Shown one piece after another: positions 1 to 64,000 of a DNA stretch of 64,000 nucleotides. The position numbers and the translations under genes were made by a program. Source of the DNA: an uncultured Planctomycetaceae bacterium (GTDB taxonomy: Bacteria > Planctomycetota > Planctomycetia > Planctomycetales > Planctomycetaceae). The notes beneath the pieces are model-generated. The model worked only from the letters and a program-made list of their open reading frames with translations. It had not been told where the DNA came from and did no database searches. Within the stretch, counting starts at the first letter, position 1, and every line of letters starts with the position of its first letter. The stretch spans positions 448,001 through 512,000 of the forward strand of contig CAWFAK010000007.1 of assembly GCA_963813715.1 (NCBI GenBank). The letters are read 5' to 3'.

Positions 1-196
1 AACCCACCCAGTCGGCTCGGCTTCGGCGCCCGAGACGGCCGGGTGGCAATGCTCGGGCTCTCCAAAAGCGCCCCTGACTCCTGGAAAACGAGGGAAAGCC
101 CGCTCTTGCCGGCTAAAACGGCGCAGAGAAGGCGAAGGAAACACTGGCAGTCCGGCGAAATCCGCCCGGTGTCAGTACGCCGAGCGTCCGTACGCC

Positions 197-517
197 TCAG
201 CGGCCATAGGTCTTATTGTACGGCGCGTCGCGATCGAGGGTTTCCTCTTCCAGCGAGCCCTGCGGGCCGGACTGACCAACGCGGCTGCGCTCGCCGCGAT
301 AGTGTTCGATTGGCGCTCGCCGTTCGCCCACCTCGGGCTGCCGACGCCCGGCATTTTCTTGGCGCCGGCCGACGGTGTCGTCGCGGTGCTCCATTTCATC
401 ATCCCGGCGCTTCGCGGCCGGACGCTTCGCCTGTTTTGCACGGGTGGTCGATCGTGTTTTTGTCGATCGTGTTTTTGCTGCCTGCTTGGGTTTCGCAGTC
501 GTTCGTTTCTTGGCCAT
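197..517 (-). CDS. small basic, low-complexity hypothetical protein (Lys/Ala/Thr-rich N-terminus), 106 aa
   Basis: ATG at 517 preceded by an AAGGAGG Shine-Dalgarno; MAKKRTTAKPKQAAKTRS... histone-H1-like composition. Confidence 0.7.
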   Translation of the reverse strand: MAKKRTTAKPKQAAKTRSTKTRSTTRAKQAKRPAAKRRDDEMEHRDDTVGRRQENAGRRQPEVGERRAPIEHYRGERSRVGQSGPQGSLEEETLDRDAPYNKTYGR

Positions 518-590
518 TGCGGTAACCTCCTTCATCCTGTCTTTTGCCCTACGCCGAATCAGCCGGTCGGGAAATTGCACCTGGGGGAGA

Positions 591-606
591 TGCAATTCTT
601 GTACCT
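591..606 (-). promoter_or_regulatory. candidate sigma-54 (-24/-12) promoter for the 197..517 gene
   Basis: Minus strand reads AGGTACAAGAATTGCA = GG-N10-GC with TTGCA, about 75 nt upstream of the start. Confidence 0.5.
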
Positions 607-664
607 TCGACGACACGGAGACGCGTCAGCGGCAGACAGCGTTTGCATCAGAGAGGGCCGCTCG

Positions 665-3302
665 CTACGCAGGAACGATTTCCGAAAGCAGCTTGTTGAG
701 TGCGGCCGGCTCGACGGGCTTGGTGAGATGGTGGTCAAAGCCGGCCTCCGAGGCGAGCTGTTTGTCCTTCTCCTGTCCCCAACCGGTGAGCGCGATGATC
801 GTCACCTTGGCTTCGCTCGGGCGTTCGCGGATGCGTCGGGCTGCTTCGTAGCCGTTCATCTTCGGCAGGCCGATATCGAGCAGCACGACCTGCGGATGAA
901 ACACGCCGGCCGCCTGCACAGCCTCCAAGCCGTCGTGCGCGAGTTGAATTTCGTGTCCCAAACGCGACAACAGCAGCCCGAGGCTTTGGGCCGAGTCGAC
1001 GTTGTCGTCGACGACCAGAATTCGATGCTTGGATCCGGCGACCGGTTTCTCCTCCGGTTGCGCGTCGGCAGGAGAGGCGGCCGGGCGAACGTCGAGCACG
1101 GGCAGGCGAACGATGAACTCGCTCCCCATGCCGGGACCGCTGCTGTGGGCCTCGATTGTGCCGTGGTGCAGCTCGGTCAGCCCGCGCACGAGAGCCAGTC
1201 CGATGCCCAGTCCGCCCTGCGACCGCTCAAGGGCCGGGCTCACCTGTGAAAACATCTCGAAGATGTGCGACAGATGCTCCGGAGCCAGCCCGATGCCGGT
1301 GTCCCGCACGGAGATCGCCACGCGGCCGTCGTTCCGCTCGGCGCTCAGCCAGATGTGGCCCCCCTTCTCCGTGTACTTGGCGGCATTGTTGAGCAAGTTC
1401 GAGATGATCTGGGACAGCCGCGTCGCGTCGGCGTTGAGGTCGACCGATTCGCGCGGCAGGTTGACTGTCAGTTCGTGGCCGGAGGCCTCGATCAGCGGGC
1501 GGGTGGCCTCGACCGCGCTGTGGACGGCCGTCGCCAGCTCGACCCGTTCGAAATGCAACTGCAGCTTGCCGTTGTTGACGCGGGAGATATCCAACAGGTC
1601 GTCGATCAACCGCACCATGTGACCCAGCTGCCGCTCCATGATCAGGCGGGCTTCTTCCATCACGTGGCGATCGCCGTCCGCCTGCCGCATCAGCTCGACG
1701 GCGTTGCGGACCGGCGCCAGCGGGTTTCTCAGCTCGTGCGCGAGGGTCGCCAGGAACTCGTCTTTGCGGCGGTCGGCCTGCTTGAGCGCCTCCTCGGCGT
1801 GCTTTTTCTCCGTGATGTCTTCGGCGATGCCCGCCTTGCGAAAGACGCGTCCCTTGTCGTCCTTGATCGGAAAGCCCCGGTCGCGGACCCAGCGGATCGA
1901 GCCATCCGCCATCACCAGCCGATACTCCTCGTCGGTCGATTCGCCGCGGGCGTGCCGCTCCAAGGCCGCCCGGCGGACGCGCTCGCGGTCGTCGGGGTGA
2001 ATCCGGTCGAGGAAGGAAAGCGGCCGCTCGTAGAGACTGCGACACGTTTGCCCCCAGACCCGCTCGTAAGCGGGACTGATGTAGACCATCTGCGTCACGT
2101 CGGGATCGGCCATCCAAAAGACCTCGTTGATGCTCTCGGCCATCTGGCGAAACCGCTCTTCGGACTCGGCGCGAACCTGTTCGGCGTGCAGTTGGTCGGT
2201 GATGTCGATGGCGATGCCGCCGACGAACGCCGGCCGCCCGTCGGGCCCGGGAATGGGAAACTTGCCGACGAGCGAATGGTGCACCCGCCCGTCCCGGTGC
2301 TGGAGCGTTTCGATGGCTTGCACGCCCGTCTGTGTGGCCAACGCCTTGCGGTCGTTCTCGGCAAATTGCCGGGCTTCGTCCGCGGGAAAGATGTCCGTGT
2401 CCTGCTGGCCATAGAGCGCGTCCCGCGGACGGTTGAAAGCGGCAACCGCGGCATCGTTGGCGAACACGTACCGCCCCTCGAGATCTTTGATCCAGGCCAG
2501 GCCGGGCAGAAACTGCATGAAGCGCGCGAATCGCTCTTCGCTGCGGCGGAGCGCCTCGTCCATCTTTCGCCGCTCGGTAATATCGAGCAGCACGCCCACC
2601 CAGCCATTCGGCACGCCCGACGGGTCCGAACGTCGGCTGATAGACTGCGTTCACCCACCGCGGCCCGATGCCGCGAATATCGACCACCTCTTCGTAGTGG
2701 ACCGTTTCGCCGGCGAAGACCCGCTCATAGTAGGGACGCAGCTGCTCGAAGGCTTCGCGGCCGGCAATCTCGACAATCGAGCGGCCCACGATTTGTTCGA
2801 CCGACTTCCCGATCCAGTCGGCGTAGGGCTTGCTCACCCACAGGTAGGTGAAATCGCGGCTGCAGTGGATGACGGGCGCGGACATGCTCTCCGTGACGAT
2901 CCGCAGCTGCTGCAGCGCCCGCTCCATCCGTTGCTGGCGGTCCTCGACCCGCCGCCAGGCCCGATGCCAGGCTTCGCAGAGCAGGCTGATCGCGACGCCG
3001 ACAAGGACGGAACCGAAAATCCGCAGCATGTCGCTCGTACTCGCGACACGAAAGCTCCAATATGGCCGCACGAGGAACAGGGCCGCCCAGCAAGCGCTGA
3101 GCGCAGTCGTGAGAAAACCGGGCTTCCACCCCCCAAGGGCGCCCGCCGCCAGCACCGCGCCCAGAAATGCCAACGACGCCCAAAACGAGCGGATGAAGCC
3201 CTCGGGCGCCAACCGGGCCGACACGACCAGCCCGCTGCCTAGCACGGCGACGAGATAGGCCAGCGCCGTGGCTCTGTTTGGTCGCTTGAAGAAGGGTTGC
3301 AT
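665..3302 (-). CDS. membrane-bound hybrid sensor histidine kinase (TM sensor, 3 PAS/PAC, HisKA, HATPase, receiver); one frameshift near 2620
   Basis: N-terminal TM helices and PAS in ORF 1227..3359; FLATLAHELRNPL H-box, NLLNNAAKYT, DTGIG, GGLGIGL and receiver motifs (VVDD, LLDIGLP, KP) in ORF 665..2614. Confidence 0.92.
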
Positions 3303-3516
3303 CGCTCGGCCCTGTTCAGGCTGCCGGCGGGAACGCGCACGGATCGCGGATCCGGCCACGCGGGCAGCTTCGAACAGTATCCACTGTCGGGGCGGACTTC
3401 TCCACGGGCTGACAGGTTTGGCGCGAGGAGCCGCACGGGCCGTGCCGCAGACGGATGAAGTGCAGCCGACGGACAGAATGCAGCCGGCATTTGCCGGCCG
3501 CGATCGCCGCCGAGCA

Positions 3517-4971
3517 CTAGGCGATCAATTCTTGAACGACGTTGCCATGCACGTCGGTCAGGCGGAAATCGCGGCCGGCGAAGCGATAGGTCAGCTTTTT
3601 GTGATCGAGGCCCATCAGGTGCAGCATGGTGGCGTGCAGGTCGTGGATGTGGACCTTGTTTTCCACGGCCTGGAAGCCGCATTCGTCCGTGGCTCCGTGG
3701 ACGTAGCCCCCTTTGACGCCGCCGCCGGCCATCCACATCGTGAAGCCGTAGTGGTTGTGATCGCGGCCGTTGATCTTCCCAGCGTTGGCTCCCTTTTGCG
3801 GCAGCTCGACGGTCGGCGTGCGGCCGAATTCGCCGCCGCAGATCACCAGCGTCTGGTCGAGCAGGCTCCGCTGCTTCAGATCGGTCAGCAGCGCGCTCAC
3901 GGCCTTGTCGATCGATGCCGCCAGGTCGCTGTGCCGTTCCTTCAAATCGTCGTGACTGTCCCAGGGTTGCCCCTGACCTTGCCAGACCTGCACATAGCGG
4001 ACGCCCCGCTCGACGAGCCGCCGGGCAATCAACAGCTGCCGCGCTTCGACGTTCGTGCCGTAGGCCTCCAGCACGTGGGCCGGCTCGCGATCGACGTCGA
4101 AGGCGTCGGTGGCTTCCATCTGCATGCGATAGGCGAGCTCGAACGACTGGATGCGGGCCTGTAGCGCGCTCTCGTTCTGCCGCCGCTCCGCGTGCCGGCG
4201 ATTCATCTCCTGGATCAGGTCGAGCTGGCGGCGCTGCTGCTTGGAGGTGATGGTGCGGTTACGGATGTTGGCGATCAGCTTGTCGACCTGCGTGAACTGC
4301 GTGTCGACATAGGTGCCTTGGTAGCTGCCGGGCAAGAACGCCGACTGCCAGTTCTCGGTGTCCTTGATCGGGTAGCCGCGGGGGCAAAGCACGACGAACG
4401 CCGGCAGGTTCTGGTTTTCGGTCCCCAGTCCGTAGGTGAGCCAAGAGCCGACGCTCGGCCGCGGCAGCGTGGCGTCGCCGCAGTTCATCAGCATCAGCGA
4501 CGGTTCGTGATTGGGAACGTCGGCGTGCATCGAGCGGACCACGCACAAGTCGTCGGCATGTTGCCCCAGATGCGAAAACAGCTCGCTGATCTCGATTCCG
4601 CTTTGACCGTATTTCTTGAATTTGAACGGCGAAGCGAAGGCGGCTCCCGTCTTCCGCTCGGTCCGCAGGTTTTCGTTGGGCAGCGGTTTGCCGTGGTAGC
4701 GGGCCAAAAGCGGCTTGGGGTCGAACGTGTCGACGTGCGACGGTCCGCCGTTCAGGAAGATGTGAATGATGTGCTTGGCGCGGGCTGGAAACTGCGGCGG
4801 CTTGGGAGCCAGCGGATTCTCGAAGTCTATCGCGCGGGCCGGCGCCGACCCCATCAGCGATGCCAGGCCAAACACTCCCATTCCCAGGCCCGACTGCACC
4901 AGCATTTCCCGCCGTGTGCAAAAGGACCCGTCGGTCTGGGCGGCAAGCGACTTGAGAAATCGATCAATCAT
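3517..4971 (-). CDS. DUF1501 domain protein (sulfatase-like fold, Tat-like RR leader)
   Basis: TRREML leader; GGPSHVDTFDPKP, ARRLVERGVRYVQ, GEFGRTP, GRDHN and RLTDVHG motifs. Confidence 0.93.
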   Translation of the reverse strand: MIDRFLKSLAAQTDGSFCTRREMLVQSGLGMGVFGLASLMGSAPARAIDFENPLAPKPPQFPARAKHIIHIFLNGGPSHVDTFDPKPLLARYHGKPLPNENLRTERKTGAAFASPFKFKKYGQSGIEISELFSHLGQHADDLCVVRSMHADVPNHEPSLMLMNCGDATLPRPSVGSWLTYGLGTENQNLPAFVVLCPRGYPIKDTENWQSAFLPGSYQGTYVDTQFTQVDKLIANIRNRTITSKQQRRQLDLIQEMNRRHAERRQNESALQARIQSFELAYRMQMEATDAFDVDREPAHVLEAYGTNVEARQLLIARRLVERGVRYVQVWQGQGQPWDSHDDLKERHSDLAASIDKAVSALLTDLKQRSLLDQTLVICGGEFGRTPTVELPQKGANAGKINGRDHNHYGFTMWMAGGGVKGGYVHGATDECGFQAVENKVHIHDLHATMLHLMGLDHKKLTYRFAGRDFRLTDVHGNVVQELIA

Positions 4972-4985
4972 GGCGACCGCCGTCC

Positions 4986-7900
4986 TTAGTCGACAAACAC
5001 AAATTCGTTGGAAACCAACAGGGCCTGGGCTAGTTGCTCCCAGGCGGACAGGCGTGCCGGAGCCGGTCCGGAAAAATCGTTCACCGAGTGCCACAACTGC
5101 ACGAGGCTATTGGCCGAGCCGGCGACTTGCTTGGTGCGAATCACGGGAGCCCAGCTGAAGGAGTCGCTGTCGTCCGATTGCCGGCAATCGACGACGAAGT
5201 CGATCGTCTCGCCCGGCTGCACGCTGAGTGACGCGACGTCCGTCGGGTGCCGATCGTGCTTGACCGTCCACTGTTCGACGATGCCCCGGCGGCTGGAAAC
5301 AATCGAGCCCCGCACGCCGTCGCCGTGATCGGCCGGATGCTCGAGCATGCCGTGAATCTCGATGTCGCCGGCAATCGGCGAGACCCAGCGACGGATGGCG
5401 GAGTGATGCTGGTCGACGCCCGGATGCCCGCCCCGCGCGGTGAGATGCAGATAGCTGAGCTGGGGATCGGGCAGCTTTGCCATTCCCCAGCGCTGATCGA
5501 CGAACCGCGGGAATGGATGGAAATCGCGGACGCACTTGGCTTCGAGATCGAGCGTGCCGTAACCGTAGTGCCACGCGCTCACCACGTCGTCCGGCGGGGC
5601 TTTCGTGTCAGAACTCGCGACGTAGGCCAGCGCGGATTGCAGTTCGTCCTCCGACGGATCTCGGGCGAACGCCCGGCGATAGAGGAATTTCACCCGCTCG
5701 GCCGGCTGCTTCGCCGCGTCTGCGCGGATCAAGGCCTGAGCCCGAGCGACGAGGAACGGCGAATTGAGCGCGAACAGCGCTTGCTGCGGAATGGTCGTCT
5801 GCGGCCGCTGGGCCACGCTCACGTCGGGACTGGCAAAGTCGAACGTGCGGAAAAGCTGCGGCAAGTCCTGGCGATCGATGAATGCGTAGATCGACCGCCG
5901 CCCCTGCCCCACCGATTGCTGAATGTCGAAGCCGCGTCCGCCGATCGTGAGGTCGAGATCGCCGGCGACGGCCAGCCATGAGTCCCGCATCGGCTCGAAC
6001 TCGAGCCGCGCTGGGTTTTTCCGCCACAGCAGTTTGTTTTCCGGATCCTTCTCTTGCTGGTCGGGCCGCAGCATGCTGGCTTGTTGATAAACGGCCGAAA
6101 GCAAAATCTGCCGATGCAGCGTCTTGAGGGACCAGCCCTCCTGCATGAAGTGGGTGGCGAGATAATCGAGCAGTTCGGGATGCGACGGCGGCGTGCCGCG
6201 GATACCGAAGTCGCTGGGTGTCCGTACGATGCCGGCGCCAAAGTGATGCATCCAGACGCGATTGGCGATCACCCGCGCCGTGAGTGGATTCCGCGGACTG
6301 GCAATCGCCAGCGCCAGCTCCAGGCGGCCGCTCCCCTTTTTGAAGACGCGTCCCCCTTCGCTGCCGACGGCCTGCAGGAAGTGGCGCGAGACCTGCTTGC
6401 CCGGTCGGCCCGGGTTGCCGCGCACAAAGACGACCGGCTCGACCGGGGTCGGCAAGTCGAAGAGGACCATGCCTCGCGGCGGCGCGGCGGGCGAGTTGGC
6501 CCGCAGCGATTCGATCTTATTCATCAGTTTCGTGAGCTCGTTGCGCACCGCACGATCGATGACACGTTTGACGTCCTGCGTCGCGATGACCACCGGGCTG
6601 TCTTCCCGATAGACGACCTGCCGCAATTCTTCCCAGTCCCGCTCGGGCAGCACTGCAGGCTTCGCCGGCGGAGCTTTAGCAGCGGAAGGACTGGTCGCGG
6701 GCTCCTGCGGCTTCTGCCAGCGCTCGTGGGCTTCGACGAGCAACTCGCCATACACCGCGGCGACGTCCGCCATCGACTTGGGCGGTGTCTTCACAAACGC
6801 ATCGCGGACGAGGGGATTGATTCGCGTTGAGCTCTTATTCTTGGTGTCGACGGTCGTCGGCATCGCCTTGAGCTTGGCGACCGCTTCGGGCACGCGGGCG
6901 GCGAATTCTTTCTGCGGCAGCCGCGCGAATTCGCGCCACGCAACGAAGACTGCGTCGGGCTTTTCTACCATGCGATCGAGGTACAGCGACCAGCGGCGCA
7001 CCAGGAGCGGACGCAGCTTGTACTTTTCGGCCGCTTTGCGATCGGCGCCCGCTTCTTTCCGGCTCTCCCAGGCCGCCCGCAGGTAGTCGCCGACTTTCTT
7101 GCGGGCGTGCTCTTCCATCTCGGTCCGCTTGCGATCGACGAATTGATCGCGGGCCCCTTCTCGCCGCTGCAGCTCCTTCTCGTATTGGCGATAGGCAGCC
7201 GTCTGCGGCAGATCGTTGAGCAGCGGCAGCTCGGCCGGCTCCGTGCAGCTGGCAAAGACCCCGTAGAGCGAGTAGTAGTCGTCGGTCGGAATCGGGTCGA
7301 ACTTGTGGTCGTGGCAGCGGGCGCACGTGACGCTCAGCCCCAGCAATCCGCGGGAGACGACGTCGATGCGGTCGTCGATGATGTCGTTGACGTTGTTGCT
7401 GAACCGCCGGCCGACAGTCAAGAAGCCCATCGCCGCCAGCGAGCTGTGATCGAGCTTCAGGTTCAACTGGTCGGCGGCCAACTGCTCCACGATGAAGCGG
7501 TCGAAGGGGAGATCCTTGTTGAACGCGTCGACGACGTAGTCGCGGTACGTGTAGGAGAACGGATAGCGGCGTTCTTCAGTGAAGACATAACCCTTGGAAT
7601 CGGAGTAGCGGGCAACGTCGAGCCAGTGACGTCCCCAACGTTCGCCATAAAGCGGTGACGCGAGCAGACGATCGACGACGGTCGCCACCGCGTCGGGCGA
7701 ACGATCCTGCTCGAAGGCCTGCACTTCCGCGTAAGTCGGCGGCAAGCCGATCAAGTCAAACGACAGCCGACGCAAAAGCGTGCGGCGATCGACGGCCGGC
7801 GACGGAGTGAGGCCCGCGGACTCGAGCTTCGCCAAGACGAAGCGGTCGATCGGCGTCTTCACCCACGCTTCGTTCTTGACGGCCGGCGGCGTCGGCGAGG

Positions 7901-8381
7901 TCACCGGTTGCAACGACCACATCGTCTTCTTGGCCTGCACGACTCCTTCGGGACTGCTCAGTCGCAGCGGAGCGGTGACGGCGGCCTTCGGGAAATAGGC
8001 GCCGTGACGAATCCACTCTCGCAAGATCTGGGTGTCGCCGTCGGCCAGCTTCCCGTCTGGCGGCATCTTGGTTTCGTCTTTGTAGCCGATGACCTCCATC
8101 AGGCGGCTGGTCTCGGGATGGCCGGGACGCACGACGCCTTCGTCCGGATTGACTCCCAAAATCCCGTCGGCCGAATCGAGCCGCAGCCCCCCCTTCTGCT
8201 GCTTCTCGCCGTGACACTTGACGCAGCGGGCGGCCAACAGCGGGCGGACCTTCGCTTCGAAGAAGGCCTCTTGCTCCGTGTCGCCGTGGGCGGCAGGCGG
8301 GGCCTTCGGGGCCTCGGGCGGCGCGCCGAGCGAGAATTGAGCCAGCGCGAATTGAGCGATCGCCGCGCAGCTCAAAGTCAC
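4986..8381 (-). CDS. PSD1 and planctomycete cytochrome c domain protein (PSCyt1 / DUF1549 / DUF1553)
   Basis: CVKCH and CARCH motifs; YGERWGRHWLDVARY, HDHKFDPI, PSHPELLDYLA, PQQALFALNSPF, SNEFVFVD; directly upstream of DUF1501, the usual arrangement. Confidence 0.93.
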   Translation of the reverse strand: MTLSCAAIAQFALAQFSLGAPPEAPKAPPAAHGDTEQEAFFEAKVRPLLAARCVKCHGEKQQKGGLRLDSADGILGVNPDEGVVRPGHPETSRLMEVIGYKDETKMPPDGKLADGDTQILREWIRHGAYFPKAAVTAPLRLSSPEGVVQAKKTMWSLQPVTSPTPPAVKNEAWVKTPIDRFVLAKLESAGLTPSPAVDRRTLLRRLSFDLIGLPPTYAEVQAFEQDRSPDAVATVVDRLLASPLYGERWGRHWLDVARYSDSKGYVFTEERRYPFSYTYRDYVVDAFNKDLPFDRFIVEQLAADQLNLKLDHSSLAAMGFLTVGRRFSNNVNDIIDDRIDVVSRGLLGLSVTCARCHDHKFDPIPTDDYYSLYGVFASCTEPAELPLLNDLPQTAAYRQYEKELQRREGARDQFVDRKRTEMEEHARKKVGDYLRAAWESRKEAGADRKAAEKYKLRPLLVRRWSLYLDRMVEKPDAVFVAWREFARLPQKEFAARVPEAVAKLKAMPTTVDTKNKSSTRINPLVRDAFVKTPPKSMADVAAVYGELLVEAHERWQKPQEPATSPSAAKAPPAKPAVLPERDWEELRQVVYREDSPVVIATQDVKRVIDRAVRNELTKLMNKIESLRANSPAAPPRGMVLFDLPTPVEPVVFVRGNPGRPGKQVSRHFLQAVGSEGGRVFKKGSGRLELALAIASPRNPLTARVIANRVWMHHFGAGIVRTPSDFGIRGTPPSHPELLDYLATHFMQEGWSLKTLHRQILLSAVYQQASMLRPDQQEKDPENKLLWRKNPARLEFEPMRDSWLAVAGDLDLTIGGRGFDIQQSVGQGRRSIYAFIDRQDLPQLFRTFDFASPDVSVAQRPQTTIPQQALFALNSPFLVARAQALIRADAAKQPAERVKFLYRRAFARDPSEDELQSALAYVASSDTKAPPDDVVSAWHYGYGTLDLEAKCVRDFHPFPRFVDQRWGMAKLPDPQLSYLHLTARGGHPGVDQHHSAIRRWVSPIAGDIEIHGMLEHPADHGDGVRGSIVSSRRGIVEQWTVKHDRHPTDVASLSVQPGETIDFVVDCRQSDDSDSFSWAPVIRTKQVAGSANSLVQLWHSVNDFSGPAPARLSAWEQLAQALLVSNEFVFVD

Positions 8382-8745
8382 ACCGAGTCGGGCCGCGGCG
8401 CGCAGGCCGGCGCGTAAGCCGATCAGTTCGCACTCAGCATTTCTCCCAGCTTGTCTGTCAAACGGAGGGCATTGGGATCAGCGGCAATCGAAGGAATCCG
8501 ATTGAGCCGATCGTTCGGGCGGGCTAACCATTGCGGGCGTTCGGGCGTAAACCCCGAACGGGAGTCGGGCGGGACAGTCCAAGCGCGAAAACCGTCAAAG
8601 CGGCCGTGCATCCACAATTCTAGCCTGCGGGGCACGACAAACGGAAGCGGTTCCCGTCCGAAAGCATCGGCCGGCGGCGCCGAGCGGCTTGACCTCGGGA
8701 CATCCGTTCATGCCAACCGGTAAGCGGCTAGTGCGACCTGGCAGC

Positions 8746-9954
8746 TCAGACCGTGAGTTCTTTGAAGATCGTGTCGGACCAGGCGACGGCGTCGAGGTAG
8801 TTGCGCATCATCGGGTTTTCGTCCGCATCGGTTTCGACCCCGCCCGACGGCGTGTCCAGGTTAGTCTCGTAATCGAGCACTTTTTGCAACGTCGGCCCGA
8901 ATGGTCCTTCGCGGTTCAAAAGGGCCGACTTCACGTCGTCGGACAGTGGCAGCTCGGCCAGGATCTCTTCCATCGGCCGCCCGGCCAGCACGTCGAGCAC
9001 GGAGAACAGCCCGACGGTGAAGCAACTTTCGGCATCGACCAACCGATCGGCCTTCCCCAGCGTTTCGCACATCCGCGCGGATGTTGGCCGTGACCAACAC
9101 TTCGCGCGGGCAATGCGTCAGGCGGCTGAGCGTCAACAGCGTGGCCCACGAGCGGAGCTTCTGCGGACCGACCAGCGCGACGGCGGTGCCGATCGATTTG
9201 ACCGGCACGCGCAGGCCCACGTGCGTCGAGTTGATGAACTTGAGCAGTTTCTGCGCGAGGACCGGCTCGCGGACGATCAGTGATTCCACCTCTTTGAGCG
9301 AGATGTCCGGCGCGTTGAGGCTGGCGATCAGCCGCAAGGTGGTGAGCCGATCGGAGGGCGTCCGCCGCCCGGTGACGAGCCGCGGCCGGGAGAAGAAGTA
9401 TCCCTGAAACAATTCGAAGCCGAGCGCGCGGCAATGATCGTACTCTTCCGGCGTCTCCACTTTTTCGGCCAGCAGCGTGACCGGGAACCGCCGCAAGCGA
9501 TCCATCTCGGCGCGGAAGGTCTTCGGGATCCGTGCGAAGATCCATCTTCACGATCGACGCCATTCCCAACAGGCGGTCGTACCCGGGGAGATAGATGAAA
9601 TCGTCGAGGGCCAGCCGAAACCCGGATTCAATCAACCCCGCCAGGGCCGAGACGAGTTCCTCGGTCGCCTCGGCGTTTTCCAGCAGCTCCAGCACAATGC
9701 GATCGGCAGGGAGCGCGGTGCAGTGGCCGCTGAGGATGAAGCTCGGCGCGAAATTGACGAACGCGCTGTGCGGCCCCACGACGTTGTTGAGGCCGATTTC
9801 CACCAGCGTGTTGCTCAGCACCTGGCTGGTGGCGTCGTCGGCTCCGATGACGGTCGCTTCGGTCGTCTCTTCGTTGGCCCGATAGAGCAACTCGTAGGCG
9901 ACGACCTTGAGATCACGGTCGAAAATCGGCTGGCGCAAGACAGACCGCCGTCAT
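8746..9954 (-). CDS. EAL + HDOD domain signalling protein (YuxH/PdeH-like); about 3 frameshifts
   Basis: RQPIFD..AYELLYR, ALDDF, LAEKVET..FQGYFFSRP, then HDOD-like LLKFINS and FTVGLFSVLD..LPL across ORFs 8931..9938, 8861..9505 and 8746..9072. Confidence 0.88.
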
Positions 9955-10224
9955 GGCATCCCCTGTGTGTGCCGGGCGCCGGTTGTCACCTCGACCATCG
10001 ACCCGTCGCTGGGAATCTTAGCGAGACCGCGGCCGGGCTCCTAGCGGCTTTTTTGCGACAACTCGACGATAGCCCGTGCGCGCCTGCGTAAATTTTTGTT
10101 GACCGCGCCCGTTTATCGTCATTAGAAGAGAAAGGAGAGCCCTCTCGAGCTTCACAATTCTGTCGGCCTTCACGTTCCGCCCACGCAAGGAACCGACTTG
10201 AAAACCGCGCTGTCGACTCGCCCG

Positions 10225-10665
10225 ATGCAACTCTCCCGTCAACTGTACCTCACTCCGGTCCGCGTGGTTTCAGTCGCCGCAGTGCTGCTCACCGTTATCA
10301 GCCTGGCCGCCCCGGCGCAGGCCAAGCAGCCGGCCGCGGACTGCTGCCCGCCCACGGCGGCAACATACGCGCCGTCGTACACCGTTTACGGCACTCGCTA
10401 TTACGGTTCCATCGATCCGTATCCGATCGGCTATTACCCGTACGCCTCGGCCTACGGCACGGCCGGGTATGCGGTGGGCTATTATCCTTATGCTCAGCCC
10501 GTGGTCGCGGTGCCGCCGCCGGCGTACCCTTATCCCTATCCCTCGCCCTACGCGTTCGGCTATTACGGCTACCGCAGCTGGCCGTGGGCCTATTACGGCT
10601 ACCCGGGCTGGGGTTGGGGCGGTGGCACTTGGGGCTGGGGCGGCGGCTGGCCGTACGGCTTCTAG
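10225..10665 (+). CDS. secreted Tyr/Gly/Pro/Trp-rich low-complexity protein
   Basis: Signal peptide ending AQA; mature part rich in YYPY, GYYG and GWGWGGG. Confidence 0.75.
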   Translation: MQLSRQLYLTPVRVVSVAAVLLTVISLAAPAQAKQPAADCCPPTAATYAPSYTVYGTRYYGSIDPYPIGYYPYASAYGTAGYAVGYYPYAQPVVAVPPPAYPYPYPSPYAFGYYGYRSWPWAYYGYPGWGWGGGTWGWGGGWPYGF

Positions 10666-10704
10666 TCCAGGGCGTCAGCGGGTGGGCGAAAGCACGGAGG
10701 AAAG

Positions 10705-11100
10705 TTGATGCCGAGTCCCCCGCATTCCGAGGGCGATCCTCACAATCTGCCCCCTGCCCGCAGCGCACCGAATCCTCCACTAAGCGCTTCACCGGCGACT
10801 CCAATCGCACCCGTCGGCGGCCGCAGCCCGCTGCAATTCTCCAAGCAGCAATTGATCCTGGCCGTCGCGATTGCCGCGGCCTCCGACCTGCTCTGCGCGT
10901 TCGTTGTCTTTGCGCCGCCGCTCGTATGGTTGATCGACGGGGCCACGGCCCTGTTGCTGTTCGCCGTTCTCGGCTGGCACTGGCTGCTCTTGCCCGGGTT
11001 GATCTTCGAGGCAATCCCCGGCTTTGCCGTCGTGCCGTTCTGGCTGCTGGTCGTCGCTGGGATCGCCTTTTGGGGGACAGCCCGGCCGAAGTTGAAATGA
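10705..11100 (+). CDS. small hypothetical membrane protein
   Basis: Pro-rich N-terminus followed by 3 hydrophobic segments; co-oriented with its neighbours. Confidence 0.7.
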   Translation: MMPSPPHSEGDPHNLPPARSAPNPPLSASPATPIAPVGGRSPLQFSKQQLILAVAIAAASDLLCAFVVFAPPLVWLIDGATALLLFAVLGWHWLLLPGLIFEAIPGFAVVPFWLLVVAGIAFWGTARPKLK

Positions 11101-11200
11101 CGCCCAGGCGGTAAGTGACGCCAACTCGCAAATGATGTCTCGGGAGCCGGCGTGACCGCCCATTGCGTCGCGTTCGTGCCGCATTCAAAATGAGGGCGTC

Positions 11201-12667
11201 ATGCGAACGACCACGCAACGGAGTGTCTGGATCCGAATGCTGGCAGTGGCGTCGGCCGGCATTCTTTGGCAGGGGTCGCCCGCGCGAGCTCAGCCGCGCA
11301 TCGTGGTCGCACCTCCAAACGTGGCTGGGGACGAAGCTGGCGAGGCGGCGGCCGCCACGTTCGAGTTCAATCAAGGAGCGATGGTTTTCTTTGACGAGTC
11401 GGCGGTCCAGACTCAGCTCGAAGGTCTCGTCACGAAAAAGATCGCCGTCCTCGATCGTCGCTATCACCTGAGCGCCGGCCAACAACAACGATTGCGGCTC
11501 GCCGGTCAGGGCGACATTCGGCGATTGTTCGAGCGCTTCCACGTGGCCCGAGAGAAATTCGTCGCGGCCTCGCGCCGGCGAAACGAGGAGGAAATCCGCC
11601 GCGGCCGAGCCGCCGCCGCCGTTCTCAACTTCGAGTTCACGCGGGGGCCGTTCGCCGAGGCATCGCTGTTCGCGAAGGCAGAAAACGCCGTTCTCCTGCC
11701 GGAACAACTCGCCACATTCGAGCGCGGGTGCCGCCGCGTCGCCGCCGGCTCGACGCGGAAAATCACGCTCGATAACGCCCGCCGCCTGCAGACGGCCGCA
11801 CTGTTCCGCAAAGACGTCCGCCAATTCGGTTGGACGCCGCGAAATGACGAAATCGCGATCCTCGGCTTCTTCGGGACATTGGAGATCTGTGCCCGAGATA
11901 CCCTGCGCGTGCGGCGGTCGTTGGGCAAGGGGCACTCGTTGGGGCCGTTTGACGTCCGCGGCGACTGGTGCGCCGTGGGCCCTGGCGACGAGTTGACCCA
12001 GGTTTACCTCCTCAATGCGTCGACCGGGCGCGAAGTCGTGGTCCGGGCCGATTTCCATCACGCCACTGCCGATCTGAGTCCCGACGGCCGCTCGCTTGCC
12101 CTGGGCGGCGACGGAAATCGCACCGTGCTCTGGTCGATCGAAAAGAGCGCACGGGTGCGCGAGATCGGCGCAGAACTCACCGGCGGTCCACTCACTCCGG
12201 TCTTCAGCCCGGACGGCAAGATCGTCGCCGTCGGCAGTGGCAACGGCCGCACGTTCCTCTTCGACGTCGCCAGCGGACGGATGCTGCATCGGCTGCAGTG
12301 GCAGGCTAGCCATGAATTGAAATTCGATCCCTCCGGAAAGCGCCTGGCGGTGGCGTATCACGATGGCAACCTCGCCATCTGGGACGCAGCCACGGGAGAA
12401 CTCGCGCAGCGGGCGCTGGGCCGCGTGCAGGAGGTCCATACCATCGACTGGTCACCCGACGGCAAACTACTCGCGTCGGGCGGACTGCTGGGCTCAGTGA
12501 CGGTGTGGGATGCGGCCACCCTCAAGTCGCTCATCGATCTGGATGCGCCGGACTTGGTCCACTGCGTGCGCTTCAATCCGGAGGGAACACGCCTCTACTT
12601 TGCGGGCGGTCCGGCGCAGCCGAGCCGCGTGTGCGACCTGGAAGTGTGGGCCGTGCCGGCCGAATGA
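11201..12667 (+). CDS. secreted WD40-repeat protein with N-terminal helical domain
   Basis: Signal peptide; repeated FSPDG / WSPDGKLLASGG / V.VWD WD40 motifs. Confidence 0.88.
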   Translation: MRTTTQRSVWIRMLAVASAGILWQGSPARAQPRIVVAPPNVAGDEAGEAAAATFEFNQGAMVFFDESAVQTQLEGLVTKKIAVLDRRYHLSAGQQQRLRLAGQGDIRRLFERFHVAREKFVAASRRRNEEEIRRGRAAAAVLNFEFTRGPFAEASLFAKAENAVLLPEQLATFERGCRRVAAGSTRKITLDNARRLQTAALFRKDVRQFGWTPRNDEIAILGFFGTLEICARDTLRVRRSLGKGHSLGPFDVRGDWCAVGPGDELTQVYLLNASTGREVVVRADFHHATADLSPDGRSLALGGDGNRTVLWSIEKSARVREIGAELTGGPLTPVFSPDGKIVAVGSGNGRTFLFDVASGRMLHRLQWQASHELKFDPSGKRLAVAYHDGNLAIWDAATGELAQRALGRVQEVHTIDWSPDGKLLASGGLLGSVTVWDAATLKSLIDLDAPDLVHCVRFNPEGTRLYFAGGPAQPSRVCDLEVWAVPAE

Positions 12668-12697
12668 CAGGTCGGATTGATAAAACCGGATGCCTCG

Positions 12698-13090
12698 ATG
12701 CCACACCCGCGCGTGCTCGTTGTTCTGCCGCTTCGGCTGGCCGTTTGTCGACTGGGGCCGAAAGACCCGCTGCCCGGCTGGGCAACCGGCGGCGAGTTCT
12801 GTTCGATCACTCGGACGGCCGACGAGCTGTCGATCGTCTGCTCTCAGGATCTCGTTCCCGACGGAACGCGCTGCGAACGCGAGTGGCGTTGTCTGCGCGT
12901 CGCCGGTGCGATGCCGTTCGAGCTGCTCGGCGTCGTCGCCGGGTTGACGGCGCCGCTGGCGGCCGCGGGGTTGAGCGTCTTTGTCCTCTCCACGTTCGAC
13001 ACCGACTACCTGCTCGTGAAGCAGCCGCAATGGGCCGCCGCGCTGGAGGTGTTGGGGCGTCAAGGCTACGCGATCGACGAGCCAATCTAG
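12698..13090 (+). CDS. ACT domain protein (ACT_7/CASTOR-like)
   Basis: SITRTADELSIVC, WRCLRVAG, PLAAAGLSVFVLSTFDTDYLLVK. Confidence 0.88.
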   Translation: MPHPRVLVVLPLRLAVCRLGPKDPLPGWATGGEFCSITRTADELSIVCSQDLVPDGTRCEREWRCLRVAGAMPFELLGVVAGLTAPLAAAGLSVFVLSTFDTDYLLVKQPQWAAALEVLGRQGYAIDEPI

Positions 13091-13324
13091 CCGGCGTAAG
13101 CCCGCGGAAGTGCGTGGCGAGCGAACGCAGCGCGAGTATAATCGGGCCGTGCCGCCGGGCCTCATTTCGGGTCGCGTCTGCTCGGAAAATCCCACGGCAC
13201 TGGCCCCATCGTTTCGACCGCCTGTTCAATTTCGTCACGGCCGCTTGAGATCGAAAGCGGCTCGACATTAAATGACACCAACAACCTGAAACTCACGCGG
13301 TCCCGAAATTTACGCGGAGCAGCA

Positions 13325-15058
13325 ATGCCGGCCGACAGTGCCAAAGACGCGAACGAAGCCCGCGCAACCCCCACGTCCTCCGGCAATCCCGGCGCGACTG
13401 CTAGCGGAGACGGCGCACGGCCCCCAGCGGCGGATGCAGCCTCAGCGCATGCGGCAGCTCCGGCAACCAAGAACCGCGCCGCGCTCGCCCGCGCGGCGAA
13501 TTGCTCTGTGGGTCGTCGTGGCCGTCGGCGTCGTGCTGGCTCTCATTTACGGCGTCCCGACGATCGTGCGGATCTTCAACACGATTTCGACGGACGACGC
13601 GTACGTGAACGGTCACGTCACCGCGGTTGCCGCCCGCGTTCCCGGCCAGGTAATGAAAGTCTTTGTCGACGACAATTACCGCGTGAAGAAAGGGGCAGCC
13701 TGCTGGTCCAGTTGGACAAGGAGCCCTACCAGATCCAGGTCGCCCTGAAAAAAGCGGCCTACGAAAACTCCCAGGCCAACCTGCTTGTCGCCATGGACGA
13801 GGTCCGCGGCATCGCTCGGCAATGCGCGGCAGCAATCGGTTCAAGCTGCAGCATGCGATCGAGGACGTCGACAATCAGGTGGCGCTGCTGCGAGCGAACA
13901 TCGCCACCTTGAAGACCCGCCGGGCAACCCTCGTGCGAGCCAAATCCGACTACGATCGCGCCCTCGAGCTGCGGAAGACGCCCGGCGCGATCGCCCCGCA
14001 GGACGTCGATCAACGATCGCGAAGCGTACGACGTCGGCCAGGCGCAGGTCACGCAGGCCCTCGAGTCCGTTTATCAGATTCGCGTTGGCCTGGGGTTGCC
14101 GGCCAAATCGAAAAAGGAGGGAGACGACGCCCTCGGAGAGGTTCCGTCCGATCTCGACCAGACGTATTCGACCGTCCGGCAGGCGCTGGCCACTTTGCTG
14201 CAAAGCGTCGCCCCCCTGAACTTTTTCCCCGCTTCATACGAACTCACTCCCCGGCAAGCCATCGAGCAGTTTTACCGCCAAGATCCGCAAGGGAACCTCG
14301 ACCGCATTTACGCCAAGCTCATCAAGGAGGCGCCGGCGATCAAGCTGGCGGAGGCCAAGCGCGACGAGGCCAAGTCCGACTACGACCAGGCCCAGTTCAA
14401 CCTCCGCTATTGCGACGTCGTCGCCGAGATCGACGGCGTGATCACGCGGCGAAACGTCAACCCGGGCAACAACGTGCAGGCCGGCGAATCGCTGATGGCC
14501 TTGCGCTCGCTCACGGACATCTGGGTCGACGCCAACTTCAAGGAAACGCAACTGCGCCAGCTGCGGATCGGACAGCCGGCCGAGCTGGAAGTCGACATGT
14601 ACGGCAGCCACAAGATCGTTTAAGGGGCGCATCTCGGGCTTCACCTACGGCACCGGCTCGACGCTGGCCCTGTTGCCGCCCGAAAACGCGACGGGCAACT
14701 TCATCAAGGTCGTGCAGCGGTTGCCGGTGCGCATCGACCTGATCGACTACGATCCCGATAAGGATCCCCTGTTCGTCGGCCTGTCGGTGGTTCCCTACGT
14801 CTACTTCAAGGAAAAACCGACCGGGCCGAGCGCGGGGAAAGTGCTGCAGCTGGAGACCGAGCTGCCGATCGTCCACCCGGACGCGCTCCGCACAATCCGG
14901 TGCCGCCCGCGGCACACGGTCTGGCGACACCGACCGCCAGCCCGTCCACAGCCGCCCGAGGGCGGTCCCGCTTTGCCGACGCCGGCCGCTCCCGGAACAG
15001 GCCCCCGTCGCCAGGCGATGGAGCCAAGAGCGGAGCTCCGACGAGGCTCGCGCCGTGA
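13325..15058 (+). CDS. HlyD/EmrA-family membrane fusion protein; multiple frameshifts
   Basis: STDDAYVNGH, IDGVITRRNVNPGNNV, WVDANFKETQL, LLPPENATGNFIKVVQRLPVRI in successive frames; GTGA overlap with the next gene. Confidence 0.88.
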
Positions 15059-16659
15059 GCACGCTTGCCCTGGCGCCAGCCACGACCGGCCACAATCAAC
15101 CCCTGGGTGGTCGCCATTGTGGTGGTCATTCCGACCTTCATGGAGGTGCTCGACACCACCATCGCCAACGTCGCGCTGCGCTACATTGCCGGGGGGCTGT
15201 CGGCGGCCGTGATCGACAGCGAGTGGGTGATCACGAGCTATCTGGCCGCCAACGCCACGATTCTGCCGATTTCGGGGTGGCTCTCGGCTCGTCTGGGCCG
15301 ACGCAACTACTTCATGATTTCGATCGCCATCTTCACGATCGCCTCGGGCCTGTGCGGCTCGCGACAAGCTTGAACCAGTTGATCGCGTTTCGTGTCCTGC
15401 AGGGGCTGGCCGGCGGCGGTTTGCAGCCCAGCAGTCAGGCAGTCCTGATCGACGCCTTTCCCAAGGAGAAGCAGGGAGCCGCCATGACGGTCTTCGGCCT
15501 GGCAGCCTTGCTGGCGCCGGTGATCGGGCCAACGTTGGGGGGCTACCTCACCGACTATTACAACTGGCGCTATATCTTTTACATCAATCTGCCCGTCGGG
15601 ACGGTGGCACTGATCGCCTGCTGGCTGCTGCTGGACGATCCCCCGTATCTCAAGGCCGAGCGCGCCGAGCTTTTGAAGAGGCCGCTCAATTTCGACTACA
15701 TCGGTTTCGGCCTCTTGGCGCTCGTCATGTCTTCGTGGGAAATCATGCTCAGCAAGGGCCAGCAGTGGGATTGGCTGGGCGACGTCTTCTGGCGGATTCA
15801 GACTCTGGTGGTTCTGTTCTTTGGGGGGTTGTTCTTCTTGGTCCTCCGCGAGACGCGGATCAGGAACCCCGTGGTCGACTTTCGTCCACTGCGCGAACGG
15901 AACTTCGCCGCCTCGTGCATCATCATTTTTTGTGCCTACGGAGCACTCTACGCGTCGAGCACGTCGCTTCCGGCCCTCTTGCAATCGTTGTTCGGATACG
16001 ATGCTTACCACTCGGGTCTGGTCTTGTCGCCGTCGGGAATCGCCTCGATCCTCGTGTTGATCATTGTCGGCCGATTGCTTGGTCTTGGCATCGACGCCCG
16101 CTGGTTCATCGCGATCGGACTCTTGGTGCTGGGGGCTTCCGCATACTGGACGTCGCTGCTCAACCTCCAGATCAGCCCGTGGCAGGTCGTCTGGCCGCGG
16201 GTCGTGCTGATCGCCGGCCTGTCGATGATTTTTGCCCCGATCAACGTGGCCGCGTACATCTATACGCCCCGCGAAATACGGGGGGCGGCGGTTGGGCTCT
16301 TCGCACTCTTGCGCAATGAAGGGGGCAGCGTCGGGACTTCCATGGCCCAAACCATCCAGGAGCGCCGCGAGACTTTTCATGAGCTGCGGCTCGGTGAGCA
16401 TCTTGATCCCTTCAACCCGAACGTTGTCGCGTTCGCCCACCAATCGCAGGCGGCCCTCTATCGGCTCACCGGCGACCCGGTCGGGGCGAAACGTATGAGC
16501 TTGCAGGTGCTCGAGAATCTGCGGCTGCAGCAGGCGTCGTCGCTGGCTTATTTCGACGTCTTCTGGGTGACCGGCGTGATCTCGTTCGCGCTCGTCTTTC
16601 TCGTGCTGCTCATGAAGCGATCGGTCGCCGAAAAGGGCGCACAGATCGGCGGGGAGTGA
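15055..16659 (+). CDS. DHA2/EmrB-family MFS efflux permease; 2 frameshifts near the N-terminus
   Basis: FMEVLDTTIANVAL, WVITSYL, FRVLQGLAGG, PVIGPTLGG, WRYIFYINLPVG, RNEGGSVG. Confidence 0.92.
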   Translation: MSTLALAPATTGHNQPLGGRHCGGHSDLHGGARHHHRQRRAALHCRGAVGGRDRQRVGDHELSGRQRHDSADFGVALGSSGPTQLLHDFDRHLHDRLGPVRLATSLNQLIAFRVLQGLAGGGLQPSSQAVLIDAFPKEKQGAAMTVFGLAALLAPVIGPTLGGYLTDYYNWRYIFYINLPVGTVALIACWLLLDDPPYLKAERAELLKRPLNFDYIGFGLLALVMSSWEIMLSKGQQWDWLGDVFWRIQTLVVLFFGGLFFLVLRETRIRNPVVDFRPLRERNFAASCIIIFCAYGALYASSTSLPALLQSLFGYDAYHSGLVLSPSGIASILVLIIVGRLLGLGIDARWFIAIGLLVLGASAYWTSLLNLQISPWQVVWPRVVLIAGLSMIFAPINVAAYIYTPREIRGAAVGLFALLRNEGGSVGTSMAQTIQERRETFHELRLGEHLDPFNPNVVAFAHQSQAALYRLTGDPVGAKRMSLQVLENLRLQQASSLAYFDVFWVTGVISFALVFLVLLMKRSVAEKGAQIGGE

Positions 16660-16918
16660 GCCCGCGGATTGCGTCTTCTTCGGCGACATTTCGCGTTTCC
16701 GCGCACTTCGGCAGAGAACCCGGAACCGTTTCGTCCGGAATAAACGGCACCCTCCGCGCCGCATTTTCGTTGCGTTCGCTGCTTCCGGTAAGCGCCGCCT
16801 TCCAAACGTGCCGACTCAATCGGTTGCAACGATTGCGCCGGCGTGCGCCTGCGTGCCACGCAAGGTCTGATTGAGGTTAGGGATGACCGCTCCAACGATG
16901 AGTCCCGCGCACCGCACA

Positions 16919-18707
16919 ATGGATGGTCCGCGCACGAAGGACTTTTGCGAATCCGGCACCCGTCCGCTCGGACGATCGGCCGTGACCGCGCGGGGCTGCC
17001 TGGTTCGCGCCCTGCTCGCCGCGACCCTCACCGCGGGATGCACGACGCCGAGCGAATACGTGCACAACGGCTTCAAGGTCGGCCCGAACTATTGTCCGCC
17101 CGACGCGGCCGTCGCCGCAAACTGGATCGACGCGAGCGACAAGCGCGTGCGGAGCGATTCGGACGACCTGAGCCAGTGGTGGCGGGTCTTCAACGATCCC
17201 GTGCTCGACGGCCTGATCAACGACGCTTATCGGCAGAACCTCACGCTTCGCGAGGCCGGCTTCCGCGTGTTGGCCGCCCGCGCCCAGTTGGGCATCGCCA
17301 TCGGCAACCTGTTCCCGCAGCAGCAATACGCCTTCGGCGACTACTCGCGCAACACGATCAGCAAGGAAACGGCCAACAACATTCTCGGCATCGGCACGGC
17401 GCTCAACGTGCCCGGGCTCCAGCGGAACTTCAACCAGTGGGATTACGGTTTCGGCATCGGCTGGGAGCTCGACTTCTGGGGCCGCTTCCGCCGGGCCGTC
17501 GAGGCGAACGAAGCCAACCTGGGCGCGTCGGTCGCCGATTACGACGACGTGCTGGTCACGCTCTTGGGCGACGTGGCGAGCAACTACGTCCAGTTCCGCA
17601 CGCTCGAGCGGCAGATCGCCTACGCGAAATACAACGTCGACTTGCAGCAGCAGACGCTGACGATCGTCGAGGCGAGGTTCCGCGCCGGCACCACGGGCGA
17701 GCTGGACGTGCACCAGTCGCGTTCGACGCTCGCCCAGACACAAGCCGGCATCCCCGAGCTGGAAATCAGTCAGCGTCAAACGGCTAACCAGCTCTGCATC
17801 CTGATGGGCATTCCGCCCGAGGACCTGCAGGCCCGGCTCGGAACGGCCGCCATTCCGACGACCCCCACCGACCTGGCCGTGGGCATTCCCGCCGATCTCC
17901 TGCGACGCCGGCCCGACGTCCGCCGCGCCGAACGAAACGCGGCCGCCCAGTCGGCCCAGATCGGCATCGCCGAGGCCGACTTCTACCCAGCGATCTCGAT
18001 CGTTGGCACGATCGGCTACTCGGCCGAGGCGTTCCCCAACCTGTTCCGTCAGGCCGCGCTCGACGGGACCATTGGCCCCAGCTTCAACTGGAAGATCCTC
18101 AACTACGGCCGCATCCTCAACAACGTCCGCGAGCAAAGGGCCAAGTTCCAGGAGCTGGTGACGGCGTACCAGCAAACGGTCCTCAACGCCGATCGCGAGG
18201 CGGAGAACGGCCTGATCACGTTCCTCCGCGCCAAACGCGGACGCAGTTCCAGACCGAAAGCGTCGACCGGGCACAGAAGGCCGTCACGCTGGGGCTCGTG
18301 CAATACCAGGCCGGCACGGTCGACTTCACCCGCATCACGCAGCTCGAACAGAACCTGGTGCTGCAGCAAAATACGCTCGCGGTCGCCCGCGGCGAAATCG
18401 CCCAGGGCCTGATTCAAACCTACCGCGCCTTGGGTGGTGGCTGGGAGAATCGTCAGGCGCTCGACGCCGGCACGTCCGGTCCGCAAGAGGTCGTGCTGAC
18501 GAACGTCGTGCCCCTGCCGGGAGCCCCACCCGCCCCGCTCCGCCAGCCCAAGCGCCGCCGGCCCAAGCATCTCCGGCCCAAACTCCGCCTGTCCAAGCTC
18601 CGCCGGCCCAAGTGCCGACCGCCCCGGTTCCGGCGGCCCCTATGCCGGCCAAAACTCCAGCGGCGGCAACTCCCCCAGGCCCGCAAGTGCCGAATCCGCG
18701 GTATTAA
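16919..18707 (+). CDS. outer membrane efflux factor lipoprotein (NodT/TolC family) with Pro/Ala-rich tail; frameshifts near 18240 and 18530
   Basis: LTAGC lipobox, KVGPNY, WWRVFNDP, WELDFWGR, PADLLRRRPDV, YRALGGGW. Confidence 0.9.
18540..18620 (+). repeat. imperfect 15-bp tandem repeat (about 5 copies) encoding PPAQ[A/T/V]
   Basis: ccgccagcccaagcg / ccgccggcccaagca / tctccggcccaaact / ccgcctgtccaagct / ccgccggcccaagtg. Confidence 0.7.
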
Positions 18708-18832
18708 GCCGCGTGGGCCGCGTCATCGTTCTGCGTCGAATCGGCGCCGCAAGAAAACAGCCACGGACTGCGTGAGCAATCCGTGGCTGGCTAAAAGCTT
18801 TCGCGAAGCAAAGCCGACCCTGTTGGGCCGTC

Positions 18833-20631
18833 TCAACCTCCGCAGCAGTTGCAGGCAGCTGTGCACGCCGGCTGACAAGCCGGTCCTACGGGCACTTGCA
18901 CCGTCACCTTCTGCGGCACCATCTTGCAGACCTGGACCGTGACGCTCTTCGTCACGTTCACCGGCACGCAGACCGTGTACTTCTCCGTCTGCTTGCGCTG
19001 AACCAGCTGGCAGATCGTTTCGTTGTACGTCTCGGTCTTCTGCTTCGGCACACACACCGTGTAGTTCACGGTGCGAGTCTGCTGCTCGTTCACGTACTCG
19101 CAAACCGGCACCGTTCGCGTCCGCGTTTCGTTCTTCGTCAGGCAGACGTTGTACTGATAGGTCTCCGTGCTGGGGACCATCTCGCACACGCGCACGGTCT
19201 GAGTTCGCGCCTCATTCCGGGTCAGGCAGACGTTGTAGTTGTACGTCTGCTGGGTCGGCACCATTTCGCACACGGGCACCGTCCGGGTCCGGGTTTCGTT
19301 CCGGGTCAGGCACACGTTGTACTGGTACGATTCGGTCGAGGGGACCATTTCGCACACGGTGACGGTCCGCGACCGGTTCTCGTTCCGAGTCAGGCACACG
19401 TTGTACTGATAGCTCTCCGTGCTGGAGACCATCTCGCACACCTTGACGGTCTGGGTCCGGGTTTCCGGGCGGCAGAGCGTGACCTGATAGGTGTAGGGAA
19501 CTTGAACGGTCTGGACTTCATTGCAGGTGTAGTTTTCCTGCTTCTGAACCATGTTCGCGACCCACGTCCGGCAAGTCGCCGGAGCACACGACGGAGTGTA
19601 GGCCGCCGTCGTGCAACCGCTGCCGACAGCCGCCGTGCAGCCGCCACAACCCGTATTGCAACCGCCGCAGCCCGTGTTGCAGCCACCACAGGCCGTCGCG
19701 CAACCGCCCGCAGGCGCCAACCGCCGGCCGCGGCCGGAGCCGGCCGATCTTCCCAGTGGCCCTGATCGACGCACACAGTCCGCGTGCGAGTGACAGGAAC
19801 CGTGTGACACTCAGTCCGCGTTCCCTGCCGATTTTCGGTGTAAGGAACTTGGACCGTGTACGACTGAGCGACCTCTTTCCACACCGGCTTGCAGACCGTC
19901 CGAGTGCCCGTCCGCGCTTCCGTGTAAGGAACGCAAACGGTGTAGTTCTCGGTGACCTGCTTCGACACCGGACGGCAAACCGTCCGGGTGCCCGTCCGCG
20001 TTTCCATATAGGGAACACAAACGGTGTAGTTCTGCGTGACCTGCTTCGTCACCGGCTTCATGACGGTGCAGGTGGCCGTCCGCGTTTCCGTGTACGGAAT
20101 GCAAACGGTGTAGTTCTGCACGACGTCTTTGTAGACCGGCTTGCACACCGTCCGAGTGCCCGTGCGAGCCTCGGTGTAGGGAACGCAGACCGTGTAGTTC
20201 TCGGTGACCTGCTTGGTTACCGGCTTGCACACGGTGTACGTTTCCTGCCGCGATTGCTGCTGCTGCTCGTAGACGGTGTAGGTGCGAGTTTTCTGCACGG
20301 TCTGGGGGACCTGCTCGCAGACCGTCACCTCGCGCGAACGCTCTTCATTGTGATATTCGACCGAGGGAACCTGCCGCGTCTCGTTAACGTAGCTGGGCAC
20401 CATCACCGTGCGTTCTTCCGTGCGATACTGGGGAGCGCACGGAGCGGCGGCAGCCGCCGGAGCACACGGGGCGGCGGCCGTCGCACAGGGCGCCGGAGCA
20501 CAGCCCGCAGCAGCGGGGACGGGAGCGGAACTGGGAGGCGGTGCACATTGAGCGGCGCCCCCTTTCGCGGCAAGCGCTGACCACGTCAGCACCGCCATCC
20601 AACAGACGGTGTAGCGATTCTTTAATGTCAT
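18833..20631 (-). CDS. secreted Cys/Val/Thr-rich repeat protein (~600 aa) with two 14/28-aa repeat arms and a Cys-Gly hinge; one frameshift near 19716
   Basis: AAGGAG SD before ATG 20631 and a signal peptide. Arm 1 repeat YTVCKPVTKQVTEN-YTVCVPYTEARTGT, hinge CGGCNTGCGGC, arm 2 repeat VCEMVPSTESYQYN-VCLTRNETRTRTVP. 84-nt periodicity in the DNA. Confidence 0.9.
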
Positions 20632-21222
20632 GCGGGACTCCTTACAAAGGTGCGCAACTCTGCCCACGTGCCCGGCGACACTGCGAGCGCTCCCTCGCCC
20701 GGTGACCCCTGGCCGCAGGTCGGATCTAAAACATCCCCCCGTTCCCTCGACCCACAGCTGCCCAGACTCTTTCCGGCAGCAGCCACAGGAGAACGAAGGC
20801 TCAGTCGTCAAACTGGGAAAGATACGTAAGAAATACCAAGGGTTCGCCCGCTTCGCCAGTGTTTCCCAACATAAAGCGCAGCACGGTGATTGCGTTCGAG
20901 GCACCCGTCGCATCGCGATGCCCGCGTTTCGCTCGGAAAAATCGCGGATCCGCGCAGTTTTTCGACACCGGTTTCAAAAACGAAAAAATGTGGGGCGAAG
21001 TTGGCGAGGCCCTGCACTCGGTGGTTTCGCGTGGCGTCGGTGGCGAATGGCTCTCATTTCGACCGTCGCTTGGCTCACATCCGGCCAGCCTTGCGTCGAT
21101 CGCGCCTCGTGTTTCTGTATAAAGCCGGGGAGCGGACTCGCGGCACGTTGCGCGAGGCAATCCGCGCAAAAAAATCCAAACGCACGACATCGCTGCGAAG
21201 ACGACGAGCTTCGGCGGGCCAG

Positions 21223-22091
21223 TTACTGCGCCTGCTGCAACAGCAGTACGGCAATGTCGCTCAAGAACGCGTCGCGGTCAACGCGCGAGCCCGGACCGCA
21301 ATTCACATGCGTTCGATTGGCCGTCCAGCCGCCCAAGATCGTGTGCGTCGGCTTGAGCAACTTCGCGTACTCATCGAGGAACAGCGTTGAAGGCCGGACA
21401 CGTCGGCCACGAGTGATTCGTAATTCGGCTGCGGATTGGGCGACGAATCGAAGTGCGCCTTGAGTGACCCGTCGAGCAGGCCTGCCGTCCGCAACGCCGG
21501 AATCAGTTGCTCGCTTAAGTCCCGCTCCAAAGTCGCGCAAAACGGCGGTTCGCGCAACAGCGTCAACAACAACTGCGGATTGCCGCGCAGGCCCACGATC
21601 ACGCGACTCTGGTACGGCTCTTCGATCCCGTTCAGCCTGGCGAGCTGCGACATCAAATCGCCTTCCTTCTCCAGCGTGAAATAATGTGCAGGCAGCTTGA
21701 GCAACGACGGCATGTCGTCCTCGGGCAGCTTCGCGAGAAACGCCACCAGGTGCGCCTCGGTCGGCCGCTGCGGCTCGGGCATCTCAACCGCCACGCCCTT
21801 CCAGCCGCAGAGCCCAAACTGGTGCACGCCGAAACTCTCCGGCGTCGGCGTGCTGGTGTCGGACTGATGTCGACACAGTCGCTCCCAAAAACCCTTGAGC
21901 CTCCGCTGCTGCTCCGCGTCTGGGTGCGCCATCGACGCAAGGAAGCCGGCCGGATTGGCGAACGCGGCCCCGGGTAAGCCCATGTGTGCGAAGAGATAGG
22001 CGATCGACGGTCCGCCGCCAGCAGTCGGATTCGCCGGCGTCGGTCGAGCCGGCGCCGGCTCGCGACGCCGAAAGATGTCGCCAAGTCCCAT
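21223..22091 (-). CDS. hypothetical protein; probable frameshift near 21400-21480
   Basis: EMPEPQRPTEAHLVA..YFTLEK in ORF 21303..22091 plausibly continues into TILGGWTANRTHVNCGPG..DAFL in ORF 21223..21540. Confidence 0.6.
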
Positions 22092-22219
22092 CGCGGTGCC
22101 CTCCCCGCTTGCGAAACGTCTCGATCCACTGTCAGCGCCGCGCGATCCGCAATTCTCCGCATGATTCTGCGCACGATTTGCCCGGCGAGATCGACTGCCG
22201 CGCGTTCCTCGGCGAATCG

Positions 22220-22912
22220 TTATTTCGCCATCACTTCGGCCAGCTCGTCGTAGGCCTTGAGATACTCGTCCAGCACGGCCTGCATGTCGGGACCGTCGGG
22301 CATCGTCTCGAGCTGTTCTTCGAGTCGCAGGATCTTCCGCACGAGCGGCCGCACCTCGAGCGTTTTATCGACGCCGATCAGCGAGCGGACTTCGTGACAG
22401 TCGGGACACTGGCAGACCCACTTTCGCCCGGCCTCCATGTCCCGCTTGATGTGCGCGTTCGCGGTGGCCCGCATGTGGGCCATGTCGCGCGACACCGGCA
22501 CCACCGCCGGCTCCGTCCGCCGCGGCCACGCTCCGCCTTCCCGCCCTTTGCCGAACCAAAACGCGAAGACGCCGCCAGCCACGATCGAAATCTTCGTGAT
22601 CGACTCCAGGTCGCCCAGGTGCTTGACGAAATATCCAAGGCTGGCGTCAACGATGAACGGAGCAAACCGCCACTCGGTCAGCACGCCCACCACCAAACCC
22701 AGCACGCCGCACGCAACGCCCAATGCGTTCGACTTCCCGCCCGAGAGCGCTCCGCAACCGAGGCCCAACACGGCCCCCGGCAGGATCAACGCGTAAAATC
22801 CCAACCGCGTTAGCAGGAAGAAAGCCGAACTGCCGACAGCCGCCCCAATCGCCGCCCCCACCAGCCCGGCCGGCCACTCGCCCGCTTTGACTTTTCCCAC
22901 ACCGCTCGCCAT
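22220..22912 (-). CDS. hypothetical membrane protein with soluble C-terminal CxCxxCH domain (possibly two genes)
   Basis: 4 Gly-rich hydrophobic segments, then WVCQCPDCHEVR and a helical tail. Confidence 0.7.
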   Translation of the reverse strand: MASGVGKVKAGEWPAGLVGAAIGAAVGSSAFFLLTRLGFYALILPGAVLGLGCGALSGGKSNALGVACGVLGLVVGVLTEWRFAPFIVDASLGYFVKHLGDLESITKISIVAGGVFAFWFGKGREGGAWPRRTEPAVVPVSRDMAHMRATANAHIKRDMEAGRKWVCQCPDCHEVRSLIGVDKTLEVRPLVRKILRLEEQLETMPDGPDMQAVLDEYLKAYDELAEVMAK

Positions 22913-23096
22913 GCGAAATCCGCCCCAAAATCCGCCGCTTGAATCGAATGACGCGCCGGTCGCGGCCGCCGCGATTTCACTTCATTTTCATCGTACAGCA
23001 ACTGCGCGGGTGAGCCAACAACCTGTCGCGGCTCGCTGCAACGGAGTCTCCCAATGCGTCCGCACTCAGTCCGGGCGAACGGGCGCGCTCGCCACC

Positions 23097-23702
23097 CTAG
23101 TGCCGGCTCGAATCGTGCCCCAGCGAGTGATGGCCGGTCAGGTCGTACTCGTGCCGATACGGATCGTGCGACTCGTGACCCGAGTGATATGGGTGACCGT
23201 GATGATGCGCGTGATACGGCTCGAAGGCCCGCCGCGCGTCGCGATACAGATAGGCGACGCCGGCCAGCAGCCCCAGCGACGTCAGCGCGAAGAACCCGAG
23301 GGCCACCCAGTTGTGATGGCCGGCCACGCGCGACACGCCCGTCCGACCGGGCACATACTCCACGTCCATCACGTCCGGCGGCGGCCCCCACCAGCTCGGC
23401 ACCGCATCCACCTCTTCGCGATGGCCGCCCGTCTTCGCGTCGGTGAACGCGTACCGAATGATGAACGCGTCATCGGTTTCATCCGGCGCGTTGGCCCGAA
23501 TCACCGAGGCCTGAGCCGTCCGTCCCCAAGCCCAATACCGCACGTCCCCCAAAACAAAACAAGCCGAGATCAAAAACGCCACCGCGACCAGGACGCACGA
23601 CAAACACCCCCACAGAGCCGGCTCGCTGTACTCTTCCTTCCAGGCATAACGTCTCCCGCCCCACCCGAAATCGAAGAAATCGATGAGGTCTTCGTACGAC
23701 AT
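23097..23702 (-). CDS. DUF3592-like two-TM membrane protein with His-rich C-terminal tail
   Basis: TM - beta-rich loop (IRYAFTD..VEYVP) - TM; 13 His in the last 39 aa. Confidence 0.65.
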   Translation of the reverse strand: MSYEDLIDFFDFGWGGRRYAWKEEYSEPALWGCLSCVLVAVAFLISACFVLGDVRYWAWGRTAQASVIRANAPDETDDAFIIRYAFTDAKTGGHREEVDAVPSWWGPPPDVMDVEYVPGRTGVSRVAGHHNWVALGFFALTSLGLLAGVAYLYRDARRAFEPYHAHHHGHPYHSGHESHDPYRHEYDLTGHHSLGHDSSRH

Positions 23703-23825
23703 CCACGGCCCTCTGCTCCACCCGGCCTTGTTCCGCCTTCAACCCACCGCGATTCCAGCATAACGCCACCGACCGCCAACCGGATCACGCGGAAGCGGGA
23801 GCATCCCCTCGGTCCCAAGCTCCGG

Positions 23826-24806
23826 AGGATTTTGCATGAACCGACGTTAGGCCTTGCGCAAAAACGAGTTGGCTTCGATGATGCCCTTTGTTGTTTCCAT
23901 ACAAGCAGGAGGGGGGTCATGGAAGACCAACTCTGGAAGGCGATTTGGCGACTGTTGAAGGAGATGCACAAGCCGAGGCGTCGGGCGAGGGAGAAATTCA
24001 GCGTCGAGGACATCGTGCGTGTCTGGTTTTGGGCGGTTGTGCACGACCGTCCGGTCTTCTGGGCGACTTTGAAAGCGAATTGGCCGATCCACGAAAGGCG
24101 ACGAACGCTTCCATCCTCCAGCACGATGAGTCGAAGACTTCGCGACCCGGAGGTTCAGGGCTTGATCACGGTCTTGGAGCAGACAGTCTTCGAGCCTTCC
24201 GACAACAAGCCGCTGGTTTGGGTCATCGACGGAAAACCTCTGATAGTGAGCGGCGCAAGCGGCGATCGTCAGGCGGGATTTGGCCGTGCCCAGCGCGGCA
24301 ACGCTCGGGGTTATAAACTGCACTTAATCCAGGGAATTGACGGGCTTGTCGCCGCCTGGCGGATCGCGCCCATGAACAAAGACGAGCGGGTGATGGCTCG
24401 TCGCATGGTGCGAACAGCCGACATCCAGGGCTACCTCTTGGCCGATGCCAACTACGACTCCAATCCACTTCACGAGGTTTGCGCCGCGCGGTGATCTTCA
24501 ACTCGTGGCGCCCTTGCGTGGTGGCCGCAAGTGTGAGTCCCGACGACCCAAAATGAGCCTCGGACGAAGACGGGCCGCCGAACTGTTTGACAATCCGAAC
24601 CCGCAATTCGCGAGAGACCTGATGCTGCTCCGGAACACCATCGAACGATCCCTCGCGAATCTGACCAATTGGGGAGGCGGACTCACGCACCTGCCGCCTT
24701 GGGTCCGCACTCACCGAAGAGTTCACCGTTGGGTGCAGGCGAAGCTGATTCTCAACGCAATCAAGCGGGCCTCGACACGAACTTACGTCAATTCATGAAA
24801 AATGCT
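23826..24806 (+). mobile_element. insertion sequence, 981 bp, DDE transposase (DDE_Tnp_1 type; IS4/IS5/IS982-like, family not assigned)
   Basis: Imperfect terminal IRs: AGGATTTTGCATGAACCGACGT (23826-23847) versus the reverse complement of 24785-24806 (18/22 identical). CGG is duplicated on both flanks (23823-25, 24807-09). Confidence 0.88.
23919..24798 (+). CDS. DDE transposase; one frameshift near 24490
   Basis: LPSSSTMSRRLR, VIDGKPL, GYKLH, LADANYDS, RNTIER..L; GGAGG SD; the stop lies inside the right IR. Confidence 0.88.
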
Positions 24807-24989
24807 CGGGAGCTTGGGAACGAGCCCAACTGCCGTACGAAGCCGTGTTTCGCGAAAGTGCGGCCCCTAGCCGAGCCTGGGAAATGCGCTCGTTTGTACC
24901 ATGGTTTATTCTTGTTAGACTCCTTGGTCCCGTGACGCTGCGTTGTGGTCCATACATTCGCTCGAGTATCTATCGCCGGAGCACATACC

Positions 24990-26154
24990 ATGCAACGACA
25001 CTCGTTACTCACAATTGCACTGTGGTCTGCAGCCGTCTGCGTCGGATGTGGAAGGACCGTCACTTGGCTCCCCGATTCGTCGGGGTTCGTTTACGTCTCA
25101 GCGGTGAATGGGGACCTTTACGTCTCGAGACCCATCGGGACTGTTCCCCAAAACACCTTTCTTTGCCATGCCGGCATCGCCACGATACTTCCTGCAATTA
25201 GCCCGTCGGGTGATCGAATTGCAGTTGCCAGCATCGACACGCATTCGCCTCACGTTCCGCTGAGCCTTTCTTTCTTCGACTTGTCAGGTCGTTTGCAGCA
25301 ACAGTCGCCTGTCGTTGAGCTTCCTCGATTTCACTATCTGGGCGTTCCCATCGCTCTGTATTGGAGTACGGTAGACCCCCGGCTCATCCTTGTGTCCTTA
25401 ACCGGTATTGGCAGCGATACTCGCTGCGCAGTGGCGCTCTTCAACGTCGAGTCGAACGTCTGGACCGTCGTCAACGACGCCCACGTGCTACCCGTTTCAG
25501 GGTCGCCCTTTCTTACGCGAAGATCGTCCTTCCTCGTTGTTCAGACATCGCCGCCTGCCTTCCGGATTGCACTGGTTGACGAGCACGGCACCGCTTCAAG
25601 TCTGACTGCGGATCCCGCAATATTCACAAATGGGATTAACCTGGCTCTCCTGGGCGATCCCTGCGTGCATCAATCATATTGGGAGCGCGAAGTGGCCGTA
25701 ATTAGGTGGTCCAGTCAGGCGATTCGCATTGACACGGCGAACAGGCGGGCGGAAACGGTCGCGGTTACGCCGCTGCTTTCACAAGAACGGCAAGATTATT
25801 CAGGACCTCTACACATTCAATGGCCCGTTTCGAGTCGACGTGAGGTTCTGCGAGCTTCAACCCCGGTATGACTTGAGAAGAAGCGCGCCGCCAACGAGCC
25901 CCGGCGGCGGCCTTTTCAACAGCGTGCACATCCCGACCGGGGACGGCCAATACCGACTCGACATTGTCACCGTCTCGGCAAGCGGCCAGGTGACTCCGAT
26001 GAAAACGATTTCCGACAAAGTCGTACTCTGGAATATTGCGGCATCACCGAACAAAAGACTGTTGACCGTGCGAATGCGCGACAAGTTCTCGGGAAATCAG
26101 GTTGTCGTGATCAACAGCGCAGGTCGCGTGGTATCCTCATTGCTTGAGCAATAG
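24990..26154 (+). CDS. hypothetical lipoprotein, probable beta-propeller (TolB-like repeats); frameshift near 25780
   Basis: VCVGC lipobox; WLPDSSGFVY, ISPSGDRIAV, ASPNKRLL; visibly more AT-rich than its neighbours. Confidence 0.6.
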
Positions 26155-26275
26155 ACCGACCAATGTGTCAGACTGCCTCTCTTGCCGGCACTCGCTCCAA
26201 AAGAAAACACGGCTGGGTCTCGGTGACTCAGCCGTGCGAGTTTGCGGTGGTTGAGAGCGGGGCCGCCCAAGCAGC

Positions 26276-26668
26276 CTACTTCTCCTTATTCGGGGCGACG
26301 CCCAGTTCGTCGACGGTTTCGTTGACGCCGAGGGTGGATTGGGCCAGTTCGACGGCGTGGTGTTTGGCTTCGGAGGTCGGGACGCTGCCCTTGAGCACGA
26401 CCACGCCGCCGTCTTTCGTCTCAACCTGGAACGGGGCGTCGGCCAGTTGCTTGTCCCAGTAGAGCCGGGCGTAGACGCGGCCCTGGATCGTCATGCGGTG
26501 CGTGGCCTTCTGAATGTCGCCCCACGACTCGCGGAGCTTTTTCTCGGCCCGGTGCAGCTCGCGATCGACCTTGTCGCTGATCGAGTCTTCCTTCTGCTGG
26601 CCGACCGCGTTCATCGCGCCGAACAAAAACACCACGCAAACGGCCCCGCGCAAAAAGTTCCGCGTCAT
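26276..26668 (-). CDS. BON domain protein (secreted)
   Basis: Signal peptide; VETKDGGVVVLKGSVP..AVELAQSTLGVNETVDEL. Confidence 0.85.
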   Translation of the reverse strand: MTRNFLRGAVCVVFLFGAMNAVGQQKEDSISDKVDRELHRAEKKLRESWGDIQKATHRMTIQGRVYARLYWDKQLADAPFQVETKDGGVVVLKGSVPTSEAKHHAVELAQSTLGVNETVDELGVAPNKEK

Positions 26669-27345
26669 GGCTCTTCCCCTGTTGGTTGGTTTCTGGTGGC
26701 CTGGTTGTCCGTGCAATTGCACGCCGGCCAGCTCGTGCGGCCGCGGGCCTCGCTCGACAAGGCGGCGGCTGGGACTCGGGCGGCCCGTTTGGGCAACCTG
26801 AACTTCGCCCTGAATAGGGCCATCTTGGAAAGATCCCGGCAAAACTTCCACGATGAAGCCGCCATGGCGGCCCGGTCGGGGCTCGGCGCGATCCATTGCC
26901 GTCAGTGCGGGGAATTTTGCGAGTTGGTTCTGCGGCCGTAGAAACGCGGGATTGTTCGAACCAGCCGGTCGGCGGTAGCGTGACAGAAGGGACTGCCGCG
27001 CCTGGGGTTCGCCGTGCGCGCTGGGTAGCGCGCGGCCCGTCTGGGGCGGCTCGACGTGGGTATTCGCTGCCGAGTGGTCAGTTCATTACCACCCTGCCCA
27101 GGATCGGGACAAGTTGGGACGGGATTGATTCGAATGGGACGGCAATCGAACGGGACGGGACACGAAATCGGGACACGAGTCGTCCGGGATCGGGACACGA
27201 AGGACTTGAATCTGCCCGAGCCCCCGTGTGAACGGGGGGAGATTTCTCATCGAGTCCAAGGCAATGGCAGCAACCGGGCCGGGACGGGACACGAACGTCG
27301 GAACCGTATTGGGACACCAGGACGGGACGCACCCCACGGTTTGTC

Positions 27346-27440
27346 TCGCCCCGCTGGGGCTCGCGGGACCTTCGATGGGGGCTTGGGATCCAGGCCTAGT
27401 GCTCCGACCTGGGCTATAGAATCTCGCCCTTTCAGGGCTT
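27346..27440. repeat. REP/REPIN-like composite (two small hairpins flanking a CCAGG..CCTGG stem)
   Basis: GCCCCGCTGGGGC (27348-60), CCAGG...CCTGG, GCCCTTTCAGGGC (27426-38). Confidence 0.6.
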
Positions 27441-27740
27441 AGGACAGGACGCGAACGCGGGACACTGGGTCGTCCGCGACGGGACGCTGTTGAAACGGGA
27501 CACGGACATTGGGACGGGACACGAACGAACGGGGACGGCCGGGACTCGGATTCGGTCCCAGCTCCGGTCTCCGCCGGTCCAATCGAATGAGTCCGGCCGT
27601 AGTCCATGTCCGGCATTGACTTACGACAAACCAAAGTCCGGTCCGGACACTTTCGCGGAAAGAGGGAACCGCAGGTGGGACGGGACTCGGACGTTGGGAC
27701 GGGACAAGTTGTTTCACCGAGAAAAGCCCGGAGAAATCGG

Positions 27741-27782
27741 CCCCCTCACCCCGACCCTCTCCCGGCGGACTGGGAGAGGGTG
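27741..27782. repeat. CCCCTCACCCC-CCCTCTCCC..GGGAGAGGG-type REP-like hairpin
   Basis: Perfect 10-bp IR ACCCTCTCCC (27754-63) / GGGAGAGGGT (27772-81). Confidence 0.7.
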
Positions 27783-27865
27783 AAAGATGGGACGGGATTG
27801 GATCGGGACGGGACACGAGCGATGGGGAATGCGTTGCCGAACGAAAAACGATCGCCGCCGACGAT

Positions 27866-27923
27866 CTGCTGGTGGTGGGGATCCGTGCGCGCATAAGGGG
27901 AAAAGGATCCCCACCACCAGCAG
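27866..27923. repeat. perfect 19-bp inverted repeat with 20-nt spacer
   Basis: CTGCTGGTGGTGGGGATCC (27866-84) / GGATCCCCACCACCAGCAG (27905-23). Confidence 0.85.
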
Positions 27924-28259
27924 CGAGTCCTTCCGGGCGGTCGCGGTCCGGTTCCGACATCGTTCCGGCAGGGGACGGGACGCATCCATTGGGACGGGAT
28001 CAATCGCACGCCACCGTCGTCGCCCGGTCTCGCCGGCACAAGACCGCTGACCCGTGCCCGGCTCCTGGCAGTCGGGCCTCGGCTCCCGCTGGCTCCGCGC
28101 ACCTCCGCAATTATTCAGAGGCTCTTCACCGATTCCGAACAGCGATGAGCAAGAATTCAGACGATAAAAAGGACTGTCCCCCGCCCGAAAGCTCTGGGCA
28201 CGGGGGACGAATGTAGGAAAGGGTGAACTCCACTCAATTCCAATTTGGAGCGTGATGCC

Positions 28260-29204
28260 ATGCCAACGAACCAGGGATGGGGGGTCGGCGGCGTTCGGAC
28301 AGTCTTTATCAGTGACGTCCACCTGGGCCACAAGCATTCGCAGGGCCAGCAGCTCATCCGCTTCTTGGAGGACCTTCGGCCTCAGTCGCTGTATCTTGTC
28401 GGCGACATTATCGACGGCTGGGCTTTGAGCCGTTCGGGCTGGTCGGAGGCGTGCACCGACGTGTTGCGTCGGCTCTCGGAGATGGCCGAACAGGGAACCC
28501 GGCTCTACTACACGCCGGGCAATCACGACGCCTTTCTGCGGAACAAGGACGGCCTGCGATTTGTGACGGAGCGGTTTCCGTTCGTGGAAATCGAGAACGA
28601 ATTCATCTTCGAGGCGGCCGACGGCAGGCGGTTTGTGGTCACGCACGGCGACCTGTTCGACGTGTTCGAGACGTCGGCCCAGTGGATCTCGATGTGGCTG
28701 ACCGTGTTTTACAACACGTGCCTCTCGGCCAACCGCTGGCTGAGTCGCATCCTGCGACGGAAGGGCAAAAGCCCGTACCATCTTTGTTCCGCCGGAAAGC
28801 GAGCCGTGAAACGGGTCGTGCGGTTTTTGAGCCGCTACGAGCGATCGCTGAGCGATTACGCCGGCCGCAAAGGCTGCGACGGCGTGATCTGCGGACATTT
28901 GCACACGCCGAAGATTGCCGAGCGGGACGGCTTTGTTTACTGCAACACGGGCGACTGGGTGGAGCACTGCACGGCCCTGATCGAAGGGAACGACGGCACT
29001 CTGTCGCTGTTGCAGTTCTACGGGAACCACGCGTCGAGCGTGTCGAAGCCGCGGCCGAATGCCTGTCTCGTCGCCTCGAGCCGGAGGCCGCGTTGCTTCC
29101 GCGTCAACGCGATCTGGAATCGCTCGGAATTCGCGATCGATCGGAAGAAGACGACGACGTCTGGCGCTCGAACGGATCCCTCGTGCCGGCTTGAAGGAGA
29201 TTGA
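28260..29204 (+). CDS. metallophosphoesterase, UDP-2,3-diacylglucosamine diphosphatase-like (LpxH-like family)
   Basis: FISDVHLG, LVGDIIDGW, PGNHD, HGD, ICGHLH, YCNTGDWVEHCTAL; true C-terminus uncertain. Confidence 0.88.
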   Translation: MPTNQGWGVGGVRTVFISDVHLGHKHSQGQQLIRFLEDLRPQSLYLVGDIIDGWALSRSGWSEACTDVLRRLSEMAEQGTRLYYTPGNHDAFLRNKDGLRFVTERFPFVEIENEFIFEAADGRRFVVTHGDLFDVFETSAQWISMWLTVFYNTCLSANRWLSRILRRKGKSPYHLCSAGKRAVKRVVRFLSRYERSLSDYAGRKGCDGVICGHLHTPKIAERDGFVYCNTGDWVEHCTALIEGNDGTLSLLQFYGNHASSVSKPRPNACLVASSRRPRCFRVNAIWNRSEFAIDRKKTTTSGARTDPSCRLEGD

Positions 29205-29225
29205 CCGCGACCTCGGTCACCGGTC

Positions 29226-30834
29226 TCACTTTGTGCTCGTCTCTTTCTCCTCCCCGTGGATCTGCGCGGCTCGATCGATGTCTGCCAGCGGCAGTCGAAC
29301 GCTTCCCAGGACGAGTTTTTGGCCCTCGTTCATAACGCTGAGGAGGCAGTCGCTGCCTGCGACGTGGCGAATTCCGTAGCGATAGCGATTGGGCTCGTTG
29401 GGAATGGTCCAGATCAGCTTGCCGGTTTGCCGATTGCCAGCGTGCCGATCGACAGCGTGCGGATCGACAGTGTGCGGATCGACAGTGTGCCGATCGACAA
29501 TTCCTTGTCCGTAAACAAGCCAGCGAGTTTGATCGGGGAACCACTCGAGCGGCGCGAATAGATACGCATCCCGGGCGGCCAGAGTGGCCCGCAGGTTGCC
29601 TCCGAAATCGATGCGATCGACAAGTCGGCCCGCTTGGAGATTCCAGCACGCCAAATACGAGTGGGAGTTGTAGTAAAACAACGCCGACACTTCCCGTCCG
29701 TCGGCCGAGAACGCGATGCATTCGCAATTCATCGGGCCCGCCGGCTCGAACGCCGGAAGCGGAAGCTGTCCGGCTGGCAATCCCGAGTCGGTGCTGTAGA
29801 AGCGGAGCACCAGGCGACTCTTGTCGAACACAGCCAGGTATCGGCCGTCGGGACTGATCGCCAGCGAACTGCGGTCAAATTCCCACTCGCGCGGGAACCG
29901 CTGCACAAACTTCTGATATGGCTCGGCCACTCCGAGGATTCTGGAACGGGGCGCCCAAGCCGCAGGCGAGCAATCGGTCCCGCCCCGCCAGGGCGGCAAA
30001 GATGAGGCCGGCCGTCGGAGCATGTTGGGGCACGCGGATTCCGAGCGGCTTCTCTGCGGCGACGTCCCACACCACCAGGTCGAAAGGCTGCAAGCCCTGC
30101 GTGACAAAAATGCGGCCGTCCGGGCTCAATGTGCTCAGCGGTCGAGAGAACCCGACCAGATTTTCCGAGAGCGTCCGCAGGCCTTGGGTGGTGCCAATTC
30201 TTCGATTCGCCCGAAAGTCCCAGATCTCGCGGTGCTCGCGTCCGTTTCCGGCATTACCGACGGAGACCATGGTGCTGGGCGTCGCGGGGAAGACGATCTC
30301 CGGATTCGGGCCCTCCGGAATCGGGATGTGGACGACGTGATTCGGCGGAACCGTCGGCACTGCAGGCAGCCGTCCGATCGCCACCGCCCACGGGACGGAG
30401 ATCGGCGGCGCATCGACCTTTATCGGCGCCCCGTTGCGAGCGGGGGCTGGCCCCCTTCTGGCAAAGGCGGGTTGCCGCGCCGGTCGCCGGTTGGCGATTT
30501 TGGGCTGAGCAGGAATAGCGGGAGCCGGCGGTCGATTGGGCGCGGCATTCCGGCCGCGACGCACGACGATCAATGCCACGAGCAGTCCCAGGATCGCGAA
30601 GCCGCCCACCAGGCGGAAGGTCCAGGCCCAGAAGCGACGCGACGGCAGGCCGAGAAAATCGTCTCCTGGCGGCTCGCCGTCGATCTGGAACCCATCGTCT
30701 TTTTGCCCTTCAACCTCCGGCTCTGGAACCGTCAACTGAGCCTTGCAGTTTTCGCAATCAATAAATTGTCCGGCTCGCGCGTCGTCCACGCGCGTGGTGT
30801 GGCCACAAAATTGGCATTGAACCCGGATCGACAT
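29226..30834 (-). CDS. membrane-anchored protein: N-terminal Zn ribbon, TM, Pro-rich linker, WD40-like beta-propeller; frameshift near 29935
   Basis: CQFC..CENC; TM segment; LSPDGR, ISPDGRYLAV, FSADGRE, WFPDQ. Confidence 0.75.
29431..29500 (-). repeat. 15-bp in-frame tandem repeat (about 4.7 copies) encoding VD[R/P]H[T/A]
   Basis: cgatcgacagcgtgc / ggatcgacagtgtgc x2 plus degenerate flanking copies. Confidence 0.85.
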
Positions 30835-30918
30835 GGCCCTGCTCCGCGTCACCATTCTAACCGGCTCGACGAGAGCCTGCGGGGACAATGCCAATTCCCG
30901 CATGCAAGCGAATTCGCG

Positions 30919-32385
30919 CTAAGGGGAATGGGCATCGGGCGCCGTGGGACGGTCGCCGGCGGGGGCGGAAGCCTTTTCAGTCCTCGGCGGCGACTGCGCG
31001 GTGGGCATGAACAGGCAGCCGGTCCAGAACAACCCCGCGGCCAGCAGAATGGCGGCGGGGAGGGTCAATACCCAGGCCAAGCCGATTTTCCTCAGTGTGT
31101 CTCCCCGCAGCCCGGAGTGGTTGGCGGCCATGGTGCCGGCGACGCCGGAGGAGAGAACGTGCGTGGTACTGACGGGCAGATGGGCGACGTCGGCCAGGCC
31201 GATCGTCGCGGCTGCTACGATTTCGGCCGCCGCTCCCTGTGCGTAGCTGAGGTGGGCTTTACCGATTTTCTCCGCGACGGTCACGACGATCCGCTTGTAG
31301 CCGATGGCTGTGCCGACACCGAGGGCGAGCGCAACTCCGAGAACGACCCAGTACGGCACGAACTCGATCGCCCGGGCGAATTGTTTGTCGGCGGGCGCAA
31401 GGGCCGCGAGCGTCTCGGCACTGAGCTCGGCGTTCTGGAGTGTGCGACGAAACCGAAAGATCGACTGACGAACGTTCCAGCGTTCAGCCGGCGAGACGCT
31501 GACCAGCGAAGTTTTGCCGTCGAGGGCGGAAGTGATCGCCTGCATCTGCGGGCGGATTTTGGCGGCGACCTCGGGCGATTCTTGTTCGACGATTCTGGGT
31601 ACCGATTCCGCAGCGCTAGCCACGGCTTGGGCGAGCCCGGGATCGTGCACGTTGAGGGAATAGTAGTTCGGCAGGAATCCGATCAGCACCAGGAGAATCA
31701 GCCCCATCCCCTTCTGGCCGTCGTTGGAGCCGTGGGCCAGGCTGACGCCGCCGCAGGTCGCCAGCAGCACGCCGCGAATCCAGTGCGGCGGGTTATCGCC
31801 TTCGCCGGGCGGGTGGTAGAGGTTGGGGCTTTTGAAGATTCGCTTCATCAAGAGGAGCAGGCCGGCGGCGAAGCAGAACCCGATGACCGGCGAGATCAAA
31901 AGCGCGATCGCAACCTCGACCGCCTTGCCCCAGTTGACCCCGCTGACGTCGTGCCGCGTGAGCAGGCTATTGGCCAGGCCGACGCCGAGGATCGATCCGA
32001 TCAGCGTGTGGGAACTCGAGACCGGCAGACCGTACCACCACGTCCCCAAGTTCCAGATGACGCCCGCAAGCAGGAGCGAGATGACCATTACGATCGATCG
32101 CAGCGTCGAGCTGGCGATCAGTACGTCGACCGGCAGCAGGTTGACGATCGCGAAGGCGACCGCCGTCCCACCCAGCACGACGCCCAGGAAGTTGCAACAT
32201 CCGGAATAGACGACGGCGGGCATGGGCTTGAGCGTGCCCGTATAGATCACCGTCGTGACGGCGTTGGCCGTATCGTGGAAGCCGTTGATGAACTCGAAGG
32301 CGAAGGCGACGAACAGCGCGAACCCAAAGCAAAGCTGCTGTTGGATCGTCAGTTCGTGTAGAGCTTCCCAAAGCGACGCGCTCAC
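30919..32385 (-). CDS. inorganic phosphate transporter, PiT family
   Basis: NGFHDTANAV, GLPVSSSH, HGSNDGQKGMG, PVSTTHVLSS. Confidence 0.95.
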   Translation of the reverse strand: MSASLWEALHELTIQQQLCFGFALFVAFAFEFINGFHDTANAVTTVIYTGTLKPMPAVVYSGCCNFLGVVLGGTAVAFAIVNLLPVDVLIASSTLRSIVMVISLLLAGVIWNLGTWWYGLPVSSSHTLIGSILGVGLANSLLTRHDVSGVNWGKAVEVAIALLISPVIGFCFAAGLLLLMKRIFKSPNLYHPPGEGDNPPHWIRGVLLATCGGVSLAHGSNDGQKGMGLILLVLIGFLPNYYSLNVHDPGLAQAVASAAESVPRIVEQESPEVAAKIRPQMQAITSALDGKTSLVSVSPAERWNVRQSIFRFRRTLQNAELSAETLAALAPADKQFARAIEFVPYWVVLGVALALGVGTAIGYKRIVVTVAEKIGKAHLSYAQGAAAEIVAAATIGLADVAHLPVSTTHVLSSGVAGTMAANHSGLRGDTLRKIGLAWVLTLPAAILLAAGLFWTGCLFMPTAQSPPRTEKASAPAGDRPTAPDAHSP

Positions 32386-32418
32386 CGCGCACTCTCCGGT
32401 TGCAACTGTGCGCCGTCG

Positions 32419-33819
32419 CTATTCGGTCAGGGCGGCCGACAGGACTTTTCCGTCAGCCCCCGTCAGAGGGAGCGTCAAGAGGCGGGCGATGGTCGGGGCC
32501 ACGTCGGTGTTTTGGATCTCGCCGAGCTGGGTTCGCGGCTTGATGCCCGCGCCCCACGCAATGAACGTCGCGGCCATGCAGGGCAGATTCTCGTCGTGCC
32601 CATGCATTCCGCGGAGCTCTCGACGAGGAACTGTGGGAACCGAACCGGTCGCCCCCTCGTCGAAGCAATATCCCTCTCGCGCAAATAAAACGAGGTCGGG
32701 TGAGTTCGGATCGACTTGCGGCTGAGCCAGGCCGTGCAGCTTGAGTTCGTCCGGTCCGACGATTGTCGCGACACCTTCCGTATTGGAGAAGATCTGCTCG
32801 ACCTGCCTGATGACTGCGTCTCGCTTGCTTTGATCGAGGACGTAAATGAAAGCGGCTCCCCCCTGGCCGAGCACGTGGACGGCGCCGCCGGCTGCCTTTC
32901 CGGCTTTGACCTCGACCAGCCCGGCATCGCGCAGCGGCACGTTCGGCAGCACCAATCGCTCGACGGGCGAGAATCCGTGATCGGAAACGATCATCACGGT
33001 CAGCCCATTCGGATAGTCGCGTTTCGCCTCTTCCCAGACCTGACGGACTTGCTCGTCGGCCGCCTTGATCGCCGCGTAGGCCTCCGGCGTGCGCGGGCCC
33101 TTCGCGTGCTCGACCGAGTCGACGTGCGTGAGATGGAGCAGCGCGAGGTTCGGATGGTGATTGCGAAGGATGAAGTTGAACACTCGGGTGCACATGTCGT
33201 CGGAGGCGACCCGGAATTCTCGCCCGCCGTATTTCACGACGTCGCTCTCCGCCCAGACTCCCGCCTTTTTGCACTCCTTCATCAACGCAGGCGTGGTGTA
33301 CTGATGCAGCAGCTCATCCGAAAAGACGTCGGGCAGCGTCCAGTCGAGAGCCTTCGCCCCGCGCGTCGCCGGCCAGCGAATGGCCGCGGTCGAAAGCCCC
33401 CGGGCTTTGGCCAGGTCGTACAGCGTCGGCACGCGGACGATCTGCTCTTTGTCAAAATTTGGGTCGCCGATCATGATCACCGGCTTGCGCGTGGTCCGGT
33501 CGAAATAGTCGTTACCGACGATGCCGTGCTTTCCCGCCAACACGCCGGTGATGAGAGTGGTGTGATTGGGCCAGGTAACCGTCGGCGCACAGGCCTTCAT
33601 CCGAGCGGCGCGGGCCCCCTCTTCTCCGAGCGCTCGAATCGTCGGCATCTCGGCGCGCGGATCGTCAAAGTAGAACGCCGCCAGCCCGTCGACGCTGATC
33701 ACGACGACGGCCCGACCCTGGTCCGCAGCCGCGGCTCCGCGGACCAATCCGGGGAGCAGCACGACTGTGACTATAAATAGTGCAGCCGTGGCCCTCGCCG
33801 ACGTGCGCAATCTGGTCAT
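32419..33819 (-). CDS. secreted alkaline phosphatase superfamily nucleotide pyrophosphatase/phosphodiesterase
   Basis: ISVDG, PTVTWPNHTTLITG, DSVEH..GP, SDHGF, GMHG, DVAPTIA. Confidence 0.92.
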   Translation of the reverse strand: MTRLRTSARATAALFIVTVVLLPGLVRGAAAADQGRAVVVISVDGLAAFYFDDPRAEMPTIRALGEEGARAARMKACAPTVTWPNHTTLITGVLAGKHGIVGNDYFDRTTRKPVIMIGDPNFDKEQIVRVPTLYDLAKARGLSTAAIRWPATRGAKALDWTLPDVFSDELLHQYTTPALMKECKKAGVWAESDVVKYGGREFRVASDDMCTRVFNFILRNHHPNLALLHLTHVDSVEHAKGPRTPEAYAAIKAADEQVRQVWEEAKRDYPNGLTVMIVSDHGFSPVERLVLPNVPLRDAGLVEVKAGKAAGGAVHVLGQGGAAFIYVLDQSKRDAVIRQVEQIFSNTEGVATIVGPDELKLHGLAQPQVDPNSPDLVLFAREGYCFDEGATGSVPTVPRRELRGMHGHDENLPCMAATFIAWGAGIKPRTQLGEIQNTDVAPTIARLLTLPLTGADGKVLSAALTE

Positions 33820-33966
33820 TGTGGACAACACTCCTAAGTGGAGTTCTCAGGCTACGTCAGAATTGTGAACGGCCGGTTACGAATGCGTTCACATCTGGTA
33901 AAGAAACAGTCGGCGAGCGCGCTCCGAGACGCCGAGGACGGGCAATGCGATGGAGCATTGGGCTGC

Positions 33967-35220
33967 TCAGCGGCGGTCGGCGGTCATTTTGACGTCGTCG
34001 ACGAACAGGGTGCCCGTGGCGCCGTTGAGCCCGATGCGGATCACCGCCTGCCGCGCTCCCTCCGGCACCGGCACGTTGGCGCTGACGCTGACCCAGCCTG
34101 CCCACGACCCCTTGAGGTGCACGGCAATCTGCTCGCCGACGAATTTTCGCGAATCGTCGAAGGTGACTTGCAGCCCGGCTTTGTCGAACGACTCCTTGCC
34201 GTCCACGATGTGGTCGGCCCGATATTTAAAAGTGAGCCGCAGCACGGCCACTTTGCGGCCGTCGACGCCGACCGCTTGCAGCGCATGCGACCGCTGGCCG
34301 GCCACGTCGTTTTGGAAGCGGATGCAAAACTGGCCATCCGCCGCCTCGCGGCTCATCAGCGTGACCTGGCGCTGGTTGTACCAGCCGGCGAGCGACCCGT
34401 TTTCTTCGCGGTCTTCGAAGCTGCCATTGCGGATTTGGGGATCGGTCGGGTCGGGCTTCACGGTGCGCTCGCGATCCGATTGCCCCGTCATCGGGACGAA
34501 GTAAGTCGGCATGAGCTGCTCGCGGACCAGTTTGCCGTCCTTCTTCTCGAGCAGGACCATTTCCTGGTCGTAGCGGCTGCCGACCGGAATGATCATCCGC
34601 CCCCCTTCTTTGAGCTGGTCGACCAGCGGCTGCGGCACCTTCTCGGGCGAACAGGTGACGATGATCTTGTCGAACGGGGCGTATTCCTTCCAACCGGCGT
34701 AGCCGTCGCCGATCTTCGTCGTGACGTTGTGGTAGCCGAGGTGTTTGAGCCGCTTCTCAGCGGCCTGCCCCAGCGGCCTGACGATTTCGATCGAGTAAAC
34801 CTCCTTGACCAGGAGCGACAGCACGGCCGCCTGGTAGCCGCTGCCGGTGCCGATCTCGAGCACCCGATCCTCGCGCTGCGGGTCGAGCGTCTCGGTCATC
34901 TGTGCGACGACCGACGGCCAGGTAATCGTCTGCTTGTATCCGATGGGCCAGGCCGAGTCCCAATACGCTTTGGCGCGGTAAGCGGGCGGCACAAACTCGT
35001 GGCGGGGAACGCGGCGCATGGCCGCCAGCACGCGGGCGTCGTGAACTCCCGCCTTCTCGACGTAATCGGAGACCATCTTCAGCCGGGCTTGATCGTAATC
35101 CGGACTGCTCTGCCCCTGGGCGGGGCGAGTTCCCCCAGCGACGAACAACGCGGCTACAAGCAACACGGACAGGGGAAACGCGGGCACGAGCAACGTGGGG
35201 GGAGCGATGCGCTTCGGCAT
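33967..35220 (-). CDS. pcm: protein-L-isoaspartate O-methyltransferase with apparent signal peptide and C-terminal CBM-like beta-sandwich
   Basis: VPRHEFV, PIGYKQTI, VLEIGTGSGYQAAVL, GDGYAGW..APFDKIIVT, QLKEGGRMIIPVG; then NGSFE..W..VDDV. Confidence 0.92.
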   Translation of the reverse strand: MPKRIAPPTLLVPAFPLSVLLVAALFVAGGTRPAQGQSSPDYDQARLKMVSDYVEKAGVHDARVLAAMRRVPRHEFVPPAYRAKAYWDSAWPIGYKQTITWPSVVAQMTETLDPQREDRVLEIGTGSGYQAAVLSLLVKEVYSIEIVRPLGQAAEKRLKHLGYHNVTTKIGDGYAGWKEYAPFDKIIVTCSPEKVPQPLVDQLKEGGRMIIPVGSRYDQEMVLLEKKDGKLVREQLMPTYFVPMTGQSDRERTVKPDPTDPQIRNGSFEDREENGSLAGWYNQRQVTLMSREAADGQFCIRFQNDVAGQRSHALQAVGVDGRKVAVLRLTFKYRADHIVDGKESFDKAGLQVTFDDSRKFVGEQIAVHLKGSWAGWVSVSANVPVPEGARQAVIRIGLNGATGTLFVDDVKMTADRR

Positions 35221-35447
35221 CGGACGACGCCTTCGAGCAAGCTCGGCGCGGTCGAAACCGCGAATCGTGCGTTTCCGGTCGCGCCGATTGCCAGCCAACA
35301 TCGATGGTATCCGCGGGGAATTGACCAGGCGAGCGAATCCAAACCGGGAAAGCATTACGAATTTGATTTGTGCCGTGCACGTGATCCAGTACGCTGGAAC
35401 CGGCTGCGGGCGCTTTCCCCGTGTCACTTCCAGCTTGGAGACCTCGC

Positions 35448-35864
35448 ATGGGAATGCTGAAAGAGTTCAAAGAGTTTGCCATGAAGGGCAACGTCCTCGA
35501 CATGGCCGTCGGCATTATTATTGGGGCGGCGTTCGGCAAGATCGTTACCTCGCTCGTCAACGACGTGATTATGCCGCCGATCGGCGTTGTGTTGGGCAAC
35601 GTCGATTTCTCGAGTCTGGCGGTGACGTTGCGGCAGAAGACGGAGGCCGCTCCGGCCGTGACGATCCGCTACGGACTCTTCATCAACACGATCATCGACT
35701 TTGTCATCGTGGCCTTCGCGATCTTCATCGTGATCAAGCAACTCAATCGCCTAAAGCGGCCCGAAGCTCCGCCCCCGCCGACGACGAAGGACTGCCCGCG
35801 CTGCCTGATGGCCATTCCCCTCAAGGCCACGCGCTGCGGCCACTGCACAGCGGAGATCGGGTAG
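35448..35864 (+). CDS. mscL: large-conductance mechanosensitive channel with C-terminal Zn ribbon
   Basis: [41 protein letters not shown]-terminal CPRC-x10-CGHC. Confidence 0.96.
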
Positions 35865-35930
35865 CATTTCTCCTCAGTCACCACCAAGCCGCGGCCGGCC
35901 GGGCTGACAGAGGTCGGCCGCACGAGTCCG

Positions 35931-36476
35931 ATGCTGACTATCTACACGATCGGCCACTCGAACCATCCGCTCGATCGGTTCCTGGAGCTCTTGGCTCAAC
36001 ACAGGATCGGAGAGCTGGCCGACATTCGGCGGTTTCCCGGTTCGCGCAAACACCCGCACTTCAATCGCGAAGAGTTGCAACGCACGCTCGACCGCTCGGG
36101 GCTAGTCTACCGCTGGATGGAATCGCTGGGAGGACGACGCAAAGCGTCCGGCAGCGCCGCTTCCGAAAACCTCGCCTGGCGAAATGTCAGCTTCCGCAAC
36201 TACGCGGACTACATGGCGACGCCCGAATTTCACGCAGCGATCGACACGTTGCTCCAAGACGCCGCCGAGCATCGCACGGCCATCATGTGCGCGGAGGGGC
36301 TCTGGTGGGAGTGCCATCGCCGCCTGGTGAGCGACTTTCTCACGGTCCAGGGCGTGACGGTCGAGCACATCATGCCGAACGGGCCGGCCAAGCTGCATCG
36401 CCTGACGCCGGGGACCGTAGTCGTCGACAACCGCTTAACGTACCCTGCGTCCAAGAGTTTGTTCGACGAAGAATAG
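35931..36476 (+). CDS. DUF488 domain protein
   Basis: IYTIGHS, ADIRRFPGSR, LGGRR, FRNYADYM, MCAE..CHR. Confidence 0.92.
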   Translation: MLTIYTIGHSNHPLDRFLELLAQHRIGELADIRRFPGSRKHPHFNREELQRTLDRSGLVYRWMESLGGRRKASGSAASENLAWRNVSFRNYADYMATPEFHAAIDTLLQDAAEHRTAIMCAEGLWWECHRRLVSDFLTVQGVTVEHIMPNGPAKLHRLTPGTVVVDNRLTYPASKSLFDEE

Positions 36477-36575
36477 CTTCGGCACGCCGGCGATGTTGGG
36501 CGCCTCGCTAGGACTCGTCGATTGCTGGCTTTCCGGTTTCGCTTTCGATCGCCCCAACTGGTTTCACGCCTGACG

Positions 36576-37530
36576 ATGAACGACCCGCCGCTCGATCCAC
36601 CACCATCCTCGGCTGCGGCCGACACAGCGGCAGTGTCGTCGCAAGCCGCCTCGCTGCGACGCGGCCGGATGATGGTGGGGCTGGCGTCGTTGTTGTGGAG
36701 CACGAGCGGCGCGTTCGTCAAAAGTCCGCCGCTGGCCGCCATTCCGGAGGGTTCTCGCGGCCCGATTCTGGCCTGCTTTCGCGTGTTGGCGGCGGCCGTG
36801 GCGTTGGGCCTGTTCGTGAAGCCCCGAAACGTGCGGTGGCGGCCCATGCTGGTCCCCTTTGTGATCACGTTTGCCGGCATGAACCTGCTCTTCGTGACGG
36901 CGATGACGCGGACAACTGCCGCGGCCGCCATCTTTCTGCAGTACACGAGCACGGCGTGGGCATTCCTGTTCAGCATTTTTGTGTGGCGCGAGCGGGCCGA
37001 CATGCCCAACCTGGTGGCGCTGTTGTGTGCGCTCCTCGGTTTGGGTTGGATCGTCGCTGGCGACTGGAATACGGCCTACTTCGCCGGCAATTGCCTCGCG
37101 CTCGGCAGCGGCGTCTGTTACGCCGGAGTGATCATCACGCTCAAAATGCTGCGTGACGAAGACTCGGCGTGGCTGGTCGCTCTTGTGCCACGCAGGCGCG
37201 GGCCTGTTGCTGTTGCCGCTGGTGGCCGCGTCGAGCCTGGCGCTCTCGCCGCTGCAGTGGTCGCTGATCGCCGTCTTCGGCGTGGTCCAGATGGGGCTGC
37301 CCTACCTGATCTTCGCGAGCGCCCTGCGGCGGGTGCCGATTCAAGACGCCGCCCTGCTGACGCTGCTCGAGCCGATCTTGAATCCGCTTTGGGTGTACTG
37401 CCTATGGGGCGAACCGGTCGAACTGTCGACTTGGGTCGGGGGCGGGTTGATTCTCGGCGGACTGGCCGTCCGTACGCTGCTGCTCAGGAGGACCGAACGC
37501 CGGCCCGCGAGCGTCGAGACGCCGCAATGA
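36576..37530 (+). CDS. EamA/DMT family transporter; frameshift near 37185
   Basis: LWSTSG, AIFLQYT, about 10 TM segments, LLEPILNPLWV..GE. Confidence 0.88.
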
Positions 37531-38887
37531 GGCCCACCCAAACATCCATCACGTTGGTGTGCGTCGGTCCGGTCTTGATCAGGCCGCCGGTGCGATCGAA
37601 GAATTCGTACGCATTGTTGATCGCCAGGAACGGCGCGGGCAGACAGCCCTTGTTCGCGGGCCGATCGAATCAGGTCGGCATCGGCAACAGCTCCGGCGGC
37701 ATCGGTCGGACCGTCTTCGCCGTCGGTCCCTCCAGAGAGCAGCACGAGATCGTGCAGGCCGTCGTTCCACAGGGAGTCGATCGCGCCGAGCACCAGCTCT
37801 TGATTCCGCCCTCCCCGGCGCGGCTGGCTGGTCTGCACCAGGCGCACCGTCGTCTCGCCTCCAGCCAACAGGCAGACCGGCTCCGTGGCCGCGGCGTCCG
37901 AGTTACGAAGCGTGCCGACGTGGTGAGCCAATTGCCGTCCGACTTCGCGGGCTTCGCCCTGGTTGCGACTGCCCAACGAGCGAGTGACGTAGCCGAGCTC
38001 GGCGGCCTTGCGGGCTGCGGCGGTCAGGGCCGTCTCGTTATTGCCGATGACAAAGTTTTGGATGGTGGCGGGCAGCGGCGGATCGGGCGGTGCGTCGCGA
38101 TTGGATTCCAGCAAAGTCCAAACGGCTTCGGGCACGTCGCTGCGCCGGCCGGCAATCCGCTCGAGAATTCGCAAGGCGTCGATAACCGTCGAACGATCGG
38201 CGACCGTCGGTCCCGAGGCGATCACGTCGAGCGGATCGTCGATCACGTCGGAAATGATCAGCGTCGCGACCCGCGCGTCGCCGGCCGCACGCGCCAGTCG
38301 TCCCCCTTTGATCGCGGAGAGGTGTTTGCGCACGCAGTTGAGTTCGTTGATCGTCGCCCCGCCAGCCATCAGCAGCCGGGTGACGGCCAGCTTGTCGGCC
38401 AGGGACAAGCCGGCGAGCCGGGGCCGGCAAGAGCGCGCTTGCACCGCCCGAAATCAGGACGAGGCACAGATCGTCAGCCGAAAGTTGCCGCACGCGGTGC
38501 AAAATCTCTTCCGCGCCGGCGACTCCCTCGGCCGTCGGTTCGTTCACACCGGCCGGTCGGGCTGCGTGCAGGTGGATGCGGGCGAGCGGGCGAGACACAG
38601 TCGGCCGGCACGTTCACCCAGCCAGTCAGCCGCTCGGCCAGCGGCGTTCCGGCCAGGGCCGCTTCCAAGTCCGGCCGCCATGCCTGCCCCCGCCTTGCCG
38701 GCACCGACCGCGACGATTCGGCTCTCGGGCTGCAGCGCAAATGGCCGGCCACAGATTTCCAGCGCGTATCGGCCTGGGCACGCAGAGACTCGCGGACCAG
38801 CCGCTCGGAATTGACGGCGTCGACGCCCGCGCACCAGATGGCCAGCGCGTCGCTTCGCAGTCGTGCTGGTCCCAAGCTTGCCGTCAC
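37484..38887 (-). CDS. glycerate kinase type 2 (DUF4147/MOFRL); several frameshifts
   Basis: GAGKA, LISGGASAL, INELNCVRKHLSAIKGG, IASGPT, GGETTV, GGRNQE, GTDGEDG, TGPTHTNVMD. Confidence 0.9.
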
Positions 38888-39017
38888 AGAACGCCCCCGC
38901 TGCCCCCTCACGCGTCTCAGGCGCCATTATGCGGGCCCGAAGCGCGCAGCGGGAGGGTTCTATGGTTGAAGCAGGAGGCTGCAAAGCGGTGCCGAGCAGG
39001 CGAATCGCTTGAGCGAC

Positions 39018-39239
39018 TCAGGCGCTCGGGCGCAGCCGCGTAAAGCTCGAGAGGACTTCGTACAGGTCGCTCGAAACGCGAACCTCGTCGTCCTCGAAGT
39101 CGCGGAGCCAGGTGCGGTCCCAACGGACGGCTTCGACCAACGCTCGCGTGACTTCGCCAAAGCGCATGTTCACCTGCGCGCTGACGTCCGCCGAGCTGTC
39201 CTGATCTTCGCCGGTGAATAACCGCAACCGTGGTCGCAT
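39018..39239 (-). CDS. small hypothetical protein (73 aa)
   Basis: Purine-rich SD-like GGGAAGGGA before ATG; RTWLRDFEDDEVRVSSDLYEVL looks like a folded domain. Confidence 0.65.
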   Translation of the reverse strand: MRPRLRLFTGEDQDSSADVSAQVNMRFGEVTRALVEAVRWDRTWLRDFEDDEVRVSSDLYEVLSSFTRLRPSA

Positions 39240-39575
39240 GGGTGTCCCTTCCCTGTCGCTTGATCGACTTTGCGAGCGGCGAGCGTCACATCCTGAAACG
39301 CCGCCGACGAGTCGGCAAAGCGTCTCCATCAAGTATCGACACGCTGCCTGAGCAGACTTAACCGAAGACTCCGCGCACAACGTCCGGGTGATTTGATGCT
39401 GGCCGCCGTCGTTCGCGCTTACAACTCACCGGCAGCAACAGCCGAAATGGGTTTCGATCGCGGTCGGGAAGCGGTACAGTTTGCTGCCAGGAAAACTTGA
39501 CGCCGATCATTCTTTGTTGCGACGAACCGCCACTGAAACAGCCACTGATCGGCCAACTCGAGCGATGTCTGCCGG

Positions 39576-40155
39576 ATGCCCGACACAATCCGCTGCTTTT
39601 TGGCTCTCAAGATTCCGGCCGACACCGCGATGCGCCGCGTGCTGAAAGAGCTTGCCGCGATGGGTCGCGCGCTGAAGGCTGTGGAACCCGAGAATTTGCA
39701 CGTCACGCTCAAGTTTTTCGCCGCGGCCGAGCCCGAATCGATCCCCGAAATCGCAGCGATTGCGACTGACGCGGTCGGGAAGCATGCCCACGGCCAACTG
39801 ACCTTGACCGGGCTCGGCGCCTTTCCACACGCCGAGCGCCCGAACGTGATCTGGGCCGGGCTCGCAGGGCCAGGAGCCCAGACTCTGTGCACAATCGCCG
39901 GGGAACTCGAAGCGGCGCTCGAACCAATCGGCTTTCGAGCGGGAGAACCGACCGTTCCGCCCCACTTGACGCTGGCCCGGGTCAAATTCCGACCGCCCGA
40001 AGAACTACGCGCGCTATTGGCTCGCCACGCCAAGTACGGTCTTTCGGTACGACCACGGTCGACGAGATCGAGCTGATTCCGCTCGGAACCCGGGCCCGAG
40101 GGGTCCGCGTTACACCGTGCTCGAGCACTTTCCGCTGGGCGCGAACGCGACTTAA
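39576..40155 (+). CDS. thpR: RNA 2',3'-cyclic phosphodiesterase (2H family); frameshifts near the C-terminus
   Basis: RCFLAL, LHVTLKF, GAFP..PNVIWAG, PHLTLAR (two HxT motifs). Confidence 0.9.
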
Positions 40156-40178
40156 CGTCCGCAAAACGGACGAGCCAT

Positions 40179-40820
40179 TCAGCTCTTGGCCGCGTCGCCC
40201 GGCCGCTGGACCCGATAAATCTCGATCAGCAGCTCGTCGGCCGACTTGAATTTCTTCTTTTGCGAGGCGACTGAATCGATCAGCTTGCGGGCGTCGGCCG
40301 CCGTGTGGCCCAAATTCACCAACGCCTGGAATGTTTCGTCGACGACGTCATGGGGCGTCCCTTCGACGCTGGGAATGTCGCGAGCCACCATCAGCGCGAA
40401 GCGGGCCATCCGCCGCCGCAGCTTGGCAACGATTCGTTCGGCCACGGCCGGCCCGATGCCGGGAAGAGCGATTAACTCTTCGAGATTCTGGTCCTCGATG
40501 GCGGCGGCCACTTCCCGCACCGGCCGCACGATCGCACGGAGCGCTTTCTTCACGCCGACTCCGTCGACCGAACAGATCGCCTCGAAGAACTCCGCTTCGG
40601 TTTCGCTCAAGAAGCCGACCAGCCGGGGGGTCATGCGGCCCTGTTGCGGGTTCCCCTCGATGTACTCGATCGTCCGCAGGCTCACCGTTTCGCCGACCTT
40701 GGTTTGCAGCTGGCGGCGGACGAAATCGGGAATGAAGACCTCGTACTCGAGTGGGCCGACTTCCAGCGTGGCTGCCGTGTCGGCCAGCCGGACGAGCTTG
40801 CCAGTAACTTTGGTGATCAT
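40179..40820 (-). CDS. ruvA: Holliday junction branch migration protein RuvA
   Basis: [41 protein letters not shown]. Confidence 0.93.
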
Positions 40821-41364
40821 GCGACGAATCGCACGCGATGATACAGACACAGGGCCAAGGCCGAGGCGTCGGCCACGTCGTTCGGCTCGAGCAGGCGTTC
40901 GAGCCGCAGTTCGCGGCTCACCGCGTGCTGCATCTGATCCTTGGAAGCGCGGCCACTGCCCGTGATCAGTTTCTTTACGTTGGTGGGCGCAAAATGAATG
41001 ACCGAGAGGCCGGCCTCGGCGGCCACCATCAAAATCGCGCCGCGCAGCGTGTGCCATCAGCAAAGCGGACTTCGGATTCTTCCCCAGCGTGAACACGCGC
41101 TCGATCGCCATCGCTTGCGGACGGAATTCCTGAATCACCTCGCGCAGACCGGTGCCGATTTCCAGCACGCGGGCGGCTAGCGAGATGCCCGTCTTCGAGC
41201 GGATGATGCCCGCCTCCCGCAGCACGGGGCCGGCCGGCGACCGCTCGAGCAGAGCATAGCCCGTGCGCGCGCAATCCGGGGTCAACGCCCAGGATGCAGG
41301 AGACCGGTTCCGTCTGCTCGCCGTCGTGCTTCGGTTCGGCTGTGTTCACGTGTCCCGCCGCCAT
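40817..41364 (-). CDS. ruvC: crossover junction endodeoxyribonuclease RuvC; 2 frameshifts
   Basis: [42 protein letters not shown]. Confidence 0.9.
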
Positions 41365-42905
41365 TTGGTTCCGTCCGGGCGATCTTCCAACGTGATTTTG
41401 AGGGCCGTCAAACCCTTGCGGATCTGGTCGGCCACCGCGAAGTTTTTCGTCCGACGACTCTCTGCCCGCAGCTCGATCAGAAGCGCCATCAAGTCGTCGA
41501 CCAGCCCGTCGCTGACCGCGGCCGTTTTGGCCACCGGTTTGCGGAACAACCCCAGGACCCCGCTCAGTTCTTTGAGCAAGGTCAGCGCCGTCACCAACTC
41601 GGCTTTAGCCTTGTCGTCCGCGGCCCCGCCGGCGTCGAGTTTCTTGTTGCCGATGAAGCCGTTAATGGACCGCGACACGTCGAACAGGACGCCGATGGCG
41701 CCGCCCGTATTGAAATCGTCATCCAGGGCCGAGAGGAACCGCTCGCGCAGTTGGCCCAGCTCCTTCAAGAAGTCGGAAGGCTGTGTCCCCAGATCGGTTG
41801 AGCGCTCGCGAGAGGTCGATGCAGCCAGGGCGTAAAAGTCCTGCCCGGTGATTCGCTGAAACGCTTCAAACAACCGATAAAACCGCTCGAGACTTTCACC
41901 CTTTTGGGAAATCTGCTCGTCGCTCAATTCGATGGGGCTGCGGTAATGCGTTGAGAGCAGGAAAAAGCGAATCGTCTCCGGCGGAAAGGCGGCAAACAGT
42001 TCCTTGACCGAAGCGGCCCCCTTTGAGCCGGCCAGCTTGTTGGCCTCCTGCTCAGACTGCGACGGAGCGACGTCACCGCGACGATCGTGTCCGCCGCCCA
42101 CTTTGCCCGCGACCGGCCCCGATTGCATCAGTCCGTTATGCAGCCAATAGCGCGAAAACGGCTTGCCGCTGGCCGACTCGGACTGGGCAAGCTCGTTCTC
42201 GTGATGGGGAAACATCAAGTCGAGTCCGCCGCCATGAATGTCGATCGACTCGCCCAGAATCTGCATGCTCATTGCCGAGCACTCGATGTGCCAGCCGGGG
42301 CGGCCGGGCCCCCAGGGGCTGTCCCACGCGGGTTCGCCCGCCTTCGACTTCTTCCAGAGGGCGAAGTCGGCCGGATTCCGCTTGCGATCGTTGGCCTCGA
42401 CCCGCGTGCCGGCGAGCATTTCTTCGACGCTGCGGCGGCTGAGCTTGCCGTAGTCGGGATCCTTGAGCACCTCGAAATAGACATCGCCGTCGAGCGGATA
42501 GGCGTGGCCTTTTTCGATCAGCCGGCCGATCAACTTCTGCATCTCGCCGATGTACTTCGTGGCGTAGGGAAACTCGTCGACCGTGTCGACGCCGATCGTT
42601 GCCAGGTTGTCGAAGTAATCTTGCGTCATCTGGCCGGCCAGCGCTTCGACGGTGGTGTTCTTCTCGCGGGCCCGGTTGATCAGTTTGTCGTCCACGTCGG
42701 TGATGTTGATGATGAACTTCACCTTGTAGCCGCTATAAACCAGGTAGCGCTTGATGGTGTCGAAGATCACCGGGCCAACCATGTGGCCGATATGCGCCGG
42801 CTTGTAGACCGTCGGCCCGCAGAGGTACATGCGGACTTCCCCCGGCACCACCGTGCGAAAGTCTTCCTTTTGCCGGGTCAGCGTGTTGTAAACTCGCAAC
42901 GTCAT
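41346..42905 (-). CDS. cysS: cysteine--tRNA ligase
   Basis: MYLCGPTVY, HIGH, NITDVDDK, DFALWK, GRPGWHIECSAM, DIHGGGLDLMFPHHENE, DDDFNT. Confidence 0.97.
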   Translation of the reverse strand: MTLRVYNTLTRQKEDFRTVVPGEVRMYLCGPTVYKPAHIGHMVGPVIFDTIKRYLVYSGYKVKFIINITDVDDKLINRAREKNTTVEALAGQMTQDYFDNLATIGVDTVDEFPYATKYIGEMQKLIGRLIEKGHAYPLDGDVYFEVLKDPDYGKLSRRSVEEMLAGTRVEANDRKRNPADFALWKKSKAGEPAWDSPWGPGRPGWHIECSAMSMQILGESIDIHGGGLDLMFPHHENELAQSESASGKPFSRYWLHNGLMQSGPVAGKVGGGHDRRGDVAPSQSEQEANKLAGSKGAASVKELFAAFPPETIRFFLLSTHYRSPIELSDEQISQKGESLERFYRLFEAFQRITGQDFYALAASTSRERSTDLGTQPSDFLKELGQLRERFLSALDDDFNTGGAIGVLFDVSRSINGFIGNKKLDAGGAADDKAKAELVTALTLLKELSGVLGLFRKPVAKTAAVSDGLVDDLMALLIELRAESRRTKNFAVADQIRKGLTALKITLEDRPDGTKWRRDT

Positions 42906-42922
42906 GAGGACTCCGCTTCCCT

Positions 42923-43420
42923 TCAATCGCGGACCAGCAGGACCACGGCATCCGCGGAAATGGCTTCTTTGCGGCCCACCGGTCCCACTCCTTCGCCCGT
43001 CTTCGCCTTCACGTTCACGTTTTCCGGCGGGATTCCCAACAGCTCGGCCACGCGGTTGCGAATCGCCTCGCGGTGCGGCGAGAGCCGCGGCTCCTCCGCG
43101 GAAATCGTGCAGTCGAGATTCACGATCTTCCAGTTTTTCTTGCGGACTTCGGCGACAGCGGCCGTCAGCAGGTTGCCCGAATCGGCGCCCGCCCATTGTG
43201 GATCGGTGTCGGGAAACCATTGGCCGATATCGCCCAGCCCGGCCGCTCCGAAGACCGCATCGGTGATGGCGTGCAGCAGCACGTCCGCGTCGCTGTGCCC
43301 GTCGAGCCCGCGCTCGTATTCGATGGCGATGCCGCCGAGAATCAGGCTGCGGCCCCGCGTGAGGCGGTGAGTGTCGTGCCCGTGACCGACTCGCAAGTCC
43401 AAGCCTGGTCGCGAATCCAA
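42923..43420 (-). CDS. ispF: 2-C-methyl-D-erythritol 2,4-cyclodiphosphate synthase
   Basis: RVGHGHDTH, GHSDADVLLHAITDA, GDIG..FP, VNVKAKTGE. Confidence 0.96.
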   Translation of the reverse strand: MDSRPGLDLRVGHGHDTHRLTRGRSLILGGIAIEYERGLDGHSDADVLLHAITDAVFGAAGLGDIGQWFPDTDPQWAGADSGNLLTAAVAEVRKKNWKIVNLDCTISAEEPRLSPHREAIRNRVAELLGIPPENVNVKAKTGEGVGPVGRKEAISADAVVLLVRD

Positions 43421-43654
43421 GTCTGACGACTCCTCAAAACGCCGGTTTCGCTCGGGACGCCGCTGCCGAAACGCGGTTGGCGAACGGACATCGGTGTGAC
43501 GCGGTGACCGCCGACGGTTCGGGCAGAATAGGAAATCTCCGAATTCCTGCGGGGATCATAACCAGCCATTTCGCGACTGACAACTTGTTGGAGAGGCTCA
43601 AAATCGGCCGTGGATCCGCGCGAGCGGGGTCGCAAGCCGCTTCCCGGCCCGAAA

Positions 43655-43683
43655 TTGACAGCTTTTTTGTGTTCTCATACACT
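43655..43683 (+). promoter_or_regulatory. sigma-70-type promoter
   Basis: TTGACA-N17-TACACT, about 70 nt upstream of ATG 43751. Confidence 0.7.
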
Positions 43684-43750
43684 CCGCCCCCTCTCCTGTC
43701 TCCTCAATCCCTTCGTTCGCACATCAGCCAACTCTCGGCTGCGAAACCCT

Positions 43751-44658
43751 ATGCTGGTTTCACGACGTATTGCTGCGCTTGTTCTGGCGCTTGCCGGCGG
43801 CTGCGCGGCGAGCGGCTGCATGCTGCTTAAGCCGATTGGTGACGTCTTCGGCTTCTGGCCTCCTGCCACGACCGCGGCGACGCAATCGCTGCCGCCGCTT
43901 CAGCCTTCGCGAGAATCGGTGCAGATCGAATTCACGTTCCTGGAGCGACCGGTTGGTGATCCGCTCTTGGGCACTGCCCTCTGGGCCCAGATTGACCAGG
44001 TCGGTGCCGTCAGCGGAACCGAAGCCGAATCACTCAAACAACTCGGCCTGCGCGTCGGCAACGCTGGCTCCGTGCCCAGCCCAGCACTCGAGCGCATGCT
44101 CAAAGAGTCGCAACCGGACGATGCCCAGGCGTCCGAGACGCACATCACGGTGAAGAAAGAGACGTTGTGCATCGGGCCGGGCGTCTCGCCGCCGATCACC
44201 ACCAACACCCTCAAAAAGTGCACGCTGGACGTGCCATTGACGGTCGGCACGAAGGAAGGGACGTACGAAAACTTCAAAAGCGTGCTGCGGCTGACCGCGC
44301 ATCGTCAGCAGGACGGCTGGGCACGGCTGGAATTCGTGCCCGAAATTCACTTCGGGCAGGAGCGGCTGCGTCCCATGTCGGCCAACGCGGGCCTGCAAAC
44401 CATCTGGCAGCCGGAAATGGCCCAAGAGGTCGAAACGCTCTTGTCGCACCGCTTCTCGTCAACACTGCACGTCGGCGAGATCGTGATCATCACCGCGGAC
44501 GCGCTGAAAAGCCGCGTTTGTTTGGCACGCAAGCCTTCGTTCGCGACCAACCCGGCACCGGAGCCCTGCAGCGCGTGCTCCTGCTGCGGCTGGCGAATAT
44601 GAACCGTATCAATCCGGTTTACGCTCAACAGGGACCGGGCCTCAGCAGCGGTCGGTAG
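43751..44658 (+). CDS. hypothetical lipoprotein; frameshift near 44515
   Basis: ASGC lipobox; W..IDQ, GLRVG, LEFVPEIHFG; continues as RLFGTQAF..QRVLLLRL in another frame. Confidence 0.7.
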
Positions 44659-44684
44659 TTAAATCGACCGCCCGGATCGCACGC

Positions 44685-45833
44685 CTAGGTCGCGCTGAGG
44701 GCAGGAGTCGGCCGCGAAAGCGCCAGCACCGGATCGGCCGCGTGCAAGAACCAGCGATCGAGCACCACACTTCTGGTGAACCAGCGGTTGGCCATCAAGT
44801 GTGCTGCGGCAAATCGCAAAAAGGCCGCCGGCAGATAGTCGGAGAAGGCGCCGCGCCGCGGAGTGCCGTATCGTTGGCGGATCTGCTCCGCGTATGGGGC
44901 AAGTTGGCCGCCCGAATAATCTCCGGCTGCGGCAAGCAAAACGTCGGCTGCGAGCAGTCCCGATTCGACGGCCGGACGAATTCCCTCGCCGCTTTGCGGG
45001 TAGGCCAGGCCGGCGGCGTCGCCGACGAAGAGCACGCCGTCGTCGACGAGCTTCGGCTCAATCCGCTCATAGATCTGATAGGCGTGCCCGTGAAATCGCT
45101 CCGGCACGGCGCAAGCGATCCGCCCCCGATCGCGGAGAAACTGGCAGAACGACTGCACGTGCGCGCTCACGCCGGACGAGTCGAGCCGCCCCAACCCGAT
45201 ATTCAAAAAGTTCCCCTTGCGAAAACACCACGCGTATCCGGCCAGGTCCTCGCAAAAGTACAGCTCGGGCACTTCGGCGCGGACGTTCACCCGAGCCTCG
45301 TCCTCCGGCGGCAACTCGAATTCGATCTCCTGAGCCGCCACCGTAATGAGTTGCCGGCCGTCGCGCCCGCCCAGTGACCGCGCAACCGGGCAAAAATGCC
45401 CCCCCGCCCCGACGAGAGCGTTGGCGCGAATCGTGTTGTTGACGATCCAGCCGGAGCCGTCGCGACGCATCTCCAGCACTGCCTCGCCAAAGCGGACTGG
45501 TGCGGCGGATCGCTCAAGGAGAAAGTGGTCGAACTCGCACCGTCGAATGCCGTAGCTGACGACGTGGCCGTAGTCGGTTCCGACCTCGTCGCCGCCAATC
45601 ATGCCCGTGCGAAATCCGGTGATCGGCTGACAGACTCGCGACGTCGCGTATTCGTCCGGATCGACGCCCAAGACTTCAAAGACCTGCGGAGTGACCCAGC
45701 CGGCACACGTCTTGTCGCGCGGAAACGTCTTGCGGTCGATCACCAGCACATCGACGCCAGCCTGCACGAGCCGGCTCGCACACGAAGAGCCGGCCGGCCC
45801 GCCGCCGACGATCAGGACCTCGCAGTTCTGCAT
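44685..45833 (-). CDS. FAD-dependent oxidoreductase, geranylgeranyl reductase family
   Basis: IVGGGPAGS, FPRDKTCAG, GYAWCFRKG, GDAAGL..GEGI. Confidence 0.92.
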   Translation of the reverse strand: MQNCEVLIVGGGPAGSSCASRLVQAGVDVLVIDRKTFPRDKTCAGWVTPQVFEVLGVDPDEYATSRVCQPITGFRTGMIGGDEVGTDYGHVVSYGIRRCEFDHFLLERSAAPVRFGEAVLEMRRDGSGWIVNNTIRANALVGAGGHFCPVARSLGGRDGRQLITVAAQEIEFELPPEDEARVNVRAEVPELYFCEDLAGYAWCFRKGNFLNIGLGRLDSSGVSAHVQSFCQFLRDRGRIACAVPERFHGHAYQIYERIEPKLVDDGVLFVGDAAGLAYPQSGEGIRPAVESGLLAADVLLAAAGDYSGGQLAPYAEQIRQRYGTPRRGAFSDYLPAAFLRFAAAHLMANRWFTRSVVLDRWFLHAADPVLALSRPTPALSAT

Positions 45834-47233
45834 TACGCGCTCGTCCCACGACAGTGGCGGGCTGACCGGGGCCGATGGCGCCGGTCGACCCTCGCACGCC
45901 GGCAAGTGCGAGTACAGATGCGAGCGGGTCAGCGGGAGTTCGTTGAGCCGCGGCCGCCCGAACAGAACCTGGAAGAGCTGCAGCGTGCCCGAATCGAAGG
46001 CCGCGATCGACCCGGCGAGGTACATCCGCCACATCCGCACAAAGCGGGCGTCATAAAGCTCGCGGACGGTCTCTGCCGCCTCTTCGTAGCGGGCCAGCCA
46101 GTGTCGCAACGTCTCGGCATAGTGCAGGCGCAGGTTCTCGACCTCCAGAATCGAGAGCTGGTTGGGCTCGAAGATCGCTCCCATTTCGCTGAGCGCGGGA
46201 GGTTGCGCCCCCGGGAAAATCCGTCGCTCAATCCAGGGGTCGAGCACCTCGTGCCGATTGCGGCCGATCGAGTGAATCAGCCCGCGGCCCGACGGCGAGA
46301 GGCAACCATCAATCACGTCTCCCAGCCGGCGGTAGTTTTTGAGCCCCACGTGCTCGAGCATACCGATCGACATAAAGACGTCGCACTTGCCGGTGATGTT
46401 CCGCCAGTCGTCGAGGATGAACTCGACGCGATCGTCCAGTCCCTCGGCCTTGGCGCGGCGCGGGCCGCGTTGACCTGTTCCGTCGAGATGTTGTACGCCC
46501 GCACGCGCACGCCATAGTGCCGCGCCATGTGCAGCGCAAACCCACCCCAGCCGCATCCGGCTTCAATCACGGTCTCGCCCGGTTGGAGCCAGACCTTGCG
46601 GCAGACGTGATCCATCTTCGCAATCTGGGCCGCCTCGATCGAAGCGTTGGGATCCTCGAAGTAGGCGCACGTGTAAAGCAGGTTCTCGTCGAGCCAGAGT
46701 CGATAGAACTCGTTGCCGATGTCGTAGTGGTGGTGAATGTTCTTGCGCGAGGCGGACAACGTGGTCCGGCTGCCCCAATGCAGCGCTTTCTCGATCAGCG
46801 TGAGCCACCGCGTCGCCACGGGCGGAGCGCTCGCCGCACAACGAGCAACCAGGCACATCACGTATTCGAGATCGCCGTCGATATCCAGCTTGCCGTTGGT
46901 GTAGGCCTCGGGAAATTGGAAGAAGGGGTCGGTCAGAATCCGCCAGACCGTTCCCCGGTCGTGGATCGTGACGCGAATCGCCCCGTCGCCGGACGCGGCC
47001 CCGCTAATCACTTCCTCGCCATTCCACAGGACCATCACCAGCGGCGGATCTCCGACGACTTTCAGCAGCCGCTGGAGCAGCCGTTTCTCGAGCGAGGGGC
47101 CCGATCGGCGGCCGGCGGGAGCCGACAGAGTTCGGATGGCGGGTCCGCGCGCTTCGGCGATCGCGGAGTTCTGCGACGCGCTTGTTGTGCCTTCTCGCGC
47201 GGGGGTCGCTGCTTCAACGGAGACCGGATCCAT
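45833..47233 (-). CDS. cyclopropane-fatty-acyl-phospholipid synthase family SAM methyltransferase; frameshift near 46455
   Basis: NIHHHYDIGNEFY, YTCAYF, AQIAK, GCGWG, SIGMLEHVG, IFPG, HYAETL..W. Confidence 0.92.
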
Positions 47234-47337
47234 GCGCTCCTCCACCAGGTTGTCTACGGCAGTCGATACGAGGTTGAGGTCGGTTCGCCGCGGGGCTTGC
47301 CCGGAGAGTCTGTTTTCCGGGATCCGCAACTGCCTAC

Positions 47338-47366
47338 AAATTACGGGCAGAGTCGGCTGTGTTCAA
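47338..47366 (-). promoter_or_regulatory. possible sigma-70 promoter for the methyltransferase/reductase pair
   Basis: Minus strand TTGAAC-N17-TAATTT in an AT-richer patch about 105 nt upstream of the ATG. Confidence 0.35.
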
Positions 47367-47461
47367 TATCTGTTAAGCCGCCGACGAGCCGTAAAATCCA
47401 AGACGGCTCCGGATAATCGGCTCCATCGCTCGACCCACCCGTCCCTTGCCGGACCGTACCC

Positions 47462-48460
47462 TCACGGAACGAGCACGGCCGTGCCGTTGACCCGATCTTC
47501 CTTGAGGTCGACTAGGGCCCGATTGGCCTCCGCCAGCGGATAGGTCGCCACGTGGGGCCGAAGCGAGATTGAAGCCGCTTCGGCCAGCAGTTCGCGGCCG
47601 TCTTCCCGGGTATTCGCCGTGACGGAGCGGATATTCTTCTCGTAAAAGAGGGTGCGCGTGTAATCCAGGGCAGGGATTTCCGACATGTAGATGCCGGCCA
47701 GGGCCAGGGTGCCCCCCTTGTCCAACTGGGCCAAAGCGTCGGGCACCAGGTTCCCCGCCGGCGCGAACATGATGCCGCTGTTCACCTTGGCGGGCATATC
47801 TTGGGCGTTCTCGCCGACCCAGGTCGCCCCCATCTGGCGAGCCAGCCGGCGGTGCGACTCGCCCCGCGTCACGACGAAAACCTCGCTCCCCCGGTGCAGG
47901 GCGATTTGAAGGATGATGTGGGCGCTCGAGCCGAAGCCGTACATCGCCAGGCGGCCGCCTGGAGGCAGATCGGCTCGCTTCAGGGCCCGATATCCGATGA
48001 TTCCCGCGCACAAGAGCGGGGCGGCATGGATATCGTCGAACACATCGGGAATCTGATAAGCAAACGCTTCGGGCACGATCGCCGACTCAGCATAGCCGCC
48101 GTCGGCGTCGTAGCCGGTGTAAATCGAGAACTCGCACAGATTTTCGCGGCCCGCGCGGCAGTAGTCGCACTGGCCGCACGCCTTTCGCAGCCAGGGAATC
48201 CCGATCCGCTGCCCCACGCTCAGCAGTCGGCAGCGTGGGCCCACCCGATCGACAATCCCCACAACCTGGTGGCCACAAATAACAGGCAGCTTGCGTTGCG
48301 GGAGATCTCCCTCGATCACATGCAGATCGGTGCGGCAGACCCCACAGCAGCGGACTTTCACCCGCACTTCCCCGGCTTGGGGCTCGGGCTCCGGCAGTTC
48401 CCGCAGATGCAGCGGCGCGGCCGACGCTCGAGCGATCTCGTCCAGGACCATCGCCTTCAT
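47462..48460 (-). CDS. zinc-dependent alcohol dehydrogenase family protein
   Basis: GVCRTDLH, GHQVVG, CGQCDYC..ENLC, APLLCAG, YGFG. Confidence 0.93.
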   Translation of the reverse strand: MKAMVLDEIARASAAPLHLRELPEPEPQAGEVRVKVRCCGVCRTDLHVIEGDLPQRKLPVICGHQVVGIVDRVGPRCRLLSVGQRIGIPWLRKACGQCDYCRAGRENLCEFSIYTGYDADGGYAESAIVPEAFAYQIPDVFDDIHAAPLLCAGIIGYRALKRADLPPGGRLAMYGFGSSAHIILQIALHRGSEVFVVTRGESHRRLARQMGATWVGENAQDMPAKVNSGIMFAPAGNLVPDALAQLDKGGTLALAGIYMSEIPALDYTRTLFYEKNIRSVTANTREDGRELLAEAASISLRPHVATYPLAEANRALVDLKEDRVNGTAVLVP

Positions 48461-48485
48461 GGTCGGGCTTCCGCGATCAACGGGC

Positions 48486-48953
48486 CTAGGGCGCGACGAA
48501 TTCGTGCTCGGGATGACGCACGGTGAGCACGGGACAAGGCGCTTTGCGGACGACCTTCTCCGCCACGCTGCCGAGCAGCATGTGAGCCAGGCCGCCCCGA
48601 CCGTGCGTTCCCAGCACGATGAGATCGATATTCGCTTCCTGGGCGTACCGCACGATCTCGAGGAACGGCGGGCCTTGCCGCACAACCTTCACGATCGTCT
48701 TGCCGACCGCCCAATTGGCGTCGATCGCCCGTTCGAGCATGGCGTTGGCGTTGAGCTCGAGCTCGCGCAGATAGTCGATGGGAGGAGCCAGCGCCGCACC
48801 CGGTTCGGGCACCAGGGGCGCCAGATCTTGAATGACATGCAGAACATGCAGTTCGGCTCCAAATTGCTGGGCGAACGCGCACGCATACATGCGGGCCGCT
48901 GCCGAGTATTCGCTAAAATCAGTCGGCAACAAAATCCGCTGCAACTTGATCAT
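48486..48953 (-). CDS. universal stress protein (UspA family)
   Basis: ILLPTDFS, DLIVLGTHGR..LLGSVAEKVVRKAPCPVLTV. Confidence 0.95.
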   Translation of the reverse strand: MIKLQRILLPTDFSEYSAAARMYACAFAQQFGAELHVLHVIQDLAPLVPEPGAALAPPIDYLRELELNANAMLERAIDANWAVGKTIVKVVRQGPPFLEIVRYAQEANIDLIVLGTHGRGGLAHMLLGSVAEKVVRKAPCPVLTVRHPEHEFVAP

Positions 48954-49218
48954 CGCCTGCTCCGCAAAGAAACGTCTTGGACCGCTGGCGCCGTTCGTCA
49001 GGGGCGTCGCGTTTGCCCGTCCGGTCGAACCAGCGGCTCCGAACCAGTCGAGGCCCCGTATAATCATAAGGGGGTCGCCGGTGTTTGCCACAAGCAAAGT
49101 GCAGTGTCTGATACGGTGGATCGGGGTTGCGGCCAGCCTCTCGATCGCCGCGTCGTGCTCGGGACCGCTACGCACCGATTCGTCGGGCCCGTCCGTCCAA
49201 TCACAAGGAGAGCATTCG

Positions 49219-49720
49219 ATGAAGACGACAGGAACCTTGATCGCGATCACCAGCGCGGCCATCCAAGACGGGCAGCCCATCCCCACCAAATACACCGAGG
49301 ACGGCGAAAACCTCTCCCCTCCCCTGGCCTGGACCTACACGCCCAAAGGGACAAAACAATGGGCGCTGATCTGCGACGATCCCGACGCGCCGACACCCAA
49401 ACCTTGGGTGCACTGGGTGATGTACGGGATCCCGGGCGAGATCCGCTCGCTGCCACAAGGCGTCGAGCCGGCGGAGAAGCTCGCGTCGTTACAGGGGGCC
49501 ATGCAGGGGAAGAACTCCTGGCCCAACGGACAGACGATTGGCTACCGGGGCCCCGCGCCTCCCAAAGGGCACGGCGTGCATCACTACCACTTCAAGCTCT
49601 ATGCGCTCGACGCGCTCTCTCATGCTTAAGCCTGAGATGACCAAAGAAACCGTCGAGCAAGCGATCGACGGTCACATCCTGGGCACGGGCGAGCTGATCG
49701 GCACCTACGAGCGAAAATGA
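49219..49720 (+). CDS. YbhB/YbcL family Raf kinase inhibitor-like (PEBP) protein; frameshift near 49620
   Basis: AAGGAG SD; SPPLAW, DDPDAP, WVHWV, GYRGPAPP..HHYHFKLYALD, GELIGTY. Confidence 0.92.
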
Positions 49721-49741
49721 GTCGCGGACGGCTGCGGCCAG

Positions 49742-51010
<1,269 letters not shown>

Positions 51011-51020
51011 ATCCGGGGTC

Positions 51021-51686
51021 CTACATGTGGGGCTCACGCGATCCGTCGCGATTCGGGCGGTTCGAACGTTGCGGAGACCGTTGGAGCGGTTCCCACAGGG
51101 TATTGTCCGCTCGATCGGGCGATTTCGCAACCGGCTGAAATCGCGCGATCAGACCTCGGCGGAACGACCGAACAGGTGTTCCGGAAGAATCGATGCGACT
51201 CGGCAAGCCGGGCGGAGTTCGTCTCGTCGAGCGCGGGCCGTCTACGCGCTTGGAGCGCGACGATCCCTCAGCGTCTTCTCGCGAGGAGCGGCCGATAAAC
51301 TTCGCCCCGTAGTCCCAAAACTCGTTATGGACTTGCCGGGCACGAACGATTTCCACCAACAGCCAAGTCGAGCCGCCGGTGTCAGGGTCGAGGCACAGGA
51401 CCACGCGTTTGGCGGGAATGCGGCCCCGGTAGATGAAGCCGACGCCGAGCTCAGAGACGTTCCGCGCCCAAACCGCGATCGGCGAGCCGTCCCCTTCCTG
51501 CCCCGGGCGCGTCTTGATGCCGTGATGATAGACGGCCATCCGGGCGGGGTAGGTGCACCGCTCTTTGGCACGTTTCTGGGTCTGGTGACCCTGCATCTTC
51601 TCGTCCCAGCGCGCGAGAATTTTGAGGACGCGCTCGGCATCCCGCTGGTGATCGGTCGGCAACGTGGCGGTAGGCGTCGACTTCAC
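51021..51686 (-). CDS. PilZ-like domain protein (3' end uncertain; domain ends near 51290)
   Basis: RAKER (RxxxR) and NVSELG (D/NxSxxG) motifs, EIVR..YGAKF. Confidence 0.7.
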   Translation of the reverse strand: MKSTPTATLPTDHQRDAERVLKILARWDEKMQGHQTQKRAKERCTYPARMAVYHHGIKTRPGQEGDGSPIAVWARNVSELGVGFIYRGRIPAKRVVLCLDPDTGGSTWLLVEIVRARQVHNEFWDYGAKFIGRSSREDAEGSSRSKRVDGPRSTRRTPPGLPSRIDSSGTPVRSFRRGLIARFQPVAKSPDRADNTLWEPLQRSPQRSNRPNRDGSREPHM

Positions 51687-51864
51687 AGCACCGTGGCTCC
51701 CACTGATCGCGGACGAGATGGACTCTCGTCGCGAACAAAATCGCTATCGAGTCTAGTTCACGGGCCGGGTCCGCGGGTCGCCGCGGCGCTCCAAAGCGTG
51801 CAGATCCTGGCCGCACGAAGCGGCACGATCGATACATTCGGCAGATCGCGCGTCGGACGATCGC

Positions 51865-53667
51865 TCAGAGCTTGACGTAAATGCCGCGTTTTTCGAGCTG
51901 ACGGACCAGGAACCACGTCAGCGCGAAGAAGACACAAAAGGCCCCGAGCGCGGTGGGCAGCCCGGCCGTGCTGGGGATGAACGCCCAGACCGCGAGCGCC
52001 ATCATGCCGTGCGTGAAATAGGCGACGAGCGCATTGGTGCCGAATGTGCGAAACAGACCCAGCTGCCAGCCCAGACCGTCGCACCCGATGACAAACAGGC
52101 TGTACAGCACGCACGCCACACCGCTCGCAAGGAGCATGAACGAAAGTGTCGGCACCCGCTTGCTTAACATCCAGTAATTCCAGAGTCGGTGCTCGAGCAC
52201 GGGCGAGGCATGTGAGTCGTCCCGCGGTGGGGAAACGAACGGTGGCTCGGCGAGCAAGCTGACCAGCGGCCGCGGCCGCACTTGCGACCAGTCCGGAACA
52301 AACGGGTTCGGAGCGAGATCGAGATCGGTGTAAGCGTCGGTTTCGTCTTGCAGCACGGCGATCCGCGCCTGCATTTCGATGAGGTCTCGTTCGTGGCTGC
52401 TGATCGCGGCCACTCCTCGTTCCTCGGGCGCCTCGGCATTTCCGGATTGGTGGCGGGACTCGATCCGCTGTTTTTCATGATCGATCAACGTGCCGAGCCA
52501 GACGCGTGCGGCGGTCTCGCGCCAGCGACGTTCGCGAAGGACGGAGACCTGGGACGCATTCAGGTCGTAAAACCGGCTCAGGCACGAGAGCCCATAGCCG
52601 CAGACAATGAACGCGGCGCCGAACAAGAACAGCCGCCTGGCCGACGCTGCGGGCGACGCCGTGCCCTGCACCAGATCGTAGGCCAGCGTGCCCGCCAGAA
52701 TGGCGACGGCCCACGCCGGCGGTCCAAAGACGCCCCCGTCCCAGCTGCGACAGTCGCCCGTCATCCACAGTCGCGACATCCAATTGTGATTCACGCCGTA
52801 AACGAAGTCCCAGTTGAACCACGCGCAGAGCGCAACGTGAACGACTGCGTAGGCGATCAACACGCCAAACCGCACGAGCGGCCGAAAGCCAATCCAGGGC
52901 AGCACGAGCAGCTGTGCGGCGGCAATCATCGCCAGCGTTTCCCACAACTCGGCTTTGAACATCCGGCCGGCTGCGATTCTCCAATAGACGAGCATTCGCT
53001 GCGTGCTGGTGAGAGCTCGCCAGGCGCGAACGCGTTCGATTGCCGGCGCGAGAAACTCGTCCACTTCCGCTTGCGCCGCCCGGGCCGCGTTCTCCGCCGC
53101 CTGGGAATCGAGCCGGCGGTCCGCGTCGCGCAATTCGGACGCGTTGATCAGTGATCCAATTCGCTCGGCCGAATCGAGCACGGCCCGCAGGTCCTCGCCA
53201 GTCGATCGCGGATCGGACGCCCTCGATTCCGCGACAGCCTGGCGGGCGCGAGTCATGAGCGGCTCGAACGACTGCGTAGCGGGCGGCATCCGACGATCCG
53301 CCTGAAATTCGGGCGGCAATTTTTCGAACGCAGTCCAGCGGCTCCAGTCGACGGTGAGCGCATAAATCGTAAACGAAAGTCCGAACAGAATCAGGCTGCG
53401 CCACAGATAGGTCTGGACTGTCTTCAGTCGCGTGGTCGTCGCCCGTCGCCGCAGGTACGTCAGCCGAAACGAATAGCCGACCACGAAAAAGAAGCTCGGC
53501 ATGATCGAGTCGGCGTAGCTGAACCAGCTCTCGTTGTGTTTGAGCTGGGCCGGCGTACTGAGGAAAGGAGCGAGAAAGTTGACCAGGCACATCCCGGCCA
53601 CGGTGTAGCCGCGAAACTGATCGAGCGAAGCGATCCGCGGTTTGCTGAGAGGGTCTGCCGAAGACAT
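51865..53667 (-). CDS. heparan-alpha-glucosaminide N-acetyltransferase-like (DUF5009/DUF1624-like) membrane protein with two soluble insertions
   Basis: RIASLDQFRGYTVAGM, SYADSIMPSF, SKR..TLSF, FGTNAL.AY, IYVKL. Confidence 0.82.
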   Translation of the reverse strand: MSSADPLSKPRIASLDQFRGYTVAGMCLVNFLAPFLSTPAQLKHNESWFSYADSIMPSFFFVVGYSFRLTYLRRRATTTRLKTVQTYLWRSLILFGLSFTIYALTVDWSRWTAFEKLPPEFQADRRMPPATQSFEPLMTRARQAVAESRASDPRSTGEDLRAVLDSAERIGSLINASELRDADRRLDSQAAENAARAAQAEVDEFLAPAIERVRAWRALTSTQRMLVYWRIAAGRMFKAELWETLAMIAAAQLLVLPWIGFRPLVRFGVLIAYAVVHVALCAWFNWDFVYGVNHNWMSRLWMTGDCRSWDGGVFGPPAWAVAILAGTLAYDLVQGTASPAASARRLFLFGAAFIVCGYGLSCLSRFYDLNASQVSVLRERRWRETAARVWLGTLIDHEKQRIESRHQSGNAEAPEERGVAAISSHERDLIEMQARIAVLQDETDAYTDLDLAPNPFVPDWSQVRPRPLVSLLAEPPFVSPPRDDSHASPVLEHRLWNYWMLSKRVPTLSFMLLASGVACVLYSLFVIGCDGLGWQLGLFRTFGTNALVAYFTHGMMALAVWAFIPSTAGLPTALGAFCVFFALTWFLVRQLEKRGIYVKL

Positions 53668-53838
53668 GCGCGATCTCGATCGCGCGGTCCAGCCGACAAT
53701 GCAAGGCGGGAGGCGCAGACGGGCGGTGGCTGAAGTGTTGGACCGGCGGAGTGCCGGAAGGATTGCGGCGGGCGCGGCTCCCGTCGCTGTGCTCAGGCAA
53801 TCATTCTGTTCTAACGCCCGCTTCCGAATTTCGCCAAC

Positions 53839-55576
53839 TCAGAGTTTGACGTAGATCTTGTGCGTTTCCAGATAACGGACGCAGGCATATGTCAGCAGCA
53901 GAAACAGGGCGAAGCCGCACAGGCAATACCAGAGAGGCGCGTCGTTCGGCACCAGCGGCTTGACCTGCTCCTCAATCACGTGATGCAGAAAATACGCGGC
54001 CAGCGCGTTCGTCCCGAACGTCCGAAAAACGCCGACGGACAATCCGCCGAGATCGCAGGCGATAACGAACAGCCCGTAAAGCGCGAACGCGAAACCCGAG
54101 GCAAACATCATGAACGACAAATTGGGCCCCCGCTTTCCCATCATCCAGTAATTCTCCGGACGATGGTTGATCGAAAGCTGCGGGTCTTTTTGCGGATCGT
54201 CGCGCGGCGGGGCGAGAAACGGTGGCTCGACCAGCAAGTCCCGCCACGAGCGTCCCTTCAGCTGTTCCCACGACGGGACCACCGGATTTTCCGCCGAGTC
54301 GAGATTGGGAAGCGCGGCCATCTGGTCCTCGATGACCTGGGACTTGGCGATCAAAGCCTCGCGACCAGCCGCGGGCTTCGTCGGTCCGTTCGCCCCGGCA
54401 TGAGCCGCGGTCATCCGTGCGCAGTTGCATGAGTAACTGCAGCCAGTTGCGCTCGGCCTGCTGCCGCAGGACCGCAACGCGCCGCGCCTCGAGTTGCGGG
54501 CCAGCGAATTCATAGACGCGCGTCAGACACGACATCGCGTAGCCAACGGCCATGAATGCCAGGCCCCACACGATGAGCCGTCGCGCCGCGGTGGCTTGCG
54601 ACTGGCTCCCAATCGTCAGGTCGTAGCACAACGTGCCCGCGAGCATGGCGATCGCCCAGGAGATCGAGCCGAAGCATCCGCCATCCCACCCGCGGCTGTG
54701 ACCAGTCATCCACACCTTCGCCAGCCAGTTGTCGTTGAGCGCGTAAAGAAAATCCCAATTGAACCACCAGGAAATCAGCAGATGAAGCGCACCGAGCCCC
54801 ACGAGCGCCGCAAACCGCCCCGCAAAGCTCCAACCGATGAACGGCAGCACGACGAGTTGCGTTACGCCGATGATCGCCAGAGTTTCCCAAAGATCAGATT
54901 TGATCAACTTGGCCACGGCAATCCGCAGATGCACCAGCATCCGCTGGTTTGCGGACAGCGCGTTCCAATTCTGGATCCGCTGCTGAGCAGCCGTGACGAA
55001 GTCGCTCTCTTCCTGGTCCGCGATCGCGGCCGCCCGCTCGGCTGCTGCTCCCGCCTTCCCTTTTTCTGCCTGCGCCGACTGCAGTGGCAGGATCCGGGCC
55101 CCCAGCGACGAAGCCAGCGCGAGGACCGTGCGCTCGTCCGCCTGCGGATTGGCGGCCCGCGCCGCTTTCACAAGTTCGTCGAACGAGTGCGTCCGCGTCG
55201 CCTTCGCGCGGAACGGCTCGAACTCCGAGGGCATCTCCGAGAACACGTTCCAATTCTTGAAGTCCGTGCCGAACCCGTACATCACCAACGAAACCACGAC
55301 GAGCGCCAACGAGCGTCGCACATACGTCCAGACGGTCGGCCAGTACCCCGCCTGCTGAACGCGTCGCAGATAGGTCAGCCGAAATGAAAAGCCGACGGCG
55401 AACAAAAAGCTCGGCATGATCGAGTCGGCGTAGCTGAACCACGTGTTGTTGTGCTTCAGCAGCGGATGAATCACCGCAAATGACGAGAGGAAATTGACAA
55501 CGAACATCCCAGCGACCGTGTAGCCGCGGAACTGGTCCATCGACGCGATACGAGAAGAGGTCTTAGAAGCGCTCAT
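53839..55576 (-). CDS. tandem paralog of 51865..53667; frameshift near 54420
   Basis: RIASMDQFRGYTVAGM, SYADSIMPSF, WETLAII, WDGG.FG, FGTNALAAY, IYVKL. Confidence 0.82.
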
Positions 55577-55784
55577 CGGATCTCTTTGGCGACGGAATTC
55601 GGAGAGTCGTCGTCCAGGATAGCGAAAAGCTCCGCACACAAGGATCGACCCAACCTGAAATCGCCCGCCTTGTTGGCCATTTCGCTCGAGTTTGGAATTG
55701 GTTATTGTCGAGGACTGCTTCGCCTGCCGGATTTGCCTGCCTCGTTGTTCCGCCCGCTTCGTTCCCGCCAAGGGACCCTGCCCG

Positions 55785-57225
55785 TTGTCGCACGCACACG
55801 CCCATGCGTTTGACACCTTCAACGCGCGCCGGCGCGAAGGTCTGGTGTTTGCCGGCCGCCGCGGCATGCTCAAAGCCGGCTTGAGTGGACTCGCCGGGCT
55901 GACGCTGCCCAACATATTGCGGGCCCGCGCCGACGCGATTCAGGGTCGCGGCACCGCGAAGAACGGCAAGAGCGTCATCTTGCTATGGATGGCCGGCGGA
56001 CCGAGCCACATCGATACCTGGGACCCAAAGCCCGAGCGGCCTCCGGAGAATCGGGGTCCGTTTGCGACCATCCCCACTCGGCTCCCCGGCGTGCGGATTT
56101 GCGAGCACTTGCCCAAGCAGGCGGCCCTCCTCGATCACTTCACGATCATTCGCTCCGTCGACGCGCACAACAGCAACCACGAGCCGAACCGCGTCTTTCA
56201 GACCGCCAACCTCGACGCCGAGCCGCGAACCAACCGCGACGGCGACAAGTATCCGGCGATCGCGTCCCTCATTGCCAAGCTCCGCGGCCCGAATCATCCG
56301 GCCATGCCGCCGTACGTGGCCTTTATGAAAGCGGCCTCGCACATCGGCTGGGGAGGCTGGCTCGGCAAGCAGTACGATCCGTTCCTCGCGAATGATGCCG
56401 CTCCCCTGCCCGTCTACACCGACGTCGGCCGAGACACGGGCCGGGTTCGGGGCGGCAACCTGTTCCGCCTGCCGCGCTCTCTGAACGCTGATCGGATTCA
56501 CTGCCGTCGGGATCTGCTGCGGAGCTTCGATCGGCTGCGCGCCGGAGCCGACGCGGACGGTTCGATGAGCGCCCTCGATTCCTATCAACAGCAGGCGGCC
56601 GATCTCTTACTCGGTCGACGCATGCAGCAGGCGCTCGATATTTCCCGCGAGTCGGAGAAAGTTCGCGACCGGTTCGGCAAGCACCTTTGGTGTCAGCAGG
56701 CTTTGCTGGCGCGACGATTGGTTCAGGCGGGCGCGGCGTTCGTGACGCTCGACCTGAGCTATCACGGCTCGTCGGGCACGTGGGATACGCACGGTGACAA
56801 CATTCCCCCCGTATGGCGGCATTCTCAAAGGCCTGGGGCCGCTGCTGCCGTTGTTCGACCATCTGATTACGGCGTTGATCCTCGATCTGAAAGAGCATGG
56901 GCTTTTGGACGACGTCCTGGTCATCGCGATGGGCGAATTTGGCCGCACGCCGATTCTCGGCACGCAAGGCAGCACCGACGGACGCAATCATTGGCCGGTC
57001 TGCATGTCCCTGGCGATGGCGGGCGGCGGCTTCCGACACGGCCAGGTGATCGGCTCGACCGAAGCCGACGGTGGGCAGGTCAAGGACCGCCCGGTAACAC
57101 CCGGCGACCTGGCCGCGACGATCTACCAGCACATGGGCGTGCCGCTGAACGCGACCTACCAGGATCCGCGTGGCCGTCCGCGGATGATCGTCGACAACGG
57201 CGCCCCCATCCGCGAGCTGATGTAA
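55785..57225 (+). CDS. DUF1501 domain protein; frameshift near 56810
   Basis: RRGMLKAG leader, GGPSHIDTWDPKP, LLARRLVQAG, WDTH, MGEFGRTP, GRNHW; start approximate. Confidence 0.9.
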
Positions 57226-58234
57226 GCCCGATCGAGTAAGCGGTCAACGCTTTTTCGGGATCGAGCTGCTTCGAGCAGTCCCGAAAACGGTGCCGCAGCG
57301 TCGCCGCATCGTCGCGATAGATCTTCTGGGCCAATCCCAGGCAGTGGGTCTGCAGCTCCTTGCGCCATTCGTCGATCAGGGCAAGCACCCGCTCGTTGAC
57401 GTCCGGCAGGCCGCCCGCCACGCACGCGGCAACTTCCACGCGAAGCATTCCCAGGTCGTGATCGTCGCCCAGCTTCTCTTCGAGTTCGTGGAGTTGCTCG
57501 GCGAGTCGCACCAGGTCAGGCGAACCGACTCGCTGCAGCAGTTGCACCTGGTGATAGAGGTATTTGGCCTGCTTGCGGCACTCGTGCAAAGTCTCTGAAG
57601 TCGTTTCCTTTTCGGCCTCGTCCAAAGCCTTGGAGCCGGCCTTGCAGGAACGACGAAGCCCGCGGCGGACTGCGCGACGACCATCACCGGGTAATGGCCA
57701 CTCCGTCGCCCGGCTCCGCCCCCGTTCGATCGCTTCCCGCAAATCGTCCATCGCTTCCACATTGCGGGCCAGCCGATCGTGGATATCGCGTTGCCGCGCC
57801 TTGAGAAATCGCGACAATGCGTCGAAAGCGGCTGGCGGGACGTCGCCGTCGCGTCGTCGCAATTTTTCGACCGCATCAACCAGAACGCGGGCATTGCGGA
57901 CCTCGGAAAATGCGGCGGCCGCGTCTCGCAGCGACTCGTTCTCTTTCCGGTAGAGTCCAGCTCCCAACTCGCCGCGAACCAGCCGCAACACGGCCCGCAC
58001 GCGTTTGAACCGCTTGCGCACGTTGTGGATGGCTTCGTCGGCCGTCGCCCCCAGGCGACACAAGTCCCGCAAGGCTTTATCCAATTGGCGACTAACGATT
58101 CGTCCAAGGTCCGCTTGAAACGGCTTACCTTGCCGAAACGCAAACGCGCCTCCCTTCGCCTTCGAACCGGATTTCCTCGTAGCGGCTGTGGGGCGTGGCG
58201 TCGGCACGCTCAGTTCCGGGATGGTTCGGCGCAA
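57080..58234 (-). CDS. CHAD domain protein (boundaries uncertain; may start at GTG 58440 via a frameshift)
   Basis: IHNVRKRFKRVRAVLRL, LHECRKQAKYLYHQ, LGDDHDL; strong AGGAGGT SD upstream of 58440. Confidence 0.85.
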   Translation of the reverse strand: MRRTIPELSVPTPRPTAATRKSGSKAKGGAFAFRQGKPFQADLGRIVSRQLDKALRDLCRLGATADEAIHNVRKRFKRVRAVLRLVRGELGAGLYRKENESLRDAAAAFSEVRNARVLVDAVEKLRRRDGDVPPAAFDALSRFLKARQRDIHDRLARNVEAMDDLREAIERGRSRATEWPLPGDGRRAVRRGLRRSCKAGSKALDEAEKETTSETLHECRKQAKYLYHQVQLLQRVGSPDLVRLAEQLHELEEKLGDDHDLGMLRVEVAACVAGGLPDVNERVLALIDEWRKELQTHCLGLAQKIYRDDAATLRHRFRDCSKQLDPEKALTAYSIGLTSARGWGRRCRRSSADGHADPGRSRSAARPCAGRSSRPGRRVLPGGP

Positions 58235-58578
58235 CTGAGACAGCGCCTTGGGGTTTCCCTGGCGGCCGCGGCTCTGGCCTTTCGAAGGCTGGCCGGCGCC
58301 TGCGACCGTTTGCGTTCCGCATCGAGCGATTCCAACGTGAGCTGCCCGTCTCGCAGGCCGAGATCAGAGTTTTTCTGCTGGGGCTGTTTCCCGGTCTCGC
58401 TCGGGTTCACATCATTGCGATTCGACTCGGTGCCACTCACGTGAATACCTCCTTCTGCGCTCGCCACAGTCAGCGAGCGGGCCGAATCCTTGGAACGGCC
58501 GCTGCCCACATCGAAGCAAACAGAATACCGAGACGCTCGGGCGGTCTGAGCGACCGAATGGGAAAGTCGGGAGCCCGG

Positions 58579-58594
58579 GGGCACAGCTTTTGCC
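58579..58594 (+). promoter_or_regulatory. candidate sigma-54 (-24/-12) promoter for the PfpI gene
   Basis: GGGCACAGCTTTTGC = GGCAC-N5-TTGC, about 55 nt upstream of ATG 58648. Confidence 0.6.
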
Positions 58595-58647
58595 CCCTTG
58601 TGCCACGGGCTGCGAGGATTTAACCGCGCAAAATCAGGAGCGAAGTC

Positions 58648-59205
58648 ATGTCGGGCGAACTGTCGGGAAAGAAAGTCGCCATCCTGGCGGCGAACGGATT
58701 TGAGCAAGTCGAGTTGACCGAGCCCAAACGAGCGCTGGAGGAAGCCGGCGCCACGGCCTCCATCGTTTCGCCGGAATCCGGCAAGGTCAAGGGTTGGAAG
58801 CTGACAAATTGGGGGGACGAGTTGCCGGTCGACGTACCGCTCGAAGAGGCCAAGGCCGATGACTTCGACGCGCTCGTCCTGCCGGGCGGAGTGATGAACC
58901 CGGACAAGCTGCGCCGCAACGAATGGGCCCTGCAATTCGTCCGGGCGTTTTTCGAGGCGGGCAAGCCGATCGCCGCCATCTGTCACGGCCCCTGGACCCT
59001 GATCGATGCCGGTGTGGTCGACGGGCGAACGATGACCTCGTACGCGTCGATCCAAACTGATCTCAAAAACGCCGGCGCAAATTGGGTCGACAAGGAGGTC
59101 GTGGTCGACAATGGGCTCGTCACCAGCCGCTGCCCGGACGATCTGCCGGCATTCAACCGCAAAATGATCGAGGAAATCGCCGAGGGCGTACACGCCCGGA
59201 CCTAG
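58648..59205 (+). CDS. PfpI/DJ-1 family type 1 glutamine amidotransferase-like protein (YhbO-like)
   Basis: GFEQVE, LVLPGG..NPDKLR, AAICHGPW, LVTSR.PDDLPAF; AGGAG SD. Confidence 0.95.
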   Translation: MSGELSGKKVAILAANGFEQVELTEPKRALEEAGATASIVSPESGKVKGWKLTNWGDELPVDVPLEEAKADDFDALVLPGGVMNPDKLRRNEWALQFVRAFFEAGKPIAAICHGPWTLIDAGVVDGRTMTSYASIQTDLKNAGANWVDKEVVVDNGLVTSRCPDDLPAFNRKMIEEIAEGVHART

Positions 59206-59418
59206 CGCGGCCCGTCTTCCGACCGACCGCACGAAGGAACCGCGCTTCAGACGCAGGTCAGAAATCTCTCACCCGATCGACCGCCCGAAGTGACGATTAG
59301 GTAACCCGCGTCGCTTGCGATGCGCCAACTCGTCGTCGAGAATGTGGATACGCACATTTCCGGCCTACGGATAGGCTGGCCTCTCTCTCACCTCTCGCCT
59401 CGATCGTCCGGTTTTCTC

Positions 59419-61830
59419 ATGCGCAAACGTTGGTTGAAAATTGCGGCCGTTGTTGCCGCCCTGGTCGTCGTTGCGGGTCTCGGAACGGGTTATTGGGCTT
59501 GGAACCTGCTCGCGGGCAGCCTACCGCAAGTCGACGGCGAGTATCGCACGCCGGGCTTGGCGCACGACGTGAAGATCGAGCGCGACGGCCTGGGCATTCC
59601 CACGATTCGTGCCGCCAATCGCAAGGACTTGGCGTTTGCCACCGGCTTTGCCCACGGCCAGGATCGCTTCTTCCAAATGGATTTGCTGCGGCGGAACTCG
59701 GCCGGCGAACTCGCGGAACTGGTCGGTTCGGCCGCGCTGCCGGTCGATCGCCGGGTCCGCGTGCACCGCTTCCGCAACGTGGCCCAGCGGATTCTGACCA
59801 CCGGCGACCCGGCCGAAACAACGGTCCTGGAATCGTACACGGCCGGAGTAAATGCCGGACTGGCGTCGCTGCGCTCCAAGCCGTTCGAGTACTACCTCTT
59901 GGGAGTCGAGCCGGCGCCGTGGAAGACGGAAGACTCCGCGCTCGTCATGTTCTCGATGTTTCTCGACCTGCAAGGTGACACCTTTGACGCCGAGACGACG
60001 CTCGGGCTGATGCACGACGAGTTGCCCGGGCCGCTGTTCGATTTTCTAGCGCCGCGCGGCACGGAATGGGACGCGCCCATGCTGGGCGAGCCGTTTCAAA
60101 CTCCTCCCATGCCGCCGGCGACCGTCTTTGACACGCGCAAATCAAACCTCGTTGCGCTGTCCGATCTCGCGCCGCTCGGCCAGCCGCCCGGCGATCCGCC
60201 GTTCCATTACGGCAGCAACAACTGGGCCATCTCCGCCAAGCGAACGGCCGACGGGCGAGCGATTGTCGCGAACGATATGCACCTGGGCATCCGCGTGCCG
60301 CACATCTGGTATCGCGCGTCATTCGTCTGGCCCGAGGCGGAGGGATCAAAGAGTGATCAGCGAATTACTGGGCTTACGCTGCCGGGCACGCCGGCGATGG
60401 TTGTGGGCAGCAACGGACACATCGCCTGGGGCTTCACCAACACCCAAGCGGACTGGGCCGACGTCGTACTGGTCGACGTCGATTCGCACGATAAAGAGTC
60501 GTATCTCACGCCGAAGGGCCCGCAAAAGTTCGAGCATCACGCCGAGACGATCAAGGTCAAGAACGAGCCGGACGCCAGGCTCGACGTCGTCGAGACGATT
60601 TGGGGCCCCGTCATCGATCATGACAGCAAGGACCGTCCTCGTGTCTGGCGCTGGGTGGCGCACGACACCGAGGGCGTGAACATGGGCCTCCTGAAAGTCG
60701 AATCGGCCCGCACACTCGAAGACTCACTCCGTCTGGCCAACCTGGCCGGCGCGCCGGACAGAATTTCGTCGTCGCGGACGACAAGGGGCGCATCGGCTGG
60801 ACGGTGATGGGCCGGCTGCCGCGTCGCATCGGCTTCGACGGCCGGCTCCCCAGTTCGTGGGCGGACGGAAAGCACCGCTGGGACGGCTATCTCAAGCCGG
60901 AAGAATATCCGCGGATCATCGATCCCGCCGATGGACGCATCTGGACGGCCAACGCCCGCGTCGTCAGCGGCGATCAGCTGGCTCGCCTGGGTGACGGTAT
61001 GTACGACCTGGGCGCTACGCGCCGGGCAAATCCGCGACGACCTGCGGAAGCTCGACAAGGCCAACGAAGCCGACATGCTGAAGATCCAGCTCGACGATCG
61101 GGCCGTTTTTCTCGAGCGCTGGCGGAAACTCTTGTTAGATACGCTCGACTCCGACGCCGTCGCGGCCGATCCGCGTCGTGCCGAACTGAAAGCGGATGTC
61201 GAAAACTGGGGAGGCCGCGCGTCGATCGATTCGGTGGGCTTCCGGGCCGTGCGACAGTTTCGCCTGGTGCTTCTGAATCAGCTGTCGGACGTCCTCGTTG
61301 CGCCGTGCAAGAAAATCAACCCGAAGTTTTCGATCGCCGGCCTCGACCGCACGGAGGGACCGGTGTGGCAGCTCGTCTCGAAACGGCCCCCCTATCTGAT
61401 CGATCCGCGCTTCAAGAACTGGAAAGAGCTGCTCCTCTCCGCGGCGGACGGCATCGTGCACGATGCCACGAAAGCCGGCGCACCGCTGGGCAACTACACC
61501 TGGGGCCGCTACAACACCACGCGGATCGCTCATCCGCTGACGATGGCCGTGCCGTCGCTGGGCCGCTGGCTCGATATGCCGTCGCAGGAGCTACCCGGCG
61601 ACTGGGACAACATGCCGCGAATCCAAACGCCGGACCACGGGGCTTCCGAGCGGCTAGCCGTCTCGCCCGGCCACGAAAGTGACGGCTATCTCCACATGCC
61701 CTGCGGCCAATCGGGACATCCGCTCTCGCCCCATTTCAGTGACCAGCACGCCGCGTGGGCCGAGGGCAAAGCCACGCCCTTTATGCCGGGACCGACCGAG
61801 AACACGCTGGTCTTGAAGCCGGCCGCCTAG
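59419..61830 (+). CDS. penicillin acylase family Ntn-hydrolase; frameshifts near 60755 and 61015
   Basis: IERDGLGIPTI, GFAHGQDRFFQMDLLRR, GSNNW (catalytic Ser), ANDMHL, WGFTN, TANAR, GQSGHPLSPH. Confidence 0.93.
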
Positions 61831-61894
61831 GGCAGGACCGGCACCGGCATCACCTAGGCGCTCGCCATCGAAGCGTGCCCAGTCGAGGCATTCT

Positions 61895-62853
61895 TCAAAC
61901 GTCGCACGCGTGCACGGCCTGTCGCAATCCGTCGAGGGGCGCCCGGGTCGGAATAAACTCCTGCCCGACGTAGCCGGTGTAGCCAAGATCCAAGAGTTTT
62001 TTGATCACGGGCGGATACAGGATCTCCTGGTTTTCATCCAGTTCGCCGCGGCCGGGGTTTCCAGCCGTATGGACGTGTCCCAGGATGTCCTTCGTCTGCT
62101 CGAGGCGCCGAATCAGATCGCCGTGCATGATCTGCACATGGTAGATGTCGAACAGCAGCTTCACTCGCGGCGACCTAACGCGACGGATGATTTCGGCCAC
62201 GCGGTCGAGATCGTCTCCCTGATAGCCGGGGTGCCCCTTCATCGGATGCGAGTGGTCGCGACTATTGAGGTGCTCGATGCAAATGTTGACCTTCTTCCGC
62301 TCGGCGTGGCCGGCGATTTCCTTTAGTCCGGTAACGCAGCTTTCGATCCCCTCTTCGAGCGAAATTTCGCCGCTGGTCGGAATCTTCCGGATTTCGCCAC
62401 TTGTAGCCGACGAAGCCGATCACGCTGGGAACGTTCGCCTCCGCGCAGGCATCGATCGTTTCCCGCGTCCGCGTCAGCAGCTCCGCCCGATGGGCCGAAT
62501 TGTTGAATCCTCGTTTGAAGGGCGCACCCGGCATACCGTTGGGAGCAATCGCGCAGGTGAGCCCGTGGCGGCGCAGACACCGGCCAGGTTGACGGTTCGC
62601 ACAGCTCCACGGAGACGCAGCCCAATTGGCGGGCAACCTGGCACGTCCGCTCCACGTCCCATTTCTCGCCAGCCGTGTTAAAGCACCAGAACACAATCGA
62701 TTGCTTGATGCGACCACAAAGCGGCGTATCCTCACCGCCGCCGCCAGACGCGAGCGCCAAACCGGGAATCGCGGAGGCGGCCGCGGCGATGGTCCCCTGC
62801 AACAACTGACGACGTCCCATTCCGGTCTCCGGTCGATCTGCTGTGGGCACCAT
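61895..62853 (-). CDS. hydroxypyruvate isomerase family TIM-barrel protein with Tat-like leader; 2 frameshifts
   Basis: GRRQLL leader, IKQSIVFWC, KLLFDIYHVQIMHGD, HVHTAGNPGR, GYVGQEF. Confidence 0.88.
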
Positions 62854-62884
62854 GCTGCGCGTCTCCTGGCGTGAAAAGAATGGA

Positions 62885-64000
62885 TTACTTTGCGGGGGCG
62901 GTCGTCGACGGAACGGCCTCGAAGGCGAGCAACCCGCCGTTGGCAATGTCTTGATGCGTGATCCAAGTCCGGTCGACGACTTTGCCGTTCACACGAACGC
63001 GTTCCGCCGCTGGTGTTGCGGAAGGTGCTGGGGAGTTCGCCGTAATGATCAGCCGACGATCCCCTGACTGAATCTCCGCCCGCTTCCACAGCGGGGTTAC
63101 CAACTCGGAGCGCTCGGACCCGGCGGTCGGAAAAATACCGAGAGAGCTCAGCACATACCAGGCGGAGATTGTTCCTCCGTCGTCGTTGCCGTCGAGTCCG
63201 TTTTCTTCGTCGCCGTATTTGTGCTCGAGGATCCAGTGGACCCACTTCCGGGTCAAATCGGGCCGGCCGGCTGAATTGAACAAGTACACGGAATAGATGT
63301 CGGGTTGATTCCCGTGCCAGTAGTAGGCGTTCGGCGCCACGCTGACCTCAGGGGCCGAATGGGCAAAGAACTCCTCGAGCTCGCTGACGAAATACGGCTT
63401 GCTCTTGAAGAGTCCGACGAGAGCCGGGCCGTCGAACGGCACGCCCCACCGCCATTGCAGGGCGCTCCCCTCGACATAGGCGTGCGTGTATTTGCCGCCG
63501 CGGTCGAAATAGGTCAGCAACAACGGTCGGAAATCCTCGTCGAATTTTCCGTGCGAATCCCGCGGCTGGAAGTACTGCGTGGCCGGGTTCCAGAGCTGCC
63601 GATACGAGAGGGCGTGCTTCGCAAAAAGGGCTGCGTCGTCGGTGTGCCCCAGCGCGGCGGCGAGTCGGGCGATGGAATGGTCGGCATACGAGTACTCGAG
63701 CGTCCGCGCGACGGACTGCTTCATCAAGTCGGACGGGCAGTAGCCGAATTTAAGATAGTCCTCGATCCCCGCCCGACCAGAAAACCGCGAGTTCTGCGTC
63801 GGCCCCAAGGCCGCTTTCCGCATCGCCTGGTAGGCGGCCTCGACGTCGAAATCGCGGATCCCCCTGAGATAAGTGTCGGTCAGCATGATGTCGGCCGGCG
63901 TCCCGAACATCGAGTTTGAGTAGCCGTTTCCGGACGGCCAGCGTGGCAAGTAGCCCCCCTGCTTCGACATCTCGACGAGCGAGACGGCCATGTCTCGCTG
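62885..64000 (-). CDS. GH92 alpha-mannosidase family glycoside hydrolase (5' part outside the window)
   Basis: LPRW..M.G, ARTLEYSYAD, YVEG, YWHGNQP, GNDDGGTISAWYVLSSLGIFP. Confidence 0.93.
   Translation of the reverse strand, partial: QRDMAVSLVEMSKQGGYLPRWPSGNGYSNSMFGTPADIMLTDTYLRGIRDFDVEAAYQAMRKAALGPTQNSRFSGRAGIEDYLKFGYCPSDLMKQSVARTLEYSYADHSIARLAAALGHTDDAALFAKHALSYRQLWNPATQYFQPRDSHGKFDEDFRPLLLTYFDRGGKYTHAYVEGSALQWRWGVPFDGPALVGLFKSKPYFVSELEEFFAHSAPEVSVAPNAYYWHGNQPDIYSVYLFNSAGRPDLTRKWVHWILEHKYGDEENGLDGNDDGGTISAWYVLSSLGIFPTAGSERSELVTPLWKRAEIQSGDRRLIITANSPAPSATPAAERVRVNGKVVDRTWITHQDIANGGLLAFEAVPSTTAPAK

What the first reader, a model, noticed from the sequence alone, without database searches (positions are those of the whole stretch)
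18833..20631. Secreted protein built like one giant disulfide-laddered beta-hairpin: a candidate fibre or stalk subunit
Seen: after one indel near 19716 is repaired, the gene encodes a signal peptide, a short Cys/Ala/Pro leader, arm 1 (about 226 aa, from QYRTEE to DQGHW), a CGGC-rich hinge, arm 2 (about 228 aa, from TWVAN to QVPVG) and a Cys-rich tail. Both arms have 14-aa Cys periodicity within a 28-aa super-repeat, but use different repeat sequences (YTVCKPVTKQVTEN/YTVCVPYTEARTGT versus VCEMVPSTESYQYN/VCLTRNETRTRTVP). Counting outward from the hinge Trp residues with one fixed offset, nine Cys pair up mirror-wise. One of these pairs lies beyond a 2-residue irregularity present in both arms. 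Inference: the arms zip antiparallel into a two-stranded ribbon, roughly 70-75 nm long if straight (about 3.3 A per residue), cross-linked by disulfides. The Val/Thr/Pro/charged composition recalls articulin/alveolin-type cortical proteins. Planctomycetes make stalks and fibres whose subunits are poorly defined. The strong SD and ~590-nt upstream intergenic region fit a regulated structural gene.
Basis: partly seen in the sequence, partly recalled or inferred. Interest (0 to 1): 0.82.

Follow-up and report, generated by a model that had tools for sequence, protein, structure and literature searches.

The report
Planctomycete YTV wall protein, giant beta-hairpin

Summary
Window 18833-20631 (minus strand) is one gene cut by a missing base at 19717-19719. 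Three of three covering public runs and two 97-98% identical metagenome contigs carry the extra base, which gives one 599-aa ORF.

Arm 1 is Pfam YTV (PF07639, 119.6 bits against a cut-off of 21). That family is already known from SDS-resistant planctomycete cell walls.

The hairpin idea is supported three ways:
- Arm 1 minus arm 2 was exactly 9 residues in 72 of 81 parsed relatives, over 11 length classes, while the hinge ranged 15-169 aa.
- Residue covariation peaks on the antiparallel register i+j = W1+W2 (z 9.7), read from either end.
- AlphaFold2 gives mirror-symmetric giant strands. A 316-aa relative scored pLDDT 81 with two strands of about 110 residues.

The intramolecular disulfide ladder is not supported. 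That register puts the Cys 4 residues out of step, the nine "mirror" pairs follow from periodicity alone, and some orthologues have Cys in one arm only. Nothing supports a stalk or fibre role.

The scan made this same reading before on eight other genomes.

The parts
18833..20631 (-). Whole gene, 599 codons plus stop once the missing base is restored. It belongs to the YTV family of cysteine-rich secreted proteins.
   Evidence: ORFs and translations. Intact 599-aa copy in L022. Pfam PF07639 at 119.6 bits for arm 1 alone and 86.3 bits for the intact copy.
20638..20643 (-). Shine-Dalgarno AAGGAG, 6 nt upstream of the ATG.
   Evidence: Read directly from the sequence.
20566..20631 (-). Probable Sec signal peptide, residues 1 to about 22 (MTLKNR, a hydrophobic stretch, ALAA).
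   Evidence: Sequence inspection only. No predictor was run.
20431..20565 (-). Cys/Ala/Pro-rich leader, residues 23-67, with Cys at 29, 44, 49, 56 and 65. In the hairpin it would lie next to the C-terminal Cys tail.
   Evidence: AF2 pLDDT is below 50 here.
19753..20430 (-). Arm 1, residues 68-293, ending at hinge Trp W293 (codon 19753-19755). It consists of YTV repeats with a 14-aa Cys period inside a 28-aa unit.
   Evidence: Pfam YTV, 6 stretches. Cys gaps. 84-nt tandem copies at 19828-20255. AF2 strands E69-118, E180-206, E215-289 and E292-297.
19565..19752 (-). Cys/Gly-rich hinge, residues 294-356, with 11 Cys including three CGGCNTG-type 21-nt repeats at 19636-19708.
   Evidence: AF2 pLDDT is below 50. 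Hinge length is 15-169 aa in relatives and is uncorrelated with arm length.
19717..19720 (-). Frame break. Only 2 bases (19718-19719) stand where codon 305 (Cys) should be, so one base is missing from this assembly.
   Evidence: 'G put in behind 19717' in 3 of 3 covering runs. L022 and L023 read through.
18884..19564 (-). Arm 2, residues 357-583, starting at hinge Trp W357 (codon 19562-19564). It is a divergent YTV-like 28-aa repeat with a 14-aa Cys period.
   Evidence: Cys gaps. 84-nt tandem copies at 19098-19517. Similar to arm 1 at E 1.3e-22. AF2 strands E353-358, E361-435, E500-526 and E532-581.
18836..18883 (-). Cys-rich tail, residues 584-599 (PACQPACTAACNCCGG), followed by the stop at 18833-18835.
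18758..18789 (-). Intrinsic-terminator-like hairpin (14-bp stem, 9 GC pairs, T-run) 44 nt after the stop.

Best explanation
The region is a single gene for a 599-aa secreted protein of the YTV family (Pfam PF07639). These are the cysteine-rich proteins known as major components of the SDS-resistant cell wall of Planctomycetia.

**Frame break.** It is a one-base gap in this assembly. I think it is most likely an assembly error.

**Fold (supported here).** The mature chain folds back on itself at a variable Cys/Gly-rich hinge clamped by two conserved Trp residues (W293 and W357). Arm 1 (about residues 65-293) and arm 2 (about 357-585) pair antiparallel, residue i with residue 650-i. The result is one two-stranded beta-ribbon of about 229 residues per arm, about 75 nm long if straight.

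**Two faces (shown by the sequence).** One face is almost pure Thr/Cys/Pro/Asn/Gln. The other is Val/Tyr plus charged residues.

**Mechanism (inferred, not shown).** The ribbon is a rigid rod. The Cys-rich leader and tail meet at one end and the Cys-rich hinge sits at the other. These knots, together with the row of Cys on the Thr face, form disulfides to neighbouring molecules rather than between the two arms. That would stitch the rods into the wall meshwork.
For: **One gene.**: the extra base is present in 3 of 3 covering runs and in 2 contigs that match the window DNA at 97-98%. All 14 longer relatives found with arm 2 alone are single proteins of 519-861 aa, and the 9 read all show the same plan.

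**Family.**
- PF07639 scores 119.6 bits against a cut-off of 21.
- Relatives were found in 44 of 61 genomes of the same family.
- Literature passages place YTV proteins in wall preparations and restrict them to Planctomycetia. One is essential in P. limnophila.

**Hairpin.**
1. Landmarks were found in 81 of 279 candidate proteins or ORFs.
   - Arm 1 minus arm 2 was exactly 9 in 72 of the 81.
   - The matches span 11 length classes from 106/97 to 302/293, including 2-residue variants matched in both arms (160/151 and 162/153; 214/205, 216/207, 218/209).
   - Shuffling arm 2 gave a mean of 16.5 and a maximum of 30 in 10000 trials.
   - Hinge length is uncorrelated with arm length (rho 0.18).
   - Of 4 further loci that parsed, 3 form a twelfth class, 274/265.
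2. APC-corrected mutual information over 56 sequences at <=80% identity:
   - It is 0.119 on the diagonal W1-d / W2+d, and 0.096 and 0.082 at +/-2.
   - The other 76 antiparallel diagonals have mean -0.002, sd 0.012 and max 0.034 (z 9.7).
   - The 110 parallel diagonals reach at most 0.027.
   - Counting from the outer ends gives the same register.
   - Like-charge pairs are rarest at k=0 and k=2.
3. AF2 of the intact 599-aa copy gives strand limits that all sum to 650 = W1+W2 (69+581, 118+532, 215+435, 289+361, 292+358, 297+353), with pLDDT 76-91 at both ends of the ribbon.
4. AF2 of the compact relative P0103 (316 aa) gives mean pLDDT 81.3 with 194 residues >=90. Its strands are 46-155 and 158-163 on one side and 190-195 and 198-307 on the other, and all limits sum to 353 = W1+W2.
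5. Foldseek matches to the PDB are only to the longest known hairpins, such as the phi29 tail knob and the lysenin pore stem. Seven matches have E<=0.001, with TM <=0.12.

**Two faces**: 82 of 83 arm Thr, 25 of 27 arm Cys and 25 of 25 arm Pro fall on one parity. 78 of 81 Val and 83 of 94 charged residues fall on the other.

**No DNA palindrome** explains the mirror relation.
Against: - I never saw coordinates or a contact map. Pairing is inferred from the symmetry of the DSSP strand limits.
- The 599-aa model has mean pLDDT 58.7 and pTM 0.27. pLDDT is below 50 across the middle of both arms (117-217 and 435-533), where the repeats make the register ambiguous.
- AF2 and the MI analysis both draw on covariation in related sequences and are not independent of each other. 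Only the arm-length test stands apart.
- 9 of 81 proteins and 1 of 4 break the length rule. This includes L021, from a single-contig genome, whose arm 2 is 56 residues longer.
- Only 81 of 279 candidates carried all four landmarks. The rest are fragments or other subfamilies.
- The sequences are related, which inflates MI. The other diagonals are the only control.
- A free two-stranded ribbon of this length has no solved precedent.
- Wall location, secretion and intermolecular disulfides rest on family membership and inference. Nothing was measured for this protein.
Confidence: 0.75

Rival explanations
1. One reading: the same hairpin, but zipped by an intramolecular ladder of arm 1-arm 2 disulfides, with Cys facing Cys in the register i+j = 646.
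For: - Nine Cys coincide at offset k=-4.
- In that register many identical residues face each other (C/C, P/P, V/V, T/T, N/N, Y/Y).
- Cys counts in the two arms correlate across the family (rho 0.67).
- In L025 both arms carry one Cys per 28 aa instead of two.
Against: - MI at k=-4 is 0.007 against 0.119 at k=0.
- The AF2 strand limits give k=0 in both models.
- At k=0 the nearest Cys are 4 residues apart along the ribbon. From standard strand geometry I judge that too far for a disulfide.
- k=+24 also gives 9 pairs and a parallel register gives 8, so the count follows from periodicity.
- L015 has 0 against 17 Cys and L021 has 1 against 27. 13 of 81 proteins have no Cys in arm 1, and 19 of 81 differ by 5 or more.
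Confidence: 0.1
2. The arms pair in the same antiparallel register, but between molecules. Arm 1 of one chain pairs with arm 2 of the next, as a domain-swapped dimer or a run-on polymer. That would give fibres or sheets rather than discrete hairpin rods.
For: - Covariation and arm-length matching cannot tell intra-chain from inter-chain pairing.
- Hinges of up to 169 aa would allow a swap.
- The walls are insoluble networks (passage).
Against: - Some orthologues have hinges of only 15-19 aa between the two Trp residues (L017, L015, L020, L021). That favours a tight intramolecular turn.
- AF2 monomer models close the hairpin with high confidence right at the hinge.
Confidence: 0.12
3. The frame break is real in this strain. 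The gene would then be a pseudogene, or be split into two separately made halves.
For: The assembly reads that way. A 98% identical genome record, L049, which may be the same or a twin assembly, also shows two ORFs of 327 and 442 aa.
Against: - 3 of 3 covering runs from different studies and 2 metagenome contigs carry the base.
- The neighbouring efflux gene also loses a single base near 18232.
- The genome scores only 82.6% complete in 18 contigs, which fits an indel-prone assembly.
- No relative found is split.
Confidence: 0.15
4. Each arm is an independent repeat domain (beta-solenoid or meander) with intra-arm disulfides between successive 14-aa units. The two arms do not touch.
For: The 14/28-aa periodicity with conserved Cys and Pro resembles disulfide-braced beta-helix repeats (my recollection, not tested). 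Predicted confidence in the repeat core of the 599-aa model is low.
Against: - Exact arm-length matching in 72 of 81 proteins, down to 2-residue steps.
- An inter-arm MI ridge at z 9.7.
- Uninterrupted 110-residue strands at pLDDT 96-98 in the compact relative.
- Strict two-residue alternation over about 225 residues without turn motifs.
Confidence: 0.03

Closest known systems
YTV-domain cysteine-rich cell-wall proteins of Planctomycetia (Pfam PF07639; R. baltica, G. obscuriglobus, T. immobilis, P. limnophila)
   Same: - Pfam match far above the cut-off.
- N-terminal signal-like sequence.
- 8.2% Cys.
- YTV repeats.
- Relatives only in records labelled Planctomycetaceae, Pirellulales or Gemmataceae.
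- Three paralogues in the genome.
   Different: Nothing places it outside the family. Arm 2 is too diverged for the Pfam model. The papers I could search describe the family only as Cys-rich wall proteins with YTV motifs. None holds 'YTV' with 'planctomycet' and 'hairpin'. The one that also holds 'AlphaFold' is about something else.
Long beta-hairpins of pore stems and phage tail knobs (lysenin pore 5ec5, phi29 tail 6qz9, aerolysin-type and anthrax PA pores)
   Same: They are the only solved structures Foldseek returns. They are two-stranded antiparallel hairpins tens of residues long.
   Different: TM-scores are <=0.12 and identity is 5-16%, so the likeness is geometric only. Those hairpins are far shorter and are stabilised by assembling into barrels. 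Here each strand runs about 110 to 230 residues or more, and no barrel is indicated.
Articulins and alveolins
   Different: No Pfam match to any such family at E<=1. Those are cytoskeletal proteins of protists (my recollection), whereas this protein is secreted, Cys-rich and bacterial.

Membership tests
YTV (Pfam PF07639) | Match to the YTV profile above the curated cut-off | tested here: met
   Arm 1: E 5.5e-35, 119.6 bits against 21, 6 stretches. Intact copy L022: 86.3 bits. Arm 2 alone has no hit above the cut-off, but it matches arm 1 at E 1.3e-22.
YTV (Pfam PF07639) | Cysteine-rich secreted protein | tested here: inconclusive
   49 Cys in 599 aa, which is 8.2%. The signal peptide was judged by eye only.
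YTV (Pfam PF07639) | Restricted to Planctomycetia | tested here: met
   The PF07639 search matched 0 of 14 control genomes. Relatives were found in 44 of 61 genomes of the same family. Named relatives are Pirellulaceae, Planctomycetaceae, Gemmataceae or Gemmatales, with one record labelled Calditrichaeota.
YTV (Pfam PF07639) | Present in boiled-SDS cell-wall preparations | not testable with these tools
   Known for other members from passages read. No proteome exists for this organism.
Two-armed YTV hairpin plan (this scan's reading, not a published family) | Arm 1 and arm 2 matched in length around the G-x-W ... W-V-P-N hinge, with register i+j = W1+W2 | tested here: met
   This gene falls in class 218/209 (difference 9), like 72 of 81 relatives.
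Ferredoxin (the name NCBI gives some relatives) | Match to an iron-sulfur ferredoxin domain | tested here: not met
   No ferredoxin family appeared in Pfam or NCBIfam at E<=1 for either half. The name appears on some hits.
Articulin / alveolin | Match to the family repeat profile | tested here: not met
   No such Pfam hit at E<=1.

The most novel reading that the evidence does not exclude
YTV proteins are the longest beta-hairpins in biology. They are two-stranded rods of roughly 35-100 nm whose length is set in matched 14-residue steps on both arms. They have one Thr/Cys/Pro face and one Val/Tyr/charged face. Cys-rich knots at both ends, and in this protein a row of Cys along the Thr face, are disulfide-stitched between molecules to form the SDS-resistant protein mesh of the planctomycete wall.
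Probability: 0.45. Interest if true: 0.8.

Novelty: new member of a known kind. Interest (0 to 1): 0.6.

Why it matters
The make-up of the planctomycete cell wall has long been debated. YTV proteins are its main protein component, and one is essential in P. limnophila (passages). The papers I could search give no structural picture of them.

A giant hairpin rod with Cys-rich ends is a concrete model that can be tested:
- Rod length should scale with repeat number.
- Removing a repeat from one arm only should be harmful, while removing one from both arms should be tolerated.
- Disulfides should link molecules rather than arms.

It would also be a natural example of a very long, length-programmable beta-ribbon.

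For this window specifically, the gene is an ordinary family member and its frame break is most likely an assembly fault.

Tried and rejected
- **Complex prediction** on the two arms as separate chains (residues 66-300 and 350-585 of the intact copy, with alignments) returned 'no answer' with score 0.06. Controls were not run. It counts neither way.
- **Foldseek** of the 599-aa model against the PDB gave no match at E<=0.001.
- **NCBIfam** gave nothing near its cut-offs.
- **Rfam** gave no match over 18400-21500.
- **Promoter scan** found no sigma-70-like site on the gene's strand.
- **Run X4** does not cover the break.
- **Landmark patterns.** My first versions were too strict or picked wrong arm-1 starts. 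I replaced them before the counts.
I repeated it with the single protein.
- **DNA-level inverted repeat** as the cause of the mirror relation: only one 31-nt pair at 77% was found.
- **Window sequence was not repaired.** I used the natural intact copy L022 for folding.
- **RNA-library contigs** (X9) cover 18869-20800, and 7 of the 20 holder runs are RNA libraries. The tool warns that this does not show transcription, so I use it only as a hint.
Full report
**What is in the window**

The gene lies on the minus strand. One frame runs from ATG 20631 through a signal-like N-terminus, a Cys/Ala/Pro leader and a block of YTVC-type repeats to ...VCVDQGHWEDRPAPAAAGG. It then continues as Arg-rich junk. 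A second frame, open from 19810, carries ...APAGGCATACGGCNTGCGGC..., then CRTWVANMVQK, a second repeat block and the tail PACQPACTAACNCCGG, with the stop at 18833-18835. An AAGGAG sits 6 nt before the ATG. A 14-bp terminator-like hairpin follows the stop at 18789-18758.

**One gene, one missing base**

- Residue 304 ends at 19720 and residue 306 begins at 19717, so two bases stand where a codon should be.
- Public contigs laid on 18700-20800 show 'G put in behind 19717' in 3 of 3 runs that cover the place: two DNA runs and one RNA-library run, from different studies. The fourth run does not cover it. One 9.4-kb contig spans the whole gene with only that indel inside it.
- Two metagenome contigs that match the window DNA at 98.2% and 97.4% (L022, L023) read through the spot in one frame.
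- L022:1586-3382 encodes 599 aa. It differs from the window's two frames at 4 residues plus the break, and reads ...AAAGG-C-APAGGC... there.
- Searching with arm 2 alone among longer proteins found 14 single-chain relatives of 519-861 aa. The 9 whose sequences I read all have both arms.
- Relatives occur in 44 of 61 genomes of the same family, in open frames of mostly 430-820 aa.
- The neighbouring outer-membrane efflux gene (Pfam OEP) also changes frame near 18232, where the window seems to lack one A of an A-run.
- The genome is 82.6% complete in 18 contigs.

I read the break as an assembly fault (about 0.8). A real strain-private deletion is the alternative.

**What family it is**

Arm 1 matches Pfam YTV (PF07639) at E 5.5e-35 and 119.6 bits against a cut-off of 21, in 6 stretches. 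Arm 2 has no Pfam hit above its cut-off. It is nevertheless similar to arm 1 (E 1.3e-22, 45% identity). NCBIfam gives nothing.

The genome has two more YTV genes, on contigs C8 and C9. They use different unit sequences but follow the same plan: leader, arm, D-C-G-x-W, Cys-rich hinge, R-R-V-W-x-P, arm, Cys tail.

From passages I read:
- YTV proteins are cysteine-rich proteins found in cell-wall preparations of R. baltica, Gemmataceae and T. immobilis.
- They are major constituents of walls that survive boiling in 10% SDS.
- They are restricted to Planctomycetia.
- One is essential in P. limnophila and is thought to affect wall rigidity (PMC8567305; PMC10632474; PMC12673574; PMC5287468; PMC3343278).

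I saw Hieu 2008 and Mahajan 2020 only as citations inside those passages.

- Cys gaps are mostly 14 in both arms: 30,14,14,14,11,17,14,14,14,28,12 in arm 1, and 17,12,14 eight times,16,14,14,14 in arm 2.
- A matching +2 irregularity lies in both arms at about the same distance from the hinge.
- Each arm holds four 84-nt tandem copies at 68-76% identity. There is no DNA palindrome.
- Nine Cys do coincide mirror-wise at one offset (k=-4). Nine also coincide at k=+24, eight at k=-18 and k=+10, and eight in a parallel register. Random placement never exceeded 6 in 2000 trials.

So the periodicity is real and non-random, but the mirror count does not discriminate.

**Test 1: do the arms co-vary?**

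I marked four landmarks by pattern: the T-V-M-x-P-x3-T-E start of arm 1, the G-x-W hinge Trp, the W-V-P-N hinge Trp, and the V-x-V-C-K-M-V tail. All four occur in 81 of 279 candidate proteins or ORFs. The rest are fragments or other subfamilies.

- Arm 1 minus arm 2 is exactly 9 in 72 of the 81.
- The matches span 11 length classes: 106/97, 120/111, 134/125, 148/139, 160/151, 162/153, 214/205, 216/207, 218/209 (this gene), 246/237 and 302/293.
- The steps are mostly 14 or 28, and even 2-residue differences are matched in the other arm.
- The hinge ranges from 15 to 169 aa and is uncorrelated with arm length (rho 0.18).
- Shuffling arm 2 among proteins gave a mean of 16.5 and at most 30 matches in 10000 trials.
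- Of 16 further genome loci, 4 parsed. Three form a twelfth class (274/265) and one is an exception.
- The nine exceptions are L021, L024, L025, P0114, P0161, P0219, P0209, P0215 and P0220. Some look like landmark errors. L021 comes from a single-contig genome and has arm 2 longer by two 28-aa units.

**Test 2: which residues co-vary?**

I aligned sequences on the landmarks without gaps, using 56 sequences at <=80% identity.

- APC-corrected mutual information between column W1-d and column W2+d+k averages 0.119 at k=0, 0.096 at k=-2 and 0.082 at k=+2. At k=-4 it is 0.007.
- The other 76 antiparallel diagonals have mean -0.002, sd 0.012 and max 0.034 (z 9.7).
- The 110 parallel diagonals reach at most 0.027.
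- Counting inward from the outer landmarks, the best offset is -9, with -7 and -11 next. Given the 9-residue landmark difference, that is the same register, i+j = W1+W2.
- Like-charge pairs are rarest at k=0 and k=2.

A ridge with +/-2 shoulders is what an antiparallel two-stranded sheet should give.

**Test 3: structure prediction**

AF2 on the intact 599-aa copy, with 133 aligned relatives:
- Mean pLDDT is 58.7 and pTM is 0.27.
- pLDDT is 76-91 at 70-110, 230-300, 350-420 and 540-580. It is below 50 in the repeat cores, the hinge and the leader.
- Strands are 69-118, 180-206, 215-289 and 292-297 on one side, and 353-358, 361-435, 500-526 and 532-581 on the other.
- The confident limits all sum to 650 = 293+357.

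AF2 on the compact relative P0103 (316 aa, 109 rows):
- Mean pLDDT is 81.3, with 194 residues >=90.
- There are two essentially uninterrupted strands, 46-155 plus 158-163 and 190-195 plus 198-307.
- All limits sum to 353 = its W1+W2.

I did not see coordinates, so pairing is inferred from this symmetry. Foldseek returns only the longest hairpins in the PDB, such as the phi29 tail knob and the lysenin pore stem. For the compact model 7 hits have E<=0.001, with TM <=0.12. For the long model there are none. AF2 and the MI test share their source of signal. The arm-length test does not.

**What the register means for the cysteines**

- With i+j = 650 the arm Cys do not face each other. C247 faces residue 403, while the nearest Cys is C399, four residues along. 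The same holds for 233/413 and 219/427.
- The strands alternate strictly. 82 of 83 arm Thr, 25 of 27 arm Cys and 25 of 25 arm Pro share one parity. 78 of 81 Val, 26 of 32 Tyr and 83 of 94 charged residues share the other. The family as a whole shows the same split.
- All Cys therefore line one Thr-rich face in two staggered rows.
- Cys are not conserved in the arms. 13 of 81 proteins have none in arm 1 and 5 have none in arm 2. 19 differ by 5 or more. L015 has 0 against 17 and L021 has 1 against 27.
- By contrast, the leader, hinge and tail are Cys-rich in the relatives I read.

I therefore reject the intramolecular ladder. I propose, as inference, that the end knots and the Cys face make links to other molecules. 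All Pro sharing one parity fits Pro sitting where the backbone NH points away from the partner strand. That is my reasoning from sheet geometry, not a test.

**Function**

By family membership the protein is a wall component, not a stalk or fibre subunit. I found nothing that speaks for appendages. A rod of about 229 residues per arm would be about 75 nm long if straight. Coiling would shorten it.

**Novelty**

The gene is a new member of a known family. The hairpin architecture does not appear in the library I could search. No paper holds 'YTV', 'planctomycet' and 'hairpin' together. The one paper that also holds 'AlphaFold' concerns something else. Papers outside that library were not searched.

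This scan reached the same reading on eight other genomes. I obtained my three tests before seeing those notes, and they agree.

Noticed in passing
window 16871-18470 (+): The outer-membrane efflux lipoprotein gene (Pfam OEP, NodT-like) changes frame near 18232. tblastn with the intact L025 orthologue splits at residue 474. The window seems to lack one A of an A-run. This is a second single-base loss next to the YTV gene, which fits an indel-prone assembly.
   Followed up: partly
window about 18742: L022 and L023 match the window at 97-98% from 22213 or 20145 down to 18742 and then diverge. A run X3 contig also leaves the window at 18754. In those strains the DNA downstream of the terminator carries other genes (one with an AAA ATPase domain) instead of the efflux gene. 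The more distant L025 keeps the efflux gene as neighbour.
   Followed up: partly
G000 contig C8 about 389.4-390.8 kb (L001:1231-2553) and contig C9 about 338.1-339.7 kb (L005:604-2118): Two paralogous YTV genes (440 and 504 aa) have different unit sequences and far more Cys, but the same leader-arm-hinge-arm-tail plan. The C8 copy's C-terminus looks as if it runs out of frame.
   Followed up: partly
relatives P0005, P0007, P0011, P0181, P0191, P0198, P0204: NCBI names several family members 'ferredoxin'. No ferredoxin domain was found in this protein, so the name probably comes from the Cys-rich hinge.
   Followed up: partly
L021 (single-contig genome G005); also L025 and L048: These are orthologues with unequal arms. 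In L021 arm 2 is longer by 56 residues. In L025 and L048 arm 1 is shorter by 28 than in their close relatives L047, L050 and L051. They are either real unmatched repeat changes or repeat collapse in assembly.
   Followed up: no
window 18896-19765 (+), 19756-20580 (+): Long open frames run antisense to the gene (289 and 274 aa, Arg/His/Leu-rich). Such frames are expected in GC-rich repetitive coding DNA, and I saw no sign that they are genes.
   Followed up: no
window 20632-21302: The spacer upstream of the gene is about 670 nt, with no Rfam match and no sigma-70-like site on the gene's strand. The next ORF (21303-22091, minus strand, 262 aa) has no Pfam family.
   Followed up: partly
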